Shown here in pieces: positions 1 to 64,000 of a stretch of DNA of 64,000 nt. Each line of letters starts with the position of its first letter. The stretch's first letter is position 1. Under the pieces are notes generated by a model, which had not been told where the DNA came from, made no database searches, and saw only the letters and a list, made by a program, of their open reading frames with translations. A program made the translations under genes and the position numbers. Source of the stretch: Candidatus Multivoradales bacterium (GTDB lineage Bacteria; Acidobacteriota; Thermoanaerobaculia; Multivoradales; JAHEKO01); contig CBDCXM010000008.1 in the NCBI GenBank assembly GCA_965223855.1, forward strand, positions 320,001-384,000, written 5' to 3'.

Positions 1-481
1 TGCGCAGCAACATCGGCCCGGTGTCGAGGCCGGGCTCCAGCTGCATCGTCGTCACGCCGGTCACACGATCACCGTTGGCGATCGCCGCCTGAATCGGCGC
101 GGCGCCGCGGTAGCGCGGGAGGAGCGAAGCGTGAACGTTGACGAAGCCAAGCCGCGGCACCTCGAGCATCCGGCGGGTCAGGAGCTCACCGTAGGCGACC
201 ACCACGCACAGATCCGGCTCGAGCTCCTCGATCGCCTTGCGGAACGACGGCGTTCTCGTCTTCTCGGGCTGCACGACGTCGAGGCCTGCGCGGCGGGCCC
301 AGGCCGCAACCGGTGGATCCACCACCTCCTGGCGCCGACCGACGGGCCGGGCCGGCTGGCTGACGACGAGACGCGGCCGGCGCCCCACGTCGCACAGCGC
401 CTGAAGGCTCGGCACGGCAAAGGCCGGGGTGCCGAAGAACACTAGAGACTCGATGGCCTCGAACGGGGGGCGCTCGCTCAA
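1..481 (-). CDS. fmt: Methionyl-tRNA formyltransferase (3' part outside the window)
   Basis: Manual translation gives ...VFFGTPAFAVPSL...NVHASLLPRYRGAAPIQAAIANGDRVTGVTTMQLEPGLDTGPML. TTG start at 481 with GGAG upstream. Missing from the ORF track because it runs off the edge. Confidence 0.93.
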   Translation of the reverse strand, partial: MSERPPFEAIESLVFFGTPAFAVPSLQALCDVGRRPRLVVSQPARPVGRRQEVVDPPVAAWARRAGLDVVQPEKTRTPSFRKAIEELEPDLCVVVAYGELLTRRMLEVPRLGFVNVHASLLPRYRGAAPIQAAIANGDRVTGVTTMQLEPGLDTGPMLLR

Positions 482-499
482 CGTCGCTCCGAACCGATC

Positions 500-2863
500 T
501 CAGACGCCCTCGCGGGCTCGATCGATCTCCTCGAAGTAGTCGGGACCGACGAGAACCTCGCGTGGTTTCGAACCCTGCGGCGGTCCGAGGAGACCGTCCT
601 GCTCCATCAGGTCGATCAGCCGGGCGGCCCGGGAGAAACCGACTCTGAGGCGTCGCTGAAGGAAGCTGGCCGAGGCCTTGCGCTCGGCGATCACCAGGCG
701 CGCCGCCTCTTCGAACATCTCGTCGTCGCCATCGCCGTCGCCACCGCCGCCGCGCTTCTCCTGCGGCGCCTCGAGCACCGACGGGTCGAGTTCCGGAGGC
801 CCCTGCTTCTTGAGCCAGCGCACCAGTGCCGCCGTCTCCTGCTCACTGACGTAGGCGCCGTGAAGCCGGATCGGGCGTGACGTGCCCGGCGGCATGAAGA
901 GCATGTCGCCCCTGCCCAGCAGACGCTCGGCGCCGACCGCATCGAGGATCGTCCGCGAGTCGTGACGGGTCGCGGTCGCGTAGGCGACACGGCACGGGAA
1001 GTTCGCCTTGATCGTGCCGGTCAGCACGTCGACCGACGGACGCTGAGTGGCGATGATCAGGTGGATGCCGACGGCGCGTGCCATCTGCGCGAGCCTGGCG
1101 ATCGACGCCTCGACGTCGGAGGCGGCGACCATCATCAGGTCGGCGAGCTCGTCGATGATGATGACGTAGTACGGCAGCGGCTGCAGATCGCCGGCGTCGA
1201 ACTCGCCCTCGTCTTCGTTGAGCGACAGGCGCTTCTGTACCTCGGGATCGCCGATCGCCCGGTTGTAGAAGTCGATCGACCGCACGTGGACCTCCGCCAG
1301 CAGGCGGTAACGACGCTCCATCTCCGCCACCGCCCACCGCAGCGCGTTCGAGGCCTTCTTCGGCTCGACGACCACCTCCGTCTTGAGGTGTGGGATGTCT
1401 TTGTACGCGCCGAGCTCGATCCGCTTCGGATCGATGAAGATGAACTGAACGTCCTCGCGGCGGGACTTGTAGAGGATCGAGGTGATCATGCTCTGCAGCC
1501 CGACGCTCTTGCCCGCGCCGGTGGCGCCGGCGACGAGCAGATGGGGCGCCGTGGCGAGGTCGGCGTAGTAGGGCTCGCCGTGGATCGTCGTGCCCAGCGC
1601 CATCGTCAGAGGCGAAGGCGCCTTGGAGAACTTCCGGTCCGCCAGCAGCCAACCCAGTCGGATCACGGAGCGTTCGTCGTTCGGCACCTCGATGCCGAGC
1701 GTCGAGCGGCCGGCGAGCCGGTCGATGCGCACCGACTCCGCCTTGAGCGCCAACGCCAGGTCGTCCTGCAGGTTGACGATCTGGCTCACCTTCACGCCGG
1801 GGGCGGGCTGGAACTCGTAGACGGTGATCACCGGCCCGGGGCTGATTCCCTCGACGGTCCCCTCGACACCGAACTCGAGGCAGCGCTGGCGAATCGCCTC
1901 GCCCAACCGGATGAGCTCGTCCTCGTCGATCGCCGGCTGGACCGCCTCCGAGCGCAGGAGATCGAGCGGCGGCAGCGCACCCTTGGGCGCTTTGCCGCCA
2001 GACGGGAAGTCGATCCTGCTTTGAGAAGCGGGCTTCTTTCTCGTCGGCGCCGGCTTCGATGCGGTCTCTGCCGCGACGGGAGCGGGGATCGCCGGCACCT
2101 CGTCCTCGACCGCCTCCGTCACCTTGCGCACGGCGAAACGGCCCTTGCCGCTCATCTCCTCGACGCGAAGCGGCAGGTCCGGCTCCACCCTCTCGACCGG
2201 CTGAGGGTCTCCCTCCAGCTCGGCTTCGGCCGGCTTGCGATGCTTCGCCACGACCCGCTCGCGCATCTTCTCTTTCTCGCGCTTCTCACGGCTGCGGGCT
2301 CGCCGCAGCACCATCGCCTGCCAGGCGCCCTGCAGCCGGTCGCGCCAGGCGGCGAGCAGTTCGCCGAGCGTCGACTGGACGAGCAAAGCGCCGCCCACCA
2401 CGACCGCGGCGAGGAGGAGGAACAGGGCGCCGGTGAACCCGAGGAACCTCTGGACCCCGCCACCGAGCAGATCGCCGACCAGACCGCCCACCCGCAGCAC
2501 CTCGCCGCGCCAACTCACCGACTCGAGGATGATCGCCAGCAGCGCCGGCAGACTCGTCAGCAGGATCGCCGCTCCCAGTCCGCGACCGACGACCTTCTCG
2601 TCACCCTGGCGGCGCACGAAGCGCCAGGCGTTCCACAGCAGCAAAGCCGGGAGCAGCAGGATCGTCAGGCCGAGGAAGCCGTAGCCGGCAGCGGCGATCT
2701 CCGCGCCGAACGGACCGATCAGGTTGCGCACCGGTACCGACTCGGTCGACTGGTAGAGGAAGCTCGGGTCGTCGGGCCGGTACGACAGCAGAGCGCACGC
2801 CAGCAGGATCGCCGCCAGCAGCAGCACCAGCCCGATCAGCTCGCGCGTCTTGTCGGGCGACAT
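500..2863 (-). CDS. ftsK: DNA translocase FtsK
   Basis: N-terminal TM segments, Walker A GATGAGKS, IIIDELADLMM, ATQRPSVDV, C-terminal gamma domain ASFLQRRLRVGFSRAARLID. Confidence 0.97.
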   Translation of the reverse strand: MSPDKTRELIGLVLLLAAILLACALLSYRPDDPSFLYQSTESVPVRNLIGPFGAEIAAAGYGFLGLTILLLPALLLWNAWRFVRRQGDEKVVGRGLGAAILLTSLPALLAIILESVSWRGEVLRVGGLVGDLLGGGVQRFLGFTGALFLLLAAVVVGGALLVQSTLGELLAAWRDRLQGAWQAMVLRRARSREKREKEKMRERVVAKHRKPAEAELEGDPQPVERVEPDLPLRVEEMSGKGRFAVRKVTEAVEDEVPAIPAPVAAETASKPAPTRKKPASQSRIDFPSGGKAPKGALPPLDLLRSEAVQPAIDEDELIRLGEAIRQRCLEFGVEGTVEGISPGPVITVYEFQPAPGVKVSQIVNLQDDLALALKAESVRIDRLAGRSTLGIEVPNDERSVIRLGWLLADRKFSKAPSPLTMALGTTIHGEPYYADLATAPHLLVAGATGAGKSVGLQSMITSILYKSRREDVQFIFIDPKRIELGAYKDIPHLKTEVVVEPKKASNALRWAVAEMERRYRLLAEVHVRSIDFYNRAIGDPEVQKRLSLNEDEGEFDAGDLQPLPYYVIIIDELADLMMVAASDVEASIARLAQMARAVGIHLIIATQRPSVDVLTGTIKANFPCRVAYATATRHDSRTILDAVGAERLLGRGDMLFMPPGTSRPIRLHGAYVSEQETAALVRWLKKQGPPELDPSVLEAPQEKRGGGGDGDGDDEMFEEAARLVIAERKASASFLQRRLRVGFSRAARLIDLMEQDGLLGPPQGSKPREVLVGPDYFEEIDRAREGV

Positions 2864-2946
2864 GCGCGGCTTGCCGCCGCTCCCTTTCCTCTTCGATGCG
2901 GTCAGTGCTAAATCCCCTTCAATACAGGGTTTTCGAACCTCTCACT

Positions 2947-3822
2947 CTATACGTTCGCAGACGCCGACAAAAGCGCCTGAAACGCCTCGAGAGAAAGCTC
3001 TTCGGCCCTCGTGGTGGCAGGCAGGCCGACCTCTTCGAGCACGGCCTCCACGACCTTCCTCGGTCGCCACCCGTCGAGAGAGTTTCGCAGGGTCTTGCGG
3101 CGGCGACCGAAAGCGGCGTGCACCAGTTCGCGCAGCGCAGCGTAGTCTGCGGCCGGAGTCGCGAGCGGCTCCAGACCGACGAAGGCGCTCTCGACCTTCG
3201 GCGGCGGATGGAAGCTGCCCGGACGCACCCGTCCCAGCAGGACGCATCGCGCCCGTGCCCGCGTGAGAATCGACAGAGCTCCGTAGTCGGCATCACCGAC
3301 GTCGGCCGCCAGTCGGCGCGCGACCTCGAGTTGCACGAGGAAGCCGGAGCGCGGGAACCGCTTCCCCTGATCGAGCACCGCGTCGAGGATCGGCGTGGCG
3401 ACGTTGTAGGGCAGGTTCCCGGTCACGAGATGTCCCCTCGGAACCCTTCCCCAGGGCAGCTCGAGAGCGTCTCCGACGACGATGTCGAGGGCGGCGGCGC
3501 CGAGGCGGCGCCTCAACTCGAGCGCCCAGCGGAGATCGAGCTCCCAGCCGAGGATCGTCGCACCGGCTGCGACCAGTGCGCGGGTCAGCACTCCGCCTCC
3601 AGGACCGACCTCCAGAGCCGTGCGGCCGGCCGGCGACAGAAAGTCCACCAGCGGCCGGCACAGCGCCGGGTCGCGCAGGTGGTGCTGACCCAGGGCCTTT
3701 CTGAGAGCAGGGGCTTTCCTGAGAGCTCGGCCTTTCCTCCCGGCCTGGCCCCTGGCGGGATTCGAGCGGCCCAGCGGCGAGGAGTCGCCGCTCGTCGATC
3801 GACGGTCGCGAGATCGCTTCAC
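2947..3822 (-). CDS. rsmA: 16S rRNA adenine dimethyltransferase RsmA/KsgA
   Basis: KALGQHHL, EVGPGGGVLT, GNLPYNVATPIL, FHPPPKVES and RRKTLRNSL motifs. Confidence 0.93.
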   Translation of the reverse strand: MKRSRDRRSTSGDSSPLGRSNPARGQAGRKGRALRKAPALRKALGQHHLRDPALCRPLVDFLSPAGRTALEVGPGGGVLTRALVAAGATILGWELDLRWALELRRRLGAAALDIVVGDALELPWGRVPRGHLVTGNLPYNVATPILDAVLDQGKRFPRSGFLVQLEVARRLAADVGDADYGALSILTRARARCVLLGRVRPGSFHPPPKVESAFVGLEPLATPAADYAALRELVHAAFGRRRKTLRNSLDGWRPRKVVEAVLEEVGLPATTRAEELSLEAFQALLSASANV

Positions 3823-4056
3823 TCGCCGACCCTACTCTGTCCGGCCAGGGCCGTTCGTCTCCCTGCAAAGCCGGCCTCGAGGCCCGAAGCCGCAGCCCAT
3901 GGACGGGCACGGCGCGAGAAGCGCCAATTTGGCCGCTTTTCCGGGGCCTGACGGCACGCCACGCGGCTCCACGCCTGCCCTGGCGCTGGCACTGCCCTTG
4001 CAGCCTTCAAACCGGATCGACGAGGCGAGCCGATCGCCAGAAGGAGGATCGTCACC

Positions 4057-5064
4057 ATGACTACCGACACCACCACGGCGCCGGACACAGGGCAACTGAC
4101 CGAACGGGTCGAGCGCGACAGCCTCGTTCTGCGCGAGGTCGAAGACGAACTGCGCAAGGTCATCGTCGGCCAGGACTACCTGGTCGAGCGTCTCCTGGTC
4201 GGCCTGCTCGTGCGCGGCCATCTGCTGATCGAGGGCGTCCCCGGGCTGGCGAAGACCCTCGCCGTCAAGACCCTCGCGCGCACCCTGCAGGTCGACTTCC
4301 AGCGGGTGCAGTTCACCCCCGATCTCCTCCCCGCCGACCTCCTCGGCACCCTGATCTACGATCAGCGACACGGCGACTTCACCCCGCGCAAGGGGCCGCT
4401 CTTCACCAACCTGCTGCTCGCCGACGAAATCAACCGCGCACCGGCGAAGGTGCAGTCGGCGCTGCTCGAGTCGATGGAGGAACGCCAGATCACCCTCGGC
4501 GACACGACCTACTCGCTCGACGACCCGTTCATGGTGATGGCGACCCAGAACCCTCTCGAGCAGGAGGGGACCTATCCGCTCGCCGAGGCGCAGGTCGATC
4601 GCTTCACCCTCAAGCTCAAGCTCGACTATCCGAGCCGCAGCGACGAGGAGGCGATCCTCGATCGGATGCTGGTCGAGCGGGAGTTCGACGTGAGGGCAAT
4701 CCTCGATCCGCTTCGCCTCGCCGAGTTGCGCAACCTCGCCGACGCGATCTACCTCGACCAGAAAATGAAGGGCTACATCCTCGACCTCATCGAGGCGACG
4801 CGGAATCCGAGGAGCTCCGGCTGCGCCGATCTCGCCGACCTCATCTCATTCGGCGCCTCACCGCGAGCGACCCTTTTCCTCGCCCGAAGCGCCAAGGCGA
4901 TCGCGCTGCTGCGGGGAAGGGGCTTCGTCATCCCGGAGGACGTCAAGGAGATCGCCGCGGACGTCCTGCGGCACCGGATCGTCCCGACCTACGAGGCCGA
5001 GGCGGAGGAGGTGTCGAGCGACGAGCTGGTCGAGCGCATCCTCGATCGCATCGAGATCCCCTGA
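4057..5064 (+). CDS. moxR: MoxR-family AAA+ ATPase
   Basis: GVPGLAKT, QFTPDLLPAD, LLADEINRAPAKVQSALLE, ATQNPLEQEGTYPL; AGGAGG RBS. Confidence 0.95.
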   Translation: MTTDTTTAPDTGQLTERVERDSLVLREVEDELRKVIVGQDYLVERLLVGLLVRGHLLIEGVPGLAKTLAVKTLARTLQVDFQRVQFTPDLLPADLLGTLIYDQRHGDFTPRKGPLFTNLLLADEINRAPAKVQSALLESMEERQITLGDTTYSLDDPFMVMATQNPLEQEGTYPLAEAQVDRFTLKLKLDYPSRSDEEAILDRMLVEREFDVRAILDPLRLAELRNLADAIYLDQKMKGYILDLIEATRNPRSSGCADLADLISFGASPRATLFLARSAKAIALLRGRGFVIPEDVKEIAADVLRHRIVPTYEAEAEEVSSDELVERILDRIEIP

Positions 5065-5098
5065 ACCGGGGTTCCCCGAGCCCGACCCGAGAGTTGCC

Positions 5099-6004
5099 AT
5101 GAGACCGGCTGCCGCCCCCCGCTCCCGGCCCGCTCTGCCCGCCGACCTGATGAGGAAGGTGCGACGGATCGAGATCTCGACCCGCAGGCTGGTCGACGAG
5201 GGAGTCGCCGGCGAGTATCACTCCGTCTTCAAGGGGCGCGGCCTCGAGTTCGCCGAGGTGCGGCCCTACCAGCCCGGAGACGACGTGCGGACGATCGACT
5301 GGAACGTCACCGCGCGGATGGACGCTCCCTACGTCAAGCAGTACGTCGAATCGCGAGATCTCACGGTCTTCGTCGTCGTCGACGTCTCGGGCTCTCAGAA
5401 CTTCGGCTCACGCGCCATCCTCAAGCGCGAACAGGCGGCCGAGATCGCCGCGCTCCTGAGCTTTGCGGCTTTGCGCAACCAGGACCGGGTGGGAGCCGCC
5501 CTCGTCACCGACCGGCTCGAGATGTTCCTCCCTCCGAGGCGCAGCCGTACCCACGTGCTGCGAGCGGTGAGGGAGATCCTCGCCAGGCAGGGCGACGGCC
5601 TGACCGATCTCGACGCTGCGATACCCGCCGTGCTGCGCAATCTCAAGCAGCGCGCGGTCCTCTTTTTGATCTCCGATTTCGTCCAGACGCCGTTCTCCGA
5701 AGCGCTCAAGGCGGCCGCCGCACGCCACGACCTGGTGACGGTGCGGGTGGTCGATCCACGTGACCTGACTCTCCCCGCCGTCGGACCGGTGCCGGTGCGT
5801 GACGAGGAGACCGGCAAGCTCGCCGTCCTGTCGGGCCGCCGCTGGCAACGCCGTTGGGCGAAGCAACGCCGTGCCGAAGGCGAAGAGCTGCAACGGTGGA
5901 CCCGCCGGCTCGGCATCGACCACCTCGAACTTCGAACCGACCGCCCGTATCTCGCGCCGCTCGTAGCGTTCTTCGATCGTCGCCGCAGGAGGCTGGCGCG
6001 ATGA
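5099..6004 (+). CDS. DUF58 (VWA-like) protein of MoxR/Bat operons
   Basis: FKGRGLEFAEVRPYQPGDDVRTIDWNVTAR, DVSGS, LISDF. Confidence 0.92.
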   Translation: MRPAAAPRSRPALPADLMRKVRRIEISTRRLVDEGVAGEYHSVFKGRGLEFAEVRPYQPGDDVRTIDWNVTARMDAPYVKQYVESRDLTVFVVVDVSGSQNFGSRAILKREQAAEIAALLSFAALRNQDRVGAALVTDRLEMFLPPRRSRTHVLRAVREILARQGDGLTDLDAAIPAVLRNLKQRAVLFLISDFVQTPFSEALKAAAARHDLVTVRVVDPRDLTLPAVGPVPVRDEETGKLAVLSGRRWQRRWAKQRRAEGEELQRWTRRLGIDHLELRTDRPYLAPLVAFFDRRRRRLAR

Positions 6005-6945
6005 GACGCCCGCTCCTGGTGGCCTCGGCCGCCCTGGCGATGGTCTGCGCACCGTCCCTGTCCGCACAGACCGCCGAGGCGATCGGCACGCTGAGCTTCG
6101 AGGTTCTGCCTGGTGAGGTGACGCCCGGCGATCGACTCGAGGCGACGCTCGTCTTCGTGCCGGCGTCGGCACTCGATGCCCCGCCGAACTTCCCCGTCTG
6201 GGAGGAGCACTGGGGCGATGCCGAGATCCTCGAAGCCGGCCCTGTAGAGCAGGGCGAGGACGGCGGCTACCGTCAGCGCCTGTCGATGGTGCTCTTCGAG
6301 CCGGGGCTCGCCACACTGCCGGCACCGACCGTCGAGATCGCGCAGGACGGAGCGCTCGTCTCGGTCGCCGCCCGGCCGGCGATCATCGACGTGCGGTCGG
6401 TGCTGCCGCTCGAAGAGGAGAACCCTCAACCGCAACCGCCCGCCCCACCTCGCGCCCTGCCGGTGGGCGAGCGCTTCTGGTGGACCGCAGGGCTCCTCGC
6501 GGCGGCCTGCCTGCTGCTGGGCACTCTCGCCTGGCGTGCGGCGAAGCGGATCGGCGACACGCTCGCGGCGTTGCGACGGACGCCGATCGAGGCCTTCGAG
6601 TTCGCTCTCGAGCGCCTTCGTGGGGAGTCGGACGCGGCACGCGCCGCGACCGGTCTCAGCCTGGAGTTCCGGCGCTATCTGGGCCGTTCGCTCGGCTTCC
6701 CCGCGGCCGAAGGAACGACCAGCGAGATTCGCCGGGAGTTGCGCTCGCGGGGGCTGCCGGACGCGGTCGTCCGCCCCTCGCTCGATCTGCTGCAGGAGGC
6801 CGATCGGGTGAAGTTCGCGCGCGCGGCCATCACCTCTCAGCACGCCCGCACCCGCCTCGACGAGGCGGGCCGCCTGGCGCGCGACATCGAAGCGTGGCAG
6901 CAGCCGGTTGAGGTCGCGGCCGGCGAGGACGCGGAAGCCGCCTGA
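6001..6945 (+). CDS. Exported single-TM protein of the Bat operon (BatD-like N-terminus)
   Basis: ATGA overlap with the DUF58 stop, signal peptide MRRPLLVASAALAMVC, one TM helix, C-terminal TTSEI...ADRVKFA typical of the gene before batA. Confidence 0.75.
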   Translation: MRRPLLVASAALAMVCAPSLSAQTAEAIGTLSFEVLPGEVTPGDRLEATLVFVPASALDAPPNFPVWEEHWGDAEILEAGPVEQGEDGGYRQRLSMVLFEPGLATLPAPTVEIAQDGALVSVAARPAIIDVRSVLPLEEENPQPQPPAPPRALPVGERFWWTAGLLAAACLLLGTLAWRAAKRIGDTLAALRRTPIEAFEFALERLRGESDAARAATGLSLEFRRYLGRSLGFPAAEGTTSEIRRELRSRGLPDAVVRPSLDLLQEADRVKFARAAITSQHARTRLDEAGRLARDIEAWQQPVEVAAGEDAEAA

Positions 6946-6960
6946 TGGGCCGCCTGATGG
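6937..6960. repeat. Perfect 12-bp tandem duplication (GCCGCCTGATGG x2)
   Basis: Read directly at 6937-6948 and 6949-6960. Confidence 0.9.
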
Positions 6961-6973
6961 CAGGGGTCGACTG

Positions 6974-7963
6974 ATGGAGCTGCCGCGCTTCGCCGATCCG
7001 GTGTGGCTGTGGGCGTTGTTCGTGTTGCCGCTCCTCGCCTGGTGGCGGTGGCGGCGCGGTACGGCGGCGCTCGGCATCAGCCGCGTTCCCGCCGGCGCGG
7101 GCGGCGGCTGGCGACTGCACCTTCCCTTCGCGTTGCGTTTCACCGGTCTGGCGCTGGTCGTCCTCGCCCTCGCCCGCCCGCAGCTCGGCTACTCGTGGGA
7201 AGAGAACCTCACCGAGGGAATCGACATCCAGATCGCGCTCGACATCTCGGGCTCCATGGGGGCCGAAGACTTCCAGCCGCGCAACAGGCTCGAGGTGGCC
7301 AAGCGGGTCGTCAACGACTTCATCGCACAGCGCACCGCCGATCGTGTCGGTCTGACGGTCTTCTCGGGCACTGCGATGACCCGCTCACCGCTCACCACCG
7401 ACCGTCAGATGCTCCACTTCCTCGTCGACGCGGTGGAGCTCAACTCGCTGCCGGACGGCACGGCGATCGGACTCGCACTGGCGAACGCCACCGCGCGGCT
7501 CAGGGACAGCGCGGCGGAGTCGAAGGTGATCGTCCTCGTCACCGACGGCGTCAACAACGCCGGTGCCGTCGACCCAGCATCCGCCTCGGCGATCGCCGAA
7601 GGGCTGGGGGTGAAGGTCTACACCGTGGGCGTCGGCACCGCCGGCCGCGTGCCGGTTCCGCTCCCGGTCCAGAACCCGCGCACCGGTCGGCGTGAGGTGC
7701 AGCGGGTGCTGATGAACGTCGAGGTGGACGAGAAGCTCCTGCAGCAGATCGCCGAGCGCACCGGCGGCAAGTTCTTCAAGGCGACCGACGAGAGCGCGCT
7801 GCGGCGGATCTTCGAAGAGATCGACGCGCTCGAACGCACTCCCATCGCCACCAAGACGTTCGTTCGCTACGAGGAGACGTTCCAGCCGCTCGCCTGGGCC
7901 GCCCTGGCCCTTCTCCTCCTGCCCTTCGTCGCAGGAGTTCTGGACTGGACGGTCGAGCCGTGA
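6974..7963 (+). CDS. batA: VWA-domain protein BatA
   Basis: N-terminal FADPVWLW, LALARPQ, MIDAS DISGSM, DGTAIG, LVTDGVNN, C-terminal TM. Confidence 0.9.
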   Translation: MELPRFADPVWLWALFVLPLLAWWRWRRGTAALGISRVPAGAGGGWRLHLPFALRFTGLALVVLALARPQLGYSWEENLTEGIDIQIALDISGSMGAEDFQPRNRLEVAKRVVNDFIAQRTADRVGLTVFSGTAMTRSPLTTDRQMLHFLVDAVELNSLPDGTAIGLALANATARLRDSAAESKVIVLVTDGVNNAGAVDPASASAIAEGLGVKVYTVGVGTAGRVPVPLPVQNPRTGRREVQRVLMNVEVDEKLLQQIAERTGGKFFKATDESALRRIFEEIDALERTPIATKTFVRYEETFQPLAWAALALLLLPFVAGVLDWTVEP

Positions 7964-8976
7964 CCTTCGGACGCTCCGAATGGCTCTGGCTGCTCGCCGC
8001 GGTGCCGGTGTCGGCGGCGCTCGCGGCGTGGCTGTGGCGCCGCCGGTTCGACGCGCTGGCGGCGTGGGCTTCCCGCGCACTGTGGCCGCGGCTGGAGCTC
8101 GAAGCCCGACGCGGACAGCTGTGGCTGTCGGTGGCCGCCCTCTCCCTCGCGATCTTCGGGGTGATCGGTGCGCTCGCCGAGCCGCGCTGGGGCACGATCG
8201 AGGAGACGGTCGAACGCGAGGGGGTGGACGTGGTGTTCGTGCTCGACTCGTCGCTCTCGATGGCCGCCGACGACGTCGCGCCCGATCGCCTGACCGTCGC
8301 GGCCAGCCTCGTTCGCGAGCTGGCTCGGAGACTGCCGGGGCATCGCGTCGCCCTGGTCCAGGCGGAGGGCGACGGTGTCGTGCTGGCCCCGCTGACGATC
8401 GACGCCGCGGTGCTCGACCTGCTGCTCGACACCATCCTGCCCGCCAGCCTGCCGACCCCCGGGACACTGCTCGAGCGCTCGCTCGGACAGGCGGTGCGGC
8501 TCTTCCCCGAGGAAGGGCCCCAGCATCGGGTCATCGTGCTGTTGTCGGACGGCGAGGATCACAGCGATGCCGACGACCGGATCGCGGCGACCCTAGAGGA
8601 GTCCGGAGCCGTTCTCTTCGCCCTCGGCGTCGGCTCCCCGCAGGGAGCGCCGATTCGCCTCCCCGGCAGCGACGCCTACAAGGAGGACGAGGAGGGCAAC
8701 GTCGTCGTCAGCAAGCTCAACGAAGATCTGATGGCACGACTCGCCCACGAGACGGGAGGGCTCTACCTGCGCGCCGCCGGCCTCGGCGTCGATCTCGACC
8801 CCGTGGTCGGTGCGATCAACGACATGGAGCGACGCTCCATCGACGGACAGGTGACGAGCACCCTGGCGCAGCGCTTCCAGTGGCCGCTCGCCGCCGGGCT
8901 CGTGGCGTTGCTGATGCACCTCGTGGCCATGCCGCTCGCCCCGTCACGAGCGGAGTCGGAAAGGCTGAGCTCATGA
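7960..8976 (+). CDS. batB: VWA-domain protein BatB
   Basis: ALAEPRWG, MIDAS DSSLSM, PLTID, LLSDGEDH; GTGA overlap with batA. Confidence 0.88.
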   Translation: MTFGRSEWLWLLAAVPVSAALAAWLWRRRFDALAAWASRALWPRLELEARRGQLWLSVAALSLAIFGVIGALAEPRWGTIEETVEREGVDVVFVLDSSLSMAADDVAPDRLTVAASLVRELARRLPGHRVALVQAEGDGVVLAPLTIDAAVLDLLLDTILPASLPTPGTLLERSLGQAVRLFPEEGPQHRVIVLLSDGEDHSDADDRIAATLEESGAVLFALGVGSPQGAPIRLPGSDAYKEDEEGNVVVSKLNEDLMARLAHETGGLYLRAAGLGVDLDPVVGAINDMERRSIDGQVTSTLAQRFQWPLAAGLVALLMHLVAMPLAPSRAESERLSS

Positions 8977-9758
8977 AGGCACTCCTCGCCTCCGGACTCG
9001 CCTGGAGCGCCCTCGGAATCGGCTCTCTGCTCGAGCTGCCCGAGAAGGTCGAAGCATGGCTCTTCAACCCCCGGGAGCGAACCGAGCGCGGCCTCGAAGC
9101 GGCCGATGCCGGAGATCTCGAAGGGGCGAGCGACGCCTACGACGCGGCTGCCCGGCTCGCACCCGACGATCCGGTAACGCGGTTCAACGCCGGCACGGGA
9201 CGCCTGCTCGCGGAACGAGGCGACGCCGCCGAGGAGCTGTCGCGCGCCGTGGAGCTGGCGGCGCCGGAGATGCTGCCGCGGGCGCTCTACAACCTCGGCA
9301 ACGCCCAACTGCGGGAAGAGGACGCCGCCGCGGCGGTCGAGTCCTTCAAGAGCTCGCTGAGAGCCGACCCCGATCAGCTCGACGCCAAGCACAACCTGGA
9401 GCTGGCACTGCGAATGCTCGAGGAGCAGAACTCCGGTCGCGGTGAGGATCAGGAGACCCCGGATGCCGAGAACGAGGGCGAACAGGAGCAGTCGCCCTCG
9501 GAGGGCAGTGAGGATCCCCGGGACGAACCGCAGCAGGACGAGGGGCAGGAGCCTCGATCCCAGGACGGCGACGGCCAGCAGACCCCTCAGCCCGACCAGA
9601 GAGATCGGCCGCTCCCCAACTTCGAAGATCAGGAGGACATGACCGCCGAGCAGGCGGCCGCGATCCTCGAAGCGGTCGAGAACCTGGAGCGGGAGCAGCG
9701 GCGCGAGCAGGCGGCCGAGCGCCTGAAGGCACGCAAGACCGGAGAGCGAGACTGGTGA
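8973..9758 (+). CDS. batC: TPR protein BatC
   Basis: ALYNLGNA...DAKHNLELA TPRs, acidic Q/E linker, C-terminal 'ERDW'; ATGA overlap. Confidence 0.85.
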   Translation: MKALLASGLAWSALGIGSLLELPEKVEAWLFNPRERTERGLEAADAGDLEGASDAYDAAARLAPDDPVTRFNAGTGRLLAERGDAAEELSRAVELAAPEMLPRALYNLGNAQLREEDAAAAVESFKSSLRADPDQLDAKHNLELALRMLEEQNSGRGEDQETPDAENEGEQEQSPSEGSEDPRDEPQQDEGQEPRSQDGDGQQTPQPDQRDRPLPNFEDQEDMTAEQAAAILEAVENLEREQRREQAAERLKARKTGERDW

Positions 9759-11602
9759 GGCGGCTGCTCGCCCTCTCGGCCGTCCTGCTCCTCGCCGCCC
9801 TGGGCCGGGCCTCGGCCGAGGACGAGCCGCGCGTCAGCGCGCGTCTGGCGCCCGAGCGGATCGGCACCGAGCAACTCACCCGGCTGATCATCGAGGTCAG
9901 CGGCAGCGGGATCGGCAGCCGACAGTTCACGCCCGACTTCGAGCTCGAGAACCTGGTCATCGATTCCGGTCCCAGCCAGTCGCAGAGCTTCAGCTTCACC
10001 AACGGCGTCGCCTCGCGCAGCCAGAGCCTGAGCTGGATTCTGCGACCGGTCGGGCCGGGAGCGGCGCGGGTCCACTCGATCCGGGTGCAGTACGGCGACA
10101 CCCTCTACGAGCCGCCCGATCTCCAACTCGTCGTCGAGAACGAAGCGGTCGTCGGCAGCTCTCAGGGGCAGCGCCAGGCCGATCCGTTCGAGGACTTCTT
10201 CCCGTCGCTCCGCGGCCGGCTGAGGCGCGGTTCCACGCCGCAGCCGGAGGTGTTCCTCCGTGCCGAGCTTTCCCCGCGCTCGCCATGGGTCGGACAGCAG
10301 GTGGTCTACACCCTCTACCTCTACACCCAGGCTCACGTCGCCTCGATCAACCCGGAGCAGCTGCCGGACTTCGCCGGCTTCTGGGTCCGCGACATCGACC
10401 TCGGAGAGACTCCCGAGGTCGAGATGGTCGACGTCGACGGCCGGCGGTTCGGCCGCGTACCGATCCTGCGCCGGGCGCTCTTCCCCCTGCGCTCCGGCGA
10501 GCTCTCCCTCGAGTCGGCGAAGGTACAGCTCTCGGTCCGGATGCCCGACCGGACTTTCGGCTCCATGTTCTCCGACATCGAGTCGATCCGGCGAGACAGC
10601 AATCCGCTGTCTCTGACCGCTCGCGAGCTGCCTCCGGACGCCCCGGAGGGCTTCGCCGGAGCCGTCGGCTCGCTCGAGATCGAGGCGCACCTCGAACCGA
10701 CCAGCGTCACGGTCGGCGAGGCGGCGACCTTCAAAGTCACGCTCGCAGGCGCCGGACACCTCCAGGGGCTCCCCGCCCCGGAGCTGCCCGAGATGGAGGG
10801 AGTCCGCCTGTTCCCGCCTCAACAGGAGAGCGGCGAGCGGGTCGTCGGCGATCAGGTGCGCGGCGAGAGAAGCTGGAACTTCATCCTCGTCCCCGAAGTC
10901 GCGGCGCCGCTGGAGCTGCCGCCGATCGAGATCTCCTACTTCGACCCGGTCGCCTCCGCCTACCGGACCACCCGCTCTGAGCCGCTCACGCTGGCGGTCG
11001 CGCCGGCGCCGGTGACGGAGGCAGCGCTCGAACCGGCGGCCGCAGCGCCGATCGACGACGCGGACGCCGGGACGGATCAGCAGGCCGCGGCGGCCGGTCT
11101 CCGCTGGACCGCGATCCTGCCGTGGGCCCTGGTCGCGCTCCTGTCGCTCGCACTGATCGTCGCCCTCACCCGTCGCCGGCCGGGGTCCGGCGCCGCTCGG
11201 CCAGGGAGCGCCGGCCAACGGAGTCGATCGCCGGGCCCTTCGCCCAGCCCCGGGCAGGGACCCACCGTCCGCGCGAAGGAGCGACGCACTCTCAATCGCG
11301 ACTTCGACAGCGCGGTCGAGGCCGCGGCGATGGAAGCGAAACCGCGGGCGACCGCTCACGCCATCGAGGAGGCATGGCGGAGCTGGCTGGCCGAGCGCTG
11401 GGAGATCGAACCGAGCGCGCCTACCAAGCAGTGGGGCGAGCGCCTGGAGGGCGCCGGCGCCGACGTCGACGAGGTCCGGCGGCTGATGGGGCTGGTCGAC
11501 GATCTCCACTACCTGCGTTACGCACCGCAACTGGCCGACACCGAGTCGCTCGCTCGGGAGTTGATCCTCCGCTCGCAAAAGATCCAGCGCTCTCTACAAT
11601 AG
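9755..11602 (+). CDS. batD: BatD-family protein
   Basis: Signal peptide, GPSQSQSFSFTNG, FAGAVG, ISYFDP...Y motifs, C-terminal TM. Confidence 0.88.
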   Translation: MRRLLALSAVLLLAALGRASAEDEPRVSARLAPERIGTEQLTRLIIEVSGSGIGSRQFTPDFELENLVIDSGPSQSQSFSFTNGVASRSQSLSWILRPVGPGAARVHSIRVQYGDTLYEPPDLQLVVENEAVVGSSQGQRQADPFEDFFPSLRGRLRRGSTPQPEVFLRAELSPRSPWVGQQVVYTLYLYTQAHVASINPEQLPDFAGFWVRDIDLGETPEVEMVDVDGRRFGRVPILRRALFPLRSGELSLESAKVQLSVRMPDRTFGSMFSDIESIRRDSNPLSLTARELPPDAPEGFAGAVGSLEIEAHLEPTSVTVGEAATFKVTLAGAGHLQGLPAPELPEMEGVRLFPPQQESGERVVGDQVRGERSWNFILVPEVAAPLELPPIEISYFDPVASAYRTTRSEPLTLAVAPAPVTEAALEPAAAAPIDDADAGTDQQAAAAGLRWTAILPWALVALLSLALIVALTRRRPGSGAARPGSAGQRSRSPGPSPSPGQGPTVRAKERRTLNRDFDSAVEAAAMEAKPRATAHAIEEAWRSWLAERWEIEPSAPTKQWGERLEGAGADVDEVRRLMGLVDDLHYLRYAPQLADTESLARELILRSQKIQRSLQ

Positions 11603-11609
11603 GGGGGTC

Positions 11610-12734
11610 ATGCCCGACTTCCGGTGCATCGAACCGGACGAGCTGGAGCGATTCGTCCATCGCCGGCCGCTCAATCTGAGCGACCCGGGGACCCTCAACC
11701 TCGCCGACAACCTCACCGAGGTTCTGCGCAAGGCCAACGAGTTCGTCCCCTCGGAGGGTGGGTCGATCCTGCTCGACCGTCCGACCGAGACCGGCAAGGC
11801 ACGGAGCCCCTCCCTGGCGTTCATCGCAGCCTTCGGAGACCGGGCCGACGACCTCCTGGGCACCACCGTCGATCATCCGGATGCCGTGGCGACCGGCGTC
11901 TACAGCACCGGACGCTCCGACCGGCGAGACCGCAACGGCAACGGCCCTCCGCCGGCCAACGGCGTCCGCTCCCTCGTGGCGATTCCCATCCGCATCGGAG
12001 ACGAGGTGTGCGGAGTTCTCGAGCTGATCGATCGGCGAGGCAGCGACGGGTTCTCGCAGGATGACGTCAACCTCCTCGAGATCTTCGCCGACTACATCTC
12101 GATCGCCATCCGCAACGTCCTCGAAGGCCGCCTCGCCCAGGAGATCGCTCAACGCGACAACCTGACGGGGCTGCTCAACGACCGGTCTCTGCACCTCGTC
12201 GTCTCGCGTGTGGTCGACGAGTGCCGTGAGGACGGCGAGGATCTGGCTCTGCTGTTCCTCGACCTCGACTACTTCAAGCACGTGAACGACACTCACGGGC
12301 ACCTCGCCGGAAGCCAGGTGTTGCGGGAGATCGGCCGCCTGTTGCGCACCCGGGCCGAGGCCGAGGGCGTGATCGCCGCCCGCTACGGCGGCGACGAGTT
12401 CGTGCTCGCCGCGCCCGCCAAGTCGCTCGACGAGGCGATCGACCTGGCCGAGCGTCTGCGTGACGCGATCAGCGCCGGGGTCTACTGCACCGAGCCCAGC
12501 GACATTCAGCCCGATGTGTTGAACCTGAGCGGGATTACCTGCTCGGTCGGGGTGGCGTCGCTGCATCGCCACACGACCCCGGACCTCTCTGCGGAGCGGT
12601 GCAAGAGCTCGCTGCTGCGGCTCGCCGACGCCGCGATGTACGTCGCCAAGGAGACCGGCCGCAACCGCACCGCCGTGGCCGGAGAGCTCGTGCGCCGGCG
12701 TCGATTCGAGGCTCCGACTCCACCACCGGACTAG
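11610..12734 (+). CDS. GAF-sensor diguanylate cyclase
   Basis: GAF-like N-terminus, DNLTGLLN, DLDYFKHVNDTHGH, RYGGDEF, ADAAMYVAKETGRN. Confidence 0.93.
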   Translation: MPDFRCIEPDELERFVHRRPLNLSDPGTLNLADNLTEVLRKANEFVPSEGGSILLDRPTETGKARSPSLAFIAAFGDRADDLLGTTVDHPDAVATGVYSTGRSDRRDRNGNGPPPANGVRSLVAIPIRIGDEVCGVLELIDRRGSDGFSQDDVNLLEIFADYISIAIRNVLEGRLAQEIAQRDNLTGLLNDRSLHLVVSRVVDECREDGEDLALLFLDLDYFKHVNDTHGHLAGSQVLREIGRLLRTRAEAEGVIAARYGGDEFVLAAPAKSLDEAIDLAERLRDAISAGVYCTEPSDIQPDVLNLSGITCSVGVASLHRHTTPDLSAERCKSSLLRLADAAMYVAKETGRNRTAVAGELVRRRRFEAPTPPPD

Positions 12735-12915
12735 CCTGAATCTCTCACGCCGGTGTGCTCTGGAAGGCCGTAGGTCGCTGAAAATACAAGGCTTCCGGTC
12801 GCGAGCACCACAGACATAGCCGTAGCTGCGTCGAGGAGCACAGTGACCGGAAAACGCAGTAGATTCAGTGACCTGCGGCCTTCCAGGGTGCAGCGGCGTG
12901 AGACGTTCAGGCTAC
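12731..12915. repeat. ~185-bp palindromic structured element, copy 1 (MITE-like or structured RNA)
   Basis: Ends TAGCCTGAA...TTCAGGCTA pair; internal arms TCTCACGCCG/CGGCGTGAGA and TGGAAGGCCGTAGGTCGCTGAA/TTCAGTGACCTGCGGCCTTCCA; about 84% identical (manual count) to 27320-27503. Confidence 0.88.
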
Positions 12916-12941
12916 GCGACCGGGCTGTGCACCGCCTCCCG

Positions 12942-12971
12942 TTGACCGCCCTTTCGGGCCGGTGCTAGCCT
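12942..12971 (+). promoter_or_regulatory. Putative sigma-70 promoter for lat-pcd
   Basis: TTGACC-N18-TAGCCT with an extended TG motif (TGcTAGCCT). Confidence 0.55.
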
Positions 12972-13041
12972 GCCCCGCGACGGCCCTGGAAGCCTCGGCC
13001 GCCCCGATCCCCCTCCAGAAGCACCACTCCGAGGTATCCGC

Positions 13042-14382
13042 ATGACGACGACGGTGTCGCACTCCGCCTCCATGGCTCCTGCAGACGTGCGGGAGCGACT
13101 CTCGCAGCACATCCTGGCCGACGGCCTGCCGATCGTCATCGATCTCGAGAAGAGTGCCGGCTCCTACCTGTGGGACAGCGTGAGGGGGCGCCGACTGCTC
13201 GACCTCTTCGGCTGTTTCTCCACCAGCACCCTCGGGTACAACCACCCCGGGCTGCAGACGCCCGAGGCGGAGGCGGCACTGCTGCCGGCGGCGATCAACA
13301 AACCGTCCAACTCCGATATCTATTCGCTCGAGATGGGCCACTTCGTCGAGGCGCTCGCGCGGACGGTTCCGGCACCGCTCGACGAGCGGATGTTCTTCAT
13401 CGAGGGCGGGGCCCTCGCCGTGGAGAACGCCCTCAAAACGGCGATGGACTGGAAGGTACGCAAGAACCTCGCGGCCGGGCGTGGCGAGATCGGCGGTGAG
13501 ATTCTGCACTTCGAGAGCGCGTTCCACGGACGCAGCGGCTACACCCTCTCGCTCACCAACACCGACCCGGTCAAGACGGACTACTTCCCCAAGTTCGACT
13601 GGCCTCGCATCCCGGTACCGCGCCAGCGCTTTCCACTCGATGACGCGGGGCGCGCCGACCTCGAGCGCGAGGAAGACGCCGCGGTCGCGGCGATCGAGGC
13701 CGCCGTCGCCGAGCGGCCGCACCGGATCGCGGCGCTGATCGTCGAGCCGATTCAGGGCGAGGGAGGGGACAACCACTTCCGGCCCGAGTTCCTGGCCCGG
13801 CTGCGGACGCTCGCCGACGAGCACGAGTTCCTGCTCGTTTTCGACGAGGTGCAGACCGGGTTCGCCACCACGGGAAGCTGGTGGTGCTTCGAGCAGCTCG
13901 GGGTCACGCCCGACGTCTTCGCCTTCGGAAAGAAGACGCAGGTGTGCGGCATCTGCGCCGGGCCCCGTGTGGACGAGGTCGATTCCGTCTTCAAGGTCTC
14001 GAGCCGCATCAACTCGACCTGGGGCGGCAATCTGGTCGACATGGTGCGCTGCCGCCTGTACGTCGAGATCATCGAGGCGGAGAACCTGCTCGACAACGCC
14101 CGCTCGATCGGAGCCTCGCTGCTCGCCGGTCTGCGCGAGCTCGAAGGGCGCTTCCCCGACCTCGTTTCCAACTCGCGCGGCCGCGGGCTCTTCATCGCCT
14201 TCGACCTGCCCGACGCCGACGTGCGCCGACGGGTCCTCGAGACGATGCTCGCCGCCGACGTCCTCGGCCTCGCCTCCGGAGAGCGCTCGATCCGCTTCCG
14301 CCCCGCCCTGACGCTCTCCGCAGCCGAAGCCGCCGAGGGCCTGGGCCGCCTGACGGAAGCGCTCGCCGGCAGCCGCGACTGA
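13042..14382 (+). CDS. lat: L-lysine 6-aminotransferase (class III PLP aminotransferase)
   Basis: INKPSNSDIYS, GALAVENALKTAMDWKVRKN, AFHGRSGYTLSLTNT, DEVQTG, AFGKKTQVCG, SRINSTWGGNLVDM. Confidence 0.93.
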   Translation: MTTTVSHSASMAPADVRERLSQHILADGLPIVIDLEKSAGSYLWDSVRGRRLLDLFGCFSTSTLGYNHPGLQTPEAEAALLPAAINKPSNSDIYSLEMGHFVEALARTVPAPLDERMFFIEGGALAVENALKTAMDWKVRKNLAAGRGEIGGEILHFESAFHGRSGYTLSLTNTDPVKTDYFPKFDWPRIPVPRQRFPLDDAGRADLEREEDAAVAAIEAAVAERPHRIAALIVEPIQGEGGDNHFRPEFLARLRTLADEHEFLLVFDEVQTGFATTGSWWCFEQLGVTPDVFAFGKKTQVCGICAGPRVDEVDSVFKVSSRINSTWGGNLVDMVRCRLYVEIIEAENLLDNARSIGASLLAGLRELEGRFPDLVSNSRGRGLFIAFDLPDADVRRRVLETMLAADVLGLASGERSIRFRPALTLSAAEAAEGLGRLTEALAGSRD

Positions 14383-14450
14383 ATCCCCCCTCAACACCCA
14401 CACCATGGCGTCGGCGGGCCCCGGGCCCGCTGCGCACCCGGAGAACCGAC

Positions 14451-15980
14451 ATGACGACCAACGCCCAGGAGATTCTCTCCGCCCTCGGCATCGAGCCCGA
14501 CAACCCCGGAGCATGGGACGGAGAGTGGATCGACACGACCGGTCCCGCGATCGTCTCCGTCAACCCGGCGACAGGCGAAGAGATCGCCCGCGTCCGCTCG
14601 GCCGAGGCGCACGACTACGAGCGCTGCGCGGCCGCCTCGCAGAAGGCGTTCGAGGAGTGGCGGGAGTGGACCGCACCGGCCCGGGGCGAGGTGGTCCGGC
14701 AGCTCGCCGAGGCGCTGCGGGAGAAGAAGGAGCCGCTCGGCGCCCTCGTGAGCCTCGAGATGGGCAAGGTATTGTCCGAAGGGCTCGGCGAGGTGCAGGA
14801 GATGATCGACATGTGCGACCTCGCCGTCGGCATGTCGCGCCAGCTCTACGGCCTGTCGATGCATTCCGAGCGCCCGCGGCACCGGATGTACGAGCAGTGG
14901 CACCCGCTGGGCCCGATCGGCATCATCACCGCCTTCAACTTCCCGGTGGCGGTGTGGGCGTGGAACTCGGCCGTGGCGGCCGTCTGCGGCGACTCGATGG
15001 TGTGGAAGCCGTCGGAGAAGACGCCGCTGTGCGCCCTTGCCGTGACACGCATCGCCGCCGAAGTGCTGGCGGCCAACGACGCACCGCCGATCTTCGGCCT
15101 CGCCATCGGCGACCGCCACCAGGTCGGTGAGCCGATGACCGCCGACCCGCGCATGCGCCTGATCTCGGCGACCGGCTCGGTCGCCATGGGCCGTGCCGTC
15201 GGCCAGGCGGTCGCCGACCGGCTCGGCCGCAGCCTGCTCGAGCTCGGCGGCAACAACGGCATCATCGTGATGGACGACGCCGACCTCGATCTGGCGCTGA
15301 GGGCGGTCCTCTTCGCGGCGGTCGGCACTGCCGGTCAGCGCTGCACCACCACCCGCCGGTTGTTCCTCCAGAAGGGAATCGCCGCCGAGATGAAGCAACG
15401 CCTCGTCGACGCCTACCGCTCGGTCACGATCGGCGACCCGCTCGAAGAGTCGACCCTCATGGGGCCGCTGGTCGACGAGCGGGCGATCGACGACATGATG
15501 AAGGCGATCACCGTCGCCACGGAACAGGGCGGCACGGTGCTGGCCGGCGGCGGACGGATCGACCGGCCGGGCTTCTTCGTCGAGCCGACGCTGATCGAAG
15601 CGAACCATCAGATGCCGATCACCTGCGACGAGACCTTCGCGCCGATCCTCTACCTGTTCGAGTTCGACACGCTCGAGGAGGCGATCGAGCAGCACAACGC
15701 GGTGCCCCAGGGCCTCTCTTCGGCGATCTTCACCCTCAACATGCGCTCGGCGGAACGGTTCCTGACGGCGGCCGGAAGCGACTGCGGCATCGCCAACGTC
15801 AACATCGGCACCTCGGGCGCCGAGATCGGCGGCGCCTTCGGCGGGGAGAAGGAGACCGGCGGCGGTCGCGAGGCGGGCTCGGATTCCTGGAAGGCGTACA
15901 TGCGCCGCCAGACCTGCACCCTCAACTACGGCACCGAGTTGCCGCTGGCCCAGGGGGTCTCGTTCGACCTCGATTCCTGA
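14451..15980 (+). CDS. pcd: Piperideine-6-carboxylate/2-aminoadipate semialdehyde dehydrogenase (ALDH7/antiquitin type)
   Basis: SRQLYGLSMHSERP, AFNFPVAVW, LELGGNN, GTAGQRCTT, GSDCGIANVNIGTSGAEIGGAFGGEK; adjacent to lat. Confidence 0.92.
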   Translation: MTTNAQEILSALGIEPDNPGAWDGEWIDTTGPAIVSVNPATGEEIARVRSAEAHDYERCAAASQKAFEEWREWTAPARGEVVRQLAEALREKKEPLGALVSLEMGKVLSEGLGEVQEMIDMCDLAVGMSRQLYGLSMHSERPRHRMYEQWHPLGPIGIITAFNFPVAVWAWNSAVAAVCGDSMVWKPSEKTPLCALAVTRIAAEVLAANDAPPIFGLAIGDRHQVGEPMTADPRMRLISATGSVAMGRAVGQAVADRLGRSLLELGGNNGIIVMDDADLDLALRAVLFAAVGTAGQRCTTTRRLFLQKGIAAEMKQRLVDAYRSVTIGDPLEESTLMGPLVDERAIDDMMKAITVATEQGGTVLAGGGRIDRPGFFVEPTLIEANHQMPITCDETFAPILYLFEFDTLEEAIEQHNAVPQGLSSAIFTLNMRSAERFLTAAGSDCGIANVNIGTSGAEIGGAFGGEKETGGGREAGSDSWKAYMRRQTCTLNYGTELPLAQGVSFDLDS

Positions 15981-16050
15981 CCGGAATTTCCTGCCGGCTC
16001 AGCTGCGGTGCGCCTTCGGGCGTGAAGAGCCGCATTGGTATGCTCCCATC

Positions 16051-17235
<1,185 letters not shown>

Positions 17236-17322
17236 CCGCGCTCCCGACGACCCCGGCAGGCGACCGTCGCGTCGGTTGAGGACGCGATAGCGGCGACCGC
17301 GCCGGCCGCATATCCTCGGCGC

Positions 17323-18195
17323 ATGTCGTCGAGGGTCCTGCTCAACCCCACCGCGGGACGCGGCGCCGCGGCTGCCGCGCGAGAGATGGTCGAGCCGCGC
17401 GTCGGCCGCGAGAACGTGATCGTCACCTCGAGCGGCGACCACCTCGAGCACGAGGCGCGCCAGGCGGTCAAAGACGGTCTCGAGCGCCTCGTCGTCGCCG
17501 GCGGTGACGGCTCCGCCCACCTCGCCCTGCAGGAGCTCGCCGGTTCGCGCACCGCTCTCGCGGTGCTCCCGCTGGGGAGCGGCAACGACATGGCGGCAAC
17601 GTTCGGTGTGCCGAAGGGGCGTCGCGCCGCACTCGAGCACGCTCTGTCGGCACCGTCCCGACCGACCGACCTCGGCAGGGTCGGCGAACGCCGCTTCGCC
17701 CTCTACTGCGGTTTCGGGATCGACGGCGAGATCTCGCGGATCTACAACGAGAAGGTCCGCTGGCCGAAGGGAACCGCAGGCTACGTGCGCGCGGCCCTCG
17801 AGGCGATCACGAGCTTCGAGGCTCCCACCGTGACGATCGACACGGGCGACGGACCGCGTTCCGGGCGGAGAGTCCTGACACTCGCCGCCAACGCTCCGCG
17901 CGCCGGCGGCGGCATGCAGGTGGCTCCCATGGCCAAGGTCGACGACGGCCGTCTCGAGCTCATCGAAGCCGAAGCGCTCGGACGGATCTCGATGCTGGCG
18001 CTGCTGGCGAAGATCTTCCGTGGCGGACACCTCTCCCACCCGAAGGTGCACCACCACTCGGTCGAGCGGCTGGAGGTGTCCTCGGACAAGCCGATCCCCG
18101 TGTACGCCGACGGCGAAAGGCTCTTCGAGGTCGGCCCGGAACCGGTCACAGTCGAGGTTTCGCCGCTGGCCCTGCGAGTGGTTCGGGGAGCCTAG
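17323..18195 (+). CDS. Diacylglycerol kinase family (YegS/DagK-like) lipid kinase
   Basis: NPTAG, AGGDGS, PLGSGND, GGGMQVAP, DDGRL, ADGE. Confidence 0.9.
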   Translation: MSSRVLLNPTAGRGAAAAAREMVEPRVGRENVIVTSSGDHLEHEARQAVKDGLERLVVAGGDGSAHLALQELAGSRTALAVLPLGSGNDMAATFGVPKGRRAALEHALSAPSRPTDLGRVGERRFALYCGFGIDGEISRIYNEKVRWPKGTAGYVRAALEAITSFEAPTVTIDTGDGPRSGRRVLTLAANAPRAGGGMQVAPMAKVDDGRLELIEAEALGRISMLALLAKIFRGGHLSHPKVHHHSVERLEVSSDKPIPVYADGERLFEVGPEPVTVEVSPLALRVVRGA

Positions 18196-18247
18196 CGGAC
18201 CTTCGTGGTGGGGCCCCGAACGCGGCGCCCCGAGGCGCAGCGCCACC

Positions 18248-18988
18248 TCAGACGGCGGACGATCCGGCCAGGGCCTCGGCCACGGTGCGGCTTCGGGAGC
18301 GGCTGATGGGCAGCTCCGTCCCGTCGTCGAGGACGACCGTTCGCCGCGACCGGATCTCTCTCACCCGGTCGGCGTTGACGATCGCCGAGCGGTGGACGCG
18401 GACGAAGCCGCGCCCGGACAGCAGTCGCTCGAGGGACTTCATCGAGCGGCGGATCAGGTACCGGGTGCCGGCCGCGTGGAGCCTCACGCAGTAGTCGGCC
18501 GCCTCGATCCAGTCGATCGACTCGGTCGGCACGTAGCGCATCCGACCGGCAGTTCGCACGGCCAACCTCGAGGGCCCTGCCCCTTCCCCTCGATCCTCGA
18601 TCGATTCCGCGGCGGCGCTCGTCGCGAGCCGTTCGTGAGCGCGATCGAGAGCCACCGCCAGCCGCTTCCGCGAGACCGGCTTCATCAGGTAGTCGATCGC
18701 GTCGACGTCGAAGGCCCTGAGGGCATGATCTCCGTGAGCGGTGACGAAGATCGTATGGGGAGGGGCCTCGTCTCCGAGCCGCCTCAGGACCTCGAACCCA
18801 TCCATGTCCGGAAGACTGACGTCGAGCAGCAGCAACTGGGGCCTTGCGCGCCGCACCGCTTCCACGGCCGCATCACCACAGTCGGCCTCGCCCACCAGTT
18901 CGAGGCGCTCTTCCGAGGCGAGCAGCGTCTGCAACGCCACGCGCGCCAGCGGTTCGTCATCGACGATCAACGTGCGGATCGGCGTCAC
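18248..18988 (-). CDS. LytTR-family response regulator
   Basis: IVDDEPLAR receiver domain, DYLMKP, IDWIEAADYCV, FVRVHRSAIVN. Confidence 0.93.
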   Translation of the reverse strand: MTPIRTLIVDDEPLARVALQTLLASEERLELVGEADCGDAAVEAVRRARPQLLLLDVSLPDMDGFEVLRRLGDEAPPHTIFVTAHGDHALRAFDVDAIDYLMKPVSRKRLAVALDRAHERLATSAAAESIEDRGEGAGPSRLAVRTAGRMRYVPTESIDWIEAADYCVRLHAAGTRYLIRRSMKSLERLLSGRGFVRVHRSAIVNADRVREIRSRRTVVLDDGTELPISRSRSRTVAEALAGSSAV

Positions 18989-18992
18989 GGTC

Positions 18993-20225
18993 TCAGCCGG
19001 CCTCCACGACCGTGACGACCGGAGGAGCTGCGGCCGCTTCCCGGGCGGTCGCCATCTTCGATCCCGGCAGACTGTCGAGCGTGCTCGTCGCGGGAGGGGC
19101 GACCGGCAGTTCGAGGCCGGCGATCGTCTCGGCTCCGTCCCGGGAAAGGTCGAAGCTCCAGTCGCCGCCGTAGATCGCTTCCAGCCTCGAGGTGACGTTG
19201 GCGAGGCCGTATCCCTCCTGAGCCGAGTCGTTGCCGACGGCTGTGTCGCCAGGATCGGTCGAACGCGGCTCGGGCGCGGTGTTGCGGACCTCGAGCCTCA
19301 GCCGATCCTCCCAGCGGTGCGCATGGACCCGGATGGTGCCCGCCCCGGTCGACCTCGCAAGGCCGTGCTTCACCGCGTTCTCGACCACCGGCTGCAGCAC
19401 GAGGTTGGGGACCATCAGGCCGCGCACCGCGTCCTCGACCTCGGTCGCGACCACCAGGCGATCGCCGAAGCGGACCTGCTCGATCTCGAGATAGAGCTCG
19501 GCAAGGCGAACCTCCTCGGCGACGGTCACCAGCTGCCGCCCTGTCGCCTCCTGGGTGCGCCGCAGCAGCTCCGAGAGACGGATCAGCATGTCCTCGGCCT
19601 CGGCGGCTGACCCCTGCCTCACCAGACCGACGACGGCGTTGAGGGCGTTGAAGATGAAGTGCGGCTGCAGCTCCAGCCTCAGCGCCCGGAGCTCCGCCTG
19701 TGCCAGGTCGGCCCGCAGCCGCGCTTCGCGCAGGAGACGGCGTTTCGCCTCGATTCCGGTCCCGAGTGCGACGATGCCGAAGTACAGCAGCACGTCGAGC
19801 AGCAGCCAATTGTCGAGTTGGAACCGGTACTCGGCGAGGAAGGGCTGCGCCGCGGCGACCGGCTCGTAGGGATCGATCGGCATCGCGAAGAGCGTCGTCG
19901 GGATCGCCTCGAGCGCCGCAACGGCGAGCGCTCCTCCAAGGTGGCCCACGATCGGCAGCAACCTCGGCTGCAACGGATGGCGCATCCCGAGCCAAAGGAC
20001 GGCGGGGGTGAGCGCCACCCACCCGCTCGCCGCGGCGACCTGCCACAGCACCATCCGCCACCACGAGTGTTCGTGGGTCGGCATGCTGAGGACGATCTGG
20101 TTGCCGGCGACGATGCCGAACACCACCCAGAAAGCAAGGACGAGCCACCACGGCACACCGAACAACCGTCGCCAAGTCGAGCGAGAGCGGTCGGGAGAGC
20201 GTGGCTCTGAATTCGGGAGGTGCAT
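18993..20225 (-). CDS. LytS-type membrane sensor histidine kinase
   Basis: Several TM helices, LQPHFIFNALN, YLEIEQVRFGDRL, LQPVVENAVKHG, GYGLANV. Confidence 0.92.
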   Translation of the reverse strand: MHLPNSEPRSPDRSRSTWRRLFGVPWWLVLAFWVVFGIVAGNQIVLSMPTHEHSWWRMVLWQVAAASGWVALTPAVLWLGMRHPLQPRLLPIVGHLGGALAVAALEAIPTTLFAMPIDPYEPVAAAQPFLAEYRFQLDNWLLLDVLLYFGIVALGTGIEAKRRLLREARLRADLAQAELRALRLELQPHFIFNALNAVVGLVRQGSAAEAEDMLIRLSELLRRTQEATGRQLVTVAEEVRLAELYLEIEQVRFGDRLVVATEVEDAVRGLMVPNLVLQPVVENAVKHGLARSTGAGTIRVHAHRWEDRLRLEVRNTAPEPRSTDPGDTAVGNDSAQEGYGLANVTSRLEAIYGGDWSFDLSRDGAETIAGLELPVAPPATSTLDSLPGSKMATAREAAAAPPVVTVVEAG

Positions 20226-20578
20226 CGCGACTGCCGCAGGCAGAAGGCGTGCGAGCGATGGAGGATGCTAGCAGTCGAATCAGGGTAGCCGGCCCCTCCG
20301 TCGCCCCGTTGCCGACCGCCCTCCTTCGAGGCCGGCGGCAGCGACGACGCCTTCGACCAGAACCTACCGCGTCGACCCCGCTCTGGATTCCTCACGCCTC
20401 GGCGCTGCAGGGAACGGTCTCCCGGATGCAGCGAACGAAGGGCTGCAAGCTCGCGCCAAGGCACCGGCCGCCGGCCCCTTCCACCGCCGCGACCACCCGA
20501 GACTGCACCGTACGAGCCGTTGGCTGCACTGCTGCGGGTCATGGGGAACACCCGCTCGCAGGATGAGGTCTGTCCCTC

Positions 20579-22810
20579 GTGAAGACGCTCGACCGACAGG
20601 CCGACCTCCGGCCGCTACCCGAGGAGACCGAGACCTTGCGATCCACGACCCCGAAGCGTGCCACCGTCATAGCGCTCCTGCTCGCGACCTGCATCGCGAC
20701 CGCCCTGCCCCTCACAGCAGCCCGCAGCGAGATTCCGCCCGAGACCGACGAACGCAAGTCGGTGCGAAGCCTGATGACCACCACGCCGCCGGAGATCGAC
20801 GGCCGCCTCGACGACGCCCTGTGGCGGCAGGCGCCTCTCGTCGACGACTTCCACCAGATCCAGCCCGAGCCCTACGGCGAGCCGACCCAGCGCACCGAGG
20901 TCCGCGTCGCGCACGACGCCGACTATCTCTATGTCGGCGTCCATCTGCACGACGTCGAGCCGCAGCGCATCTCGGCAAAGCAACTCATCCAGGGGGGCGG
21001 GATCTGGAGCGACGACCGCTTCTTCGTGATCCTCGACACCTTCGACGACCGGCGCAACGCCTTCTTCTTCTCTCTGAACGGCAACGGCGTGCGCCGCGAG
21101 GCGCTGATCTCCGGGCAGAGCTTCAACGACAACTGGGACGCGATCTGGCAGGGGGACTCCAGAGTCGGTGAGACCGGGATCACGATGGAGATGGCGATCC
21201 CCTTCAAGTCGCTCGCCTTCGATCCCGGCAGCGAGATCTGGGGGATCAACTTCGGGCGCATCATCCCGCGCACCAACGAGCAGATCTACTGGTCTTCACG
21301 CGGCCAGCAGGACTTTCCCGACTCCCCCGCCTTCGGGGGGCGGATCGAGGGCCTCACCGGCCTGCGCCAGGGACTCGGCCTCGACATGGTGCCGACCCTC
21401 GTCGGCTCGGCGATCGATCTCGAGGGCGGAAGCTCTTCCGAGACGGAACCGGCGCTCGACATCTTCTATCGACCGACGCCCGGGCTGACCGCAGCGGTGA
21501 CGCTCAACACCGACTTCTCCGCTACCGAGGTCGACGCCCGACAGATCAACACCGACCGCTTCTCGCTCTTCTTCCCCGAGAAGCGCGACTTCTTTCTTCA
21601 GGACGCGGGGATCTTCAACTTCGGAGGGATCGGCGGCAACGGTCAGCCGTTCTTCTCCCGCCGGATGGGCCTCGACGGAGACGGGCGTCCGGTGCCGATC
21701 CGCTGGGGAGCCAAGGTCACCGGCCGGCAGGGCCGCTTCAACTACGGGCTGCTCGACGTCGAACAGGACTCGGAAACGGGAAGCGAGAACCTGTTCGTCG
21801 GCCGCGCCTCCGTCAACCTGCTGGAGGAAAGCTCGGTGGGTGCGATCGTCACCCATGGTGACCCGGTGGCCGGGCGCGACAACACACTCTTCGGGGCGGA
21901 TTTCCGCTATCGCGACAGCAGCGTCTTCGAAGACAAGGTCGTCGAAGCGGACGTCTGGTTTCAGCGCAGCTCGTCCGACGGCGTCGAGGGTCGCGATGGC
22001 GCTTACGGCGCTTCGCTCACCTACCCCAACGACCGCTGGTTCGTCGGCCTCGAGGTCTCGGAGATCGAGGAGAATTTTCGGCCGGCGCTCGGCTTCGTCA
22101 ACCGAACCGGGATCCGCGAGCTCATGCCGCGCGTCCGCTATCGCATCCGCCCACAGAGCGGACCGATACGGGCGGTCAACACATGGCTTTACTACGAGCG
22201 ACTCACGGACACCGACGACCGCCTGCTGACGTCGCGGATGTTCTACTTCGGCTCCCTCGAAGGGCAGAAGGGCGACTGGCTGACCTACCAGTGGCTGCAG
22301 CGCCGCGAAGTGCTCCAGGGCCCCTTCCAACTGCTCGGCCGGCTCGATGTCCCGGCGGGCGACTTCTCCTGGGACGAGTACCGGCTCTTCTTCGACAGCT
22401 CCACCCACCGCCGCACCTCGCTCCACGTCGACGTCTTCGACGGCGGCTTCTTCGACGGTGAGCGTACCCAGGTCGCGATCGAAGTACAGCTGCGCCCCTC
22501 GAAGCACCTCTTTCTCTCCGGAAAGTACGACCAGGCGGACTTTCAGATGCCGTCGGGGCGCTTCATCACCCGGCAGGCGACCCTGCGCACCAACGTCGCC
22601 TTCACCTCGACCCTGTCGTGGAGCAACCTCGTCCAGTTCGACAACCTCTCCGACACCGTCGGCCTCAATTCGCGCTTCCGGTGGATTCCTCAGGCAGGCC
22701 GCGAGCTCTTCCTTGTCGTCAATCAGGGTTGGGACGTCGAGTTCGACAACGCGCTGCGCTCGGCGGACTCTCAGGTCACTACGAAGGTCGGCTACACGCT
22801 GCGCTTCTGA
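20579..22810 (+). CDS. Exported CBM9-like/DUF5916 beta-barrel protein
   Basis: Signal-like segment, PEIDGRLDDALW, EMAIPFKSL, WGINF, NTDFSATEVD, FFPEKRDFFL, C-terminal YTLRF. Confidence 0.82.
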   Translation: MKTLDRQADLRPLPEETETLRSTTPKRATVIALLLATCIATALPLTAARSEIPPETDERKSVRSLMTTTPPEIDGRLDDALWRQAPLVDDFHQIQPEPYGEPTQRTEVRVAHDADYLYVGVHLHDVEPQRISAKQLIQGGGIWSDDRFFVILDTFDDRRNAFFFSLNGNGVRREALISGQSFNDNWDAIWQGDSRVGETGITMEMAIPFKSLAFDPGSEIWGINFGRIIPRTNEQIYWSSRGQQDFPDSPAFGGRIEGLTGLRQGLGLDMVPTLVGSAIDLEGGSSSETEPALDIFYRPTPGLTAAVTLNTDFSATEVDARQINTDRFSLFFPEKRDFFLQDAGIFNFGGIGGNGQPFFSRRMGLDGDGRPVPIRWGAKVTGRQGRFNYGLLDVEQDSETGSENLFVGRASVNLLEESSVGAIVTHGDPVAGRDNTLFGADFRYRDSSVFEDKVVEADVWFQRSSSDGVEGRDGAYGASLTYPNDRWFVGLEVSEIEENFRPALGFVNRTGIRELMPRVRYRIRPQSGPIRAVNTWLYYERLTDTDDRLLTSRMFYFGSLEGQKGDWLTYQWLQRREVLQGPFQLLGRLDVPAGDFSWDEYRLFFDSSTHRRTSLHVDVFDGGFFDGERTQVAIEVQLRPSKHLFLSGKYDQADFQMPSGRFITRQATLRTNVAFTSTLSWSNLVQFDNLSDTVGLNSRFRWIPQAGRELFLVVNQGWDVEFDNALRSADSQVTTKVGYTLRF

Positions 22811-22855
22811 GCTCGCCGCGGCGTCGGCGCTGCCCCACGTCAGCGGAAAGGCGAG

Positions 22856-24091
22856 CTACCGAAAACCGAGCCGGAACCGTCCGACGAGGATCGCCACGAC
22901 TGCGGCAAGCACCGCGCAGAGGACGAAGTGGCCGGAGTAGCCCAGAGACTCGGCGCTGAAACCGCTCAGAGCGCTCCCGACGAGCGGCCCGACGGCGGCC
23001 AGCGACTGCTGCAGGGTGAAGTCGGTGGCGGCGCTCTCGGTCCGGGAGCGGTCCATCATCGAGGTGTAGAGGGCCGCCGTCGCCATGCCTCCCGCCAGCG
23101 AAGCGATCAGAGAGATGATCCAGAGCAGCGGCACTGAAGCGACGCCTCCTGCAGGCAGCAGGAAAGCTGCCAGAGCGAACGCCTGAAAGGCGGAGAATCC
23201 CGCCATCGCTCGCCGGCGACCGAGACGCTCGACGGCGATACCGCCGGCGATCGCTCCGAGCAGAGCGCCGATCGAGTTGCCCAGGCCGACGATCAGGCCG
23301 ATCCGGGCAAGGCCGAGGCCGAGGTCGACGAAGAGCGGCTTCGCCATGGTCAGAGCCATCGCTTCGGCGGCGCGGAACAGGACGAGAACCGCGATCCAGC
23401 CACCGTTCCCGGAGCGGCGGAAGAAGCGGCCCAAAGCCGCCCAGTCGACTCCCGAAGGCTCGCCCGCTTCCTCGCGCGGTCGTGGCGGCTCCCGGAAGCG
23501 CGCCAGCGGCAGCATCGGCAGCGCCATCAGGAGCGCCAGGCACAGTACCGCCGGCCGCCACCCCCACAGCGCGTAGAGCAGGAGTGTCAGGCCACCGCCG
23601 AGGATCTGACCGAGGTAGTACCCGCCCACCTGGACGCCATTACCGATGCCACGCTCGGACCTGGCGAGCAGTCTCACCGCGAGGCCGTCCGAAGCGACAT
23701 CCTGGGTCGCCGCACACAAAAGGAAGAGCGCCGCCAGAGGCAGCAGCCAGCCGAACTGCGCCGCCGGGTCGAGCAGCGCGATCCCGGCGACCGACACCAC
23801 CGCCAGCGCCTGCAACGGCACGAGCCACGAGCGGTAGTGGCCGTGACGCTGCGAGCCCCACCGATCGACCAGCGGCGCCCAGAGGAACTTCAACAGGAAC
23901 GGCAGCGCCAGCGCCTGGATCAGGCCGATGTCGCGCCGCTCCAGGCCGAAGTCGCGCCCGATCGCCGGCACCGCTTCGACGAAAAAGCCGAGCGGAATCG
24001 CCTGCGAGACGTAGAGAGCCGCCAGCAGCGCCAGCCGGTGGCGGCTCTTCGCCGCGGGAACGTTGACGCCGGCGTCACTCCCGTCAGACAT
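22856..24091 (-). CDS. AmpG/RhtX-like MFS transporter
   Basis: LYVSQAIPLGF, LKFLWAPLVD, ATQDVASDGLAV, ATDFTLQ; ATG at 24091 just after the mqnA stop. Confidence 0.85.
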   Translation of the reverse strand: MSDGSDAGVNVPAAKSRHRLALLAALYVSQAIPLGFFVEAVPAIGRDFGLERRDIGLIQALALPFLLKFLWAPLVDRWGSQRHGHYRSWLVPLQALAVVSVAGIALLDPAAQFGWLLPLAALFLLCAATQDVASDGLAVRLLARSERGIGNGVQVGGYYLGQILGGGLTLLLYALWGWRPAVLCLALLMALPMLPLARFREPPRPREEAGEPSGVDWAALGRFFRRSGNGGWIAVLVLFRAAEAMALTMAKPLFVDLGLGLARIGLIVGLGNSIGALLGAIAGGIAVERLGRRRAMAGFSAFQAFALAAFLLPAGGVASVPLLWIISLIASLAGGMATAALYTSMMDRSRTESAATDFTLQQSLAAVGPLVGSALSGFSAESLGYSGHFVLCAVLAAVVAILVGRFRLGFR

Positions 24092-24096
24092 GTCGA

Positions 24097-24903
24097 CTAG
24101 CGCGGCTCGAGCAGACGCAGCCCGGCAGATCCTTCGAGCAAGCTGTGCACGCGCGCCCTCCTGAAGAACTCCTCGAGCCCGGCGAGGGCATCCTCGTCCA
24201 ACCGGTAGCTGAGACTCTGTGTCAGATAGTCGCGCAGCACCTGCCGACCCAGACCGAGCTCCTCGCGTGCCAGCTCGACGATTGCCGTGGTCGAGGCGAG
24301 CCCCGCCTCGAGGCTCGCTTCGAGGGCGGCGGTGAGGCTCGCCACGCCATCGAGCGCCTCTTCGCGCACGGCCCAGACAGCGAAGACGAACGGCAACCCG
24401 GTCAGGGCTCGCCACTCGGCCGCCAGATCCCAGATGCGGTAGGGGTCGCGCGGCACCGACAGCGCCGGATCGCCGATGATGAGCGCTGCGTCGGCGCGCT
24501 CGAGCATCTCCTCGGCATCGGGTGACGCCTCCATCACCTCGGGCTCGCGGCTGTAGCGGTCGCGCATCAGGATCTCGACGAGACACGCCGAGGTGCGGCT
24601 GTTGCGGTCGAGAGCGACGGTCGACACCTGCTCCAGCGGCCCCTTCGACAGCAGCAGGACGCTCCTGACCTCGTGCGTCGCCGCGACACAGAGCCCGGGG
24701 ACCACCGACAGGCCGGGGATCCTGGCCGCCTCGATCGACGGGACGAGACCCACGTCGAGGGTACCGGCCGCCAGCCGTGAGGCCACCTGGGCCGGAGGCA
24801 GGTAGGTGACCTCGAACCCTTCTTCCTGCCGTCCCGTGAGGAATCCCCAGGCGAGCGGCCAGGCGTTGAGGTAGTCGACGATGCCGACCCGGATCGCCGT
24901 CAT
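24097..24903 (-). CDS. mqnA: Chorismate dehydratase (futalosine pathway)
   Basis: VDYLNAWPL, VRSVLL, SRTS, LIIGDPAL, DLAAEWRALTGLPFVFAVW. Confidence 0.92.
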   Translation of the reverse strand: MTAIRVGIVDYLNAWPLAWGFLTGRQEEGFEVTYLPPAQVASRLAAGTLDVGLVPSIEAARIPGLSVVPGLCVAATHEVRSVLLLSKGPLEQVSTVALDRNSRTSACLVEILMRDRYSREPEVMEASPDAEEMLERADAALIIGDPALSVPRDPYRIWDLAAEWRALTGLPFVFAVWAVREEALDGVASLTAALEASLEAGLASTTAIVELAREELGLGRQVLRDYLTQSLSYRLDEDALAGLEEFFRRARVHSLLEGSAGLRLLEPR

Positions 24904-25958
24904 GGCCGGGACTCCCGGTGAAACTCAGCGAGCAGGTTCAGCTCGAGCCGCCTCTCGTCCGCCGGTAGCCGGCCGATCTCGCCCGCGGCCTCGTAGAAGC
25001 GCCGCCAGTCGCCTCTCGAGCGCTCCAGCAGCGCTTCGAAGGCGGGCACGTACTCGTGGTAGCTGCCGATCGAGACCAGGTGCGCGTTGTTGAGCTCGCC
25101 TTCCATCCACGCATCGTACCGGTCGTCGCCATCCCAGGTGGCGGCGAGGCGCCGGTAGCGATCGCGCCACTCCTCGAACAGCCGACGCTTTCGCGCTCGC
25201 TTCTCCTCCGCCGCCAGCTCCGAGCCGTAGAGCTGCTCGAATTCGGTGCGCACCTCGAGCGCCAGATCGAAGAATTCCGCGTCGTGGCGCCTCCTCAGCC
25301 GCAACGCCTCCAGCTCGTCGTCGTCGATCTCTCCGAGTCGCGCCCAGCGGTCGAGCCCGCTCTCCTCCACAGTAGTCGCGAACGACTCGTTGAAGGCGGT
25401 GTCGTCCTGAACATAGACGACCTGGTGCGCCAACTCGTGAAAGATCAGCCCGGCGAGTTCCGCAGGGGGCAGCGCGACGAAGCTCGACAGCAGTGGATCG
25501 GCGAACCAGCCGAGGGTCGAGTAGGCGCGCACCCCGTAGACCGAGACGTCGTGCCCCCGCCGGGCGAGCCTGGCGCCGAAGCGACGCGCCCGCTCTTCGT
25601 CGAAGTAGCCGCGGTAGGAGACACACCCGGCGATCGGGAAGCACCAGGTGACCGGAGACATCGACAGCTCCGGAGCGGCAACGACGTTCCACACCGCGTA
25701 GGGCCGTCCGAGTTCGACGTAACGCCGGTAGCTGGCGTTCTCCGGGAGCGCGAGCTCCCGGCTGGCGAACTCTCGCGCCCTGGTCGCGAAGTCGAGCGAC
25801 CCCTCGAGCTCCGGCCGCTTTTCCACCGCCCGTTCGATCGACTGCCGGGCGACGAGGAGCCGGACCTGGCCGACTACTGCCTGCGAGTAGTAGGAACGGC
25901 AGGCGCCGAGCGCCACGAGCGCCAGCGCCAGTGGGATCAGCCAGCGCCGCGACTTCAC
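24900..25958 (-). CDS. Predicted zinc aminopeptidase lipoprotein (DUF2265-like)
   Basis: Lipobox LGAC, WCFPIAGCVSYRGYF, AYSTLGWFADP, HELAH, FNESFA. Confidence 0.85.
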   Translation of the reverse strand: MKSRRWLIPLALALVALGACRSYYSQAVVGQVRLLVARQSIERAVEKRPELEGSLDFATRAREFASRELALPENASYRRYVELGRPYAVWNVVAAPELSMSPVTWCFPIAGCVSYRGYFDEERARRFGARLARRGHDVSVYGVRAYSTLGWFADPLLSSFVALPPAELAGLIFHELAHQVVYVQDDTAFNESFATTVEESGLDRWARLGEIDDDELEALRLRRRHDAEFFDLALEVRTEFEQLYGSELAAEEKRARKRRLFEEWRDRYRRLAATWDGDDRYDAWMEGELNNAHLVSIGSYHEYVPAFEALLERSRGDWRRFYEAAGEIGRLPADERRLELNLLAEFHRESRP

Positions 25959-25976
25959 CCGAAGGGACCCCGCGCG

Positions 25977-27284
25977 CTACTTGCCCATCGCGTTGAGGAA
26001 CTCCGCGTTGCTCTTGGTCTTCTTGAGCTTGTCGAGAAGCAGCTCCATCGACTCCACGGTCGACAACGGGTTGAGGACCTTGCGCAACACCCAGACGCGG
26101 CGCAGCTCGTCGCTCGCCATGAGGAGTTCCTCCTTGCGGGTGCCCGACCGGTTGATGTCGATCGCCGGGAACACCCGCTTGTCCATCAGCTTGCGGTCGA
26201 GGTGGATCTCGCAGTTGCCGGTCCCCTTGAACTCCTCGAAGATGACGTCGTCCATCCGGCTCCCGGTATCGACGAGCGCCGTGGCGATGATCGTCAGCGA
26301 ACCGCCCTCCTCGACGTTGCGGGCGGCACCGAAGAAGCGCTTCGGCCGGTGGAGCGCGTTGGCGTCGAGGCCGCCCGAGAGCACCTTGCCCGAAGGAGGC
26401 TGCACCGTGTTGTAGGCGCGCGCCAGCCGGGTGATCGAGTCGAGCAGGATGATGACGTCCTTCTTGTGCTCGACGAGCCGCTTCGCCTTCTCGATCACCA
26501 TGTCGGCGACCTGCACGTGGCGCGTCGCCGGCTCGTCGAACGTCGACGAGACGACTTCGCCCTGGACCGAGCGCTGCATGTCGGTCACTTCCTCGGGGCG
26601 CTCGTCGATCAAGAGCACGATGAGCACCGCCTCGGGGTTGTTCTTGGCGATCGAGTTCGCGATCGACTGCAGGAGCATCGTCTTGCCGGTGCGCGGCGCG
26701 GCGACGATGAGGGCGCGCTGCCCCTTCCCCATCGGCGTCGCCAGATCGAGGACGCGCGACGACAGGTCGTCCTCGCTCTCCATCACCAGACGCTCCATCG
26801 GGTAGAGCGGCGTGAGGTTGTCGAAGAAGATCTTCGTTCGCGCCACCTCCGGATGCTCGAAATTGACCGCCTCGACCTTGATGAGGGCGAAGTAGCGCTC
26901 CCCGTCTTTCGGCTGGCGGACCTGGCCGGAGACCGTGTCGCCGGTGCGCAGATCGAAGCGCCGGATCTGGGACGGCGAGACATAGATGTCGTCCGGGCCC
27001 GGCAGGTAGTTGTACTCGGGGGCGCGCAGGAAGCCGAAGCCGTCCGGCAGGCACTCGAGCACACCTTCGGCGAAGATCAGGCCGCTCTTCTCGGTCTGCG
27101 CCTGCAGCACCTTGAAGATCAGCTCCTGCTTGCGGACGCTCGACGCCCCCTCGACGCCCAGCTCCTGAGCGATCTCGATCAGCTCCGCGATCTTCATCTC
27201 CTTCAAGGTGCGGATGTCGAGCGTTGCCTGCTCCTCGATCTCGGCCGTGGCTTCGGCGTTCTTGCTCTCGGTGGCTTCGGTCAT
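25977..27284 (-). CDS. rho: Transcription termination factor Rho
   Basis: [56 protein letters not shown]. Confidence 0.98.
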
Positions 27285-27319
27285 CTCTTACCCCGTGCCT
27301 GTGCGGCGGTAGGTGGGTG

Positions 27320-27503
27320 CCAGCCCGGACTTCTCACGCCGCTGTGGCCTGGTAGGCCGTAGGTTGCTGAAGATACAAGGCGTCCGTTCGCGAGCACCGC
27401 AGGCATAGCCGAGCTACGTCGAGGAGCGCAGAGAACGGAGAACGCAGTAGATTCAGTGACATACGGTCTACCAGGGTGCAGTGGCGTGAGAAGTGCGGGC
27501 TAG
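27320..27503. repeat. ~184-bp palindromic structured element, copy 2
   Basis: AGCCCGGACTTCTCACGCCG...TGGCGTGAGAAGTGCGGGCT(AG); co-linear with 12731-12915 apart from a 1-nt gap in the apical loop. Confidence 0.88.
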
Positions 27504-28080
27504 AGGAAGTTGTGGAGGCTCTTCCACAGCTCGCGACACCGATGCCGCGAGTGGCGGAGAACCCGATCAGGTCGGCCTCGGGAGCGAGACCGAGCGTCTG
27601 GCGAATGGACTTGAGCTGGCGAGCCTGCCGGCTTCGCGGCACTTTGTCGATCTTGGTTGCCACGACGGTCGTCGGCATCCCGATGTCGGCGAAATAGGTC
27701 GCCGAATCGACATCGAGCGGCGTCGCGCCGACCTTGGCGTCGACGAGCTGAACGACCGTCGTCGCAGCCGGAGCCGTGTCGAAATAGGCCTCCATCAGAA
27801 GGGCCCACTCACGGCGCATCTTTTTTCCGACCTTGGCGTAGCCATATCCCGGGAGATCGACAAAGTAGAAAGACTCGTTGATGAGGAAGTAGTTGATCGC
27901 CCGTGTCCTCCCGGGCGTGGAACTCGTGCGCGCCAGGGAACGGCGACCGAGCAGACGGTTCAGAAGACTGGATTTGCCGACGTTGCTGCGCCCGACGAAA
28001 GCGATCTGGGGCAGAGCGTCCTCGACGAGGTCCGACTTCCTGACAGCCGATCGAAGGAACCGACCCGACTCGATTCTCAA
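27500..28080 (-). CDS. engB: Ribosome biogenesis GTPase EngB/YihA/YsxC, apparent 1-nt frameshift near 27533
   Basis: GRSNVGKSS, SSTPGRT, DLPGYGY, TKIDK. The natural end ELWKSLHNFL* lies in another frame after ...RGIGV. Confidence 0.88.
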
Positions 28081-28214
28081 GATTCCGTCTCTCTCGAAGA
28101 GTTGCAGACGTCCCGGACGGGACAGCGGCGGCGAGCCGCGGGGTCAAACTGGAAGGAAGGTTGCCGACAATCGGCGGGAACCGAGGCGGGAAGACGCAAG
28201 TGTAGTCGAAACGA

Positions 28215-30632
28215 CTACTGAACGGTACCCAGCGGAGGCTCCGGAGCCGACTCCTTGCGGGCCGCTTCCGATGCCGGCAGCACCGCCAGCTCGCCGTCGA
28301 GGGCGATGCTCAGCACCTCGTCCATCGACTCCACGAGGTGGAACTCGAGCGCCTCGCGTGCCTCCTCGGGGAGCTCTTCGAGATCCTTCTCGTTGTCCCT
28401 GGGCAGGATGATGTCGCTCATCTCCGCGCGATAGGCGGCGAGGATCTTGTGCTTGAGGCCGCCCACCGGGAGCACCTTGCCCCGCAGCGTCACCTCGCCG
28501 GTCATCGCGACGTCCTTGCGCACCGGGATCTTGGTGACGGCCGAGACGAGCGCCGTCGCCATCGTGATGCCCGCCGATGGCCCATCCTTCGGGATCGCCC
28601 CCTCCGGCACGTGGATGTGAAGGTCGTGCTGGTCGGCGAAGTCGGGATCGACGCCGAGGTACTCGGAGCGGCTGCGCAGATAGGAGACCGCAGCGCGGGC
28701 CGACTCCTGCATCACCTCGCCGAGCTTTCCGGTGATGCTGAGCTTGCCCTTGCCCTTCATCAGGCCGACCTCGGTCTCGAGCAGCTCGCCGCCGACCTGC
28801 GTCCAGGCGAGACCGGTCGCGACGCCGACCTCGCTCTCCTCGCCTTTGCGGCGCGGACGGAACTTGATCTGCCCGAGGTACTCGTTGAGGCTCTCGGCCG
28901 TGACCGCCACCTTCTTCGACTTCTTGCCCTCCTCGACGATCTTGCGGGCGACCTTGCGGCACACCTTGGCGATCTGCCGCTCGAGGTTGCGCACTCCCGC
29001 TTCGCGGGTATACCCCTCGATCAGGCCCTTCAGAGCGTCATCCTCGAAGGTGACCGACTTCTTCTTGAGGCCGTGCTTGTCGAGCTGCTTCGGCAGCAGG
29101 AACTCGCGAGCGATCGCGAGCTTCTCCGAGAGCGTGTAGCCGGTGAGCTGGATCGTCTCCATCCGGTCCTGAAGCGGCGCCGGGATGGTGTGACTGACGT
29201 TCGCCGTGGCGATGAACATCACCTTCGAGAGGTCGTACTCGACGTCGAGGTAGTGGTCGACGAAGGCGTCGTTCTGCTCCGGATCGAGCACCTCGAGCAG
29301 CGCCGCAGACGGGTCACCGCGGAAGTCCATCGCCATCTTGTCGATCTCGTCGAGCAGGAAGACCGGGTTGACGGTTTCGGCCTTCTTCATCATCTGCACG
29401 ATCTGTCCGGGGAAGGCACCGATGTAGGTCCTGCGATGACCTCGGATCTCCGCCTCGTCCCGAACGCCGCCCAGTGACAGGCGGACGAACTTGCGCCCCA
29501 TCGCGCGGCCGATCGACTTGGCGAGCGACGACTTGCCCACTCCCGGCGGGCCGACGAAGCAGAGGATCGACGACTGCGTCTGCTCGGTGAGCTGGCGAAC
29601 GGCGAGGAACTCGAGGATGCGCTCCTTGATCTCGTCGAGCCCGTAGTGGTCCTCGTCGAGGATCTTCTGGGCCTTCCCCAGGTCCTTGTTCTCGCGGCTC
29701 TTCTTCTTCCACGGCACGCCGACCAGCCAGTCGATGTAGTTGCGCGACACGGTCGCCTCGGCCGACACCGGCGGCATCGCCTCGAGCCTCTTGAGCTCCT
29801 GCTCCGCCTTCTCCTTGACGTTCTCGGGCAGGCCCGCCTTCTCGATCTTCTCCTTGAGTTCCTCGACCTCGTCGCTGCGGTCGTCCTTGCGGCCGAGCTC
29901 CTGATGGATCGCCTTGATCTTCTCGTTGAGGTAGTACTCCTTCTGCGCCTTCTCCATCTGCTTCTTGACCTGCACGTTGATGCGCTTGTCGATGTTGACT
30001 TTCTCGACTTCGACATCGAGCAGATCGTGGAGCCGGCGCAGCCGCTCGTAGGGGTTCACGAGCTCCAGCAGCGACTGCTTCTCGAGGGTCGAGACCATCA
30101 GATGGGAGGCGAGCTGATCGGCGAAGCGATCGACTTCGTCGGTCTTGATCGTCGACACCAGCCCCTCGAAGGCGAGGTGGTGCGAGAGCTTCGCGTACTG
30201 CTCGAAGACCGCGAGCACCTTGGCGATGTACTCCTCGACCTGATCGTCCATCGGGTAGTCGACGGCCAGCACGTCGACATCCGCCATGAGGGTTCCGTCT
30301 TCCTCCCGCAGCTCGACCGTCTCGGCGCGGCTCAACCCCTCGACGAGGACCCTGACGTTGCCGTTCGGGAGCTGGAGGTTCTGCACGACCTTGGCGACGA
30401 CGCCGAGTTCGTGCATGTCGTCTCCCTGAGGCTCGTCGACCTTCGGGTCGGTCTGGGTGACGAGAAAGAGCCGCTTGCCCGGTTCGGCGAGCGCCCTCTC
30501 GAGCGCCACCACGGAGCTCTTCCGGCCCACCAGGAACGGGGCCATCATGTGCGGGAACACCACCATGTCCCGGAGCGGGACGACGGGAAGAGTCTCCCGG
30601 GTCTTGTCGATAAAGGAATCCTGGACGGGCAT
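28215..30632 (-). CDS. lon: ATP-dependent protease La
   Basis: [22 protein letters not shown], catalytic [14 protein letters not shown]; ATG start at 30632. Confidence 0.97.
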
Positions 30633-30645
30633 GCGCCCCCTCCGA

Positions 30646-31881
<1,236 letters not shown>

Positions 31882-32058
31882 TCGATTTCCTCGGGGCTGT
31901 GGGGCTCAGGACGTTGCGGTAGGGATCCGGGCAGCCTGCTCTTGCTTGCGGTGCTTCTGCGAGGGAACCTGCGACCGCAGCCGGCCTCGGTCCTCTGTCT
32001 ACCCGTGAAAACGGAACGACCTCGGGAGACATTTCCCCCGAAGCCGGTCGTGAACCGC

Positions 32059-32067
32059 AGTATAGCA
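32059..32067 (-). promoter_or_regulatory. Putative extended -10 promoter of clpX
   Basis: TGcTATACT on the minus strand, about 180 nt upstream of clpX. Confidence 0.55.
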
Positions 32068-32177
32068 AAGCCTGCTAGTAGCAAGCTTCTCGCCTGGCTC
32101 GAGCGGTCGGTCGCTCCCCGCCGGCGCCGTGCCACCGTTGGAGCGGCATCGGCGCCGGCGTCAGGCTGGGTCCGAGC

Positions 32178-33206
32178 TCAGAATGCGTATTGCACTCCGA
32201 GGACCCACTGGACGTCGGTCTCGAGTTGCGGCCCGTCGAGATCCTGCACGACCGGCACCAGGTACTCGAGCGCCACCCTGAGACCGTCCGCCACACCCGA
32301 CTGGGCCTCGAAGTTGAGCCCGACGCCGAAGTCGAGCCTCGAGCCACCGCGCAGGTCGGGGAAAACGGTCGGCACCAGCCGTGAGGCGACTGCGCCCGCC
32401 AGCCGAGGGTCCGCTCCGTCGATGTCGCTCCAGTCGGCGAGCGCCAGCCGCCCTGACCAGCTCCACGACGTCCCCGCGCGTCGGGCGATCCACGCCGTCG
32501 CATCGAAGCGGTCGCCCAACGTGTAGTCGCGGTCGTTCTCGCCGGTTCGGACCGTGGCTATCCCCTGGCCGCCCCAGGACCAGCGATCGCTCTGCCCGAG
32601 CCAGGTCCCGCCGACGATGGCGTCCCAGGTACCGGAGCCGAGCTGCATCGGGTACGGCAGTTGAGCCGCGGCCGGGGCGCTCGCCGGCGTCACGTCGGCC
32701 TCGTCGATCGACCCGGTCGGCGCGCTGACGCCGAGGTTGAGGTGAAACCGGGTGCCTTCGGAGTCGAAAAGCTTCCACAGCGCGGTCAGTCGAAGGTCGC
32801 CGATGCCTGAGGAGCTGGTGGTGAAGCGGCCGCCCGCCCGGGTCAGGTGGTCCATCTCGAGATTGACCGAGGGCACCATCGCCATCAGGGTCAGGGTGTC
32901 GCTCGGCGCGTACATCGCGCCCAGCATGTGCATCCCCATCGTCATCCGCGTCGGCGTGACGATGAAGCCCTGGCCGGCCGGCGAGACGACCTCCAGGTCA
33001 GAGATTGCGGAGGATCCGAGCAGGCTGCCCTCCATGTCCATCCACATGTAGCGGTACGACACCATCCACTCGCCGCGGGAGTGCGTGTGCTCACCCATGA
33101 CGCCGATCGGCGCGTGCCCGTCCGGGCGCGCCGAGGTCCAGTGGGCTCGGGCCGACGTTGCGGTCCACAGCAGCAACGACAGTGCGATCCAGATCATCTT
33201 CTTCAA
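32178..33206 (-). CDS. Met/His-rich outer-membrane beta-barrel transporter (putative metal/Cu uptake)
   Basis: Signal peptide, HAPIGVMGEHTH, WMVSYRYMWMDM, MTMGMHM, GIGD, LPYPMQLGSGTWD, C-terminal YAF; TTG start with AAGGAG RBS. Confidence 0.75.
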   Translation of the reverse strand: MKKMIWIALSLLLWTATSARAHWTSARPDGHAPIGVMGEHTHSRGEWMVSYRYMWMDMEGSLLGSSAISDLEVVSPAGQGFIVTPTRMTMGMHMLGAMYAPSDTLTLMAMVPSVNLEMDHLTRAGGRFTTSSSGIGDLRLTALWKLFDSEGTRFHLNLGVSAPTGSIDEADVTPASAPAAAQLPYPMQLGSGTWDAIVGGTWLGQSDRWSWGGQGIATVRTGENDRDYTLGDRFDATAWIARRAGTSWSWSGRLALADWSDIDGADPRLAGAVASRLVPTVFPDLRGGSRLDFGVGLNFEAQSGVADGLRVALEYLVPVVQDLDGPQLETDVQWVLGVQYAF

Positions 33207-33377
33207 CGGTAGCTCCTTCTCTCTTCGCTGCTCGTTTCCGGCAGCTCTCTAATTCAGCCACTTCATTCGCCACTCACATCTGGCGTGCGGAGCGTCGACG
33301 CGCCGCCACGCCCGGCGCTCGCCGGCTCGCTGACGCGCTCCGGGGGCCGGCCTGCCGGACTCGGTCGTCCTGCAGGA

Positions 33378-33800
33378 TCAGGAGAGAAGGACTGGGGGGC
33401 CGCGGGGCGAGGGGCCGGAGACGGCTTGCCAGGCCCGCACGAGCGCACTCGAGCCTCGGAGCCGCTCTTCGGCTTCGAGGAGCTGGTTCGCGACCAGCTC
33501 TGCAAGCGCGATCGATTCGCCGGAAACCTGTCCCAGCGGGCAAGGTTCGCCGCTCGGAGCCCTGTCGTCGTCAGCGGGCTCTTCGCTCGCCGACGTGCTG
33601 GCGACTCCCTGATGCTCGTGGTGGCCCTCGGTCTCCAGAGAGACGGAAAGCTCCATCGCCCAACTGGGACAAGCCGTGACCGGCCAGCCGTGCGCGATCG
33701 GCGCCGGCATGAAGCCGACCGGAACGAGCGCCCGGAAGCCAAAACCGACTGCCAGCAGAACCGCCGATCCGAGCCGAGGGCTGAGGGCGGAAGCGATCAT
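33378..33800 (-). CDS. DUF2946/CruR-like leader protein ending in an RGPP motif
   Basis: N-terminal hydrophobic helix plus ALVPVGFMP, ACP, His patch HHEH, PCPLG, C-terminal PSPRGPP. Confidence 0.72.
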   Translation of the reverse strand: MIASALSPRLGSAVLLAVGFGFRALVPVGFMPAPIAHGWPVTACPSWAMELSVSLETEGHHEHQGVASTSASEEPADDDRAPSGEPCPLGQVSGESIALAELVANQLLEAEERLRGSSALVRAWQAVSGPSPRGPPVLLS

Positions 33801-33861
33801 CGCCCCGCGATTCTAGCGCCCTCGAATACCGGCGCCACCTCGACTTCGGACTGCTGGGCGG

Positions 33862-34461
33862 CTACTCGGCGGTCGGCAGCGGTCTGCGATCCATCACCCG
33901 ATCGACGATGCCGTACTCGACGGCGGCGTCGGCGGTGAGGATCTTGTCGCGCTCGGTGTCGGCGTGGATCTCTTCCTTCGACTTGCCCGTGTGGGCGGCG
34001 AGGATCTCGTCCATGCGGTCGCGCATCCGCGTCAGGTCCTTGGCGTGGATGTCGATGTCGGTCTGCTGTCCCTGGAGGCCATAGAGCAGCGGCTGATGAA
34101 TCAGGACCCGGCTGTTCGGCAGGACCGCCCGCTTCCCCTTCGTTCCGCCGGCGAGGAGCACCGCCGCCATCGACGCCGCCTGGCCGACGCACAGTGTGGC
34201 GACGTCGGGCTTGATGTACTGCATCGTGTCGTAGATCGCCATCCCCGCGGTGATCGATCCGCCCGGAGAGTTGAGGTAGAGGGAGATGTCGCGCTCGGGG
34301 TTCTCGGCCTCGAGGAAGAGCATCTGCGCGATGATCAGATTGGAAACGTCGTCGTCGATCGGCCGTCCGAGAAAGACGATGTTGTCCTTCAGCAACCGGC
34401 TGTAGATGTCGTACGCCCGCTCGCCGCGGTTGGTCTGTTCGACGACCATCGGGATCAGCAT
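33862..34461 (-). CDS. clpP: ATP-dependent Clp protease proteolytic subunit
   Basis: [44 protein letters not shown]. Confidence 0.97.
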
Positions 34462-34463
34462 CT

Positions 34464-35801
34464 CTATTCCTCCTCGCCTGCGCTCTCGGCCCCGGCACCG
34501 GCCGCGGCCATCACCGGCGACGCTATCGGATTCGTCTCTTCTTCGCCCAGCAGCCGTCTGAGCGCGCGCTCCCTTTGCAACTGCGCGCGGAGTTCCTGCA
34601 GACGGCCGTCGCGGTCGAGCGCCTGGCGGAGCTGGCCGGCCGAGACTCCCTGCGCCCTGGCGAGCCCGGCGAGGGTCGCTTCGAACTCGTCCTCGGGAAT
34701 CCGGATCTCGAGCTTCCCCGCCACCCCGTCGAGCAGCAGCCGCGAGTGCACTCGCGCTTCCGCCTGCGGCCGGACTTCCGTGGCCAGCGCCTCCCAGTCG
34801 ATCTCGGCCTGGGAGGGATCGACGCCGCGCTGGCTCAGCCCCTCGGCGTAGTCGGTCAGCATGCTCCTGACCTCCCGCTCTACGACGCCCTCGGGAAGCT
34901 CGGTCGGATTGCGCTGGCGAAGCTGGTCGAGCAGCGCGCTCTCCCGCATCCTGCGCCCTTCCTGCTGCTTCGAGTAGTCGAGCCGGCGGCGCACGTCGTC
35001 GATCAGCTCCTGGGCATCGTCGAATTTGCCGAGCCGCGCGGCCAGCTCGTCGTCGAGCTCCGGCAGCTCGCGCTCTTTGACCGCCGTCAGTTCGAGGCGG
35101 TACTCGCGCCGCACCGGTGCAGCCGCTTCTTCTCCCTCGCCCGGCTCGGCGGGAGTCTCCTCGCGACTGAAGCTCGCTTTCTGGCCGGCCTTCTTGCCGG
35201 TCACCTCGATCGACAGCTCCTCCCAGACGTTGGGGTCGCCGACCTCGAAAGCGACCTCGTGTTCCTCCTCGTCGCTGCCGTCGACCTCGCGCAGCCTGGC
35301 CTCCACCAGCAGACCGTTCGACGCTTCCTTCTCGACCTCCACCCACGGCGCCACGTCGCGTCGCAGGTCCTCGAGCGCCCGATCGAGTTCCTCGTCGCTC
35401 GCCGCCTCCGCACGCGGCGGCAGGTCGAAGTCCTCGAGGTTCTTCAGCTCGAACTCCGGCCGCACCTCGACGAGTGCGGTGAAGGTGAGCGGCGCCCCCG
35501 CCAGATGGGAGACGTCCTCGACCGTGGGCGGCAGGATCGGGTCGAGTTCCGCCTCCGCCTCGGCCTGGCGCCAGTAGCGAGGCAGCAAACGGTCCACCAC
35601 CTCCTGCTGGATCTCCTCGCCGAAACGCTGAAGGACGATCTCGGACGGCACCTTCCCCTTGCGGAAGCCTGGCAGCCGTGCCTGCCCCCGGTACTCGGCG
35701 GTGATGCGAGCGGTCTCGGCCTCGACCGTCGCGGCGGGCACCTCGACCTTCAGGCGCTTGCGACAGGGGCCCGCTTCTTCGACGGACAGAACAACACTCA
35801 T
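34464..35801 (-). CDS. tig: Trigger factor
   Basis: [10 protein letters not shown] ribosome-binding motif, [10 protein letters not shown]; lies between tRNA-Leu and clpP. Confidence 0.92.
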
Positions 35802-35948
35802 GACGGGTTTCTCTCGGGGAACTGGTTGGGGACCGGGGGTGTTCGCGGAGACTGCCCCGGAGCGAGACCCTCGGAGCCGGCTGGCGCCGGGAGGGTGTGC
35901 GGCTCTGCGTGAACGGGCGGCTGCGAAAGGACTGAGTGCGAAAGAGGC

Positions 35949-36034
35949 TGGTGCGAAAGGGGGGACTCGAACCCCCACCCCTCGAAGGGACTAGATCCTA
36001 AGTCTAGCGCGTCTACCAATTCCGCCACTTTCGC
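35949..36034 (-). tRNA. tRNA-Leu (anticodon TAG)
   Basis: GCGAAAGTGGCGGAATTGGTAGACGCGCTAGACTTAGGATCTAGT...GGTTCGAGTCCCCCCTTTCGCACCA; long variable arm, encoded CCA. Confidence 0.97.
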
Positions 36035-36100
36035 TCGGAAACGCTCCGAGGCGACGCAGATCGAACCGGCACACATCGCCGGGTCGGAGAAGAAAAGCAG

Positions 36101-36176
36101 TGGTGAGCCGCCAGGGACTCGAACCCCGAACCCGCAGATTAAGAGTCTGCTGCTCTACCAGTTGAGCTAGCGGCCC
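36101..36176 (-). tRNA. tRNA-Lys (anticodon CTT)
   Basis: GGGCCGCTAGCTCAACTGGTAGAGCAGCAGACTCTTAATCTGC...GGTTCGAGTCCCTGGCGGCTCACCA; 76 nt. Confidence 0.97.
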
Positions 36177-36204
36177 ACGCACGGGGCGACGCCCCGGACG
36201 CGGA

Positions 36205-36233
36205 ATTGTACTCACGCACCGTCGACGCCTCAA
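36205..36233 (-). promoter_or_regulatory. Sigma-70 promoter of the tRNA-Lys/tRNA-Leu/tig unit
   Basis: TTGAGG-N17-TACAAT followed by a GC-rich discriminator-like stretch. Confidence 0.7.
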
Positions 36234-36290
36234 CCCCGATTCGCGACCCGACCGACTGGCGGCCCCACAGCCGGTGCGGGAGGCGCGATG

Positions 36291-36524
36291 TCAACCTCCC
36301 TGGACGAAACGGACGAGTTCGATCCGATCGCCGGAAGCGAGCCCGGTCGACTCGTACTCGCCGCGCGGGACGATCGAACCGTTGTGCTCCACCGCGACCA
36401 ACCGCGGATCGAGACCGAGAGAAGCGACCAGCTGCGCCACGCTCGCGACTCCGGTGAGCGACGTGACGTCGCCGTTGAGAGTCACCTCGAGGGCAGCCGG
36501 GCGCTCCTGCCGAGAGCCGTTCAC
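36291..36524 (-). CDS. thiS: Sulfur carrier protein ThiS
   Basis: VTLNG, VAVEHNGSIVPR, GDRIELVRFVQGG with C-terminal di-Gly. Confidence 0.88.
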   Translation of the reverse strand: MNGSRQERPAALEVTLNGDVTSLTGVASVAQLVASLGLDPRLVAVEHNGSIVPRGEYESTGLASGDRIELVRFVQGG

Positions 36525-37336
36525 AACAGGTGCTTGATCTCGGCGCTTCCGATCGAGCTCGACGCCGTGATGATGAGGGCCGCCGAGTTCTCCGGCACCT
36601 CCGGGACATCGACGACGAGCTGCAGGGTGCCGTCCTCGTCGGTGCTCCCCTCGGCGAGAGTCAGCGGGGCTCCGGTCTTCGAGATCATCCTCACGGCGAT
36701 CCTCGCAGCGGCGATCGGCTTGCCCGAGCGACTGGCGTGCGTCCCGAGGTCCATCCTCGTCGTCGAGCCGCTCGCGAGCGCCGGGCTCTCGTCCATCAGG
36801 AGCACGAGACTCTCTTCGGCGGCGACGCTCGACAGGTAGTCGAAGATCACCTGGTCGAGACTCGGCGCGCCGTCGGCCGGCGGTGACAGCGTGACAGGGG
36901 TCGGTGTCGGCATCGACGCCGGCGTCGGCGTCGGCATCAGGATCGGCTCCGGAGCCTCCTCTTCGGACGCCGCCGCCTCTTCGTCCTCGTCACCGAACAG
37001 CGCCCTCGCCTGCTGCATCATTCGAGCGGTCGCGATCGAAGGCTCGTCATCGACCTCTACGGCCCCGTCCGCACCTTCGGGAGTCTGTTCGTCGAACCGA
37101 CCCTCGCGGATCTGCTGGATCATCACCCGGTGCTGGCGTTCCATCAGCTTGGCGATCTCCTTGCGCCCGCCTCCCTCCTCCAGCACCTGCCGATAGGTCG
37201 CCCGCTTGCGAGCGAGGATCCGCCCGCCGACGTAGATCAGGCTCTCGATCCAGGCGCTGTCTTCCCCCTTGTCCTCGGTCTGGACGTGGAAGACGCTGCC
37301 CCGATGCTTGATGTCGTTGTTGAACCCGGTGATCAT
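36521..37336 (-). CDS. Conserved hypothetical protein (N-terminal ITGFN..HVQTED domain, Pro/Thr linker, C-terminal beta domain)
   Basis: ATG at 37336 (MITGFNNDIKHRGSVFHVQTEDKG), coding-like codon usage, stop overlaps the thiS start. Confidence 0.7.
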   Translation of the reverse strand: MITGFNNDIKHRGSVFHVQTEDKGEDSAWIESLIYVGGRILARKRATYRQVLEEGGGRKEIAKLMERQHRVMIQQIREGRFDEQTPEGADGAVEVDDEPSIATARMMQQARALFGDEDEEAAASEEEAPEPILMPTPTPASMPTPTPVTLSPPADGAPSLDQVIFDYLSSVAAEESLVLLMDESPALASGSTTRMDLGTHASRSGKPIAAARIAVRMISKTGAPLTLAEGSTDEDGTLQLVVDVPEVPENSAALIITASSSIGSAEIKHLL

Positions 37337-37422
37337 GACGGAACGGGGCTTCGTTGCTCGAAGAGCTATCGAAGGCCCGCGAATTCTACGTCCGGCGTTC
37401 GCGCCGATACAATGCTCGCGCG

Positions 37423-38472
37423 ATGGAGCGTCTGTATTCGATCGGCATCGGAGCCCCGGTGCGGGACATCCCGGCACCCGAGGGTGACCCCTCCTCGAGA
37501 CTCGTCGACGCGTTCGGCCGCCGCCTGACCTACCTGCGCGTTTCGGTCACCGATCGCTGCAACTTCAGGTGTCTGTACTGCCTTCCGGAGGACGCCGACT
37601 TCCCCTTCGGCGACCGCGACTTCCTCGACGCCGCCCAGTTCGAACGCCTCGTCGGCACCCTCGTCGATCTGGGCATCCGGCGGGTTCGCCTGACCGGCGG
37701 CGAGCCGCTGGTACGGCGCGACATCGTCGAGATCGTCCGCCGGCTGGCGGCGCTGCCCGGCCTCGATGACCTGGCGCTGTCGACCAACGGCACCGAACTG
37801 CCCCGGCTCGCTCGCCCGCTTCGCGACGCCGGGCTCGAGCGGGTCAACGTCAGTATCGACACGCTCGACGGTGAGCGCTTCCATCAGATCACCCGCCGCG
37901 ACGACCTCGAGAAGGTCTGGAGCGGCGTCGAGGCGGCGCTCGAGGCCGGGCTCGACCCGGTCAAGCTCAACTGCGTCCTGATGGCGGACCACGAGCCCGA
38001 GGATCTCGATCGACTCGTCGACCTCAGCCTCGAACGTCCGCTGTCGGTGCGCTTCATCGAGATGATGCCGACCGCTTCGAACGAGCACCTGCAGCCGGAC
38101 CGCTTTCGATCCTGTGACTGGCTGCGCGAGCGCATCGAGCGCCGCCACGGCGCCCTCGAGCCGGCGGACCCTGCCCGACGCACCGGGCCGGCGAAGGCGT
38201 TCCGCATCGCCGGTGCAACGGGGAGCGTCGGCTTCATCACCCCGCTCTCGCACACCTTCTGCAAGGACTGCAACCGCCTGCGCCTGACCGCCCGCGGCGA
38301 GTTGCGTCTGTGCCTCTTCGCCGACCACGTTCACCCGCTGCGACACCTCCTCGAAGATCGCACCGCGCTCGAGGACGAGATCCTGCGAGTGCTGGCCGAC
38401 AAGCCCGAGGAGCACATGTTGACCGCCGGCGACTACGGCAACCTGGCGAGCTTCATGGAGATCGGCGGCTGA
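37423..38472 (+). CDS. moaA: GTP 3',8-cyclase MoaA
   Basis: YLRVSVTDRCNFRCLYC, RLTGGEP, RFIE, FCKDCNRLRLTARG.LRLCL, C-terminal IGG; start chosen from TACAAT 9 nt upstream. Confidence 0.93.
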   Translation: MERLYSIGIGAPVRDIPAPEGDPSSRLVDAFGRRLTYLRVSVTDRCNFRCLYCLPEDADFPFGDRDFLDAAQFERLVGTLVDLGIRRVRLTGGEPLVRRDIVEIVRRLAALPGLDDLALSTNGTELPRLARPLRDAGLERVNVSIDTLDGERFHQITRRDDLEKVWSGVEAALEAGLDPVKLNCVLMADHEPEDLDRLVDLSLERPLSVRFIEMMPTASNEHLQPDRFRSCDWLRERIERRHGALEPADPARRTGPAKAFRIAGATGSVGFITPLSHTFCKDCNRLRLTARGELRLCLFADHVHPLRHLLEDRTALEDEILRVLADKPEEHMLTAGDYGNLASFMEIGG

Positions 38473-38473
38473 C

Positions 38474-38525
38474 CCGCACCGGCCGGCCGCATCGGCTGCC
38501 CGCATCGGCTGTCGGCATCGGCTGA
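38474..38525. repeat. Imperfect 13-bp tandem repeat, 4 units (CCGCATCGGCTGN)
   Basis: ccgcaccggccgg / ccgcatcggctgc / ccgcatcggctgt / cggcatcggctga directly after the moaA stop. Confidence 0.75.
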
Positions 38526-38645
38526 CCAGGCTGGTTGAAGCCCGCTCCACGCCGTGAGAAACTGAGGACGGCAGAGGCCCTCGCCACGAGGCTCCTCCGC
38601 CCCACCCCACAAGTCGAGTCTCACCATCCCAACCGGAGGTTTTCC

Positions 38646-39437
38646 ATGTCCGATCGAAGACTGGTCGAATACGAGGTCCGTGAAGGTGTCGCGTATCTGA
38701 CGCTCACCGACCCGCCTGCCAACACCTACACCCACGAGATGATGCGGGATCTCGACGAAGCGATCCTCAAGGCGCGTTTCGATCCGGACGTCCACGTCCT
38801 GGTGCTGACCGGCGAGGGCGAGAAGTTCTTCTGCGCCGGCGCCAACATCAAGATGCTCCAGGAGTCGGACCCGACCTTCAAGTACTTCTTCTGCCTCCAC
38901 GCCAACGAGACGCTGAGCCGCCTCGAGCAGACGCCGAAGCTGGTGATCGCCGCGCTCAACGGCCACACCGTCGGCGGCGGCCTCGAGATCGCCATGGCGG
39001 CGGATCTCAGGATCGCCCGCAAGGACGCCGGCAAGCTCGGCCTGCCGGAGATCAATCTCGGCGTGCTGCCCGGCACCGGCGGCACCCAGCGCCTGGCGCG
39101 CATGATCGGCAAGTCGAAGGCGATCGAGCTGATGGTCACCGGCGAGCTGTTCAGTTTCGAGCGCGGTGAAGAGCTCGGGCTCGTCAACAAGATCTTCGAG
39201 GGCGACGACTTCATGGAGCAGGTGCACGCCTACGCCGCTCAGTTCACCCTCCCCGGCACCGCCGCCAAGGCCGCCGGTCGCATCAAGCGATCGGTGCAGT
39301 CGGGAACCGAGGTGCCGTTCGAGAGCGGGCTCGCCATCGAGCGAGAGCTCCAGCAGCTGCTCTTCTCGAGCCAGGATGCCAAGGAGGGGCTGGCCGCCTA
39401 CGTCGAGAAGCGCAAGCCGTCGTTTTCGGGTAACTGA
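38646..39437 (+). CDS. Enoyl-CoA hydratase/isomerase
   Basis: FFCAGANI, GGGLEIA, GLPEINLGVLPGTGGTQRL; GGAGG RBS before ATG 38646. Confidence 0.92.
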   Translation: MSDRRLVEYEVREGVAYLTLTDPPANTYTHEMMRDLDEAILKARFDPDVHVLVLTGEGEKFFCAGANIKMLQESDPTFKYFFCLHANETLSRLEQTPKLVIAALNGHTVGGGLEIAMAADLRIARKDAGKLGLPEINLGVLPGTGGTQRLARMIGKSKAIELMVTGELFSFERGEELGLVNKIFEGDDFMEQVHAYAAQFTLPGTAAKAAGRIKRSVQSGTEVPFESGLAIERELQQLLFSSQDAKEGLAAYVEKRKPSFSGN

Positions 39438-39439
39438 CG

Positions 39440-40897
39440 TTGAGCGACGGTCCCAGGCTCCCCCCGGCGAAGCTCTACATCGGTGGCGAGTGGGTCGAGC
39501 CGGAAGCCGGCAAGACCTTCGTCACCGAGAATCCCGCCACCGAGGAGGCGATCTGCGAGGTCGCCTCCGCCTCGGCGGCCGATGTGGATCGCGCCGTCGA
39601 GGCCGCCGCGGCCGCGCAGCGCGGTGAGTGGGCGAAGCTCTCGGCGCGCGAACGCGGCAAGCTGATCTGGCGGCTGGCGGACGCTCTCGAGGCGTCGATC
39701 GACGACTTCGCGCTCGTCGAGACGCTCGACAACGGCAAGCCGATCTTCGAGTCGCGCTACGTCGACATGCCGTCGGTCATCGACTGTCTGCGCTACTACG
39801 CCGGCTGGGCGGACAAGGTCGTCGGGGAGACGCTGCCGCTGTCGGGCCCGATGGTGCTCAACTACACCCTGCGCGAACCGGTCGGCGTGGTCGGCGCCAT
39901 CACACCCTGGAACTTCCCTCTGCTGCTGGCGTCGTGGAAGATCGCTCCGGCGCTCGCCTGCGGCAACACCGTGGTCCACAAGCCGGCGTCGCTGACGCCG
40001 CTGACGGCGCTCAAGCTCGCCGAGCTGGCGACCGAGGTCGGCATTCCGGCCGGAGTGCTCAACGTCGTCCCGGGCGGCGGTTCGGAGGTCGGCGGCACCA
40101 TGGTCGCCCATCCGGGGATTCAGAAGATCGCCTTCACCGGCTCGACCCAGGTCGGCGTCGGAATCGCCAAGCAGGCGGCCGAGAGCGTCAAGAGGCTGTC
40201 GCTCGAGCTCGGCGGCAAGTCGCCCAACGTCGTCTTCGCCGACGCCGACATCGACGCCGCGGTGAAGGGCGCCTTCAACGGCATCTTCTACGGCAAGGGC
40301 GAGGTGTGCGCGGCGGGTTCGCGACTGTTCGTCGAGCGCTCGGCGCACGACGAGCTGATCGAAAAGCTAGTCGCCCGCACCGAGAGCCTGCAGCCCGCCG
40401 ACCCGCAGCACCCCAAGACGCGTCTCGGGCCGCTGGTGTCCGAGGGACAGCGCGAGAGCGTGCTCGGCTATGTCGACAAGGGCAAGTCGGAGGGTGCCGA
40501 GGTCGCGACCGGCGGCGAGGCGGCCGACGTCGACGGCAAGGGGTGGTTCATGCGCCCCACCGTACTGACCGGGGTCGACAACTCGATGACGGTGGCGCAG
40601 GAGGAGATCTTCGGGCCGGTTCTGGTCGCCATCCCGTTCGACGACGTCGAGGAGGCGGTGGCGCTCGCCAACGCCTCGATCTACGGTCTCGCGGCCGGGG
40701 TGTGGACGCGCGACGTCGCCAAGGCCCACCAGGTCGCTTCGCGTCTGGAGGCCGGCACGGTGTGGATCAACCAGTACAACTGGTACGACGCCGGAGCGCC
40801 CTTCGGCGGCTACAAGCAGAGCGGCTACGGCCGCGAGCTCGGCCGCCAGGCGCTCGACCTCTACACCGAGACCAAGACCGTCTTCGTCGGCCGATGA
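39440..40897 (+). CDS. Aldehyde dehydrogenase
   Basis: ITPWNFP, FTGST, LELGGKSP, catalytic GEVCAAG, EEIFGPV, PFGGYKQSG. Confidence 0.93.
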   Translation: MSDGPRLPPAKLYIGGEWVEPEAGKTFVTENPATEEAICEVASASAADVDRAVEAAAAAQRGEWAKLSARERGKLIWRLADALEASIDDFALVETLDNGKPIFESRYVDMPSVIDCLRYYAGWADKVVGETLPLSGPMVLNYTLREPVGVVGAITPWNFPLLLASWKIAPALACGNTVVHKPASLTPLTALKLAELATEVGIPAGVLNVVPGGGSEVGGTMVAHPGIQKIAFTGSTQVGVGIAKQAAESVKRLSLELGGKSPNVVFADADIDAAVKGAFNGIFYGKGEVCAAGSRLFVERSAHDELIEKLVARTESLQPADPQHPKTRLGPLVSEGQRESVLGYVDKGKSEGAEVATGGEAADVDGKGWFMRPTVLTGVDNSMTVAQEEIFGPVLVAIPFDDVEEAVALANASIYGLAAGVWTRDVAKAHQVASRLEAGTVWINQYNWYDAGAPFGGYKQSGYGRELGRQALDLYTETKTVFVGR

Positions 40898-42090
40898 CGC
40901 CGGGCGCGGAGCCGCTCGTCCTGGCGGCGCCGGTTCGCACGCCGATCGGCAAGTTCGGCGGTGTGCTGGCGCCGCTGTCGGCGGCCGATCTGGGGACCGC
41001 GGCGGCCTCCTCGTGCCTCGAGCGGGCCGGGCTCGACCCGGCGGCGATCGATCAGGTGATCTTCGGTCACGCACGGCAGGCGGGAGGAGGGCCCAACACT
41101 GCCCGCCAGATCGCCTACCGGGCGGGCGTACCGGTGACGTCGACCGCCTACACCGTCAATCAGGCGTGCGCCTCGGGGATGCAGGCGGTGATCTCGGCGG
41201 CGCGAGCGCTGCGCCTCGGCGAAGCCGACATCGTCCTCGCCGGCGGCACCGAGAGCATGTCGAACACCCCCTACCTGCTGCCTCGCGCCCGCTGGGGCTA
41301 CCGGCTCGGCCACGCCGAGCTCACCGACGGCATGTACCGCGACGGCTTCGACTGCCCGCTGGCGAAGATGGTGATGGGAGAGACCGCCGAGGAGCTGGCC
41401 GCCGAGCGTGGCGTGTCGCGTGAGGAGGCCGACGCCTGGGCGGCCGGCAGTCAGCAGCGCAGCGAGAGCGCCCGCCGCAGTGGCCGCTTCGAAGCCGAGA
41501 TCGCGCCAATCACCGTACCGGGGCGGAAGGGCGAGACCGTCGTCTCGGAAGACGAACACCCGCGCGACGGTGTCACCGTCGACGGCCTCGCCAGGCTCCA
41601 GCCGGTGTTCCGGGACGGCGGGACGGTCACCGCCGGCAACGCGTCCGGCATCACTGACGGCGGCGCCGCGCTGCTGGTCGCCACCGAGGCGGCGGCCGAG
41701 CGCCACGGCCTCGTTCCGATCGCCCGTCTGATCGACTGGCAGGTTTCGGGAGTCGAGCCGCGCATCATGGGAATCGGACCGGTGCCGGCGGTGAGGACGC
41801 TCGTCGAGCGTCACCCGTTCGAGCTCGACGCCGTCGACGAGATCGAGCTCAACGAAGCGTTCGCCAGCCAGGTGGTCGCCTGCGTCGACGAGCTCGAGCT
41901 CGCTCCCGAGCGCGTCAACCCCGACGGCGGAGCGATCTCGCTCGGCCATCCGATCGGCTGCACCGGCGCCCGCATCCTCGTCACCCTGCTCCACGGCCTG
42001 GAGGCGCGCGGCGGACGGCGGGGGCTCGCCACGCTGTGTGTGTCGGGGGGTCTCGGCGCCGCTGTGCTGATCGAGCGGGAGGCGGCATGA
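40894..42090 (+). CDS. Acetyl-CoA C-acyltransferase (thiolase)
   Basis: NQACASG, NEAF, GHPIG, CVSGG; ATGA overlap with the ALDH gene. Confidence 0.93.
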   Translation: MTPGAEPLVLAAPVRTPIGKFGGVLAPLSAADLGTAAASSCLERAGLDPAAIDQVIFGHARQAGGGPNTARQIAYRAGVPVTSTAYTVNQACASGMQAVISAARALRLGEADIVLAGGTESMSNTPYLLPRARWGYRLGHAELTDGMYRDGFDCPLAKMVMGETAEELAAERGVSREEADAWAAGSQQRSESARRSGRFEAEIAPITVPGRKGETVVSEDEHPRDGVTVDGLARLQPVFRDGGTVTAGNASGITDGGAALLVATEAAAERHGLVPIARLIDWQVSGVEPRIMGIGPVPAVRTLVERHPFELDAVDEIELNEAFASQVVACVDELELAPERVNPDGGAISLGHPIGCTGARILVTLLHGLEARGGRRGLATLCVSGGLGAAVLIEREAA

Positions 42091-42959
42091 GCGACCGAGC
42101 CAGGGGAAAGGTGCTGCTCTCCGGTGAAAGCCGCGAGAAGGCGGGGCACTATGTCGAGGCGCTCAAGGTCGGTGGTCTCGATCCCGACAGGGTCCTGCCG
42201 CTGGCACCCGAGGATGGACCGTTCGACGCCGAAGAGCTCCGTTCGCTGGCAGCCGAGGCCGACGGGGTGCTCGTCTGTGGTGGCCCGGACGTCGCCCCCG
42301 AGCGCTATGGCGAAGAACGCCGCGCCGACGCCAACCTGAGGATCGTCGAATCGCTCGACGCCCTCGAGCTCGAGCTGCTGGCGGGAGCCGACGAGGGCGC
42401 CACCCCGGTTCTCGGCGTCTGCCGCGGCCAGCAGCTGCTCAACGTCTATCTGGGAGGCTCGCTCCATCAGGACCTGCCCAGCGAGCTCGAGGAACCGTTG
42501 ACGCATCGGCTGAGCGAGCCGCTCCATGCACTCGCCCATGAGGTGCGGGTGACGAACCACTCCACCGAGATCGGGCGGCTCTACGGATCCGATCCGATCC
42601 CGGTGAATTCCCGCCACCATCAGGCAGTCAAGCGGCTGGGCCGCGACCTCGTCGCGGTCGGGCACTCGGACGACGGCGTGCTCGAGATCGTGCAGGCCGA
42701 CGACGACCGGTGGTGGCGGTGGGCGGTGCAGTGGCACCCCGAGAACCTGATCTCGCACGAGGTGCATCGCCGCCTGTGGCGGGCGTTCGTCGGCCGCGTG
42801 ACGGTGGAACGGGTCGGCGGCGAGCGAGTCAGCGTCGAGCGGGTGTCGGTGCCCGGCGTCTCCGTGGATGTGGGCACGAGCGCACAACCCGGGACCGAGG
42901 AGCGTCCGGCGGAACGAGAATCCGCTGAGGCCGAGCGCGTGCCCGTGGCGTCGAGATGA
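42087..42959 (+). CDS. PuuD-like gamma-glutamyl hydrolase (class I glutamine amidotransferase, peptidase C26)
   Basis: GGPDVAPERYG, GVCRGQQLLNV, VNSRHHQAV, VQWHPE. Confidence 0.88.
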   Translation: MSDRARGKVLLSGESREKAGHYVEALKVGGLDPDRVLPLAPEDGPFDAEELRSLAAEADGVLVCGGPDVAPERYGEERRADANLRIVESLDALELELLAGADEGATPVLGVCRGQQLLNVYLGGSLHQDLPSELEEPLTHRLSEPLHALAHEVRVTNHSTEIGRLYGSDPIPVNSRHHQAVKRLGRDLVAVGHSDDGVLEIVQADDDRWWRWAVQWHPENLISHEVHRRLWRAFVGRVTVERVGGERVSVERVSVPGVSVDVGTSAQPGTEERPAERESAEAERVPVASR

Positions 42960-43723
42960 GTCCAGCGGTGCGGCACGAGGTGAGCGGGGGCGTCGCGCGT
43001 CTGACGATCGACCGCCCACCGCTCAACATCCTCGATCTCGACACCCTGGCGGCCCTCGACTCCGCGCTCGCCACGCTGAGCGACGACTCCTCTGCACGTC
43101 TGCTGGTGGTGTCCGGCGCGGGCGACCGTGCCTTTTCGGCCGGTGTCGCGGTCGAGGATCACACTCCGGACCGCATCGAGTCGATGCTCGATCTCTTCCA
43201 TCGCTGCCTTCGGCGGCTGACGGAGCTGCCGGTCCCCAGCGTGGCCGCCGTCCGCGGCCACTGCCTCGGAGGCGGTATGGAGCTGGCGGCGGCCTGCGAC
43301 CTGAGATTCGGCAGCGACGACTCCCGCTACGGCCAGCCGGAGATCGAGCTCGGCTGCTACCCGCCGTGGGCCGCCGCCCACTACCCCGCCCTGCTGGGGG
43401 TCGGCACCACCATCGACCTGCTGCTCACCGGGAGGATCGTCGACGGTGAGGAGGCGGCCCGAATGGGCTTCCTCCACCGACTCGTCGAAGCCGCTCGGCT
43501 GGAGGAAGAGGTCGAGAAGTTTGCCGCGGCGGTCACCCGCCAGAGTGCCGCGGTGGCCCGCCTCGCGATGCGGTCGATCCGTGCCCGGCGCGAAAGCGAG
43601 TTCGGAGCGGCGCTCGCCGAGAGCGAGCGTCTCTACGTCGACGAGCTCACCGGCACGCGCGACATGATCGAAGGCCTCGAAGCCTTCCTCCAGAAACGAA
43701 CCCCCGAGTGGCAGCACCGCTAA
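42956..43723 (+). CDS. Enoyl-CoA hydratase (Dch-like dienoyl-CoA hydratase)
   Basis: RPPLNIL, FSAGVAVEDH, GHCLGGGMELA, GQPEIELG, ERLYVDEL. Confidence 0.82.
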   Translation: MSPAVRHEVSGGVARLTIDRPPLNILDLDTLAALDSALATLSDDSSARLLVVSGAGDRAFSAGVAVEDHTPDRIESMLDLFHRCLRRLTELPVPSVAAVRGHCLGGGMELAAACDLRFGSDDSRYGQPEIELGCYPPWAAAHYPALLGVGTTIDLLLTGRIVDGEEAARMGFLHRLVEAARLEEEVEKFAAAVTRQSAAVARLAMRSIRARRESEFGAALAESERLYVDELTGTRDMIEGLEAFLQKRTPEWQHR

Positions 43724-43743
43724 CCCTCTACAGGAGATCTCCG

Positions 43744-44520
43744 ATGTCCGATGTCCTCTTGCAAGAACGCGACGGCCGCGTCGCCATCCTCACCATCAAC
43801 CGCCCGGACAAGCTCAACGCGCTCAACCAGGAGGTGCGCGACGCGATGGTCGCGGTCCTGCCCCAGCTCGCCGAGGACGACTCGGTAGGGGTCGTCGTCA
43901 TCACCGGCGCCGGCGAGAAGTCGTTCGTCGCCGGAGCCGACATCGGCGAGTTCGAGGGGCGCAGCCCCTTCGACCAGCGTGAGGCGATGGCGAGCCCGCG
44001 GATCTTCGATGTGATGTCGGGCTTCCCCAAGCCGGTCATCGCGATGATCAACGGCTTCTGTCTCGGCGGCGGCTGCGAGCTGGCGATGTCGTGCGACCTG
44101 AGAACGGCGGCGGACAGCGCCCGCTTCGGCCAGCCGGAGATCAACCTCGGCCTCATCCCCGGCGGCGGCGGTACGCAGCGGATGCCGCGTCTGGTCGGTA
44201 CCGGCCAGGCGATGCGCCTCATCCTCTCCGGCGACATGATCCCGGCGGCCGAGGCGAAGGAGCTGGGCCTCGTGGAACAGGTGTTCGCCGCCGACGAGCT
44301 GCGGGAGAAGACTCTCGAGCTCGCGCAGCGGATCGCCTCGAAGAGCCCGCTCACCCTGCGGATCGCCAAGGAAGCGGTGCGCGCGGCGGAGAGGCTGTCG
44401 ATCGAGGACGGCATCACCTACGAGCGCGACCTCTTCTGCCTCGCCTTCTCGACCGAGGACAAGGCCGAGGGCGTCGCCGCCTTCCTCGCAAAGCGTCAGG
44501 CCGAGTGGAAAGGACGGTGA
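43744..44520 (+). CDS. Enoyl-CoA hydratase (crotonase)
   Basis: NRPDKLNAL, FVAGADI, GGGCELAM, GQPEINLGLIPGGGGTQR. Confidence 0.92.
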   Translation: MSDVLLQERDGRVAILTINRPDKLNALNQEVRDAMVAVLPQLAEDDSVGVVVITGAGEKSFVAGADIGEFEGRSPFDQREAMASPRIFDVMSGFPKPVIAMINGFCLGGGCELAMSCDLRTAADSARFGQPEINLGLIPGGGGTQRMPRLVGTGQAMRLILSGDMIPAAEAKELGLVEQVFAADELREKTLELAQRIASKSPLTLRIAKEAVRAAERLSIEDGITYERDLFCLAFSTEDKAEGVAAFLAKRQAEWKGR

Positions 44521-44990
44521 ACTCGCTCGGCGAGCGACTGGCGCGGCGGCTGGCGGCGTCGGAGACCTACTTCCGGCGCTCCACCTCCTGCCTGCAGGAG
44601 GAGCACTCCGGATTCCGACCGACGGAGTCCGGCTACACCGTCGCCGCTCACGTCGCGCACGTCGCGTTGACCGTCGACTGGTTCCTCGAAGGTGCCTTCG
44701 GCGACGGGTTCGACTTCGATGTCGAGAGCCACGACGCACAGGCGCGCGCCGTCACCTCGCTCGCCGAGGCACGGCTTCAGCTCGAAGCGGCTTTCCAGCG
44801 CGCGACCGTCAGGCTCACGACAGCCGCCGACGACGAGCTGCAGGCCGCGCTCCCCGACGGTCCGGTCATGGGAGGCGAACCGATCGCCGCGATCGTCGGC
44901 GGCATCGAGGAGCACACGGCGCACCACCGCGGTGCGCTCGCCGTCTACTCGCGGCTCCTCGGCCTCGAGCCGCCGATGCCGTACATGTAG
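44517..44990 (+). CDS. DinB/YfiT-family protein
   Basis: GTGA overlap, FRPT..YTVAAHVAH, HTAHHRGALAVYSRLLG..PPMPY. Confidence 0.85.
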   Translation: MNSLGERLARRLAASETYFRRSTSCLQEEHSGFRPTESGYTVAAHVAHVALTVDWFLEGAFGDGFDFDVESHDAQARAVTSLAEARLQLEAAFQRATVRLTTAADDELQAALPDGPVMGGEPIAAIVGGIEEHTAHHRGALAVYSRLLGLEPPMPYM

Positions 44991-44997
44991 AGGCGGC

Positions 44998-45642
44998 TCA
45001 GCCCCCGGTCGCGCTGCACTCGATGCGGGCGAGACCCTCGAGCCAGGTTTCGCCGCCGTCCCACGAGCGGTCCTTGCGCCAGAGAAAACTCTCGCCGGTG
45101 ATGTCGTGGAAGGTGTTGCGATCGATGAACTCGCCGCGCGGATCGCTCCCCTCGCCGCCGAGCATGACCATCGTCTCCCCCTCCCGACGGGCGCTGAAGT
45201 ACTTCCACTGCCGGGCGATGGGGGCGAGCCATCGGTTGTCCCACTCTCCGCGCTCGCTGTCGAACGAGCGCAGGTTGACGCCCCGGAACTCGCGACCGTC
45301 GGGGAGGGTCGAGATCCACTCGTCGGCGATCGCCCAGCCGCCCAGCACCCAACGTCCGTGCCATTCCGCAGCTCGCTCTTCGGTCAGCGAGCCGTCCGGC
45401 TGCATCTGGCGCGTCAGACAGTGCCAGTCTCCCACCAGGAAAGCGAACTGCTCGATCTCGTCGGGAGCGTCCGGATGCCGACCTTCCGCCTGCGAGAGGG
45501 CCACCACCGGCCCGTTGAGGAGCGCGGCCGCCAACGCGAGGGGGGCGACGATTCGAAAAGCGGTCCGCCCGTCGGCACGGCGAGCCGCTTCGGATGGCGC
45601 TGAGGCGGAGAGGGACGGTACGGACGGAGGCGGTGTCGGCAT
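44998..45642 (-). CDS. Exported Trp-rich beta protein (DUF1579-like)
   Basis: Signal-like helix, QFAFLVGDW, GRWVLGG, SWDGGETW. Confidence 0.65.
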   Translation of the reverse strand: MPTPPPSVPSLSASAPSEAARRADGRTAFRIVAPLALAAALLNGPVVALSQAEGRHPDAPDEIEQFAFLVGDWHCLTRQMQPDGSLTEERAAEWHGRWVLGGWAIADEWISTLPDGREFRGVNLRSFDSERGEWDNRWLAPIARQWKYFSARREGETMVMLGGEGSDPRGEFIDRNTFHDITGESFLWRKDRSWDGGETWLEGLARIECSATGG

Positions 45643-45657
45643 CAGGGCGAGTTCTCC

Positions 45658-46728
45658 TCAGGTGGTGTTCTCTACCTTCAACGTATCGCCGCCGCCATTG
45701 TTCCTGCCTCCCATCAGGGGCATGGCGCAGAGAACCAGCGCCCCCGCCACGAGGAGCGTCGGTACCAGCTGGAGATCCGGCCGCCCACCGGCGCCGAGGG
45801 CGGCAACCCAGCGGACCAGGTAGCAGCCTGTCGGGAGCAGTCCGAGGGCGACGATCGGGCGACGCACCGTCCAGCCACTGACGAGGAGCGGCAGAGGCAG
45901 CAGCACCGTCGAGGGCACCGGCGCCACCGCCCAGGCGAGTGCCGCGGCCCAGCGGACTCCCCTGCGGTCCGCGGCAGCCGAGCCGCGTCGGGCGCGCCAG
46001 CGGAACAACACGAACTGACCCAGCCAGCAGGCGAGCCCGATCCAGTAGAGGCTCCTGCGGGTGAGCACCCGCCCGTCCACCACCAGGTAGGCGCTGTCCC
46101 AGACCGGCGCCCCGGCCAGCGCGTCGAGGCGCCGGACGGCGGCGGCGAGCCAGGAGGCGACCGCCTCGTCATCGAGCGTCACCGGGGTCTGCGCAACCAC
46201 CAGCGGCCCGCCCCAAGCCGGTTCCTGCGGGCCTCGACGCGATCCGAGAGGTCGGAGGGAGCGCTCGACGAGCTGCCCGATCCAGGAGCTCCGGGTGTCG
46301 GCGACCTCGACCCGCACCGGCGTCACCTCGCCGGCCTTGAGCAGTGCGTGGATCCACCAGCCGGGAGTCCGCTCCAGGCCGGTCGTCGCCGAGCGCAGGA
46401 CGATCGGAGCTCGATCCAAGGCTTCCCGATCTCCAGCAGCACGGTGCCGCAGCTCGACGGCAGCAAAGGACGGACCGGGCGTCCGACCCTCTTCGCCGGG
46501 GACCTCTGCTCCTTCGCCCGGAACCGACCCGACGACGGTGACCGCGATTCCGAGCGGCGTGCGGGCAAGGTCGGCGGCAAGGGCGGTAGCCACCGCCTCA
46601 CCCCGCTCCAGGCGCGACAGGTCGATCGACACCGTCCGCCGCGCCTCGACCGCCGCCGAGGCACCGGCGGCGATCAGGGACATCACCAGCCCGGCACGCA
46701 GAGTCCTCAGGGCTGGTCCCCCTTCCAA
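45658..46728 (-). CDS. Hypothetical membrane protein
   Basis: Open frame after the sigma-54 activator gene; TTG 46728 with GAGGGG RBS (ATG 46683 is an alternative); several C-terminal TM helices. Confidence 0.55.
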   Translation of the reverse strand: MEGGPALRTLRAGLVMSLIAAGASAAVEARRTVSIDLSRLERGEAVATALAADLARTPLGIAVTVVGSVPGEGAEVPGEEGRTPGPSFAAVELRHRAAGDREALDRAPIVLRSATTGLERTPGWWIHALLKAGEVTPVRVEVADTRSSWIGQLVERSLRPLGSRRGPQEPAWGGPLVVAQTPVTLDDEAVASWLAAAVRRLDALAGAPVWDSAYLVVDGRVLTRRSLYWIGLACWLGQFVLFRWRARRGSAAADRRGVRWAAALAWAVAPVPSTVLLPLPLLVSGWTVRRPIVALGLLPTGCYLVRWVAALGAGGRPDLQLVPTLLVAGALVLCAMPLMGGRNNGGGDTLKVENTT

Positions 46729-46738
46729 ACGGGTCCCC

Positions 46739-47653
46739 TCACGGAATGTCGTAGCGCTTGCGCTTGTCCCACAGCGTCTTCCGGCTGATGCCGAGGATGC
46801 GCGCCGCCTCGCCCTGATGGCCGCGGGTGAAGCGCAGGACGGCGAGGATCTGGCGGCGCTCGACCTCGGCGAGCGAGGCCGGCCGTTCGGAGGCGTCGAA
46901 CGGCGGCTCGGGATCGAGCACCGTCGCGCGCGGCCTCGCCACCAGTTCGCGCTCGAGGACGTTGCGCAGCTGGCGCAGGTTGCCGGGCCACGAGTACTGC
47001 GCCATCCAACGCAGCGCACGGTCGCTCAGCCGCAGTCGCGGCCTGCCGGAGCGCCGGGCGAGGTCGTCGAGGAAGTACTCGAAGAGGCTCGGCAGATCGG
47101 TGGCACTGTCCGCCAGCGCGGGAACCACGAAGGTCACGACGTCGAGCCGGTAGTAGAGGTCGGCCCGAAAGAGCCCCTGCGCCACTCGATCGGCCAGGTC
47201 GGCAGCGCCGATCGCGACGAAGCGCACATCGGCCCGGCGCTCGCGGCCACCGACCGGGTCGTACTGACGCTCCGCGAGCAACCTCAGCAGCTTCGGCTGG
47301 CTGGCGAGCGGAAGCTCCTCGACGTGATCGAGAAGCAGCGTGCCGCCGTTCGCCCGGGCGACACGCCCGGCCGCCGAGCGGGTCGCACCGGTGAAGGCGC
47401 CCTTGCGAAAGCCGAAGAACTCGCTCTCGAAGAGCGTCGAAGGGAGCGCCGCCACATCGACCTCGACCAGCGGGCCGTCGGCGCGACGCGAGATGGCGTG
47501 GATCGCCCGGCCGAGACTGCTGCGACCGGTCCCCGGCTCGCCGAGGAGCAGGACCGGAGCTTCCGACTCGGCGGCACGCTCGATCTGTCGCAGGAGCGGC
47601 TCGAGACTCGGTCGTGCCGTGGCGAACGCTTCGAGCGCCGCGGCGCCGCTCAC
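46739..47653 (-). CDS. Sigma-54 activator (bEBP) homolog with AAA+ and Fis-HTH only and degenerate Walker motifs
   Basis: GEPGTGRS, ESEFFGFRKGAFTGA, LLLDHV, FRADLYYRL, WPGNLRQL, AARILGISRKTLW; GTG start overlaps the rsfS stop. Confidence 0.88.
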   Translation of the reverse strand: MSGAAALEAFATARPSLEPLLRQIERAAESEAPVLLLGEPGTGRSSLGRAIHAISRRADGPLVEVDVAALPSTLFESEFFGFRKGAFTGATRSAAGRVARANGGTLLLDHVEELPLASQPKLLRLLAERQYDPVGGRERRADVRFVAIGAADLADRVAQGLFRADLYYRLDVVTFVVPALADSATDLPSLFEYFLDDLARRSGRPRLRLSDRALRWMAQYSWPGNLRQLRNVLERELVARPRATVLDPEPPFDASERPASLAEVERRQILAVLRFTRGHQGEAARILGISRKTLWDKRKRYDIP

Positions 47654-48021
47654 CTCAGCTCTTGTGTCACGTCGGGGGCGTCGCCCCAGAGCCGCTCCAG
47701 CCCGTAGTAGGCGCGGGTCTCGGGATCGAAGACGTGAACGACGATGTCGCCGTAGTCGAGCAACACCCATCGCCCCTGACGACCGCCCTCGACGTGCAGC
47801 GGTCGCGCGCCGGCGTCGCGAAGCCGTCGCTGGATCCCCTCGGCGATCGCCTGCACCTGACGGTCGCTCCTGCCGGAGCAGACGACGAAGAAGTCGGTGA
47901 AGTCGCTGATGTCACCGAGGGCGAGCACCCGCAGGTCGAGCGCCTTGCGATCTTCGGCGGCGGCGACGACGTCCCGGAGTTCCGAGGGCAGGTCTGCGGT
48001 CTGGGGAGCCGTCGCACTCAT
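47650..48021 (-). CDS. rsfS: Ribosome silencing factor RsfS
   Basis: AAEDRKA, TDFFVVCSGRSDRQVQAIA, WVLLDYGDIVVHVF...RAYYGLERLW. Confidence 0.94.
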   Translation of the reverse strand: MSATAPQTADLPSELRDVVAAAEDRKALDLRVLALGDISDFTDFFVVCSGRSDRQVQAIAEGIQRRLRDAGARPLHVEGGRQGRWVLLDYGDIVVHVFDPETRAYYGLERLWGDAPDVTQELR

Positions 48022-48653
48022 GAATAGAGGCCGTACTTCGTCACGTACTGTAGCACCCGGGGGTCGAGCTCGCCGACCGGCGGTGCCCCGGAAGCGAAAG
48101 CCGCCCGGATTCGTGTCGCCGAGATCGACAGCGGCGTGTTGTCCACCCACCGGACCCTCTCGAGCAACCGGCGCAATGCCGGGCCCGCCGCGTCCTCCAC
48201 CCGCCGTGCTTCCCAGTCGGGACGGCGAAGCACCACGACGGTCGCAAGCTCGAAGATCTCCTCCCACCGTCGCCAGGTGTCGAGGGCGGCCAGCGAGTCG
48301 GACCCGACCAGAAGGTGAAGGTCGGCATCCGGCCGAGTCTCGCGCAGCCTCTCCAGGGTCTCGATCGTGTACACCGGACCTTCCCTCATCTCGAGGTCCG
48401 AGGCGGCGAGAGCTGGATGATCGAGCAGCGCAAGCTCGACCATCGCAAAACGCCGGACGGCCGGAGCGAAACGCCTCCCGGGCTTGTGAGGTGGGCTCGC
48501 CGTCGGCAGGTAGAGGACCTGGTCGAGGTCGAGCTGCTCGGCCGCACACAGCACCGGTTCCACGTGGCCGCGATGAATCGGATCGAAGCTGCCGCCGTAG
48601 ACACCGACCCTCGCAGCGGCAACCGACGGGGCGGACGGGTCGGACTCGCTCAC
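48018..48653 (-). CDS. nadD: Nicotinate-nucleotide adenylyltransferase
   Basis: GGSFDPIHRGH, PPHK, YTIETL, GSDS, ISATRIR. Confidence 0.94.
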   Translation of the reverse strand: MSESDPSAPSVAAARVGVYGGSFDPIHRGHVEPVLCAAEQLDLDQVLYLPTASPPHKPGRRFAPAVRRFAMVELALLDHPALAASDLEMREGPVYTIETLERLRETRPDADLHLLVGSDSLAALDTWRRWEEIFELATVVVLRRPDWEARRVEDAAGPALRRLLERVRWVDNTPLSISATRIRAAFASGAPPVGELDPRVLQYVTKYGLYS

Positions 48654-49651
48654 GCCTGCTCCTTCCCCAGCAGCTTCCTGACCTCGTGGAGGAGCTGCTG
48701 CACCCCTTCACCGGTCACGGCGCTGATCTCGTGGTGCCCGAGCCCGCGGGCCTCCGCGGCGCGCGCGACCGCCTCCCGCCGCTCGTCGAGCGCCGCGTCG
48801 AGCTTGGTCCCCACCAGAAACCTCGGTCGCTCGAGCAACGTCGCATCGAACGCTCCCAGCTCGCTCTCGATCGCCTCGATCTCCGCGAGCGCGCTCCCCT
48901 CGGCGGCGAGATCGACGAGATGCAGGAGCACCCTGCAGCGCTGAACGTGCCGGAGAAACTGATGGCCCAGGCCCGCGCCGTCGGCGGCGCCGGCGATCAG
49001 TCCCGGCAGATCGGCGACGACGAAGGGATCGGCGTACACACCACCCGCGACCACTCCGAGCTGCGGCACCAACGTGGTGAAGGGGTAGTCCGCCACCTTC
49101 GGCCTCGCGGCCGAGACCGCGCTGATGAAGGTCGACTTCCCGGCGTTGGGAAGCCCGACCGTCCCGACATCGGCCAGCAGCTTCAACTCGAGGCGCAGCG
49201 ACCGCACCTCTCCGGCCTCGCCGGGATCGGCCCGCCGCGGCGCCTGATTGGTCGACGACACGAAGCGCGCGTTGCCACGCCCGCCGCGTCCGCCCTGCGC
49301 CACCAGAAGGCGCTCGCCTGCTGCGACGAGCTCGCCGACGGTCTCGCCGCCCGGCTCCTCGTACACAACGGTGCCCAGTGGTACCCGAACGACCAGATCG
49401 GCACCGCTGCGCCCGGTGCGATTCGACCCTTCGCCGTGGCGCCCGCGTTCGGCGCGATGGTGGGGATTGAACCGCTGCTGTTGAAGGGTGTTGAGTTGGC
49501 CGTCCCCTTCGAGCACGACCGAACCGCCGGCACCGCCGTCTCCTCCGGCCGGGCCGCCTCGGGGCACGAACTTCTCGCGGCGGAAGGCGACACAACCGTC
49601 GCCGCCCTTGCCCGCCTCGACGTGGATCACCGCCTCATCGACGAAGTTCAC
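48650..49651 (-). CDS. obgE: GTPase ObgE/CgtA
   Basis: FVDEA, FRREKFVPRGGP, GLPNAGKST, YPFTTL, DLPG, TKLD. Confidence 0.96.
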   Translation of the reverse strand: MNFVDEAVIHVEAGKGGDGCVAFRREKFVPRGGPAGGDGGAGGSVVLEGDGQLNTLQQQRFNPHHRAERGRHGEGSNRTGRSGADLVVRVPLGTVVYEEPGGETVGELVAAGERLLVAQGGRGGRGNARFVSSTNQAPRRADPGEAGEVRSLRLELKLLADVGTVGLPNAGKSTFISAVSAARPKVADYPFTTLVPQLGVVAGGVYADPFVVADLPGLIAGAADGAGLGHQFLRHVQRCRVLLHLVDLAAEGSALAEIEAIESELGAFDATLLERPRFLVGTKLDAALDERREAVARAAEARGLGHHEISAVTGEGVQQLLHEVRKLLGKEQA

Positions 49652-49732
49652 GTCGAGAAGCCTCGAAGGAGCCCGGAATCGCCGTCGTTTCCGGCCCGGC
49701 CCGGGTGATCGGGCGGGAACGGGTGCCGGCCG

Positions 49733-49990
49733 TCAGTCGGCGGCGAGGACGTTGACGTAGGTGCCCATCCGCCCACGGTCGCGGAACTCGACCACCCCGT
49801 CCGCGGTTGCGAAGAGGGTGTCGTCCTTCGCCCTGCGCACATTGGCGCCGGGAAAGAACTTGGTGCCGCGCTGCCGCACGATAATCGTTCCGCCGGTGAC
49901 CTTCTGGCCGCCGAAGCGCTTGACGCCGAGATGCTGCGGATTGGAGTCCCTGCCGTTGCGACTCGAACCCTGTCCCTTCTTATGAGCCAT
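49733..49990 (-). CDS. rpmA: 50S ribosomal protein L27
   Basis: [16 protein letters not shown]...IIVRQRGT. Confidence 0.98.
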
Positions 49991-50008
49991 CTGCTGAGTC
50001 TCCGCTCG

Positions 50009-50326
50009 TTACGCCTGGATGGAGTCGATGCGCACGCGCATCAGATCCTGCCGGTGTCCATTCAGCCGCTTGTAGCCCTTGCGGCGCTTCTTCTTGAAGA
50101 CCCTGACCTTCGAGCCACGGACCTCTCCCACCAGCTCGGCGGTGACCGAGGCACCATCGACCGTCGGCGTTCCGACGCGCGAGTCCGCGCCCGAACCGAC
50201 CATGAGAACGCGGTCGAAAGTCACCGTGTCGTCGTTCTTGCCCGAAGTCTCGGTAAGCTCGACGTCGAGGACGTCACCTTGCTCCACGCGGTATTGCTTA
50301 CCGCCAGTCTCGATCACTGCATACAT
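50009..50326 (-). CDS. rplU: 50S ribosomal protein L21
   Basis: MYAVIETGGKQYRV...FKKKRRKGY...GHRQ. Confidence 0.98.
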   Translation of the reverse strand: MYAVIETGGKQYRVEQGDVLDVELTETSGKNDDTVTFDRVLMVGSGADSRVGTPTVDGASVTAELVGEVRGSKVRVFKKKRRKGYKRLNGHRQDLMRVRIDSIQA

Positions 50327-50369
50327 GGGTGTGAACCTTTCCTGAGCGCCGGACGGCGCAAGAACGCGG

Positions 50370-50398
50370 AAGTTAGCAAAACGGCCTCTCCCGGTCAA
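50370..50398 (-). promoter_or_regulatory. Sigma-70 promoter of the rplU operon
   Basis: TTGACC-N17-TAACTT with an extended TG. Confidence 0.7.
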
Positions 50399-50439
50399 CG
50401 CCGCCCCCTGGGGGCACACTCCGAACCACTTTCCGAACC

Positions 50440-51264
50440 ATGTTGAAGCTCTTCAGCCGCTGGACCCGCCTGCGACTGCGCCTTCGAGGGGTGGAGGTCG
50501 AGAACCGGGAGTTCGCCGGTTTCGACGTCCGCTACTACAGCTCGGAGGGAAACCCCCATGAGCCCTGGCTGCTTCTCCACGGTCTCGGCTCCACTGCGCT
50601 GACCTGGCATACGACTCTCGCTACCCTCGCCGGCTGCCGGGTGTGGGTGCCCGAACTGTCGGAACTCGGCGGCACGCGAGGCCCCGACCCCGCCCTCAAC
50701 GTCCGCCAGGGAGCCGACGCGATGGCCCGGTTGCTCGAGACGCTCTCGCCGGGGCAACCGGCCACCGTGTGCGGCATCAGTCTCGGCGGCTGGATGGCTG
50801 TCCGTCTCGCCCTTGCACGGCCCGACCTCGTGTCGAGAGTGGTCCTGATCAACTGCGCCGGCTTCCTCGACCAGGACTGGGAAGCCATCGAGCGGCTGAT
50901 CAGGGTGCGCGACCGCGACGACGTCTCCCGCCTCTACGGGGCGCTCTTCGTCCGCACCCCATGGATCCTTCGGCTGTCGCGAGGGACGTTCCTCGAGGCG
51001 TTCACCTCGAACGCCGTCGAGCACATTCTCTCGACCCTCTCAGAGAACGACGCCTTCGACGAACGGGAACTGGCCGGCCTCGGTCAGCCGACGCAGCTGA
51101 TCTGGGGGCGCTGGGACGGGCTCTTTCCACTCGAGACCGGCGAGCGCATGGCGGCTGCGATTCCGGACAGCCGACTCGCCGTGCTCGACGCCGCCCATGG
51201 CGTGCACTGGGAGTTTCCGCGTAGGATGAACGCCGTCATCGAAGACTTCCGTCACTCCACCTGA
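50440..51264 (+). CDS. Alpha/beta-fold hydrolase
   Basis: LLHGLG, nucleophile elbow GISLGG, IWGRWD, AAHG. Confidence 0.88.
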   Translation: MLKLFSRWTRLRLRLRGVEVENREFAGFDVRYYSSEGNPHEPWLLLHGLGSTALTWHTTLATLAGCRVWVPELSELGGTRGPDPALNVRQGADAMARLLETLSPGQPATVCGISLGGWMAVRLALARPDLVSRVVLINCAGFLDQDWEAIERLIRVRDRDDVSRLYGALFVRTPWILRLSRGTFLEAFTSNAVEHILSTLSENDAFDERELAGLGQPTQLIWGRWDGLFPLETGERMAAAIPDSRLAVLDAAHGVHWEFPRRMNAVIEDFRHST

Positions 51265-51275
51265 GGCACCGGCCG

Positions 51276-51479
51276 TTGGCCAAGCTCAACCTCGTCTCAC
51301 CCGACTACCTGATCTGTTGCGACTGCGAGTCGCCGATCTACACCTTCGAGTGGAAGGACGGCGCCCCGAAGGACGTCCTCTGCGAGGTGTGCGGCAACGA
51401 GGAGGACGAGATGTTCCTGACCGAGGAGCAGTTCGAGGCGTACGCCCACAGCGACAAATGGCACTACAGCGGCCGCTGA
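51276..51479 (+). CDS. Small acidic zinc-ribbon protein
   Basis: 67 aa with CCDC...CEVC pairs, GC3-rich codons, 11 nt after the hydrolase stop. Confidence 0.7.
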   Translation: MAKLNLVSPDYLICCDCESPIYTFEWKDGAPKDVLCEVCGNEEDEMFLTEEQFEAYAHSDKWHYSGR

Positions 51480-52870
51480 GTCGCTCCCGTCGCACCGACC
51501 GGCTCGGACGCCCGGCGAGCCGTCACCGCAGCCGCCCGGGTCGACGGTAACCGGACCCGCACCGTCGTCCCCACTCCCGGAGCGCTCTCGACCTCGATCT
51601 CGCCGCCGTGCTCGCGGACGATCCGCTGGACCACCGCCAGTCCGAGACCGGTACCTCCGCGACGCGTCGAGAAGAACGCCTCGAAGATCCGCTCCACCCG
51701 CTCTCGTTCCATCCCGACTCCGCGATCCCGCACCTGAAGGGCGAGACCGTCACCGGCCGCTTCCGAGGCGACCTCGATAACCGGGCTCTCGTCGTCCTGT
51801 CGGCTTGCCGCCAGTGCGTTCTGGATCAGATTGATCAGCAGTTGCTGAATCTGCTCGCGGTCGACGACCAGCCGTCGCCCCCGAGAGCGATCGATCCACT
51901 CCAGACGGGCGCCGCGCTTCGCCAGCTCCGGCGCCAACAGCTCGTGGCACGCCTCGAAGAGCTCGCGCGGATCAACTTCCGCCGTCTCGAGACGGCGCGG
52001 CCGGGCGTAGCGCAAAAAGTCGGTCACGAGGCGCTCGAGCCGCTGGATCTCGTCGCGGGTGATTCCGAGCATCCGACGCTGCGCGCTCCCCTCCGGCAGC
52101 TCCTCGTCGAGCAACTGCATGTTGAGGTTGAGTGCGTTGAGCGGGTTCCTGATCTCGTGCGCCAATCCGGAAGCGAGGGTGCCCACCATCGCCATTCCCT
52201 CGGCCTCCGCCGCCTGCTCTTCCAGCCGGCGACCGCGCCGCCACAACCACCAGGCGAACGCCGTACCCGCCATCAGCAGCAGGATGGTCACGATCGCGAC
52301 CGTGGAAGCCTGCGTCACGAGCTCGCGTCTCAGCGTCTGCGCCCGACTCTGGAGCTCTCCGCGACTGATACCGATCCTCAGCATCCCGATCTCGCCGATC
52401 GGCACGTCGACGTCGAACGTCGCCTGACGCTCGGTCGTCTCCTGACGGACCGATTCGGGCAGTTCCCTCACTCCCGGCGTCGCTCCCGGCGACGGCGCCG
52501 CCGCCGGCGCCAGCGGAAACGACCCCTCCGCCCTCCCCTTGAAGACGAGGGTCCCTTCGGCATCGAAGACTTCGACGTCCTGCACGACATCGCGTTGCGA
52601 CAGGACCGAATCGATGTAGGTCTGCGTCTCGCGCTCCATCGCCACGGCGCTGAAGAGATCCTGCCCCTGGCTCTCGGCGAGGCCGGCGAGGCGGTCGGCC
52701 ACGGTCTCCGCTTCGAGACGCGTCTCGAGCAGAACCCGGTCGATCTCCCGTTGCGACAGCGAGCGGAAGATCAGCCAGCCGAAGAGACCGAGGTCGAGCA
52801 GGATGAAGGCGCCGAGGGCGATCGCTCCCCACAGCCAGCGGCGCGCTCCCAGCCGGTCGGGCCTCTTCAT
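51464..52870 (-). CDS. Sensor histidine kinase (HisKA, NtrB-like)
   Basis: Two TM helices, LAHEIRNPL, NLIQNA, DRGVG, FFSTRRGGTGLGL; start 52870 supported by TGcTACGCT 7 nt upstream. Confidence 0.9.
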   Translation of the reverse strand: MKRPDRLGARRWLWGAIALGAFILLDLGLFGWLIFRSLSQREIDRVLLETRLEAETVADRLAGLAESQGQDLFSAVAMERETQTYIDSVLSQRDVVQDVEVFDAEGTLVFKGRAEGSFPLAPAAAPSPGATPGVRELPESVRQETTERQATFDVDVPIGEIGMLRIGISRGELQSRAQTLRRELVTQASTVAIVTILLLMAGTAFAWWLWRRGRRLEEQAAEAEGMAMVGTLASGLAHEIRNPLNALNLNMQLLDEELPEGSAQRRMLGITRDEIQRLERLVTDFLRYARPRRLETAEVDPRELFEACHELLAPELAKRGARLEWIDRSRGRRLVVDREQIQQLLINLIQNALAASRQDDESPVIEVASEAAGDGLALQVRDRGVGMERERVERIFEAFFSTRRGGTGLGLAVVQRIVREHGGEIEVESAPGVGTTVRVRLPSTRAAAVTARRASEPVGATGATQRPL

Positions 52871-52985
52871 CCGGAGGAGCGTAGCAGCTTGTCGGAGCAC
52901 CGTTGTGGACCCGGCGATCGAGACTTGCCATACAATCTCCTCTATCGACATTTCTCCCTTACCATCCTCGCCACTGCGCTTCAGC

Positions 52986-54626
52986 GTGCGAGGTTCGTCG
53001 CGTCGACCGACCCCCGTCGTTCACGCCCTGCTGGCGAGCTCTCTCCTCGTGTGGGGGTGCGCCGACGCTGCGTCGAGGGCGCCCGAGCCCGAGACCGCTG
53101 CCGGTCGCCGGTCCGAGGCGATCGTCCTCGTCGCGGCCGAGCCGGCCGGCATCCATCCACTCGTCTCCGGCGGGCCGAAGACGACGCAGGATCTGATCGA
53201 CCGCCTCTTCCTCCATCTGTTCGAGGAGCAGCCCGACTTCGATCGAGGACCGCCGACCTTCCTCCCTCAGCTCGCCTCGAGTTGGGACTGGTCGGAGGAC
53301 GGCCGCACGCTCCGGCTCGACCTGCGAGACGACGTCTACTGGAGCGACGGCACCCCGGTGACGGCCGCCGATGTCGAGTTCACCTGGCGCGCTCAGACCT
53401 CACCCGAGGTCGGCTGGCGCTACGCGCAGCTCAAGGCCTCCATCTCCGGCGTCGAGGTGCTCTCGCCGTCGAGTCTGCGGGTCGACTTCACCCACGCCTA
53501 CCCGGGCCGGCTCTCGGATCTCAACGCCGGTGCCGTGCTGCCCGCCCACGCCTGGCGCGAACTGCCCTTGGACCGGTGGCCGACCGAGGCGGACTGGTTC
53601 CAGGAGCGGCTCGTCACCAACGGCCCGTTCGTCCTCGAGTCGTGGGATCCGCAGGAGCGGATCGTGCTCGCCGCCAACCCCGACTACTTCGAACCGGGCC
53701 TGCCGCGGCTCGAACGGTTGGTCCTGAGGGTTGTGCCGCTGCGCGAGAACAGGGTGGCGATGCTCGAAGCGGGGCGCGCCGACTTCGTCGAGGGGCTGAC
53801 GGTGGAGGAGGCGGCGCGAATCGATCGCGCCCCGCACGCCGAGACGCTCAGTACCTGGCACCGCCGCTACGACTACATCGGCTGGAATCTGAGACGTGCC
53901 GCCTTCGCCGATCGCGACACCCGGGTGGCGCTGACGCTCTCGCTCGATCGGGAGGAGCTGGTCGAGACCCTCTGGGACGGCCAGGCGAGGGTCGGTGTCT
54001 CGCCGATCCTCAGATCGGTCTGGGCGTTCGATCCGGGCCTCGAACCATGGCCGTACGACGTCCGGCAGGCTACGGCGACGTTGCGGCGAGCCGGCTGGCG
54101 TCGCGAGGACGACCGGATCCCCTGGAAGCGCAAGGGCGAGACGCTGACGTTCGAGCTTCTCGTCAACTCCGGCAATCCGACGCATCTCGAGGCGGCCCAG
54201 CTCGCCCGAGCTCACTGGGGGCGCATCGGGATCGAAGTCGAGGTTCGGCCGCTCGAGTTCCGTGCTCTCCTCGAACGACTCGACTCCGGCGACTTCGACG
54301 CGGCGGTCGGCTCATGGGGCATCGACACCTCGCTCGACCTCGGCTACGCCTTCCACACCGATGCGATCGCGGAGGGCTACAACTCCGGCGGTTACTCCAG
54401 CCGCGAGGTGGACCTTGCGATCGACGCCCTCAAGGAGGCGGAGTCGGTCGAGCGCCGTCGCGTCCTGCTGGAAGAGCTTCAGCACCAGCTTCACGACGAC
54501 CAGCCGTACACCTTTCTCTGGGAGCCGCCGCGGCTCGACGGCAGAAGCCGCCGCCTTCGCGACGCCAGACCCAACGCCCTGAGCGCCCTCTTCCGGGCGA
54601 GACAGTGGCACCTGGTCGATCCGTGA
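52986..54626 (+). CDS. Peptide/nickel ABC substrate-binding lipoprotein (family 5)
   Basis: Lipobox VWGC, LASSWDWSEDG, LRDDVYWSDGTPVTAADV, NGPF, NSGGYS; start position uncertain. Confidence 0.85.
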   Translation: MRGSSRRPTPVVHALLASSLLVWGCADAASRAPEPETAAGRRSEAIVLVAAEPAGIHPLVSGGPKTTQDLIDRLFLHLFEEQPDFDRGPPTFLPQLASSWDWSEDGRTLRLDLRDDVYWSDGTPVTAADVEFTWRAQTSPEVGWRYAQLKASISGVEVLSPSSLRVDFTHAYPGRLSDLNAGAVLPAHAWRELPLDRWPTEADWFQERLVTNGPFVLESWDPQERIVLAANPDYFEPGLPRLERLVLRVVPLRENRVAMLEAGRADFVEGLTVEEAARIDRAPHAETLSTWHRRYDYIGWNLRRAAFADRDTRVALTLSLDREELVETLWDGQARVGVSPILRSVWAFDPGLEPWPYDVRQATATLRRAGWRREDDRIPWKRKGETLTFELLVNSGNPTHLEAAQLARAHWGRIGIEVEVRPLEFRALLERLDSGDFDAAVGSWGIDTSLDLGYAFHTDAIAEGYNSGGYSSREVDLAIDALKEAESVERRRVLLEELQHQLHDDQPYTFLWEPPRLDGRSRRLRDARPNALSALFRARQWHLVDP

Positions 54627-54629
54627 TCG

Positions 54630-55556
54630 ATGAGCGTGCGACTCCCCGGCGCTGTCGCACGGCTCGGTAGAGCCACGGCGCTCCTGTGGCTGCTGGCCAC
54701 GGTCGCGTTCTTCTCCGTCCGCATCGCTCCGGGAAACGCCCTCGACCCGCCTTCCCCTTCCGTCCCAGTCGCATTCGAGGAGTCTCAGGCTCGCCTCTAC
54801 GGGCTCGACCGACCGCTCGCTCGCCAGTACTTCGACTGGATGTCGGGCCTCACCCGCGGAGACCTCGGCTGGTCGTTCGAGTACCGGGCCCCGGTCGTTT
54901 CCGTACTCGCGAGGGTGGCCCCCGACACCGCTCGTCTGGTAGCGCTGGCGCTGGCAATACAGTTCCTCGTCGGCCTTGCAGCGGCTGCGGCGGCCGCACG
55001 GTCGGCGCCGGGCCGGAGCCTCCTCGACCCGGCGGCCGCGATCGTCCACTCACTGCCGCCGTTCTGGCTCGCCCTCCTGCTGCTCACGGTGCCGGGCGTC
55101 CTGGCCCTCGTCCCGACGCGGGGTGACGCCTCAGCCGCCCTGGTACTGCCGGCACTCGTCCTTGGATTGAGCGGAGCCGCAGGCGTCTACAAGCTCAGCC
55201 TCCCCGATCTCGAGGAACATCTACGAGACACCGTCGCCCTCGGGGACGAGGCTCGCGGCGGCGGCTCGCTGGGAGTGTTGTGGCGAGCGGGCCTCCGGCG
55301 CTCGCTCACCCCCGCTGTCGAGAGGCTTCCGTTCGATCTCCCGGCTTTCGCCGCCGGAGCGCTCGCCATCGAGGTGGTCTTCTCCCGCCCGGGTCTCGGA
55401 CGGGCGGTCCATCGCGCCTTCCTCGTGCGGGATCTGCCGCTGCTGGCCGCCGGGACGCTGGCGGCGGGATGTGCCGTCCTCCTGGGCAGCCTGCTCGCCG
55501 ACCTGCTCGGAACATGGATCGACCCGCGGCGCGGTCTCGAGCCCGGAGCCCGATGA
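54630..55556 (+). CDS. Peptide ABC permease (DppB/OppB-like)
   Basis: YGLDRPL..QY..W, GDLGWS, LPPFWLA, EVVFSRPGLG, RDLP, IDPR. Confidence 0.85.
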   Translation: MSVRLPGAVARLGRATALLWLLATVAFFSVRIAPGNALDPPSPSVPVAFEESQARLYGLDRPLARQYFDWMSGLTRGDLGWSFEYRAPVVSVLARVAPDTARLVALALAIQFLVGLAAAAAAARSAPGRSLLDPAAAIVHSLPPFWLALLLLTVPGVLALVPTRGDASAALVLPALVLGLSGAAGVYKLSLPDLEEHLRDTVALGDEARGGGSLGVLWRAGLRRSLTPAVERLPFDLPAFAAGALAIEVVFSRPGLGRAVHRAFLVRDLPLLAAGTLAAGCAVLLGSLLADLLGTWIDPRRGLEPGAR

Positions 55557-56569
55557 CGCACTCGAGGTGGTGGCTGGCAGCAGTGGTCGTGTTGATGGCG
55601 CTCGCGCTCCCCGTCGCCGAAGAGCCGCCGATCGTCGATCCGGCGGCCACCAGGCATCTGCCTCCCGGCTCGAGACGCACCGAGCTCACTTTCAGCGACG
55701 GCAGGGTGTTCGCCGTCGAGGAGCTCGAAGAACGCGGCGGTGCCCTCTGCTACACGCGGCTGGGCGAGAAGGCCTCGATCGACGCCACACAGATCACCGG
55801 ACGACAGCGGCGTCGCTTCTGGCTCGGCACCGACCGCCTTGGGCGTGATCTCCTGCTCCGGGTCGGGGCAGCGACCCGCCGATCCATCGTCTTCGCCGGC
55901 TCGGGAGCCCTGCTGTGTGCCCTGCTGGGCGTCGCGATCGGCAGCGCGATCGGCCGACTCCCGCGTTCAGGGCGCACACTCGCCAGTCGCAGCATCGATC
56001 TGTGGGCTTCGATACCGGCACTCTTCGTCGTCCTGGCAGTCGGTGCGCGCGACCCTCTCTCCCCTGGCTCCCTCGCCGTCCTCCTCGCGCTGCTGCGCTG
56101 GCCCGCCGTGGCACGCCTCGCCCGAGCGCGGGTGCTGGAACTGGCCGCGGCCCCGTTCGTCGAAGCGGCGGTAGCGACGGGCATTCCGCGCTCCCGCCTC
56201 CTGGTGACGCAACTGGCTCCCCACCTGCTGCCGGTGGCGATCGCGGCCGCCGCACTGATCTTCGGCGAACTGCTGCTGGCGGAGGCAACCCTGTCGTTCC
56301 TCGGCGCCGGCCTGCCACCTCACGCTCCGGGCCTGGGAGGGCTTCTCGAATGGCGGCATCCCTCGGGGGCGCAAGCGTGGCCGCTCGGCCTGCCCGCGGC
56401 GGTTCTCGCGCTGCTCGTCTCGGTCGCCTTCGCGGGCGCGAGGACACCGACCGGGGCGGGCGCGAGGGTACCGGCCGGGCAGCCCCGATCCTCGCGGCCC
56501 TGGACCTCGCCTCACAACGTCGAGGACCAGCCCACCACGGACCTCGGCCCGCCCTTGAATCTTCGTTGA
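55553..56569 (+). CDS. Peptide ABC permease (DppC/OppC-like)
   Basis: WLGTDRLGRD, FVEAAVATG (EAA loop), EATLSFLG; ATGA overlap. Confidence 0.85.
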   Translation: MTHSRWWLAAVVVLMALALPVAEEPPIVDPAATRHLPPGSRRTELTFSDGRVFAVEELEERGGALCYTRLGEKASIDATQITGRQRRRFWLGTDRLGRDLLLRVGAATRRSIVFAGSGALLCALLGVAIGSAIGRLPRSGRTLASRSIDLWASIPALFVVLAVGARDPLSPGSLAVLLALLRWPAVARLARARVLELAAAPFVEAAVATGIPRSRLLVTQLAPHLLPVAIAAAALIFGELLLAEATLSFLGAGLPPHAPGLGGLLEWRHPSGAQAWPLGLPAAVLALLVSVAFAGARTPTGAGARVPAGQPRSSRPWTSPHNVEDQPTTDLGPPLNLR

Positions 56570-56599
56570 CCGCTGTGCTAACTTCCCGCAGATTCAAGG
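56553..56599 (+). promoter_or_regulatory. Putative promoter bracketed by a perfect 10-bp inverted repeat
   Basis: TTGAAT(56555)-N18-TAACTT with TG extension; CCTTGAATCT (56553-62) and AGATTCAAGG (56590-99). Confidence 0.55.
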
Positions 56600-56687
56600 A
56601 ATCAGTCCGGTTCCGGCAAGCAGTCCTCGAACTGCTTTCGATACCGGTTCAGAGGAACGTCACGCAATCGCCCTCGGAGGGAATCTC

Positions 56688-57437
56688 ATGAAGTCGTTCA
56701 AACTCGTCGTTATCGCTCTCGCGGTCGTCGCGCTTTGCGCCGGTACGGCCCAGGCACAGGGGCTCTCGAAGTCCCAGGAGCAGGCACAGAATCCGGGCGC
56801 CTCGCAGCCGCCGGCCTTCCGTGTCGCCTCCGTCCCGCCGCGCCCGGCGCCGGGCCCGAACGGCGGCACCGTCACCGCCACCGTCCAGTACGACAACGGC
56901 ACGCTGACCGCGCTGCCCGTCGGCTTCGACTTCATCGTCGGCAACGTCTTCGACCGCCCGACCACCGCACCGTCGTGGACCGGCAACGTGACGCTCAACA
57001 GCTTTTCCTTCTACTTCATGGAAGACTCGATCGCCGACACCGGCCTCTTCTTCAACGTCGCCGACCCGGTGAACTCGTCGACGATCTCGTCCAGGGTCAG
57101 CGTCAACATCGGCGGCCTGGCCAACTCGGGGCAGTCGTTCTCCAGTCCGACGCTCAACGTCATCCCGCAGAGCGCCCTCGGCACCACGGGCGTGTTCTCG
57201 AACACGATGTACATGGGTGTGTGGACGCTCAACTCGGCGACCACCTTCCCGGTGGACAACGAGACGATCGGCCTCAACGACACCGCGCCGCTGCTGGGCG
57301 GGTTCCAGGGCTACACCGCAGGGACCGACGCCACCGGGCCGATCCTGTGGGCTCCGGGCAGCTTTCACGCGATCATCCGCGCCAACCTCACCTACGATCC
57401 GATTCCGGTCGAGGTGATGGCGTTCGAAGTCGACTGA
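56688..57437 (+). CDS. Secreted beta-rich protein with C-terminal PVEVMAFEVD motif
   Basis: Signal peptide ending AQA, Gln/Pro-rich N-terminal segment, Asn/Thr/Ser/Gly/Phe-rich body, GGAGG RBS, own terminator. Confidence 0.85.
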   Translation: MKSFKLVVIALAVVALCAGTAQAQGLSKSQEQAQNPGASQPPAFRVASVPPRPAPGPNGGTVTATVQYDNGTLTALPVGFDFIVGNVFDRPTTAPSWTGNVTLNSFSFYFMEDSIADTGLFFNVADPVNSSTISSRVSVNIGGLANSGQSFSSPTLNVIPQSALGTTGVFSNTMYMGVWTLNSATTFPVDNETIGLNDTAPLLGGFQGYTAGTDATGPILWAPGSFHAIIRANLTYDPIPVEVMAFEVD

Positions 57438-57459
57438 TTGCTCCCAAGCTGAACGATCG

Positions 57460-57489
57460 AACGGCCTCGCTTCGGCGAGGCCGTTTTTT
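57460..57489 (+). terminator. Intrinsic (Rho-independent) terminator
   Basis: AACGGCCTCGC-TTCG-GCGAGGCCGTT stem ending in a run of six T. Confidence 0.9.
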
Positions 57490-57628
57490 CTGCGCCACCC
57501 TTGCCGAGGCTCGAGCCGGCCGCCCGCCCCTTGGAGCGGTGGGCGCCTCCTGCTAGCCTGACGCGTCCTGCCGCCCAAGGTCGCCCCGCGCCGACCGAGG
57601 AGGGCATCTCGCGCAACCCTCGTATCTG

Positions 57629-59164
57629 ATGCTGGCCTCCTTGCTCCTCCTGCTCGCCCTTGCACCCGCGGCGGCGGACTCCTCGACCACCGGCGGCGAG
57701 ATCGTCCTGGCGACGTTCTCGGGAGGGGCCGTCACAACCGCGGACATCTCGCGCATCGACAGCTTCCTCAGCCGCGGAGAGGAGCAGTTCCGCGAACGCG
57801 CAGACCTCGCCGGCACCCTCTCCGTTCGCGACTGGGGGCAGCGAGTCGCGTTGAGAGAAATCGTCGCCGGCAAGATCCCTCCCGGAGAAGAACTCCACGA
57901 GGCGCAGGTGTCGTTCGCGATCGATCGCTGGCGTAGCCGCTGCTTCGGCTACCCCGAGGAGCTCGAGAAGTTGCCCCCCCTGGATCCGGAACCCGCGAGG
58001 GCTCTGCCGGACCGGATGGGCCTGTGGTACGTCTTTCGCCGCACCGCTTCGCCGGCTGACGAGCCGAGAATCCGGCAGGAACTGGAAGCGGCGGCTTCCC
58101 AGGTCTCGGACCTCGACGCCTTCCGCAAGCTCGCCCGCGAGACCTCGGAGGGGGGCAACGCCCACCTCGGTGGGAGGATGGGCCTGGTGGTCGAGGGGCA
58201 GCTTCCCGCGAAGCTCTTCGAGCGCCTGGTCACCGTCCCGGTAGGGGCGGTCAGCCCGGTGCTCGAGAACAAGGCGGGGCTCTTCCTCTTCTTCGTCGAG
58301 AGTCGCGAGTCGGGCCGGCTCAGTGATCCGGCCCAGGATCTGCGACGCAGGGAGCGCCGACGGGAACTGGAAGTGGTCGCCCGGTGCCGAGCCCGCCGCC
58401 TCGAGGAGGTCCCGCCCGTGCCGACCGAACTCACCGGAGAGGAGCGGGCAGCGGCCGAGAACCTGGCGCTCGCTCGACTGTGGAGTCTCGGCGGCCATAG
58501 CCAGCCGGAGGAGGCGCTGCGGTTTCACGAGATCGGACTCGAGGCTCGGATGGTCGAGGAGGTCTCGGCCCGGGCGAGTCGACGGATCGACGAGCCGACC
58601 GAGGACGAGCTGCGACGCGAGTTCGAGCTCACCGTCCCCCCTCTGAAGCGCCCGAAGCACCTCGGACTCACCCTGCTGACGCTCTCGGTGACACCCGACG
58701 CGGACGCCTTCGAGGAGCTCAACCGGCTTGCGGAGGCGCGCACCCGGCTCGTGCTCGGTGAGGATGAAGCGACGGTCGCCGCCTCCCTCGACGGGGCCGA
58801 GCTGAGGAGGCTGCCTCCGACAGCGCTGCGCAACCTGGCAGGCCTCCTCGGCCCTCCGATCTTCGAGGGAGTACGCGTCCTCGAACCGGGAGAGTGGAGC
58901 GCACCGCTGGCCGACCGGGCGCTCTACGTCCTGGCACGGATCGACACCGTCGAGCCGCCAAGGCCGCAGACGTTCGAGGAAGCACGGCCGATCCTCGAGA
59001 AGAAGCTGGCGCGCCGAGGCGAGGACGCTGCCCGTCTCGCGGTCATCGATGAACTGCTTCGCGGCCACGACTTCCGATGGACCGACGCGGCGGTGGCGCT
59101 CTTCCAGCAAGGGTCTGCCGGCCCGCCCGAAGCCACGACCGTAGAGGAGGGCTCTGAGCCGTGA
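57629..59164 (+). CDS. Exported PpiC/parvulin-domain foldase (SurA/PrsA-like)
   Basis: Signal peptide, VLATFSGGAVT, FRKLARETSEGGNAHLGGRMG, VGAVSPVL, second degenerate domain ending PQTFEEARP. Confidence 0.75.
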   Translation: MLASLLLLLALAPAAADSSTTGGEIVLATFSGGAVTTADISRIDSFLSRGEEQFRERADLAGTLSVRDWGQRVALREIVAGKIPPGEELHEAQVSFAIDRWRSRCFGYPEELEKLPPLDPEPARALPDRMGLWYVFRRTASPADEPRIRQELEAAASQVSDLDAFRKLARETSEGGNAHLGGRMGLVVEGQLPAKLFERLVTVPVGAVSPVLENKAGLFLFFVESRESGRLSDPAQDLRRRERRRELEVVARCRARRLEEVPPVPTELTGEERAAAENLALARLWSLGGHSQPEEALRFHEIGLEARMVEEVSARASRRIDEPTEDELRREFELTVPPLKRPKHLGLTLLTLSVTPDADAFEELNRLAEARTRLVLGEDEATVAASLDGAELRRLPPTALRNLAGLLGPPIFEGVRVLEPGEWSAPLADRALYVLARIDTVEPPRPQTFEEARPILEKKLARRGEDAARLAVIDELLRGHDFRWTDAAVALFQQGSAGPPEATTVEEGSEP

Positions 59165-61227
59165 GTGCTGCGTGTTTCACGACCGGATGGAGACCGGTCT
59201 CCCTGTCGGCGTTGCTGCTGGCGTCGTTCTGGGGAACCGGCTGTACGAGCGAGCCGCCGATCAATCTGATCGTCCTCTCTCTAGACACGACCCGCGCAGA
59301 CCACCTCGGCAGCTACGGCTACGACCGTGCCGCAACCCCCAACATCGACAGCCTCGCCGCGAGAGGTTTCCAGTTCGATCGCCACCTGACACCGGTGCCG
59401 ATCACCCTCCCCGCGCACACGACTCTGTTCACCGGCCTCACGCCGCCACAGCACTCCGTCCGCGACAACGGCACCTTCGTCGTCCCGGACCGCGTCACCA
59501 CTCTCGCGGAGGTGCTCTCCGAGGCGGGGTACCACACGTCCGCCTTCGTCGGCGCCTACCCTCTGCACTCGCAGTTCAACCTCGATCAGGGCTTCGACCT
59601 CTACGACGACGAGTTCGAGGGGGTTCCCGGGCCGGAGATCGGCGAGAACGTCTTCTTCGACGAGCGGCCGGCGCGGCGCGTAATGGACGTGGCGCTCGAC
59701 GAGCTGCGCACGCTCGAACGGCGGCCGTTCTTCTCCTTCCTCCACTTCTTCGACGCCCATCAGCCGCTCGTCCCGCCGCACCCCTACGACATCGATTTCC
59801 GGGATCGGCCGTACGACGGCGAGATCGCCTACATCGACGCCCAGATCGGCCGCCTGCTGCGATGGTTGGACGAGGCGGAGCTCACCGATTCGACCCTCGT
59901 GGTCGTCACCGCCGACCACGGCGAAGGGCTGGGAGACCACGGGGAGCTGACGCACGCCATGCTTCTCCATCAGCCGACTCTCCACATCCCTCTGATCCTC
60001 GCCGGGCCCGGTGTGCCGGTCGGCCGCACCTCGCTGTGGACCGCAGCGCCGCAGGTCTTCACGACCCTGCTCGACCTGCTCGACGTTGCACTGCCCGAAT
60101 CCGGCGATCCGGCACCCGCTCCGGGTCTGGGCCCGGTTCTCTCCTCGGCCGGTGAGCGCCCGCAGGGGTGGCCGAGGTTCGAGGCCTACTTCGAGACGAT
60201 CGCGCCACGCGCGTCCCACGGCTGGTCGCAGTTGACCGGCTGGATGAGAGGAGACTGGCGGCTCGTCCACGCGCCGCGCCCGGAGCTCTATCAACTCGAC
60301 GACGACCCCGAAGAGCGGCGCAACCTGGCGTCGGAGCGACCGAGCGAGGCGAGTGAGCTGTTCTCCGATCTCGCCGGCTATCTCAGCCGCTGGGAGACCG
60401 AGAGCGTCGGTGAGAGCGCCCAGGAGATCGACGAGGAAACCCGCCAGAAGCTCGCGGCTCTCGGCTACCTTCAGCTCGATCACGACGCTCTCGGAGAGCT
60501 CGACGACATGCTCGACGTCTCGAGTCTCGTCGATCCGAAGGACAAGGTCGTCGACATCTCGCTGATCTCCGAGGCGCGAGCCTCGATCGACTCGAACGAC
60601 TGGAACCGCTCCTACGAGCTCCACCGACAGCTCGTGGAGCGCTATCCGCAGTCCCTGCCGGGGCTCAAGGGGCTCGCGGTGCTCTATGGGCGGCGGCGCG
60701 ACTGGACGCCGACGTTCGAGTACCTCGACCGGGCTCTCGCCGTCAGTCCGGAGTCGATGGAGTTGCAGATGCTCAAGGGGCAGTTGCTGATCGACAAGGG
60801 CGACGCCCAGTCAGGACTCGACATCCTGGTCCCACTCGCCGACAAGGTGGTCTCCTGGCGAGCGGACGCCTTCCACATGTGGGTCGGCGTCGGACACTCG
60901 AAACTCGGCCGTCCCGACGAAGCGATCGCCTCGTTCGAACGAGTCCTCGAGGCAAGTCCGGACAATCGCTGGGTCGGCCTCTACCTCGCCAACGAGCTGG
61001 CAGCCGCCGGGCGCCACGACGAGGCCCGGGGGCGTTTCGAGAGGCTGATCGAGCTCGCCCCCTACTTCCCGCTCGCTTACTACAACTTCGCGCTCCTCCT
61101 CCACGAGACCGGAGAGAGCGCAGCGGCGCTGAGACTGGCGGAGCGTTCGGTCCGGCTCGACACCCGCCATGCGCCGTCACGGCAGCTCGTCGAAACCCTG
61201 CGGCGCGCTCTCGGAGGCTCGTCGTGA
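59161..61227 (+). CDS. Sulfatase-like (alkaline phosphatase superfamily) lipoprotein with C-terminal TPRs
   Basis: Lipobox GTGC, LSLDTTRADHLG, PITLPAHTTLFTG, HFFDAH, YDGEIAYID, ADHGEGLGDHGE, then several TPR helices. Confidence 0.88.
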   Translation: MSAACFTTGWRPVSLSALLLASFWGTGCTSEPPINLIVLSLDTTRADHLGSYGYDRAATPNIDSLAARGFQFDRHLTPVPITLPAHTTLFTGLTPPQHSVRDNGTFVVPDRVTTLAEVLSEAGYHTSAFVGAYPLHSQFNLDQGFDLYDDEFEGVPGPEIGENVFFDERPARRVMDVALDELRTLERRPFFSFLHFFDAHQPLVPPHPYDIDFRDRPYDGEIAYIDAQIGRLLRWLDEAELTDSTLVVVTADHGEGLGDHGELTHAMLLHQPTLHIPLILAGPGVPVGRTSLWTAAPQVFTTLLDLLDVALPESGDPAPAPGLGPVLSSAGERPQGWPRFEAYFETIAPRASHGWSQLTGWMRGDWRLVHAPRPELYQLDDDPEERRNLASERPSEASELFSDLAGYLSRWETESVGESAQEIDEETRQKLAALGYLQLDHDALGELDDMLDVSSLVDPKDKVVDISLISEARASIDSNDWNRSYELHRQLVERYPQSLPGLKGLAVLYGRRRDWTPTFEYLDRALAVSPESMELQMLKGQLLIDKGDAQSGLDILVPLADKVVSWRADAFHMWVGVGHSKLGRPDEAIASFERVLEASPDNRWVGLYLANELAAAGRHDEARGRFERLIELAPYFPLAYYNFALLLHETGESAAALRLAERSVRLDTRHAPSRQLVETLRRALGGSS

Positions 61228-61250
61228 GAGACCGCCGTCAACGGGCCCTC

Positions 61251-62915
61251 ATGAACGCACCCTCCGCCGTCCTTCTCCTTGTGCTGTTGGCGGGCTGCCA
61301 GGGCGACACCGAGGCTCCGGCGGCAGCGGCGCCCGCCTCGTTCGACGACCCGCAGGTGCTGGCCGCCTGGCTCGGAGGGACGATCCGCATCGACGACCTC
61401 GATCGTCACCTTTTGGCGAAGCGGCCGTTGGCACGCCTGGCACCGCCGGATCGTTCGCAGAAGGAGTGGCTCGAGGAGCAGTTGATGCAGCTCTTCGAGC
61501 TCGAGCTGGCGCAGGAAGACGAGGCGCTCTTCGTCGAGGAGAGCTGGGAGGTCGCCCGGCGACCGCTGCTGGTCGATGCCCTGCTGCGGCTGGAGACGGC
61601 CGGCGATCGGACGACCCGCGAAGAAGCGCGTGCGATCTTCGACCGCTACCGTGACCGGGCGAAAACGCCGGAGCGCCGCATTCTCAGCAACATTCTCATC
61701 GCCTATCCCGAGGGAGCGGACGCCGGCGGCAGAGAGCAGGCGTGTGCGAGGGCTGAAGCGCTGCGAGGGGACATCGCGGCCGGGCTCAGCTTCGAGACCG
61801 CCGCACGCGAGCACTCGGACTCCCGCACCGCCGCCGCAGGAGGCGAGATCGGAGTGGTCCAGCGCGCCAGCCTGCGGGGCGAAGTTCGCGAAGAGGTTTT
61901 CTCGCTCGAGCCGGGCCGGGTCAGTCGCGTCATCCCGACTCCGGCCGGATGCCAGCTCTTCTTCGTCCGCGCAATTCTGCCGGCGACGGAGATCGACTTC
62001 GAGGAGGCGCTGCCGCAGATCCTCGAGCAACTTCGGCAGCAGAAGACGCAGGCGCTGATCGCCCGGCTGCTCGACGAGGAGTCGGAGCGCACGTCGACTC
62101 CCCTCCCCGACTTCGACGATCCTGCAGCTGCGCCGGAGTTCCCGGGGCTCACGCCACAGGCCCTCGCGTCGGCGCGAACGAGGAGCACCACGCCACGCCA
62201 GGCCTTCGGCCAGGCGGTGGCGGAGCTCATGCTCAGCCGCCGGATGCTCGACCTTCACCCCGACGAGGCGGAGCGGGCGCTCGCGACCCCGAAGCGGGAC
62301 GCCCTCCTCGACTGGCATCGCCGTCGCCAGCGGCTCGAGTGGGTCGAGCGGATCCCAGAGGCCGAGCTGCTCGAGTTCTTCGAGCAGCGTCGCAGCCAGT
62401 TCGTCTCGCAGCCCGGGATCGAGCTGACCGTGCTCACCTGGAGGCTCGAGCCGGGTGACCCGGTCGCGCAGATGCAGGAGCCGCGTCGCGTCGCCGGCGC
62501 GCTCAGGGCGGGTGGCGACCTCGAGGCCGTCTGGAGCGAAATCGAAGAGGTCGCTTCCAGGGAGCGGCTTCCGCTGACCGACTTCAGGAGCCTCCCCTCA
62601 CTCCATCCGAGGCTGTCGGTCCTCATCGGTCAGAGCTTCGAGCAGGGAGACGTTCTCGGACCGGCACGCTCCGGCGACACGATCGTGCTCGCCAGAGTCG
62701 AGAACTGGGTTCCTTCGAGACCGCTCGCCTTCGCCGAAGCGCTGGATCTGGTGCGCTCCGAGTACGCCCGCCTGCACCGCTCGGTGATCGAAGAGGAGCG
62801 GCTCGCCGCTCTGCGGGAGGAGCACCAGCTCGTTCTCAACGAGGAGGGGCTCGAGCAGTTCGGCGGGCGGCTGCTCGAGCGGCTGCTCACGGCGTCGCCG
62901 GGAGAGGCCGGTTGA
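61251..62915 (+). CDS. PpiC/parvulin-domain lipoprotein foldase
   Basis: Lipobox LAGC, ERRILSNILI, FETAAREHSD...GGEIG, FSLEPGRVS, PLAFAEA. Confidence 0.8.
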   Translation: MNAPSAVLLLVLLAGCQGDTEAPAAAAPASFDDPQVLAAWLGGTIRIDDLDRHLLAKRPLARLAPPDRSQKEWLEEQLMQLFELELAQEDEALFVEESWEVARRPLLVDALLRLETAGDRTTREEARAIFDRYRDRAKTPERRILSNILIAYPEGADAGGREQACARAEALRGDIAAGLSFETAAREHSDSRTAAAGGEIGVVQRASLRGEVREEVFSLEPGRVSRVIPTPAGCQLFFVRAILPATEIDFEEALPQILEQLRQQKTQALIARLLDEESERTSTPLPDFDDPAAAPEFPGLTPQALASARTRSTTPRQAFGQAVAELMLSRRMLDLHPDEAERALATPKRDALLDWHRRRQRLEWVERIPEAELLEFFEQRRSQFVSQPGIELTVLTWRLEPGDPVAQMQEPRRVAGALRAGGDLEAVWSEIEEVASRERLPLTDFRSLPSLHPRLSVLIGQSFEQGDVLGPARSGDTIVLARVENWVPSRPLAFAEALDLVRSEYARLHRSVIEEERLAALREEHQLVLNEEGLEQFGGRLLERLLTASPGEAG

Positions 62916-64000
62916 GGGCGGCCGCCTTCTCCGTCTTCACCGCCGTCCTCACAGGCACGCTCGCGGCCGGCTGCGGGCAGACCGAAGAGCTGGCGCTGAT
63001 CCGCGCCGAGAACGCCACCGAGCTCGGGCGCCACGACTGGGCCCGCCTCTACTACGCCGAGGCGCGCGCCGCAGGCACGACCGGCCCCGACCTCGAGCGG
63101 CTCGAGGCGACCTCGTGGCTCCTCGGCTATCAGCGAAGTCTCAGCGAAGGGGTCTCGCGGCTCGAGGCCTACCTCGCGAGCCAACCTGACGACAGCGAGA
63201 CAGCGCTGCTGCTGGCGTCGAACCTCCACATCCTCGGCCGGCTCGACATGTCCAATCCAGTGCTCGAGCTCCTCGACGAATCCGCGCGCGCCGACCGTTG
63301 GAGAGCCGAAGCCCTGCTCGACCAGCAGCCCGAGAGGGCTCTGGACATCGCCATCGAGGCGGCCTCGAAGATCGAACCGCACGGCTGGGAAGGAGTGATC
63401 CGGGCGCGCCTTCTGCTGCTGGCAGCTCAGGCCGCCGAGCGGCTCGACGATGCTTCGTCGGCACTGCGACACGCCGAGGCCTCGCTGGTGGAAGACCCGC
63501 TCGCCCAGGAGAGCCACTACCTGGCCTCGCGGCTCGCGCGCAGACTCGATCTCGAAGAGCGCGCCGCCACAGCTCTCGAGGAATTCGAGGCGGCAGGCAT
63601 TCTGCGGCCGTCCGGAACGTCCGGTCCGCCGTCTCTCGACGACCAGCGCCGGGCGTTCGCCACCCTCGACCACCCTCCCTTCTCGGCAGCTCCGGTTTTC
63701 CAGCTTCGAGCACTGGAGCTGGCGCTCGACAGCGGTGACCTCGCGGCCGCAACGAGCCGCCTGTCAGAGCTGCGGGCGGTCGCCAGCGACGCTCCCGAGC
63801 AGTGGCTCCGGCTGGCCGCGGCTTTCGACGAGGCCGGCTCGCCATCGGTCGCGCGCGACCTGCTCGAGCTGGCGCTCGAACAGCGTCCGGGCGACCTCCA
63901 GACGATCGTTGGTCTCGTGCGCCTCGATCTCGACGAGGGAGCCTTCGACCTCGCCGCGAAGCGGCTCGAGCCCGCGATCGGGAGTCATCCGCGCTCCGCG
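62912..64000 (+). CDS. TPR lipoprotein (runs off the window end)
   Basis: TTGA overlap; manual translation MRAAAFSVFTAVLTGTLAAGCGQ... with TPR-like helices (LEAYLASQPDD, LELALEQRPGD); no stop before 64000. Confidence 0.75.
   Translation, partial: MRAAAFSVFTAVLTGTLAAGCGQTEELALIRAENATELGRHDWARLYYAEARAAGTTGPDLERLEATSWLLGYQRSLSEGVSRLEAYLASQPDDSETALLLASNLHILGRLDMSNPVLELLDESARADRWRAEALLDQQPERALDIAIEAASKIEPHGWEGVIRARLLLLAAQAAERLDDASSALRHAEASLVEDPLAQESHYLASRLARRLDLEERAATALEEFEAAGILRPSGTSGPPSLDDQRRAFATLDHPPFSAAPVFQLRALELALDSGDLAAATSRLSELRAVASDAPEQWLRLAAAFDEAGSPSVARDLLELALEQRPGDLQTIVGLVRLDLDEGAFDLAAKRLEPAIGSHPRSA

Follow-up and report, generated by a model that had tools for sequence, protein, structure and literature searches.

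The Correia elements (CREE/NEMIS) of Neisseria and the IS630-derived MITEEc1 are repeats of 100–200 bp that lack an open reading frame, carry inverted ends, are flanked by a TA duplication and are mostly found between genes. MITEs of this type occur in tens to hundreds of copies, and their transcripts can form a long hairpin. These families are limited to a genus or a family, and no sharing of the inner sequence across phyla is known for them. The REPs (20–40 nt) and REPINs (about 100 nt) carry a GTAG-type 5' tetranucleotide, leave no target duplication and are likewise lineage-specific. Bacterial MITEs and REPs are usually seen as lineage-specific selfish repeats with hairpins derived from their ends. 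In attC sites, the folding strand is antisense to the gene and lies right after its stop codon; the structure is kept but the inner sequence hardly so, and the sites form cassette arrays beside intI with R boxes GTTRRRY. 6S RNA is the product of a single-copy gene, and its central bubble mimics an open promoter.

The element analyzed here resembles the Correia and MITEEc1 repeats in size, lack of an open reading frame, ends, TA duplication, copy number and hairpin. Unlike these, it contains a core with asymmetric loops, covariation and strand-specific G.U pairing in records from seven phyla, which also occurs without the ends. It shares with REP, BIME and REPIN sequences the character of a high-copy extragenic palindrome, often placed after stop codons and sometimes in tandem, with a compensatory and strand-specific hairpin, whereas its unit is 140–180 nt long, its ends read (C)TA-GCC and it has a TA duplication. 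Two copies are located in the window, by which we mean the whole stretch of 64,000 nucleotides that was analyzed. The features are as follows.

11610–12734, + strand: GAF-GGDEF gene (GGDEF E 8.8e-31), with the element inserted at its stop codon
12731–12915, + strand: copy 1 of the element (window letters CTAGCC...GGCTAC), rod-shaped fold
12732–12733, no strand: left copy of the TA target-site duplication, which with C12731 and G12734 reads CTAG
12734–12912, + strand: element proper of copy 1, 179 nt, symmetric ends GCCTGAATCTCTCACGCC ... GGCGTGAGACGTTCAGGC, one rod
12748–12888, + strand: match of covariance model R1 to the conserved core in copy 1 (85.5 bits, E 1.8e-20)
12781–12792, + strand: 5' strand of loop A, AAAATACAAGGC in copy 1, consensus AGAURCAAGGC
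12807–12813, + strand: 5' strand of loop B, ACCACAG in copy 1, consensus ACCGCAG
12814–12831, + strand: apical hairpin (P3), of which copy 1 is a variant; a conserved G.U lies at the base of the consensus GGCGUA-loop-UACGUY
12832–12837, + strand: 3' strand of loop B, CGAGGA, in which GAGGA is invariant across the 46-sequence alignment
12853–12864, + strand: 3' strand of loop A, AACGCAGTAGAT, consensus AACGMMGYAGAU, in which Y covaries with R of the 5' strand
12913–12914, no strand: TA duplication, right copy; the next base is C12915, whereas G or A is usual at this position
13042–14382, + strand: class-III aminotransferase gene downstream, the right flank of the insertion site, syntenic in congeners
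27320–27503, + strand: copy 2 of the element (CCAGCC...GGCTAG), core match at 27337–27476 (92.1 bits)

Folded as RNA, the + strand of copy 1 forms a single rod with an MFE of −132.1 kcal/mol (z −15.1; shuffle control −63.9 ± 4.5 kcal/mol, with 0 of 200 shuffles equally low), and the − strand reaches −110.2 kcal/mol (z −10.2). The MFE fold of 12731–12915 bears out the preliminary description of this DNA, which had read the gap after the GGDEF gene as one long hairpin, and the TAG at 12732–12734 ends the GAF-GGDEF gene, as had been said of the left CTAG. Among the contigs of four DNA runs, some span the left and the right junction of copy 1 and end within the repeat; an empty allele of the site was not seen in these contigs. 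The alignment of the two copies contains 29 mismatches and one gap column, in agreement with the roughly 30 differences counted before, and the three compensatory double changes then named, as a minimum, were recovered on the MFE pairs of copy 1. From copy 1 to copy 2, these are T-A to C-G at 12737/12909, A-T to T-A at 12764/12882 and G-C to T-A at 12798/12847. Another eight differences are one-sided and keep the pair, mostly by changes to or from the G-U wobbles that had also been pointed out; six break a pair and eight fall at unpaired positions. The internal-loop motifs reported as invariant, ATACAAGGC and AACGCAGTAG, are found in both copies.

The family is multi-copy, with 25 near-full-length copies of roughly 80–90% identity and about 10 fragments identified by genome-wide blastn, and 33 matches to the covariance model, scattered over all large contigs of the source genome. 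The ends CTAGCC...GGCTAG are common to the 25 full-length copies (end pairs GCCTGAAYNTCTCACGCC / GGCGTGAGANGTTCAGGC), 5 of which display the variants CTAG...CTAA or ATAG...CTAA; there is no open reading frame, and the whole 179 nt form one hairpin. Empty sites were found at two orthologous loci, which demonstrates mobility. In two congeners (G003 and G004), a single ...GGACTAG... is located at the end of the GGDEF gene and the element is absent. In a third (G001), the site reads GAGC-TTAG-TCGA, as compared to AAGC-TTAG[CC...GG]CTAG-TCGA in the source genome. Together with the ATAG...CTAA copy, this site is compatible only with a duplication of TA and element ends G...C. The element had been proposed to be mobile and to target CTAG; the mobility stands, but the duplicated target is the TA inside YTAR and not the whole CTAG. 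Thus, copy 1 is a MITE-type non-autonomous transposon, being short, free of open reading frames and bounded by inverted ends, with a TA duplication and empty sites. A CTAG or TTAG target, a duplicated TA and symmetric G...C ends are, taken together, suggestive of the signature of a Tc1/IS630 transposase.

The distribution of the element is patchy. It was identified by blastn in 10 of 41 relatives, and the covariance model was positive in 41 of 151 genomes of the phylum, including one that is unpublished (G093). Solo and mini derivatives exist alongside the full copies. A 68-nt derivative in the relative G006 retains the ends and the outer stem and has lost the core, which shows that ends and core are separable. 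The same relative contains an IS630-type element with the same cTA...TAg signature (cTA-GTGG...CCAC-TAg), the inverted repeats of which differ from those of the MITE.

Searches for an autonomous partner covered several genomes. The DDE_3 profile (PF13358) gave no match in the source genome (92% complete), G022 or G026. Two candidates for a cognate IS630 element, one DDE_3 gene each in G006 and Ca. N. defluvii, were discarded, since 0 element ends at three or fewer mismatches accompanied them. The flanks of 27 solo ends in the source genome read as ordinary coding or intergenic sequence with no partner IS, and a Pfam search of one such flank (L199) identified purD, pdxA and an open reading frame with a PSP1 domain, and no transposase. 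Two ends separated by 2.95 kb in G006 turned out to be one inverted and one truncated copy. The ends occur 240 times in this relative, with copies that look recent, and no partner was present among the 100 ends listed. The Y1_Tnp domain was found in 35 of 41 relatives (including the unpublished G005), whether or not the element was present. A REP/REPIN-RAYT relationship was rejected, as Y1_Tnp is absent from three element-rich genomes and 0 of 14 Y1_Tnp loci contained the core. A single match to the element was obtained in 2.9 million viral contigs, and the Geothermobacter copy had no plasmid match.

The inner ~140 nt of the element are a structurally conserved module and not merely paired inverted repeats. 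The core consists of an outer stem P1, internal loop A, a variable stem P2, internal loop B and the hairpin P3. The consensus loops are AGAURCAAGGC / AACGMMGYAGAU for A and ACCGCA / GAGGA for B, followed by a G.U-closed hairpin; loop A is made up of AGAURC/GYAGAU with tandem G.A, plus AAGGC/AACGMM. The final G of the longer loop B consensus, ACCGCAG, is already the start of the apical hairpin in the consensus. Among 89 distinct sequences, in alignments that had been fitted to the covariance model, 91.5% of the cells were paired, as compared to 62.8% after shuffling and 31–42% in slid controls, and 31 of the 34 core pairs displayed changes on both sides. The covariation score was 0.733 versus 0.208 for the control, a level reached by 0 of 500 shuffles. 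The R-Y pair 44/151 in loop A covaries (GC 53, AU 31), and the base pair 74/118 of P3 is G-U in 76 of the 86 cells with letters.

The pairing is also strand-specific. Across phyla, G.U/U.G combinations outnumbered A.C/C.A by 326 to 39, or by 222 to 39 when two conserved G.U sites were removed; in the source genome alone the numbers were 196 and 32. MFE values calculated independently of any alignment were lower for the sense strand in all of 73 Geobacter copies and in 91 of 92 cross-phylum copies, with an average gap of about 12 kcal/mol. The suggestion that selection acts on single-stranded structure, first made from two copies, is thus supported by strong covariation in a much larger alignment and by strand-specific folding.

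Scanning with the two 3' loop motifs identified at least 116 stretches in records labelled with seven phyla, the titles of which include Nitrospira, Terriglobia/Thermoanaerobaculia/Bryobacteraceae, Geobacter/Desulfuromonadales, Treponema, Gemmatimonadetes, Myxococcota and Gammaproteobacteria. Five other genomes contained 70, 52, 59, 86 and 142 model matches, and within the Geobacter order 32 of 41 genomes possess the core. One and the same core is found under three end sequences, GCCTGAMC..., GGAGCCTGTCCG... and GCCCGCATTATTC... The copies of Geobacter sp. AOG1 have kept the core and lack inverted ends, and differ among each other in the stems but not in the loops. A copy between secA and argJ is conserved in position among three Geobacteraceae records, and its stems have changed. 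In Geothermobacter, the core forms tandem head-to-tail arrays with a period of 136 nt. What is new here is a core that is common to many phyla and present also without inverted ends.

No catalogued RNA family corresponds to the element. At gathering thresholds, Rfam 15 identified only two tRNAs in the window, and nothing on the element. At E <= 10, nothing relevant was found in 12600–13050 (6S, hammerhead, twister, hatchet, pistol, HDV, HEARO and TD-1/2 included), and no family matched the core at E <= 1 in any of 20 cross-phylum loci; six Treponema loci likewise gave none. The comparison with 6S RNA in the preliminary description holds for the rod of about 185 nt, but there is no Rfam match at E <= 10, the element is a repeat of some 30 copies and the loop architecture is another. 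Identity with 6S RNA was therefore rejected. A literature search yielded no description of the element, and, among the papers listed, the exact loop strings were found only in ones that are unrelated by title. Unnamed "multicopy nucleotide sequences" in Geobacter, with alignments in the supplements, may include the present family, to judge from the accessible part of that report (PMC2996986). The accessible passages of another report (bioRxiv 10.1101/2024.01.18.576219), which lists MITEEc1 as MITEEc1_IS630, do not mention it.

The placement of the copies relative to genes, as judged from gene calls made with a crude heuristic of open reading frames and GC3 rather than taken from annotation, differs among genomes. 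In the source genome, the contexts were convergent in 13 cases, tandem-sense in 7, tandem-antisense in 6 and divergent in 5; flush gene ends were observed 5' of the element in 11 copies and 3' in 8. Orientation relative to genes is thus random in this genome. The folding strand was + in 15 and − in 4 copies in regions of negative GC skew, as compared to 7 and 7 in regions of positive skew, and these raw counts are suggestive of a replication-strand bias.

In Geobacter sp. AOG1, a gene on the opposite strand is located 3' of the element in 46 of 64 copies, and in 28 of the 64 the stop codon of the convergent gene lies no more than 10 nt from the 3' end of the model. A same-strand gene ends that near to the 5' end of the element in only 2 of 64. 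The flush arrangement at stop codons is also present in loci of Myxococcota and Desulfuromonadales. Geobacter shows the same GC-skew tendency as the source genome, and the exceptions follow the strand of the neighbouring gene. Many copies in Geobacter are located in tight gaps between same-strand genes, where a sense promoter is hard to place, which favours a reading at the level of DNA. We also considered whether P1 of the Geobacter copies could be a host terminator that had received a smaller core by insertion. This was rejected, as the P1 sequences fall into related subfamilies of constant length.

For T. vincentii, a co-oriented gene was observed 3' of the element in 19 of the 34 copies examined, and about 12 of these 19 copies, as read from the flanks, are located just upstream of the start codon, a placement that does not fit a plain terminator. 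The core resembles TD-1 and TD-2 (Rfam RF03155 and RF03162) in being a multi-copy structured intergenic motif of Treponema, but differs from them in sequence and fold and matches neither model. In two T. vincentii loci they lie side by side: TD-1 at 42–167 beside a core at 222–362 (L082), and TD-2 at 1651–1749 beside a core at 1501–1641 (L190).

Several explanations of these data were considered, and the main rival to the one that we favour, an RNA module, is a fold that acts as single-stranded DNA. The strand-specific structure would then be the substrate of a recombinase or an HUH/Y1 transposase, as for REP-RAYT, IS200/IS605 ends and attC bottom strands; the loops would be recognition features and RNA would be unnecessary. 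We regard this as rather unlikely, although many observations are consistent with it: G.T-tolerant pairing is confined to one strand, the conserved loops are asymmetric, the 136-nt head-to-tail arrays of Geothermobacter are BIME-like, there is little space for a sense promoter in tight intergenic gaps, and the folding strand is mostly on the C-rich strand (15:4 versus 7:7 in the source genome, and likewise in Geobacter). Moreover, Geobacter copies adjoin a gene directly at its stop codon, the folding strand being antisense to that gene. As in attC sites, one strand folds and these copies lie flush after the stop codon in antisense. The element ends GCCTGAAC/GTTCAGGC resemble the attC boxes RYYYAAC / GTTRRRY with one extra base. 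However, the AAC/GTT of the R boxes is missing in other subfamilies, the copies are dispersed, and, unlike in attC, conservation is highest in the inner sequence. The symmetric inverted ends and TA duplication of the MITE forms are the mark of DDE cut-and-paste transposition, and HUH enzymes leave no target duplication. Y1_Tnp (PF01797) was not matched in Geobacter sp. AOG1, T. vincentii or G015, which has at least 21 copies, and none of 21 retrieved loci with Y1_Tnp or DDE_3 had a core within about 1.5 kb. Finally, Geobacter copies that break the GC-skew rule still obey the gene rule.

An ordinary MITE, in which the rod is simply two long inverted repeats matched for transposase binding, with an inner conservation that goes back to the ends of a parent IS, would account for the inverted ends, TA duplication, empty sites, patchy distribution, solo and mini derivatives and the random orientation in the source genome. 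It is nevertheless very unlikely, because double-stranded inverted repeats explain neither why G.U outnumbers A.C by 326 to 39 nor asymmetric loops that are constant over records from seven phyla while the stems change; the core is kept in forms without inverted ends, occurs under three different end sequences, and is missing from the 68-nt derivative of G006 that has the ends. The slimmest chance is given to a catalytic core, such as a self-cleaving ribozyme with two docking internal loops that is carried by repeats, in the manner known for hammerhead, twister and HDV-like ribozymes. A rod with two internal loops of high conservation, an invariant GAGGA and AACG and a conserved G.U would suit this proposal, as would the high copy number; self-cleavage of the sense form would also explain why the sense orientation is rare directly after stop codons in Geobacter mRNAs. 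The likeness to ribozymes is, however, limited to architecture, and no Rfam ribozyme family matched at E <= 10, nor at E <= 1 in 20 loci.

Overall, the best explanation is probably that the element is a MITE carrying a strand-specific RNA module. Copy 1 entered the TA of a CTAG that contained the stop codon of the GGDEF gene, duplicating the TA. Insertion at TA with TA duplication points to a transposase of the Tc1/mariner/IS630 type, which would have acted in trans by cut-and-paste and for which no gene is now detected in the source genome. The inner ~140 nt represent an ancient module required to fold on one particular strand, the same core being carried, with other inverted ends or with none, in tens to more than 100 copies per genome and in many phyla. 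We infer that the functional form is the folded RNA rather than the DNA, with an insulator or processing role: a conserved host factor, either a protein or a nuclease, would recognise the conserved loops, and the sense transcript may serve as an orientation-dependent barrier or processing module. In old lineages the core would be kept in antisense, directly adjoining the neighbouring gene at its stop codon, where it may act on transcripts that enter the 3' end of the gene from the opposite side.

A broader proposal is possible, and we put it forward tentatively: the core may represent a class of functional structured RNA that no catalogue lists so far and that is very widespread, with tens to hundreds of copies per genome in at least seven phyla and two conserved internal loops that recruit a universal factor or are catalytic. 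It would have spread on TA-inserting transposons and been domesticated as an orientation-specific, antisense gene-end element flush with stop codons. If true, this would be a new kind of transcript-boundary device and not junk.

The element departs from the usual picture of bacterial repeats in that its loops are conserved in sequence and its stems in structure across distant phyla, with a fold on one strand. The core persists in genomes where the tested transposase families were not found, and follows a strict rule of placement at stop codons in Geobacter (28 of 64 copies flush in sp. AOG1). Taken together, conservation, strand, persistence and placement point to an undescribed function or mechanism of mobilisation. 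Since the element is abundant in cultivated Geobacter, Geothermobacter and Treponema vincentii, and in the enrichment genome of Candidatus Nitrospira defluvii, the question is directly testable in tractable organisms. For genome annotation, it means that a module without a name in RNA or repeat libraries is present in up to hundreds of intergenic regions per genome.

When the copy 1 sequence (CTAGCC...GGCTAC) was folded as RNA, the + strand formed a single unbroken rod of -132.1 kcal/mol, as compared to -63.9 +/- 4.5 kcal/mol for 200 dinucleotide shuffles (z -15.1; 0/200 as good). The - strand folded more weakly, at -110.2 kcal/mol. Copy 2 differs from copy 1 by 29 mismatches and one gap, and the differences include three compensatory double changes, eight one-sided changes that keep the pair, six that break it and eight at unpaired positions. 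Both copies contain ATACAAGGC and AACGCAGTAG. Thus, the long hairpin, the approximately 30 differences, all three listed double changes and the invariant internal-loop motifs of the preliminary description were recovered, as was the TAG stop codon of the host gene within the left CTAG. The features of the window are:

11610-12734, gene for a GAF-GGDEF protein, ending in TAG at 12732-12734 within the left CTAG of copy 1
12731-12915, + strand, copy 1
13042-14382, class-III aminotransferase gene, the next gene after copy 1
27320-27503, copy 2
35952-36034 and 36104-36176 (- strand), two tRNA genes, the only Rfam matches at gathering thresholds

The source assembly (4.52 Mb, nine contigs, 68% G+C; the window is contig 8, 320001-384000) contains further copies. 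By blastn, 25 near-full-length copies with roughly 80-90% identity to copy 1 and about ten fragments were found, and the covariance model gave 33 matches. Allowing up to four mismatches, the 20-nt end sequence has 72 occurrences. From these, 27 solo ends similar to CTAGCCTGAACTTCTCACGCC were picked and read, and they often lie right at gene ends (on contig C9, for example, 1119677-1119696, 1012636-1012655 and 2862013-2862032, after the last of which come a terminator-like hairpin and a T run). Two further loci, C9:1950530 and C9:2694803, contain mini derivatives of about 30-47 nt. In one subfamily, 15 nt (about AGCAGTCCGTTGAAC) are inserted into the 3' arm close to where the rod ends (C9:2724261, C8:608107, C8:134111, C8:504062, C9:1859641 and C2:19650). 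Negative GC skew covers C9:0-0.76 Mb and all of C8, with 15 elements in + and 4 in - orientation; over C9:0.76-2.98 Mb the skew is positive and the numbers are 7 and 7.

A blastn search with the element gave no more than a single weak match in each of the four congeners. The flanks of the GGDEF locus are syntenic in all four, and congeners G003 and G004 display an empty site with a single ...GGACTAG... immediately followed by the downstream spacer. At a second locus, congener G001 reads GAGC-TTAG-TCGA, as compared to AAGC-TTAG[CCTGAAC...TTTAGG]CTAG-TCGA in the source genome. These empty orthologous sites agree with the mobile element that had been postulated. The end variants among the 25 copies include CTAG...CTAA (four times), ATAG...CTAA and TTAG...CTAG. 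A duplication of TA, with G...C as the element's own ends, is the only scheme that fits both the G001 site and these variants: a 4-bp duplication would leave TTAG on both sides of the second-locus copy, and no 3-bp scheme fits the end variants. The element thus inserts at YTAR with duplication of TA. The CTAG target suggested in the preliminary description applies to most sites, but the target is wider and TA alone is duplicated.

Such symmetric inverted ends, together with TA duplication at YTAR targets (CTAG in most cases), are characteristic of Tc1/mariner/IS630 transposition. Because PF13358 (DDE_3, IS630-type transposase) had no match in the source genome, we can only infer the transposase type; a Tc1/IS630-type enzyme would mobilise the element in trans. 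The search revealed no transposase partner. An IS630-type element in the relative G006 (contig C284; locus L205:953-2073), with a 349-aa DDE_3 open reading frame and inverted repeats GTGGACTGTAACTGTTGAA, occupies a CTAG site and is flanked by a TA duplication (cTA/GTGGACTGTAAC...GTTACAGGCCAC/TAg); it was rejected as partner since its inverted repeats differ from the ends of our element. G006 has 240 matches to the element ends; many of those listed lie where contigs begin, suggestive of a recent burst that breaks the assembly. The same genome contains a 68-nt derivative (C66:13131-13197; L203:232-299) with the inverted ends and outer stem, from which the core is gone.

TA-flanked inverted ends of at least three kinds were found to enclose the core:

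GCCTGAMCTTCTCACC, window's relatives
GGAGCCTGTCCGAC, Nitrospira
GCCCGCATTATTCATGAA, gammaproteobacterial records

In Geobacter, Geothermobacter and Treponema, the core lacks any inverted ends. Ends and core are therefore separable, the core occurring with other or no ends and the G006 derivative having ends and outer stem but no core.

For copies from other genera within the family and order, identity drops to only about 70%; these copies retain GATACAAGGC, ACGTCGAGGAG, AACGCAGTAGATTCAG and the ends, and the stems are rewritten. The consensus architecture was derived from a 46-sequence alignment (A2), from which the covariance model R1 was built:

P1, outer stem of the core
Loop A, 5' AGAURCAAGGC, 3' AACGMMGYAGAU; AGAU opposite AGAU (A-U, G.A, A.G, U-A), R pairing with Y
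P2, variable stem
Loop B, 5' ACCGCA, 3' GAGGA
P3, hairpin GGCGUA-loop-UACGUY

When one genome of each prokaryotic species was scanned for the pair of 3' loop motifs, at least 116 stretches were identified. Record titles among the matches listed include Nitrospira/Nitrospiraceae (with Candidatus Nitrospira defluvii), Terriglobia, Thermoanaerobaculia, Bryobacteraceae, Geobacter/Desulfuromonadales/Geothermobacter, Pseudodesulfovibrio, Treponema (with T. vincentii OMZ 806), Gemmatimonadetes, Myxococcota and Gammaproteobacteria/Lysobacteraceae. Of 151 genomes sampled from the window's phylum, 41 matched R1 (including G093, flagged unpublished), as did 32 of 41 from the Geobacter order. The loop pattern occurred once in 2.9 million viral contigs, and a plasmid search with one core copy gave no match. 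The core is thus spread across phyla.

Matches to R1 per genome
Geobacter sp. AOG1, 70
T. vincentii, 52
Ca. N. defluvii, 59
A Terriglobia MAG, 86
Geothermobacter hydrogeniphilus, 142, part in head-to-tail arrays with a 136-nt period

One G. hydrogeniphilus array (C2:80016-80428; L173) has three core units head to tail with the 136-nt period; C11:172752-173433 contains further arrays. In arrangement they are similar to BIMEs.

We aligned 89 distinct sequences to the model (A3), a fit that favours the structure. Standard pairs filled 91.5% of pair cells, as compared to 62.8% with partners shuffled and 31-42% with partners slid. Both sides had changed in 31 of 34 pairs, and the covariation score of 0.733 (versus 0.208) was reached by 0/500 shuffles. 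Given the effect size and an earlier MAFFT/RNAalifold alignment, in which 27 of 34 pairs were compensatory, we take the covariation as real. G.U and U.G pairs numbered 326 versus 39 for A.C and C.A (222 versus 39 once the two conserved G.U positions that form the base of P3 are left out; 196 versus 32 in source-genome copies). In alignment-free folding, the sense strand had the lower energy in 73/73 Geobacter and 91/92 cross-phylum copies, the mean difference being about 12 kcal/mol. The fold is conserved, covarying and specific to one strand. If C-to-T changes were favoured on the coding or leading strand, the asymmetry should run the other way; we therefore read it as selection on the single-stranded sense form, in line with the selection on single-stranded structure proposed in the preliminary description.

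Placement was analyzed for 64 copies in Geobacter sp. AOG1 (E <= 1e-5; 20-kb windows; simple ORF and GC3 gene call; loci L214-L260, for example C1:2367645-2367784), in which stems differ and loops are kept. An opposite-strand gene lies on the 3' side in 46/64, and in 28/64 its stop codon is within 10 nt of the model 3' end (about 13 TAG, 8 TGA, 6 TAA and one ambiguous, read from the flanks as reverse complement). Only 2/64 have a same-strand gene end within 10 nt of the 5' end. Thus, the neighbour's mRNA has the antisense, weaker-folding version right after its stop codon. Copies against the GC-skew tendency still obey this rule. Along C1, core orientation flips near 0.97 Mb and 2.95 Mb. A copy after secA (end CPCGSGKKYKQCCGK*, read directly) and before argJ occupies one and the same position in three Geobacteraceae records, its stems having changed. 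Flush convergent stop codons were also observed in Myxococcota, Geopsychrobacteraceae, Geothermobacter and other MAGs.

The rule is not universal. In the source genome, gene ends adjoin both element sides about equally (11 at 5' versus 8 at 3'), the contexts being 13 convergent, 7 tandem-sense, 6 tandem-antisense, 5 divergent and 2 unclassed. Among 34 of the 52 T. vincentii copies, eight lie within 11 nt of a convergent stop codon, and about 12 are just upstream of a co-oriented start codon, as read from the flanks, with a Shine-Dalgarno sequence directly after the rod. Rfam TD-1 (L082:42-167) and TD-2 (L190:1651-1749) directly adjoin the core, also at other loci, although they are distinct from it; Treponema intergenic regions are accordingly mosaics of several repeated structured modules. 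Another 3' module (gttgaacagcc...attctgcgggg) follows several copies.

On balance, we favour an IS630-type-mobilised element carrying a strand-specific RNA core. The folded species would be RNA, with loops that bind a conserved factor, and for that reason the sense transcript might serve as an orientation-dependent barrier or processing site; a specific insulator or processing role is, in itself, a tentative and rather improbable proposal. The main rival is a single-stranded DNA fold serving as substrate of a recombinase, which would suit the tight operon gaps in Geobacter; the duplication of TA and the lack of Y1 genes count against it. A REP-RAYT system was ruled out, since our element makes a target duplication, Y1_Tnp (PF01797, RAYT-type) is lacking in Geobacter sp. 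AOG1, T. vincentii and the relative G015, and no core lies near any of 21 Y1_Tnp or DDE_3 loci. Weak Y1_Tnp matches number 16 in the source genome (open frames of about 250-840 aa; for example C9:452747-453064 and C9:526261-526527); similar ones occur in 35/41 relatives, and their presence does not track the element. No Rfam family matches the element or core, and the element is not 6S RNA; the likeness suggested in the preliminary description is one of shape only.

As a TA-duplicating MITE, the element belongs to a known kind. In the literature searched, no MITE or REP-like repeat is described with a cross-phylum, one-strand-folding, non-Rfam inner module; a Geobacter genome paper (PMC2996986) mentions unnamed multicopy sequences with alignments in its supplements, and this family may be one of them. 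The chance that the core represents a new class of structured RNA is substantial, and the surprise lies in the inner 140 nt of the element more than in the MITE itself.
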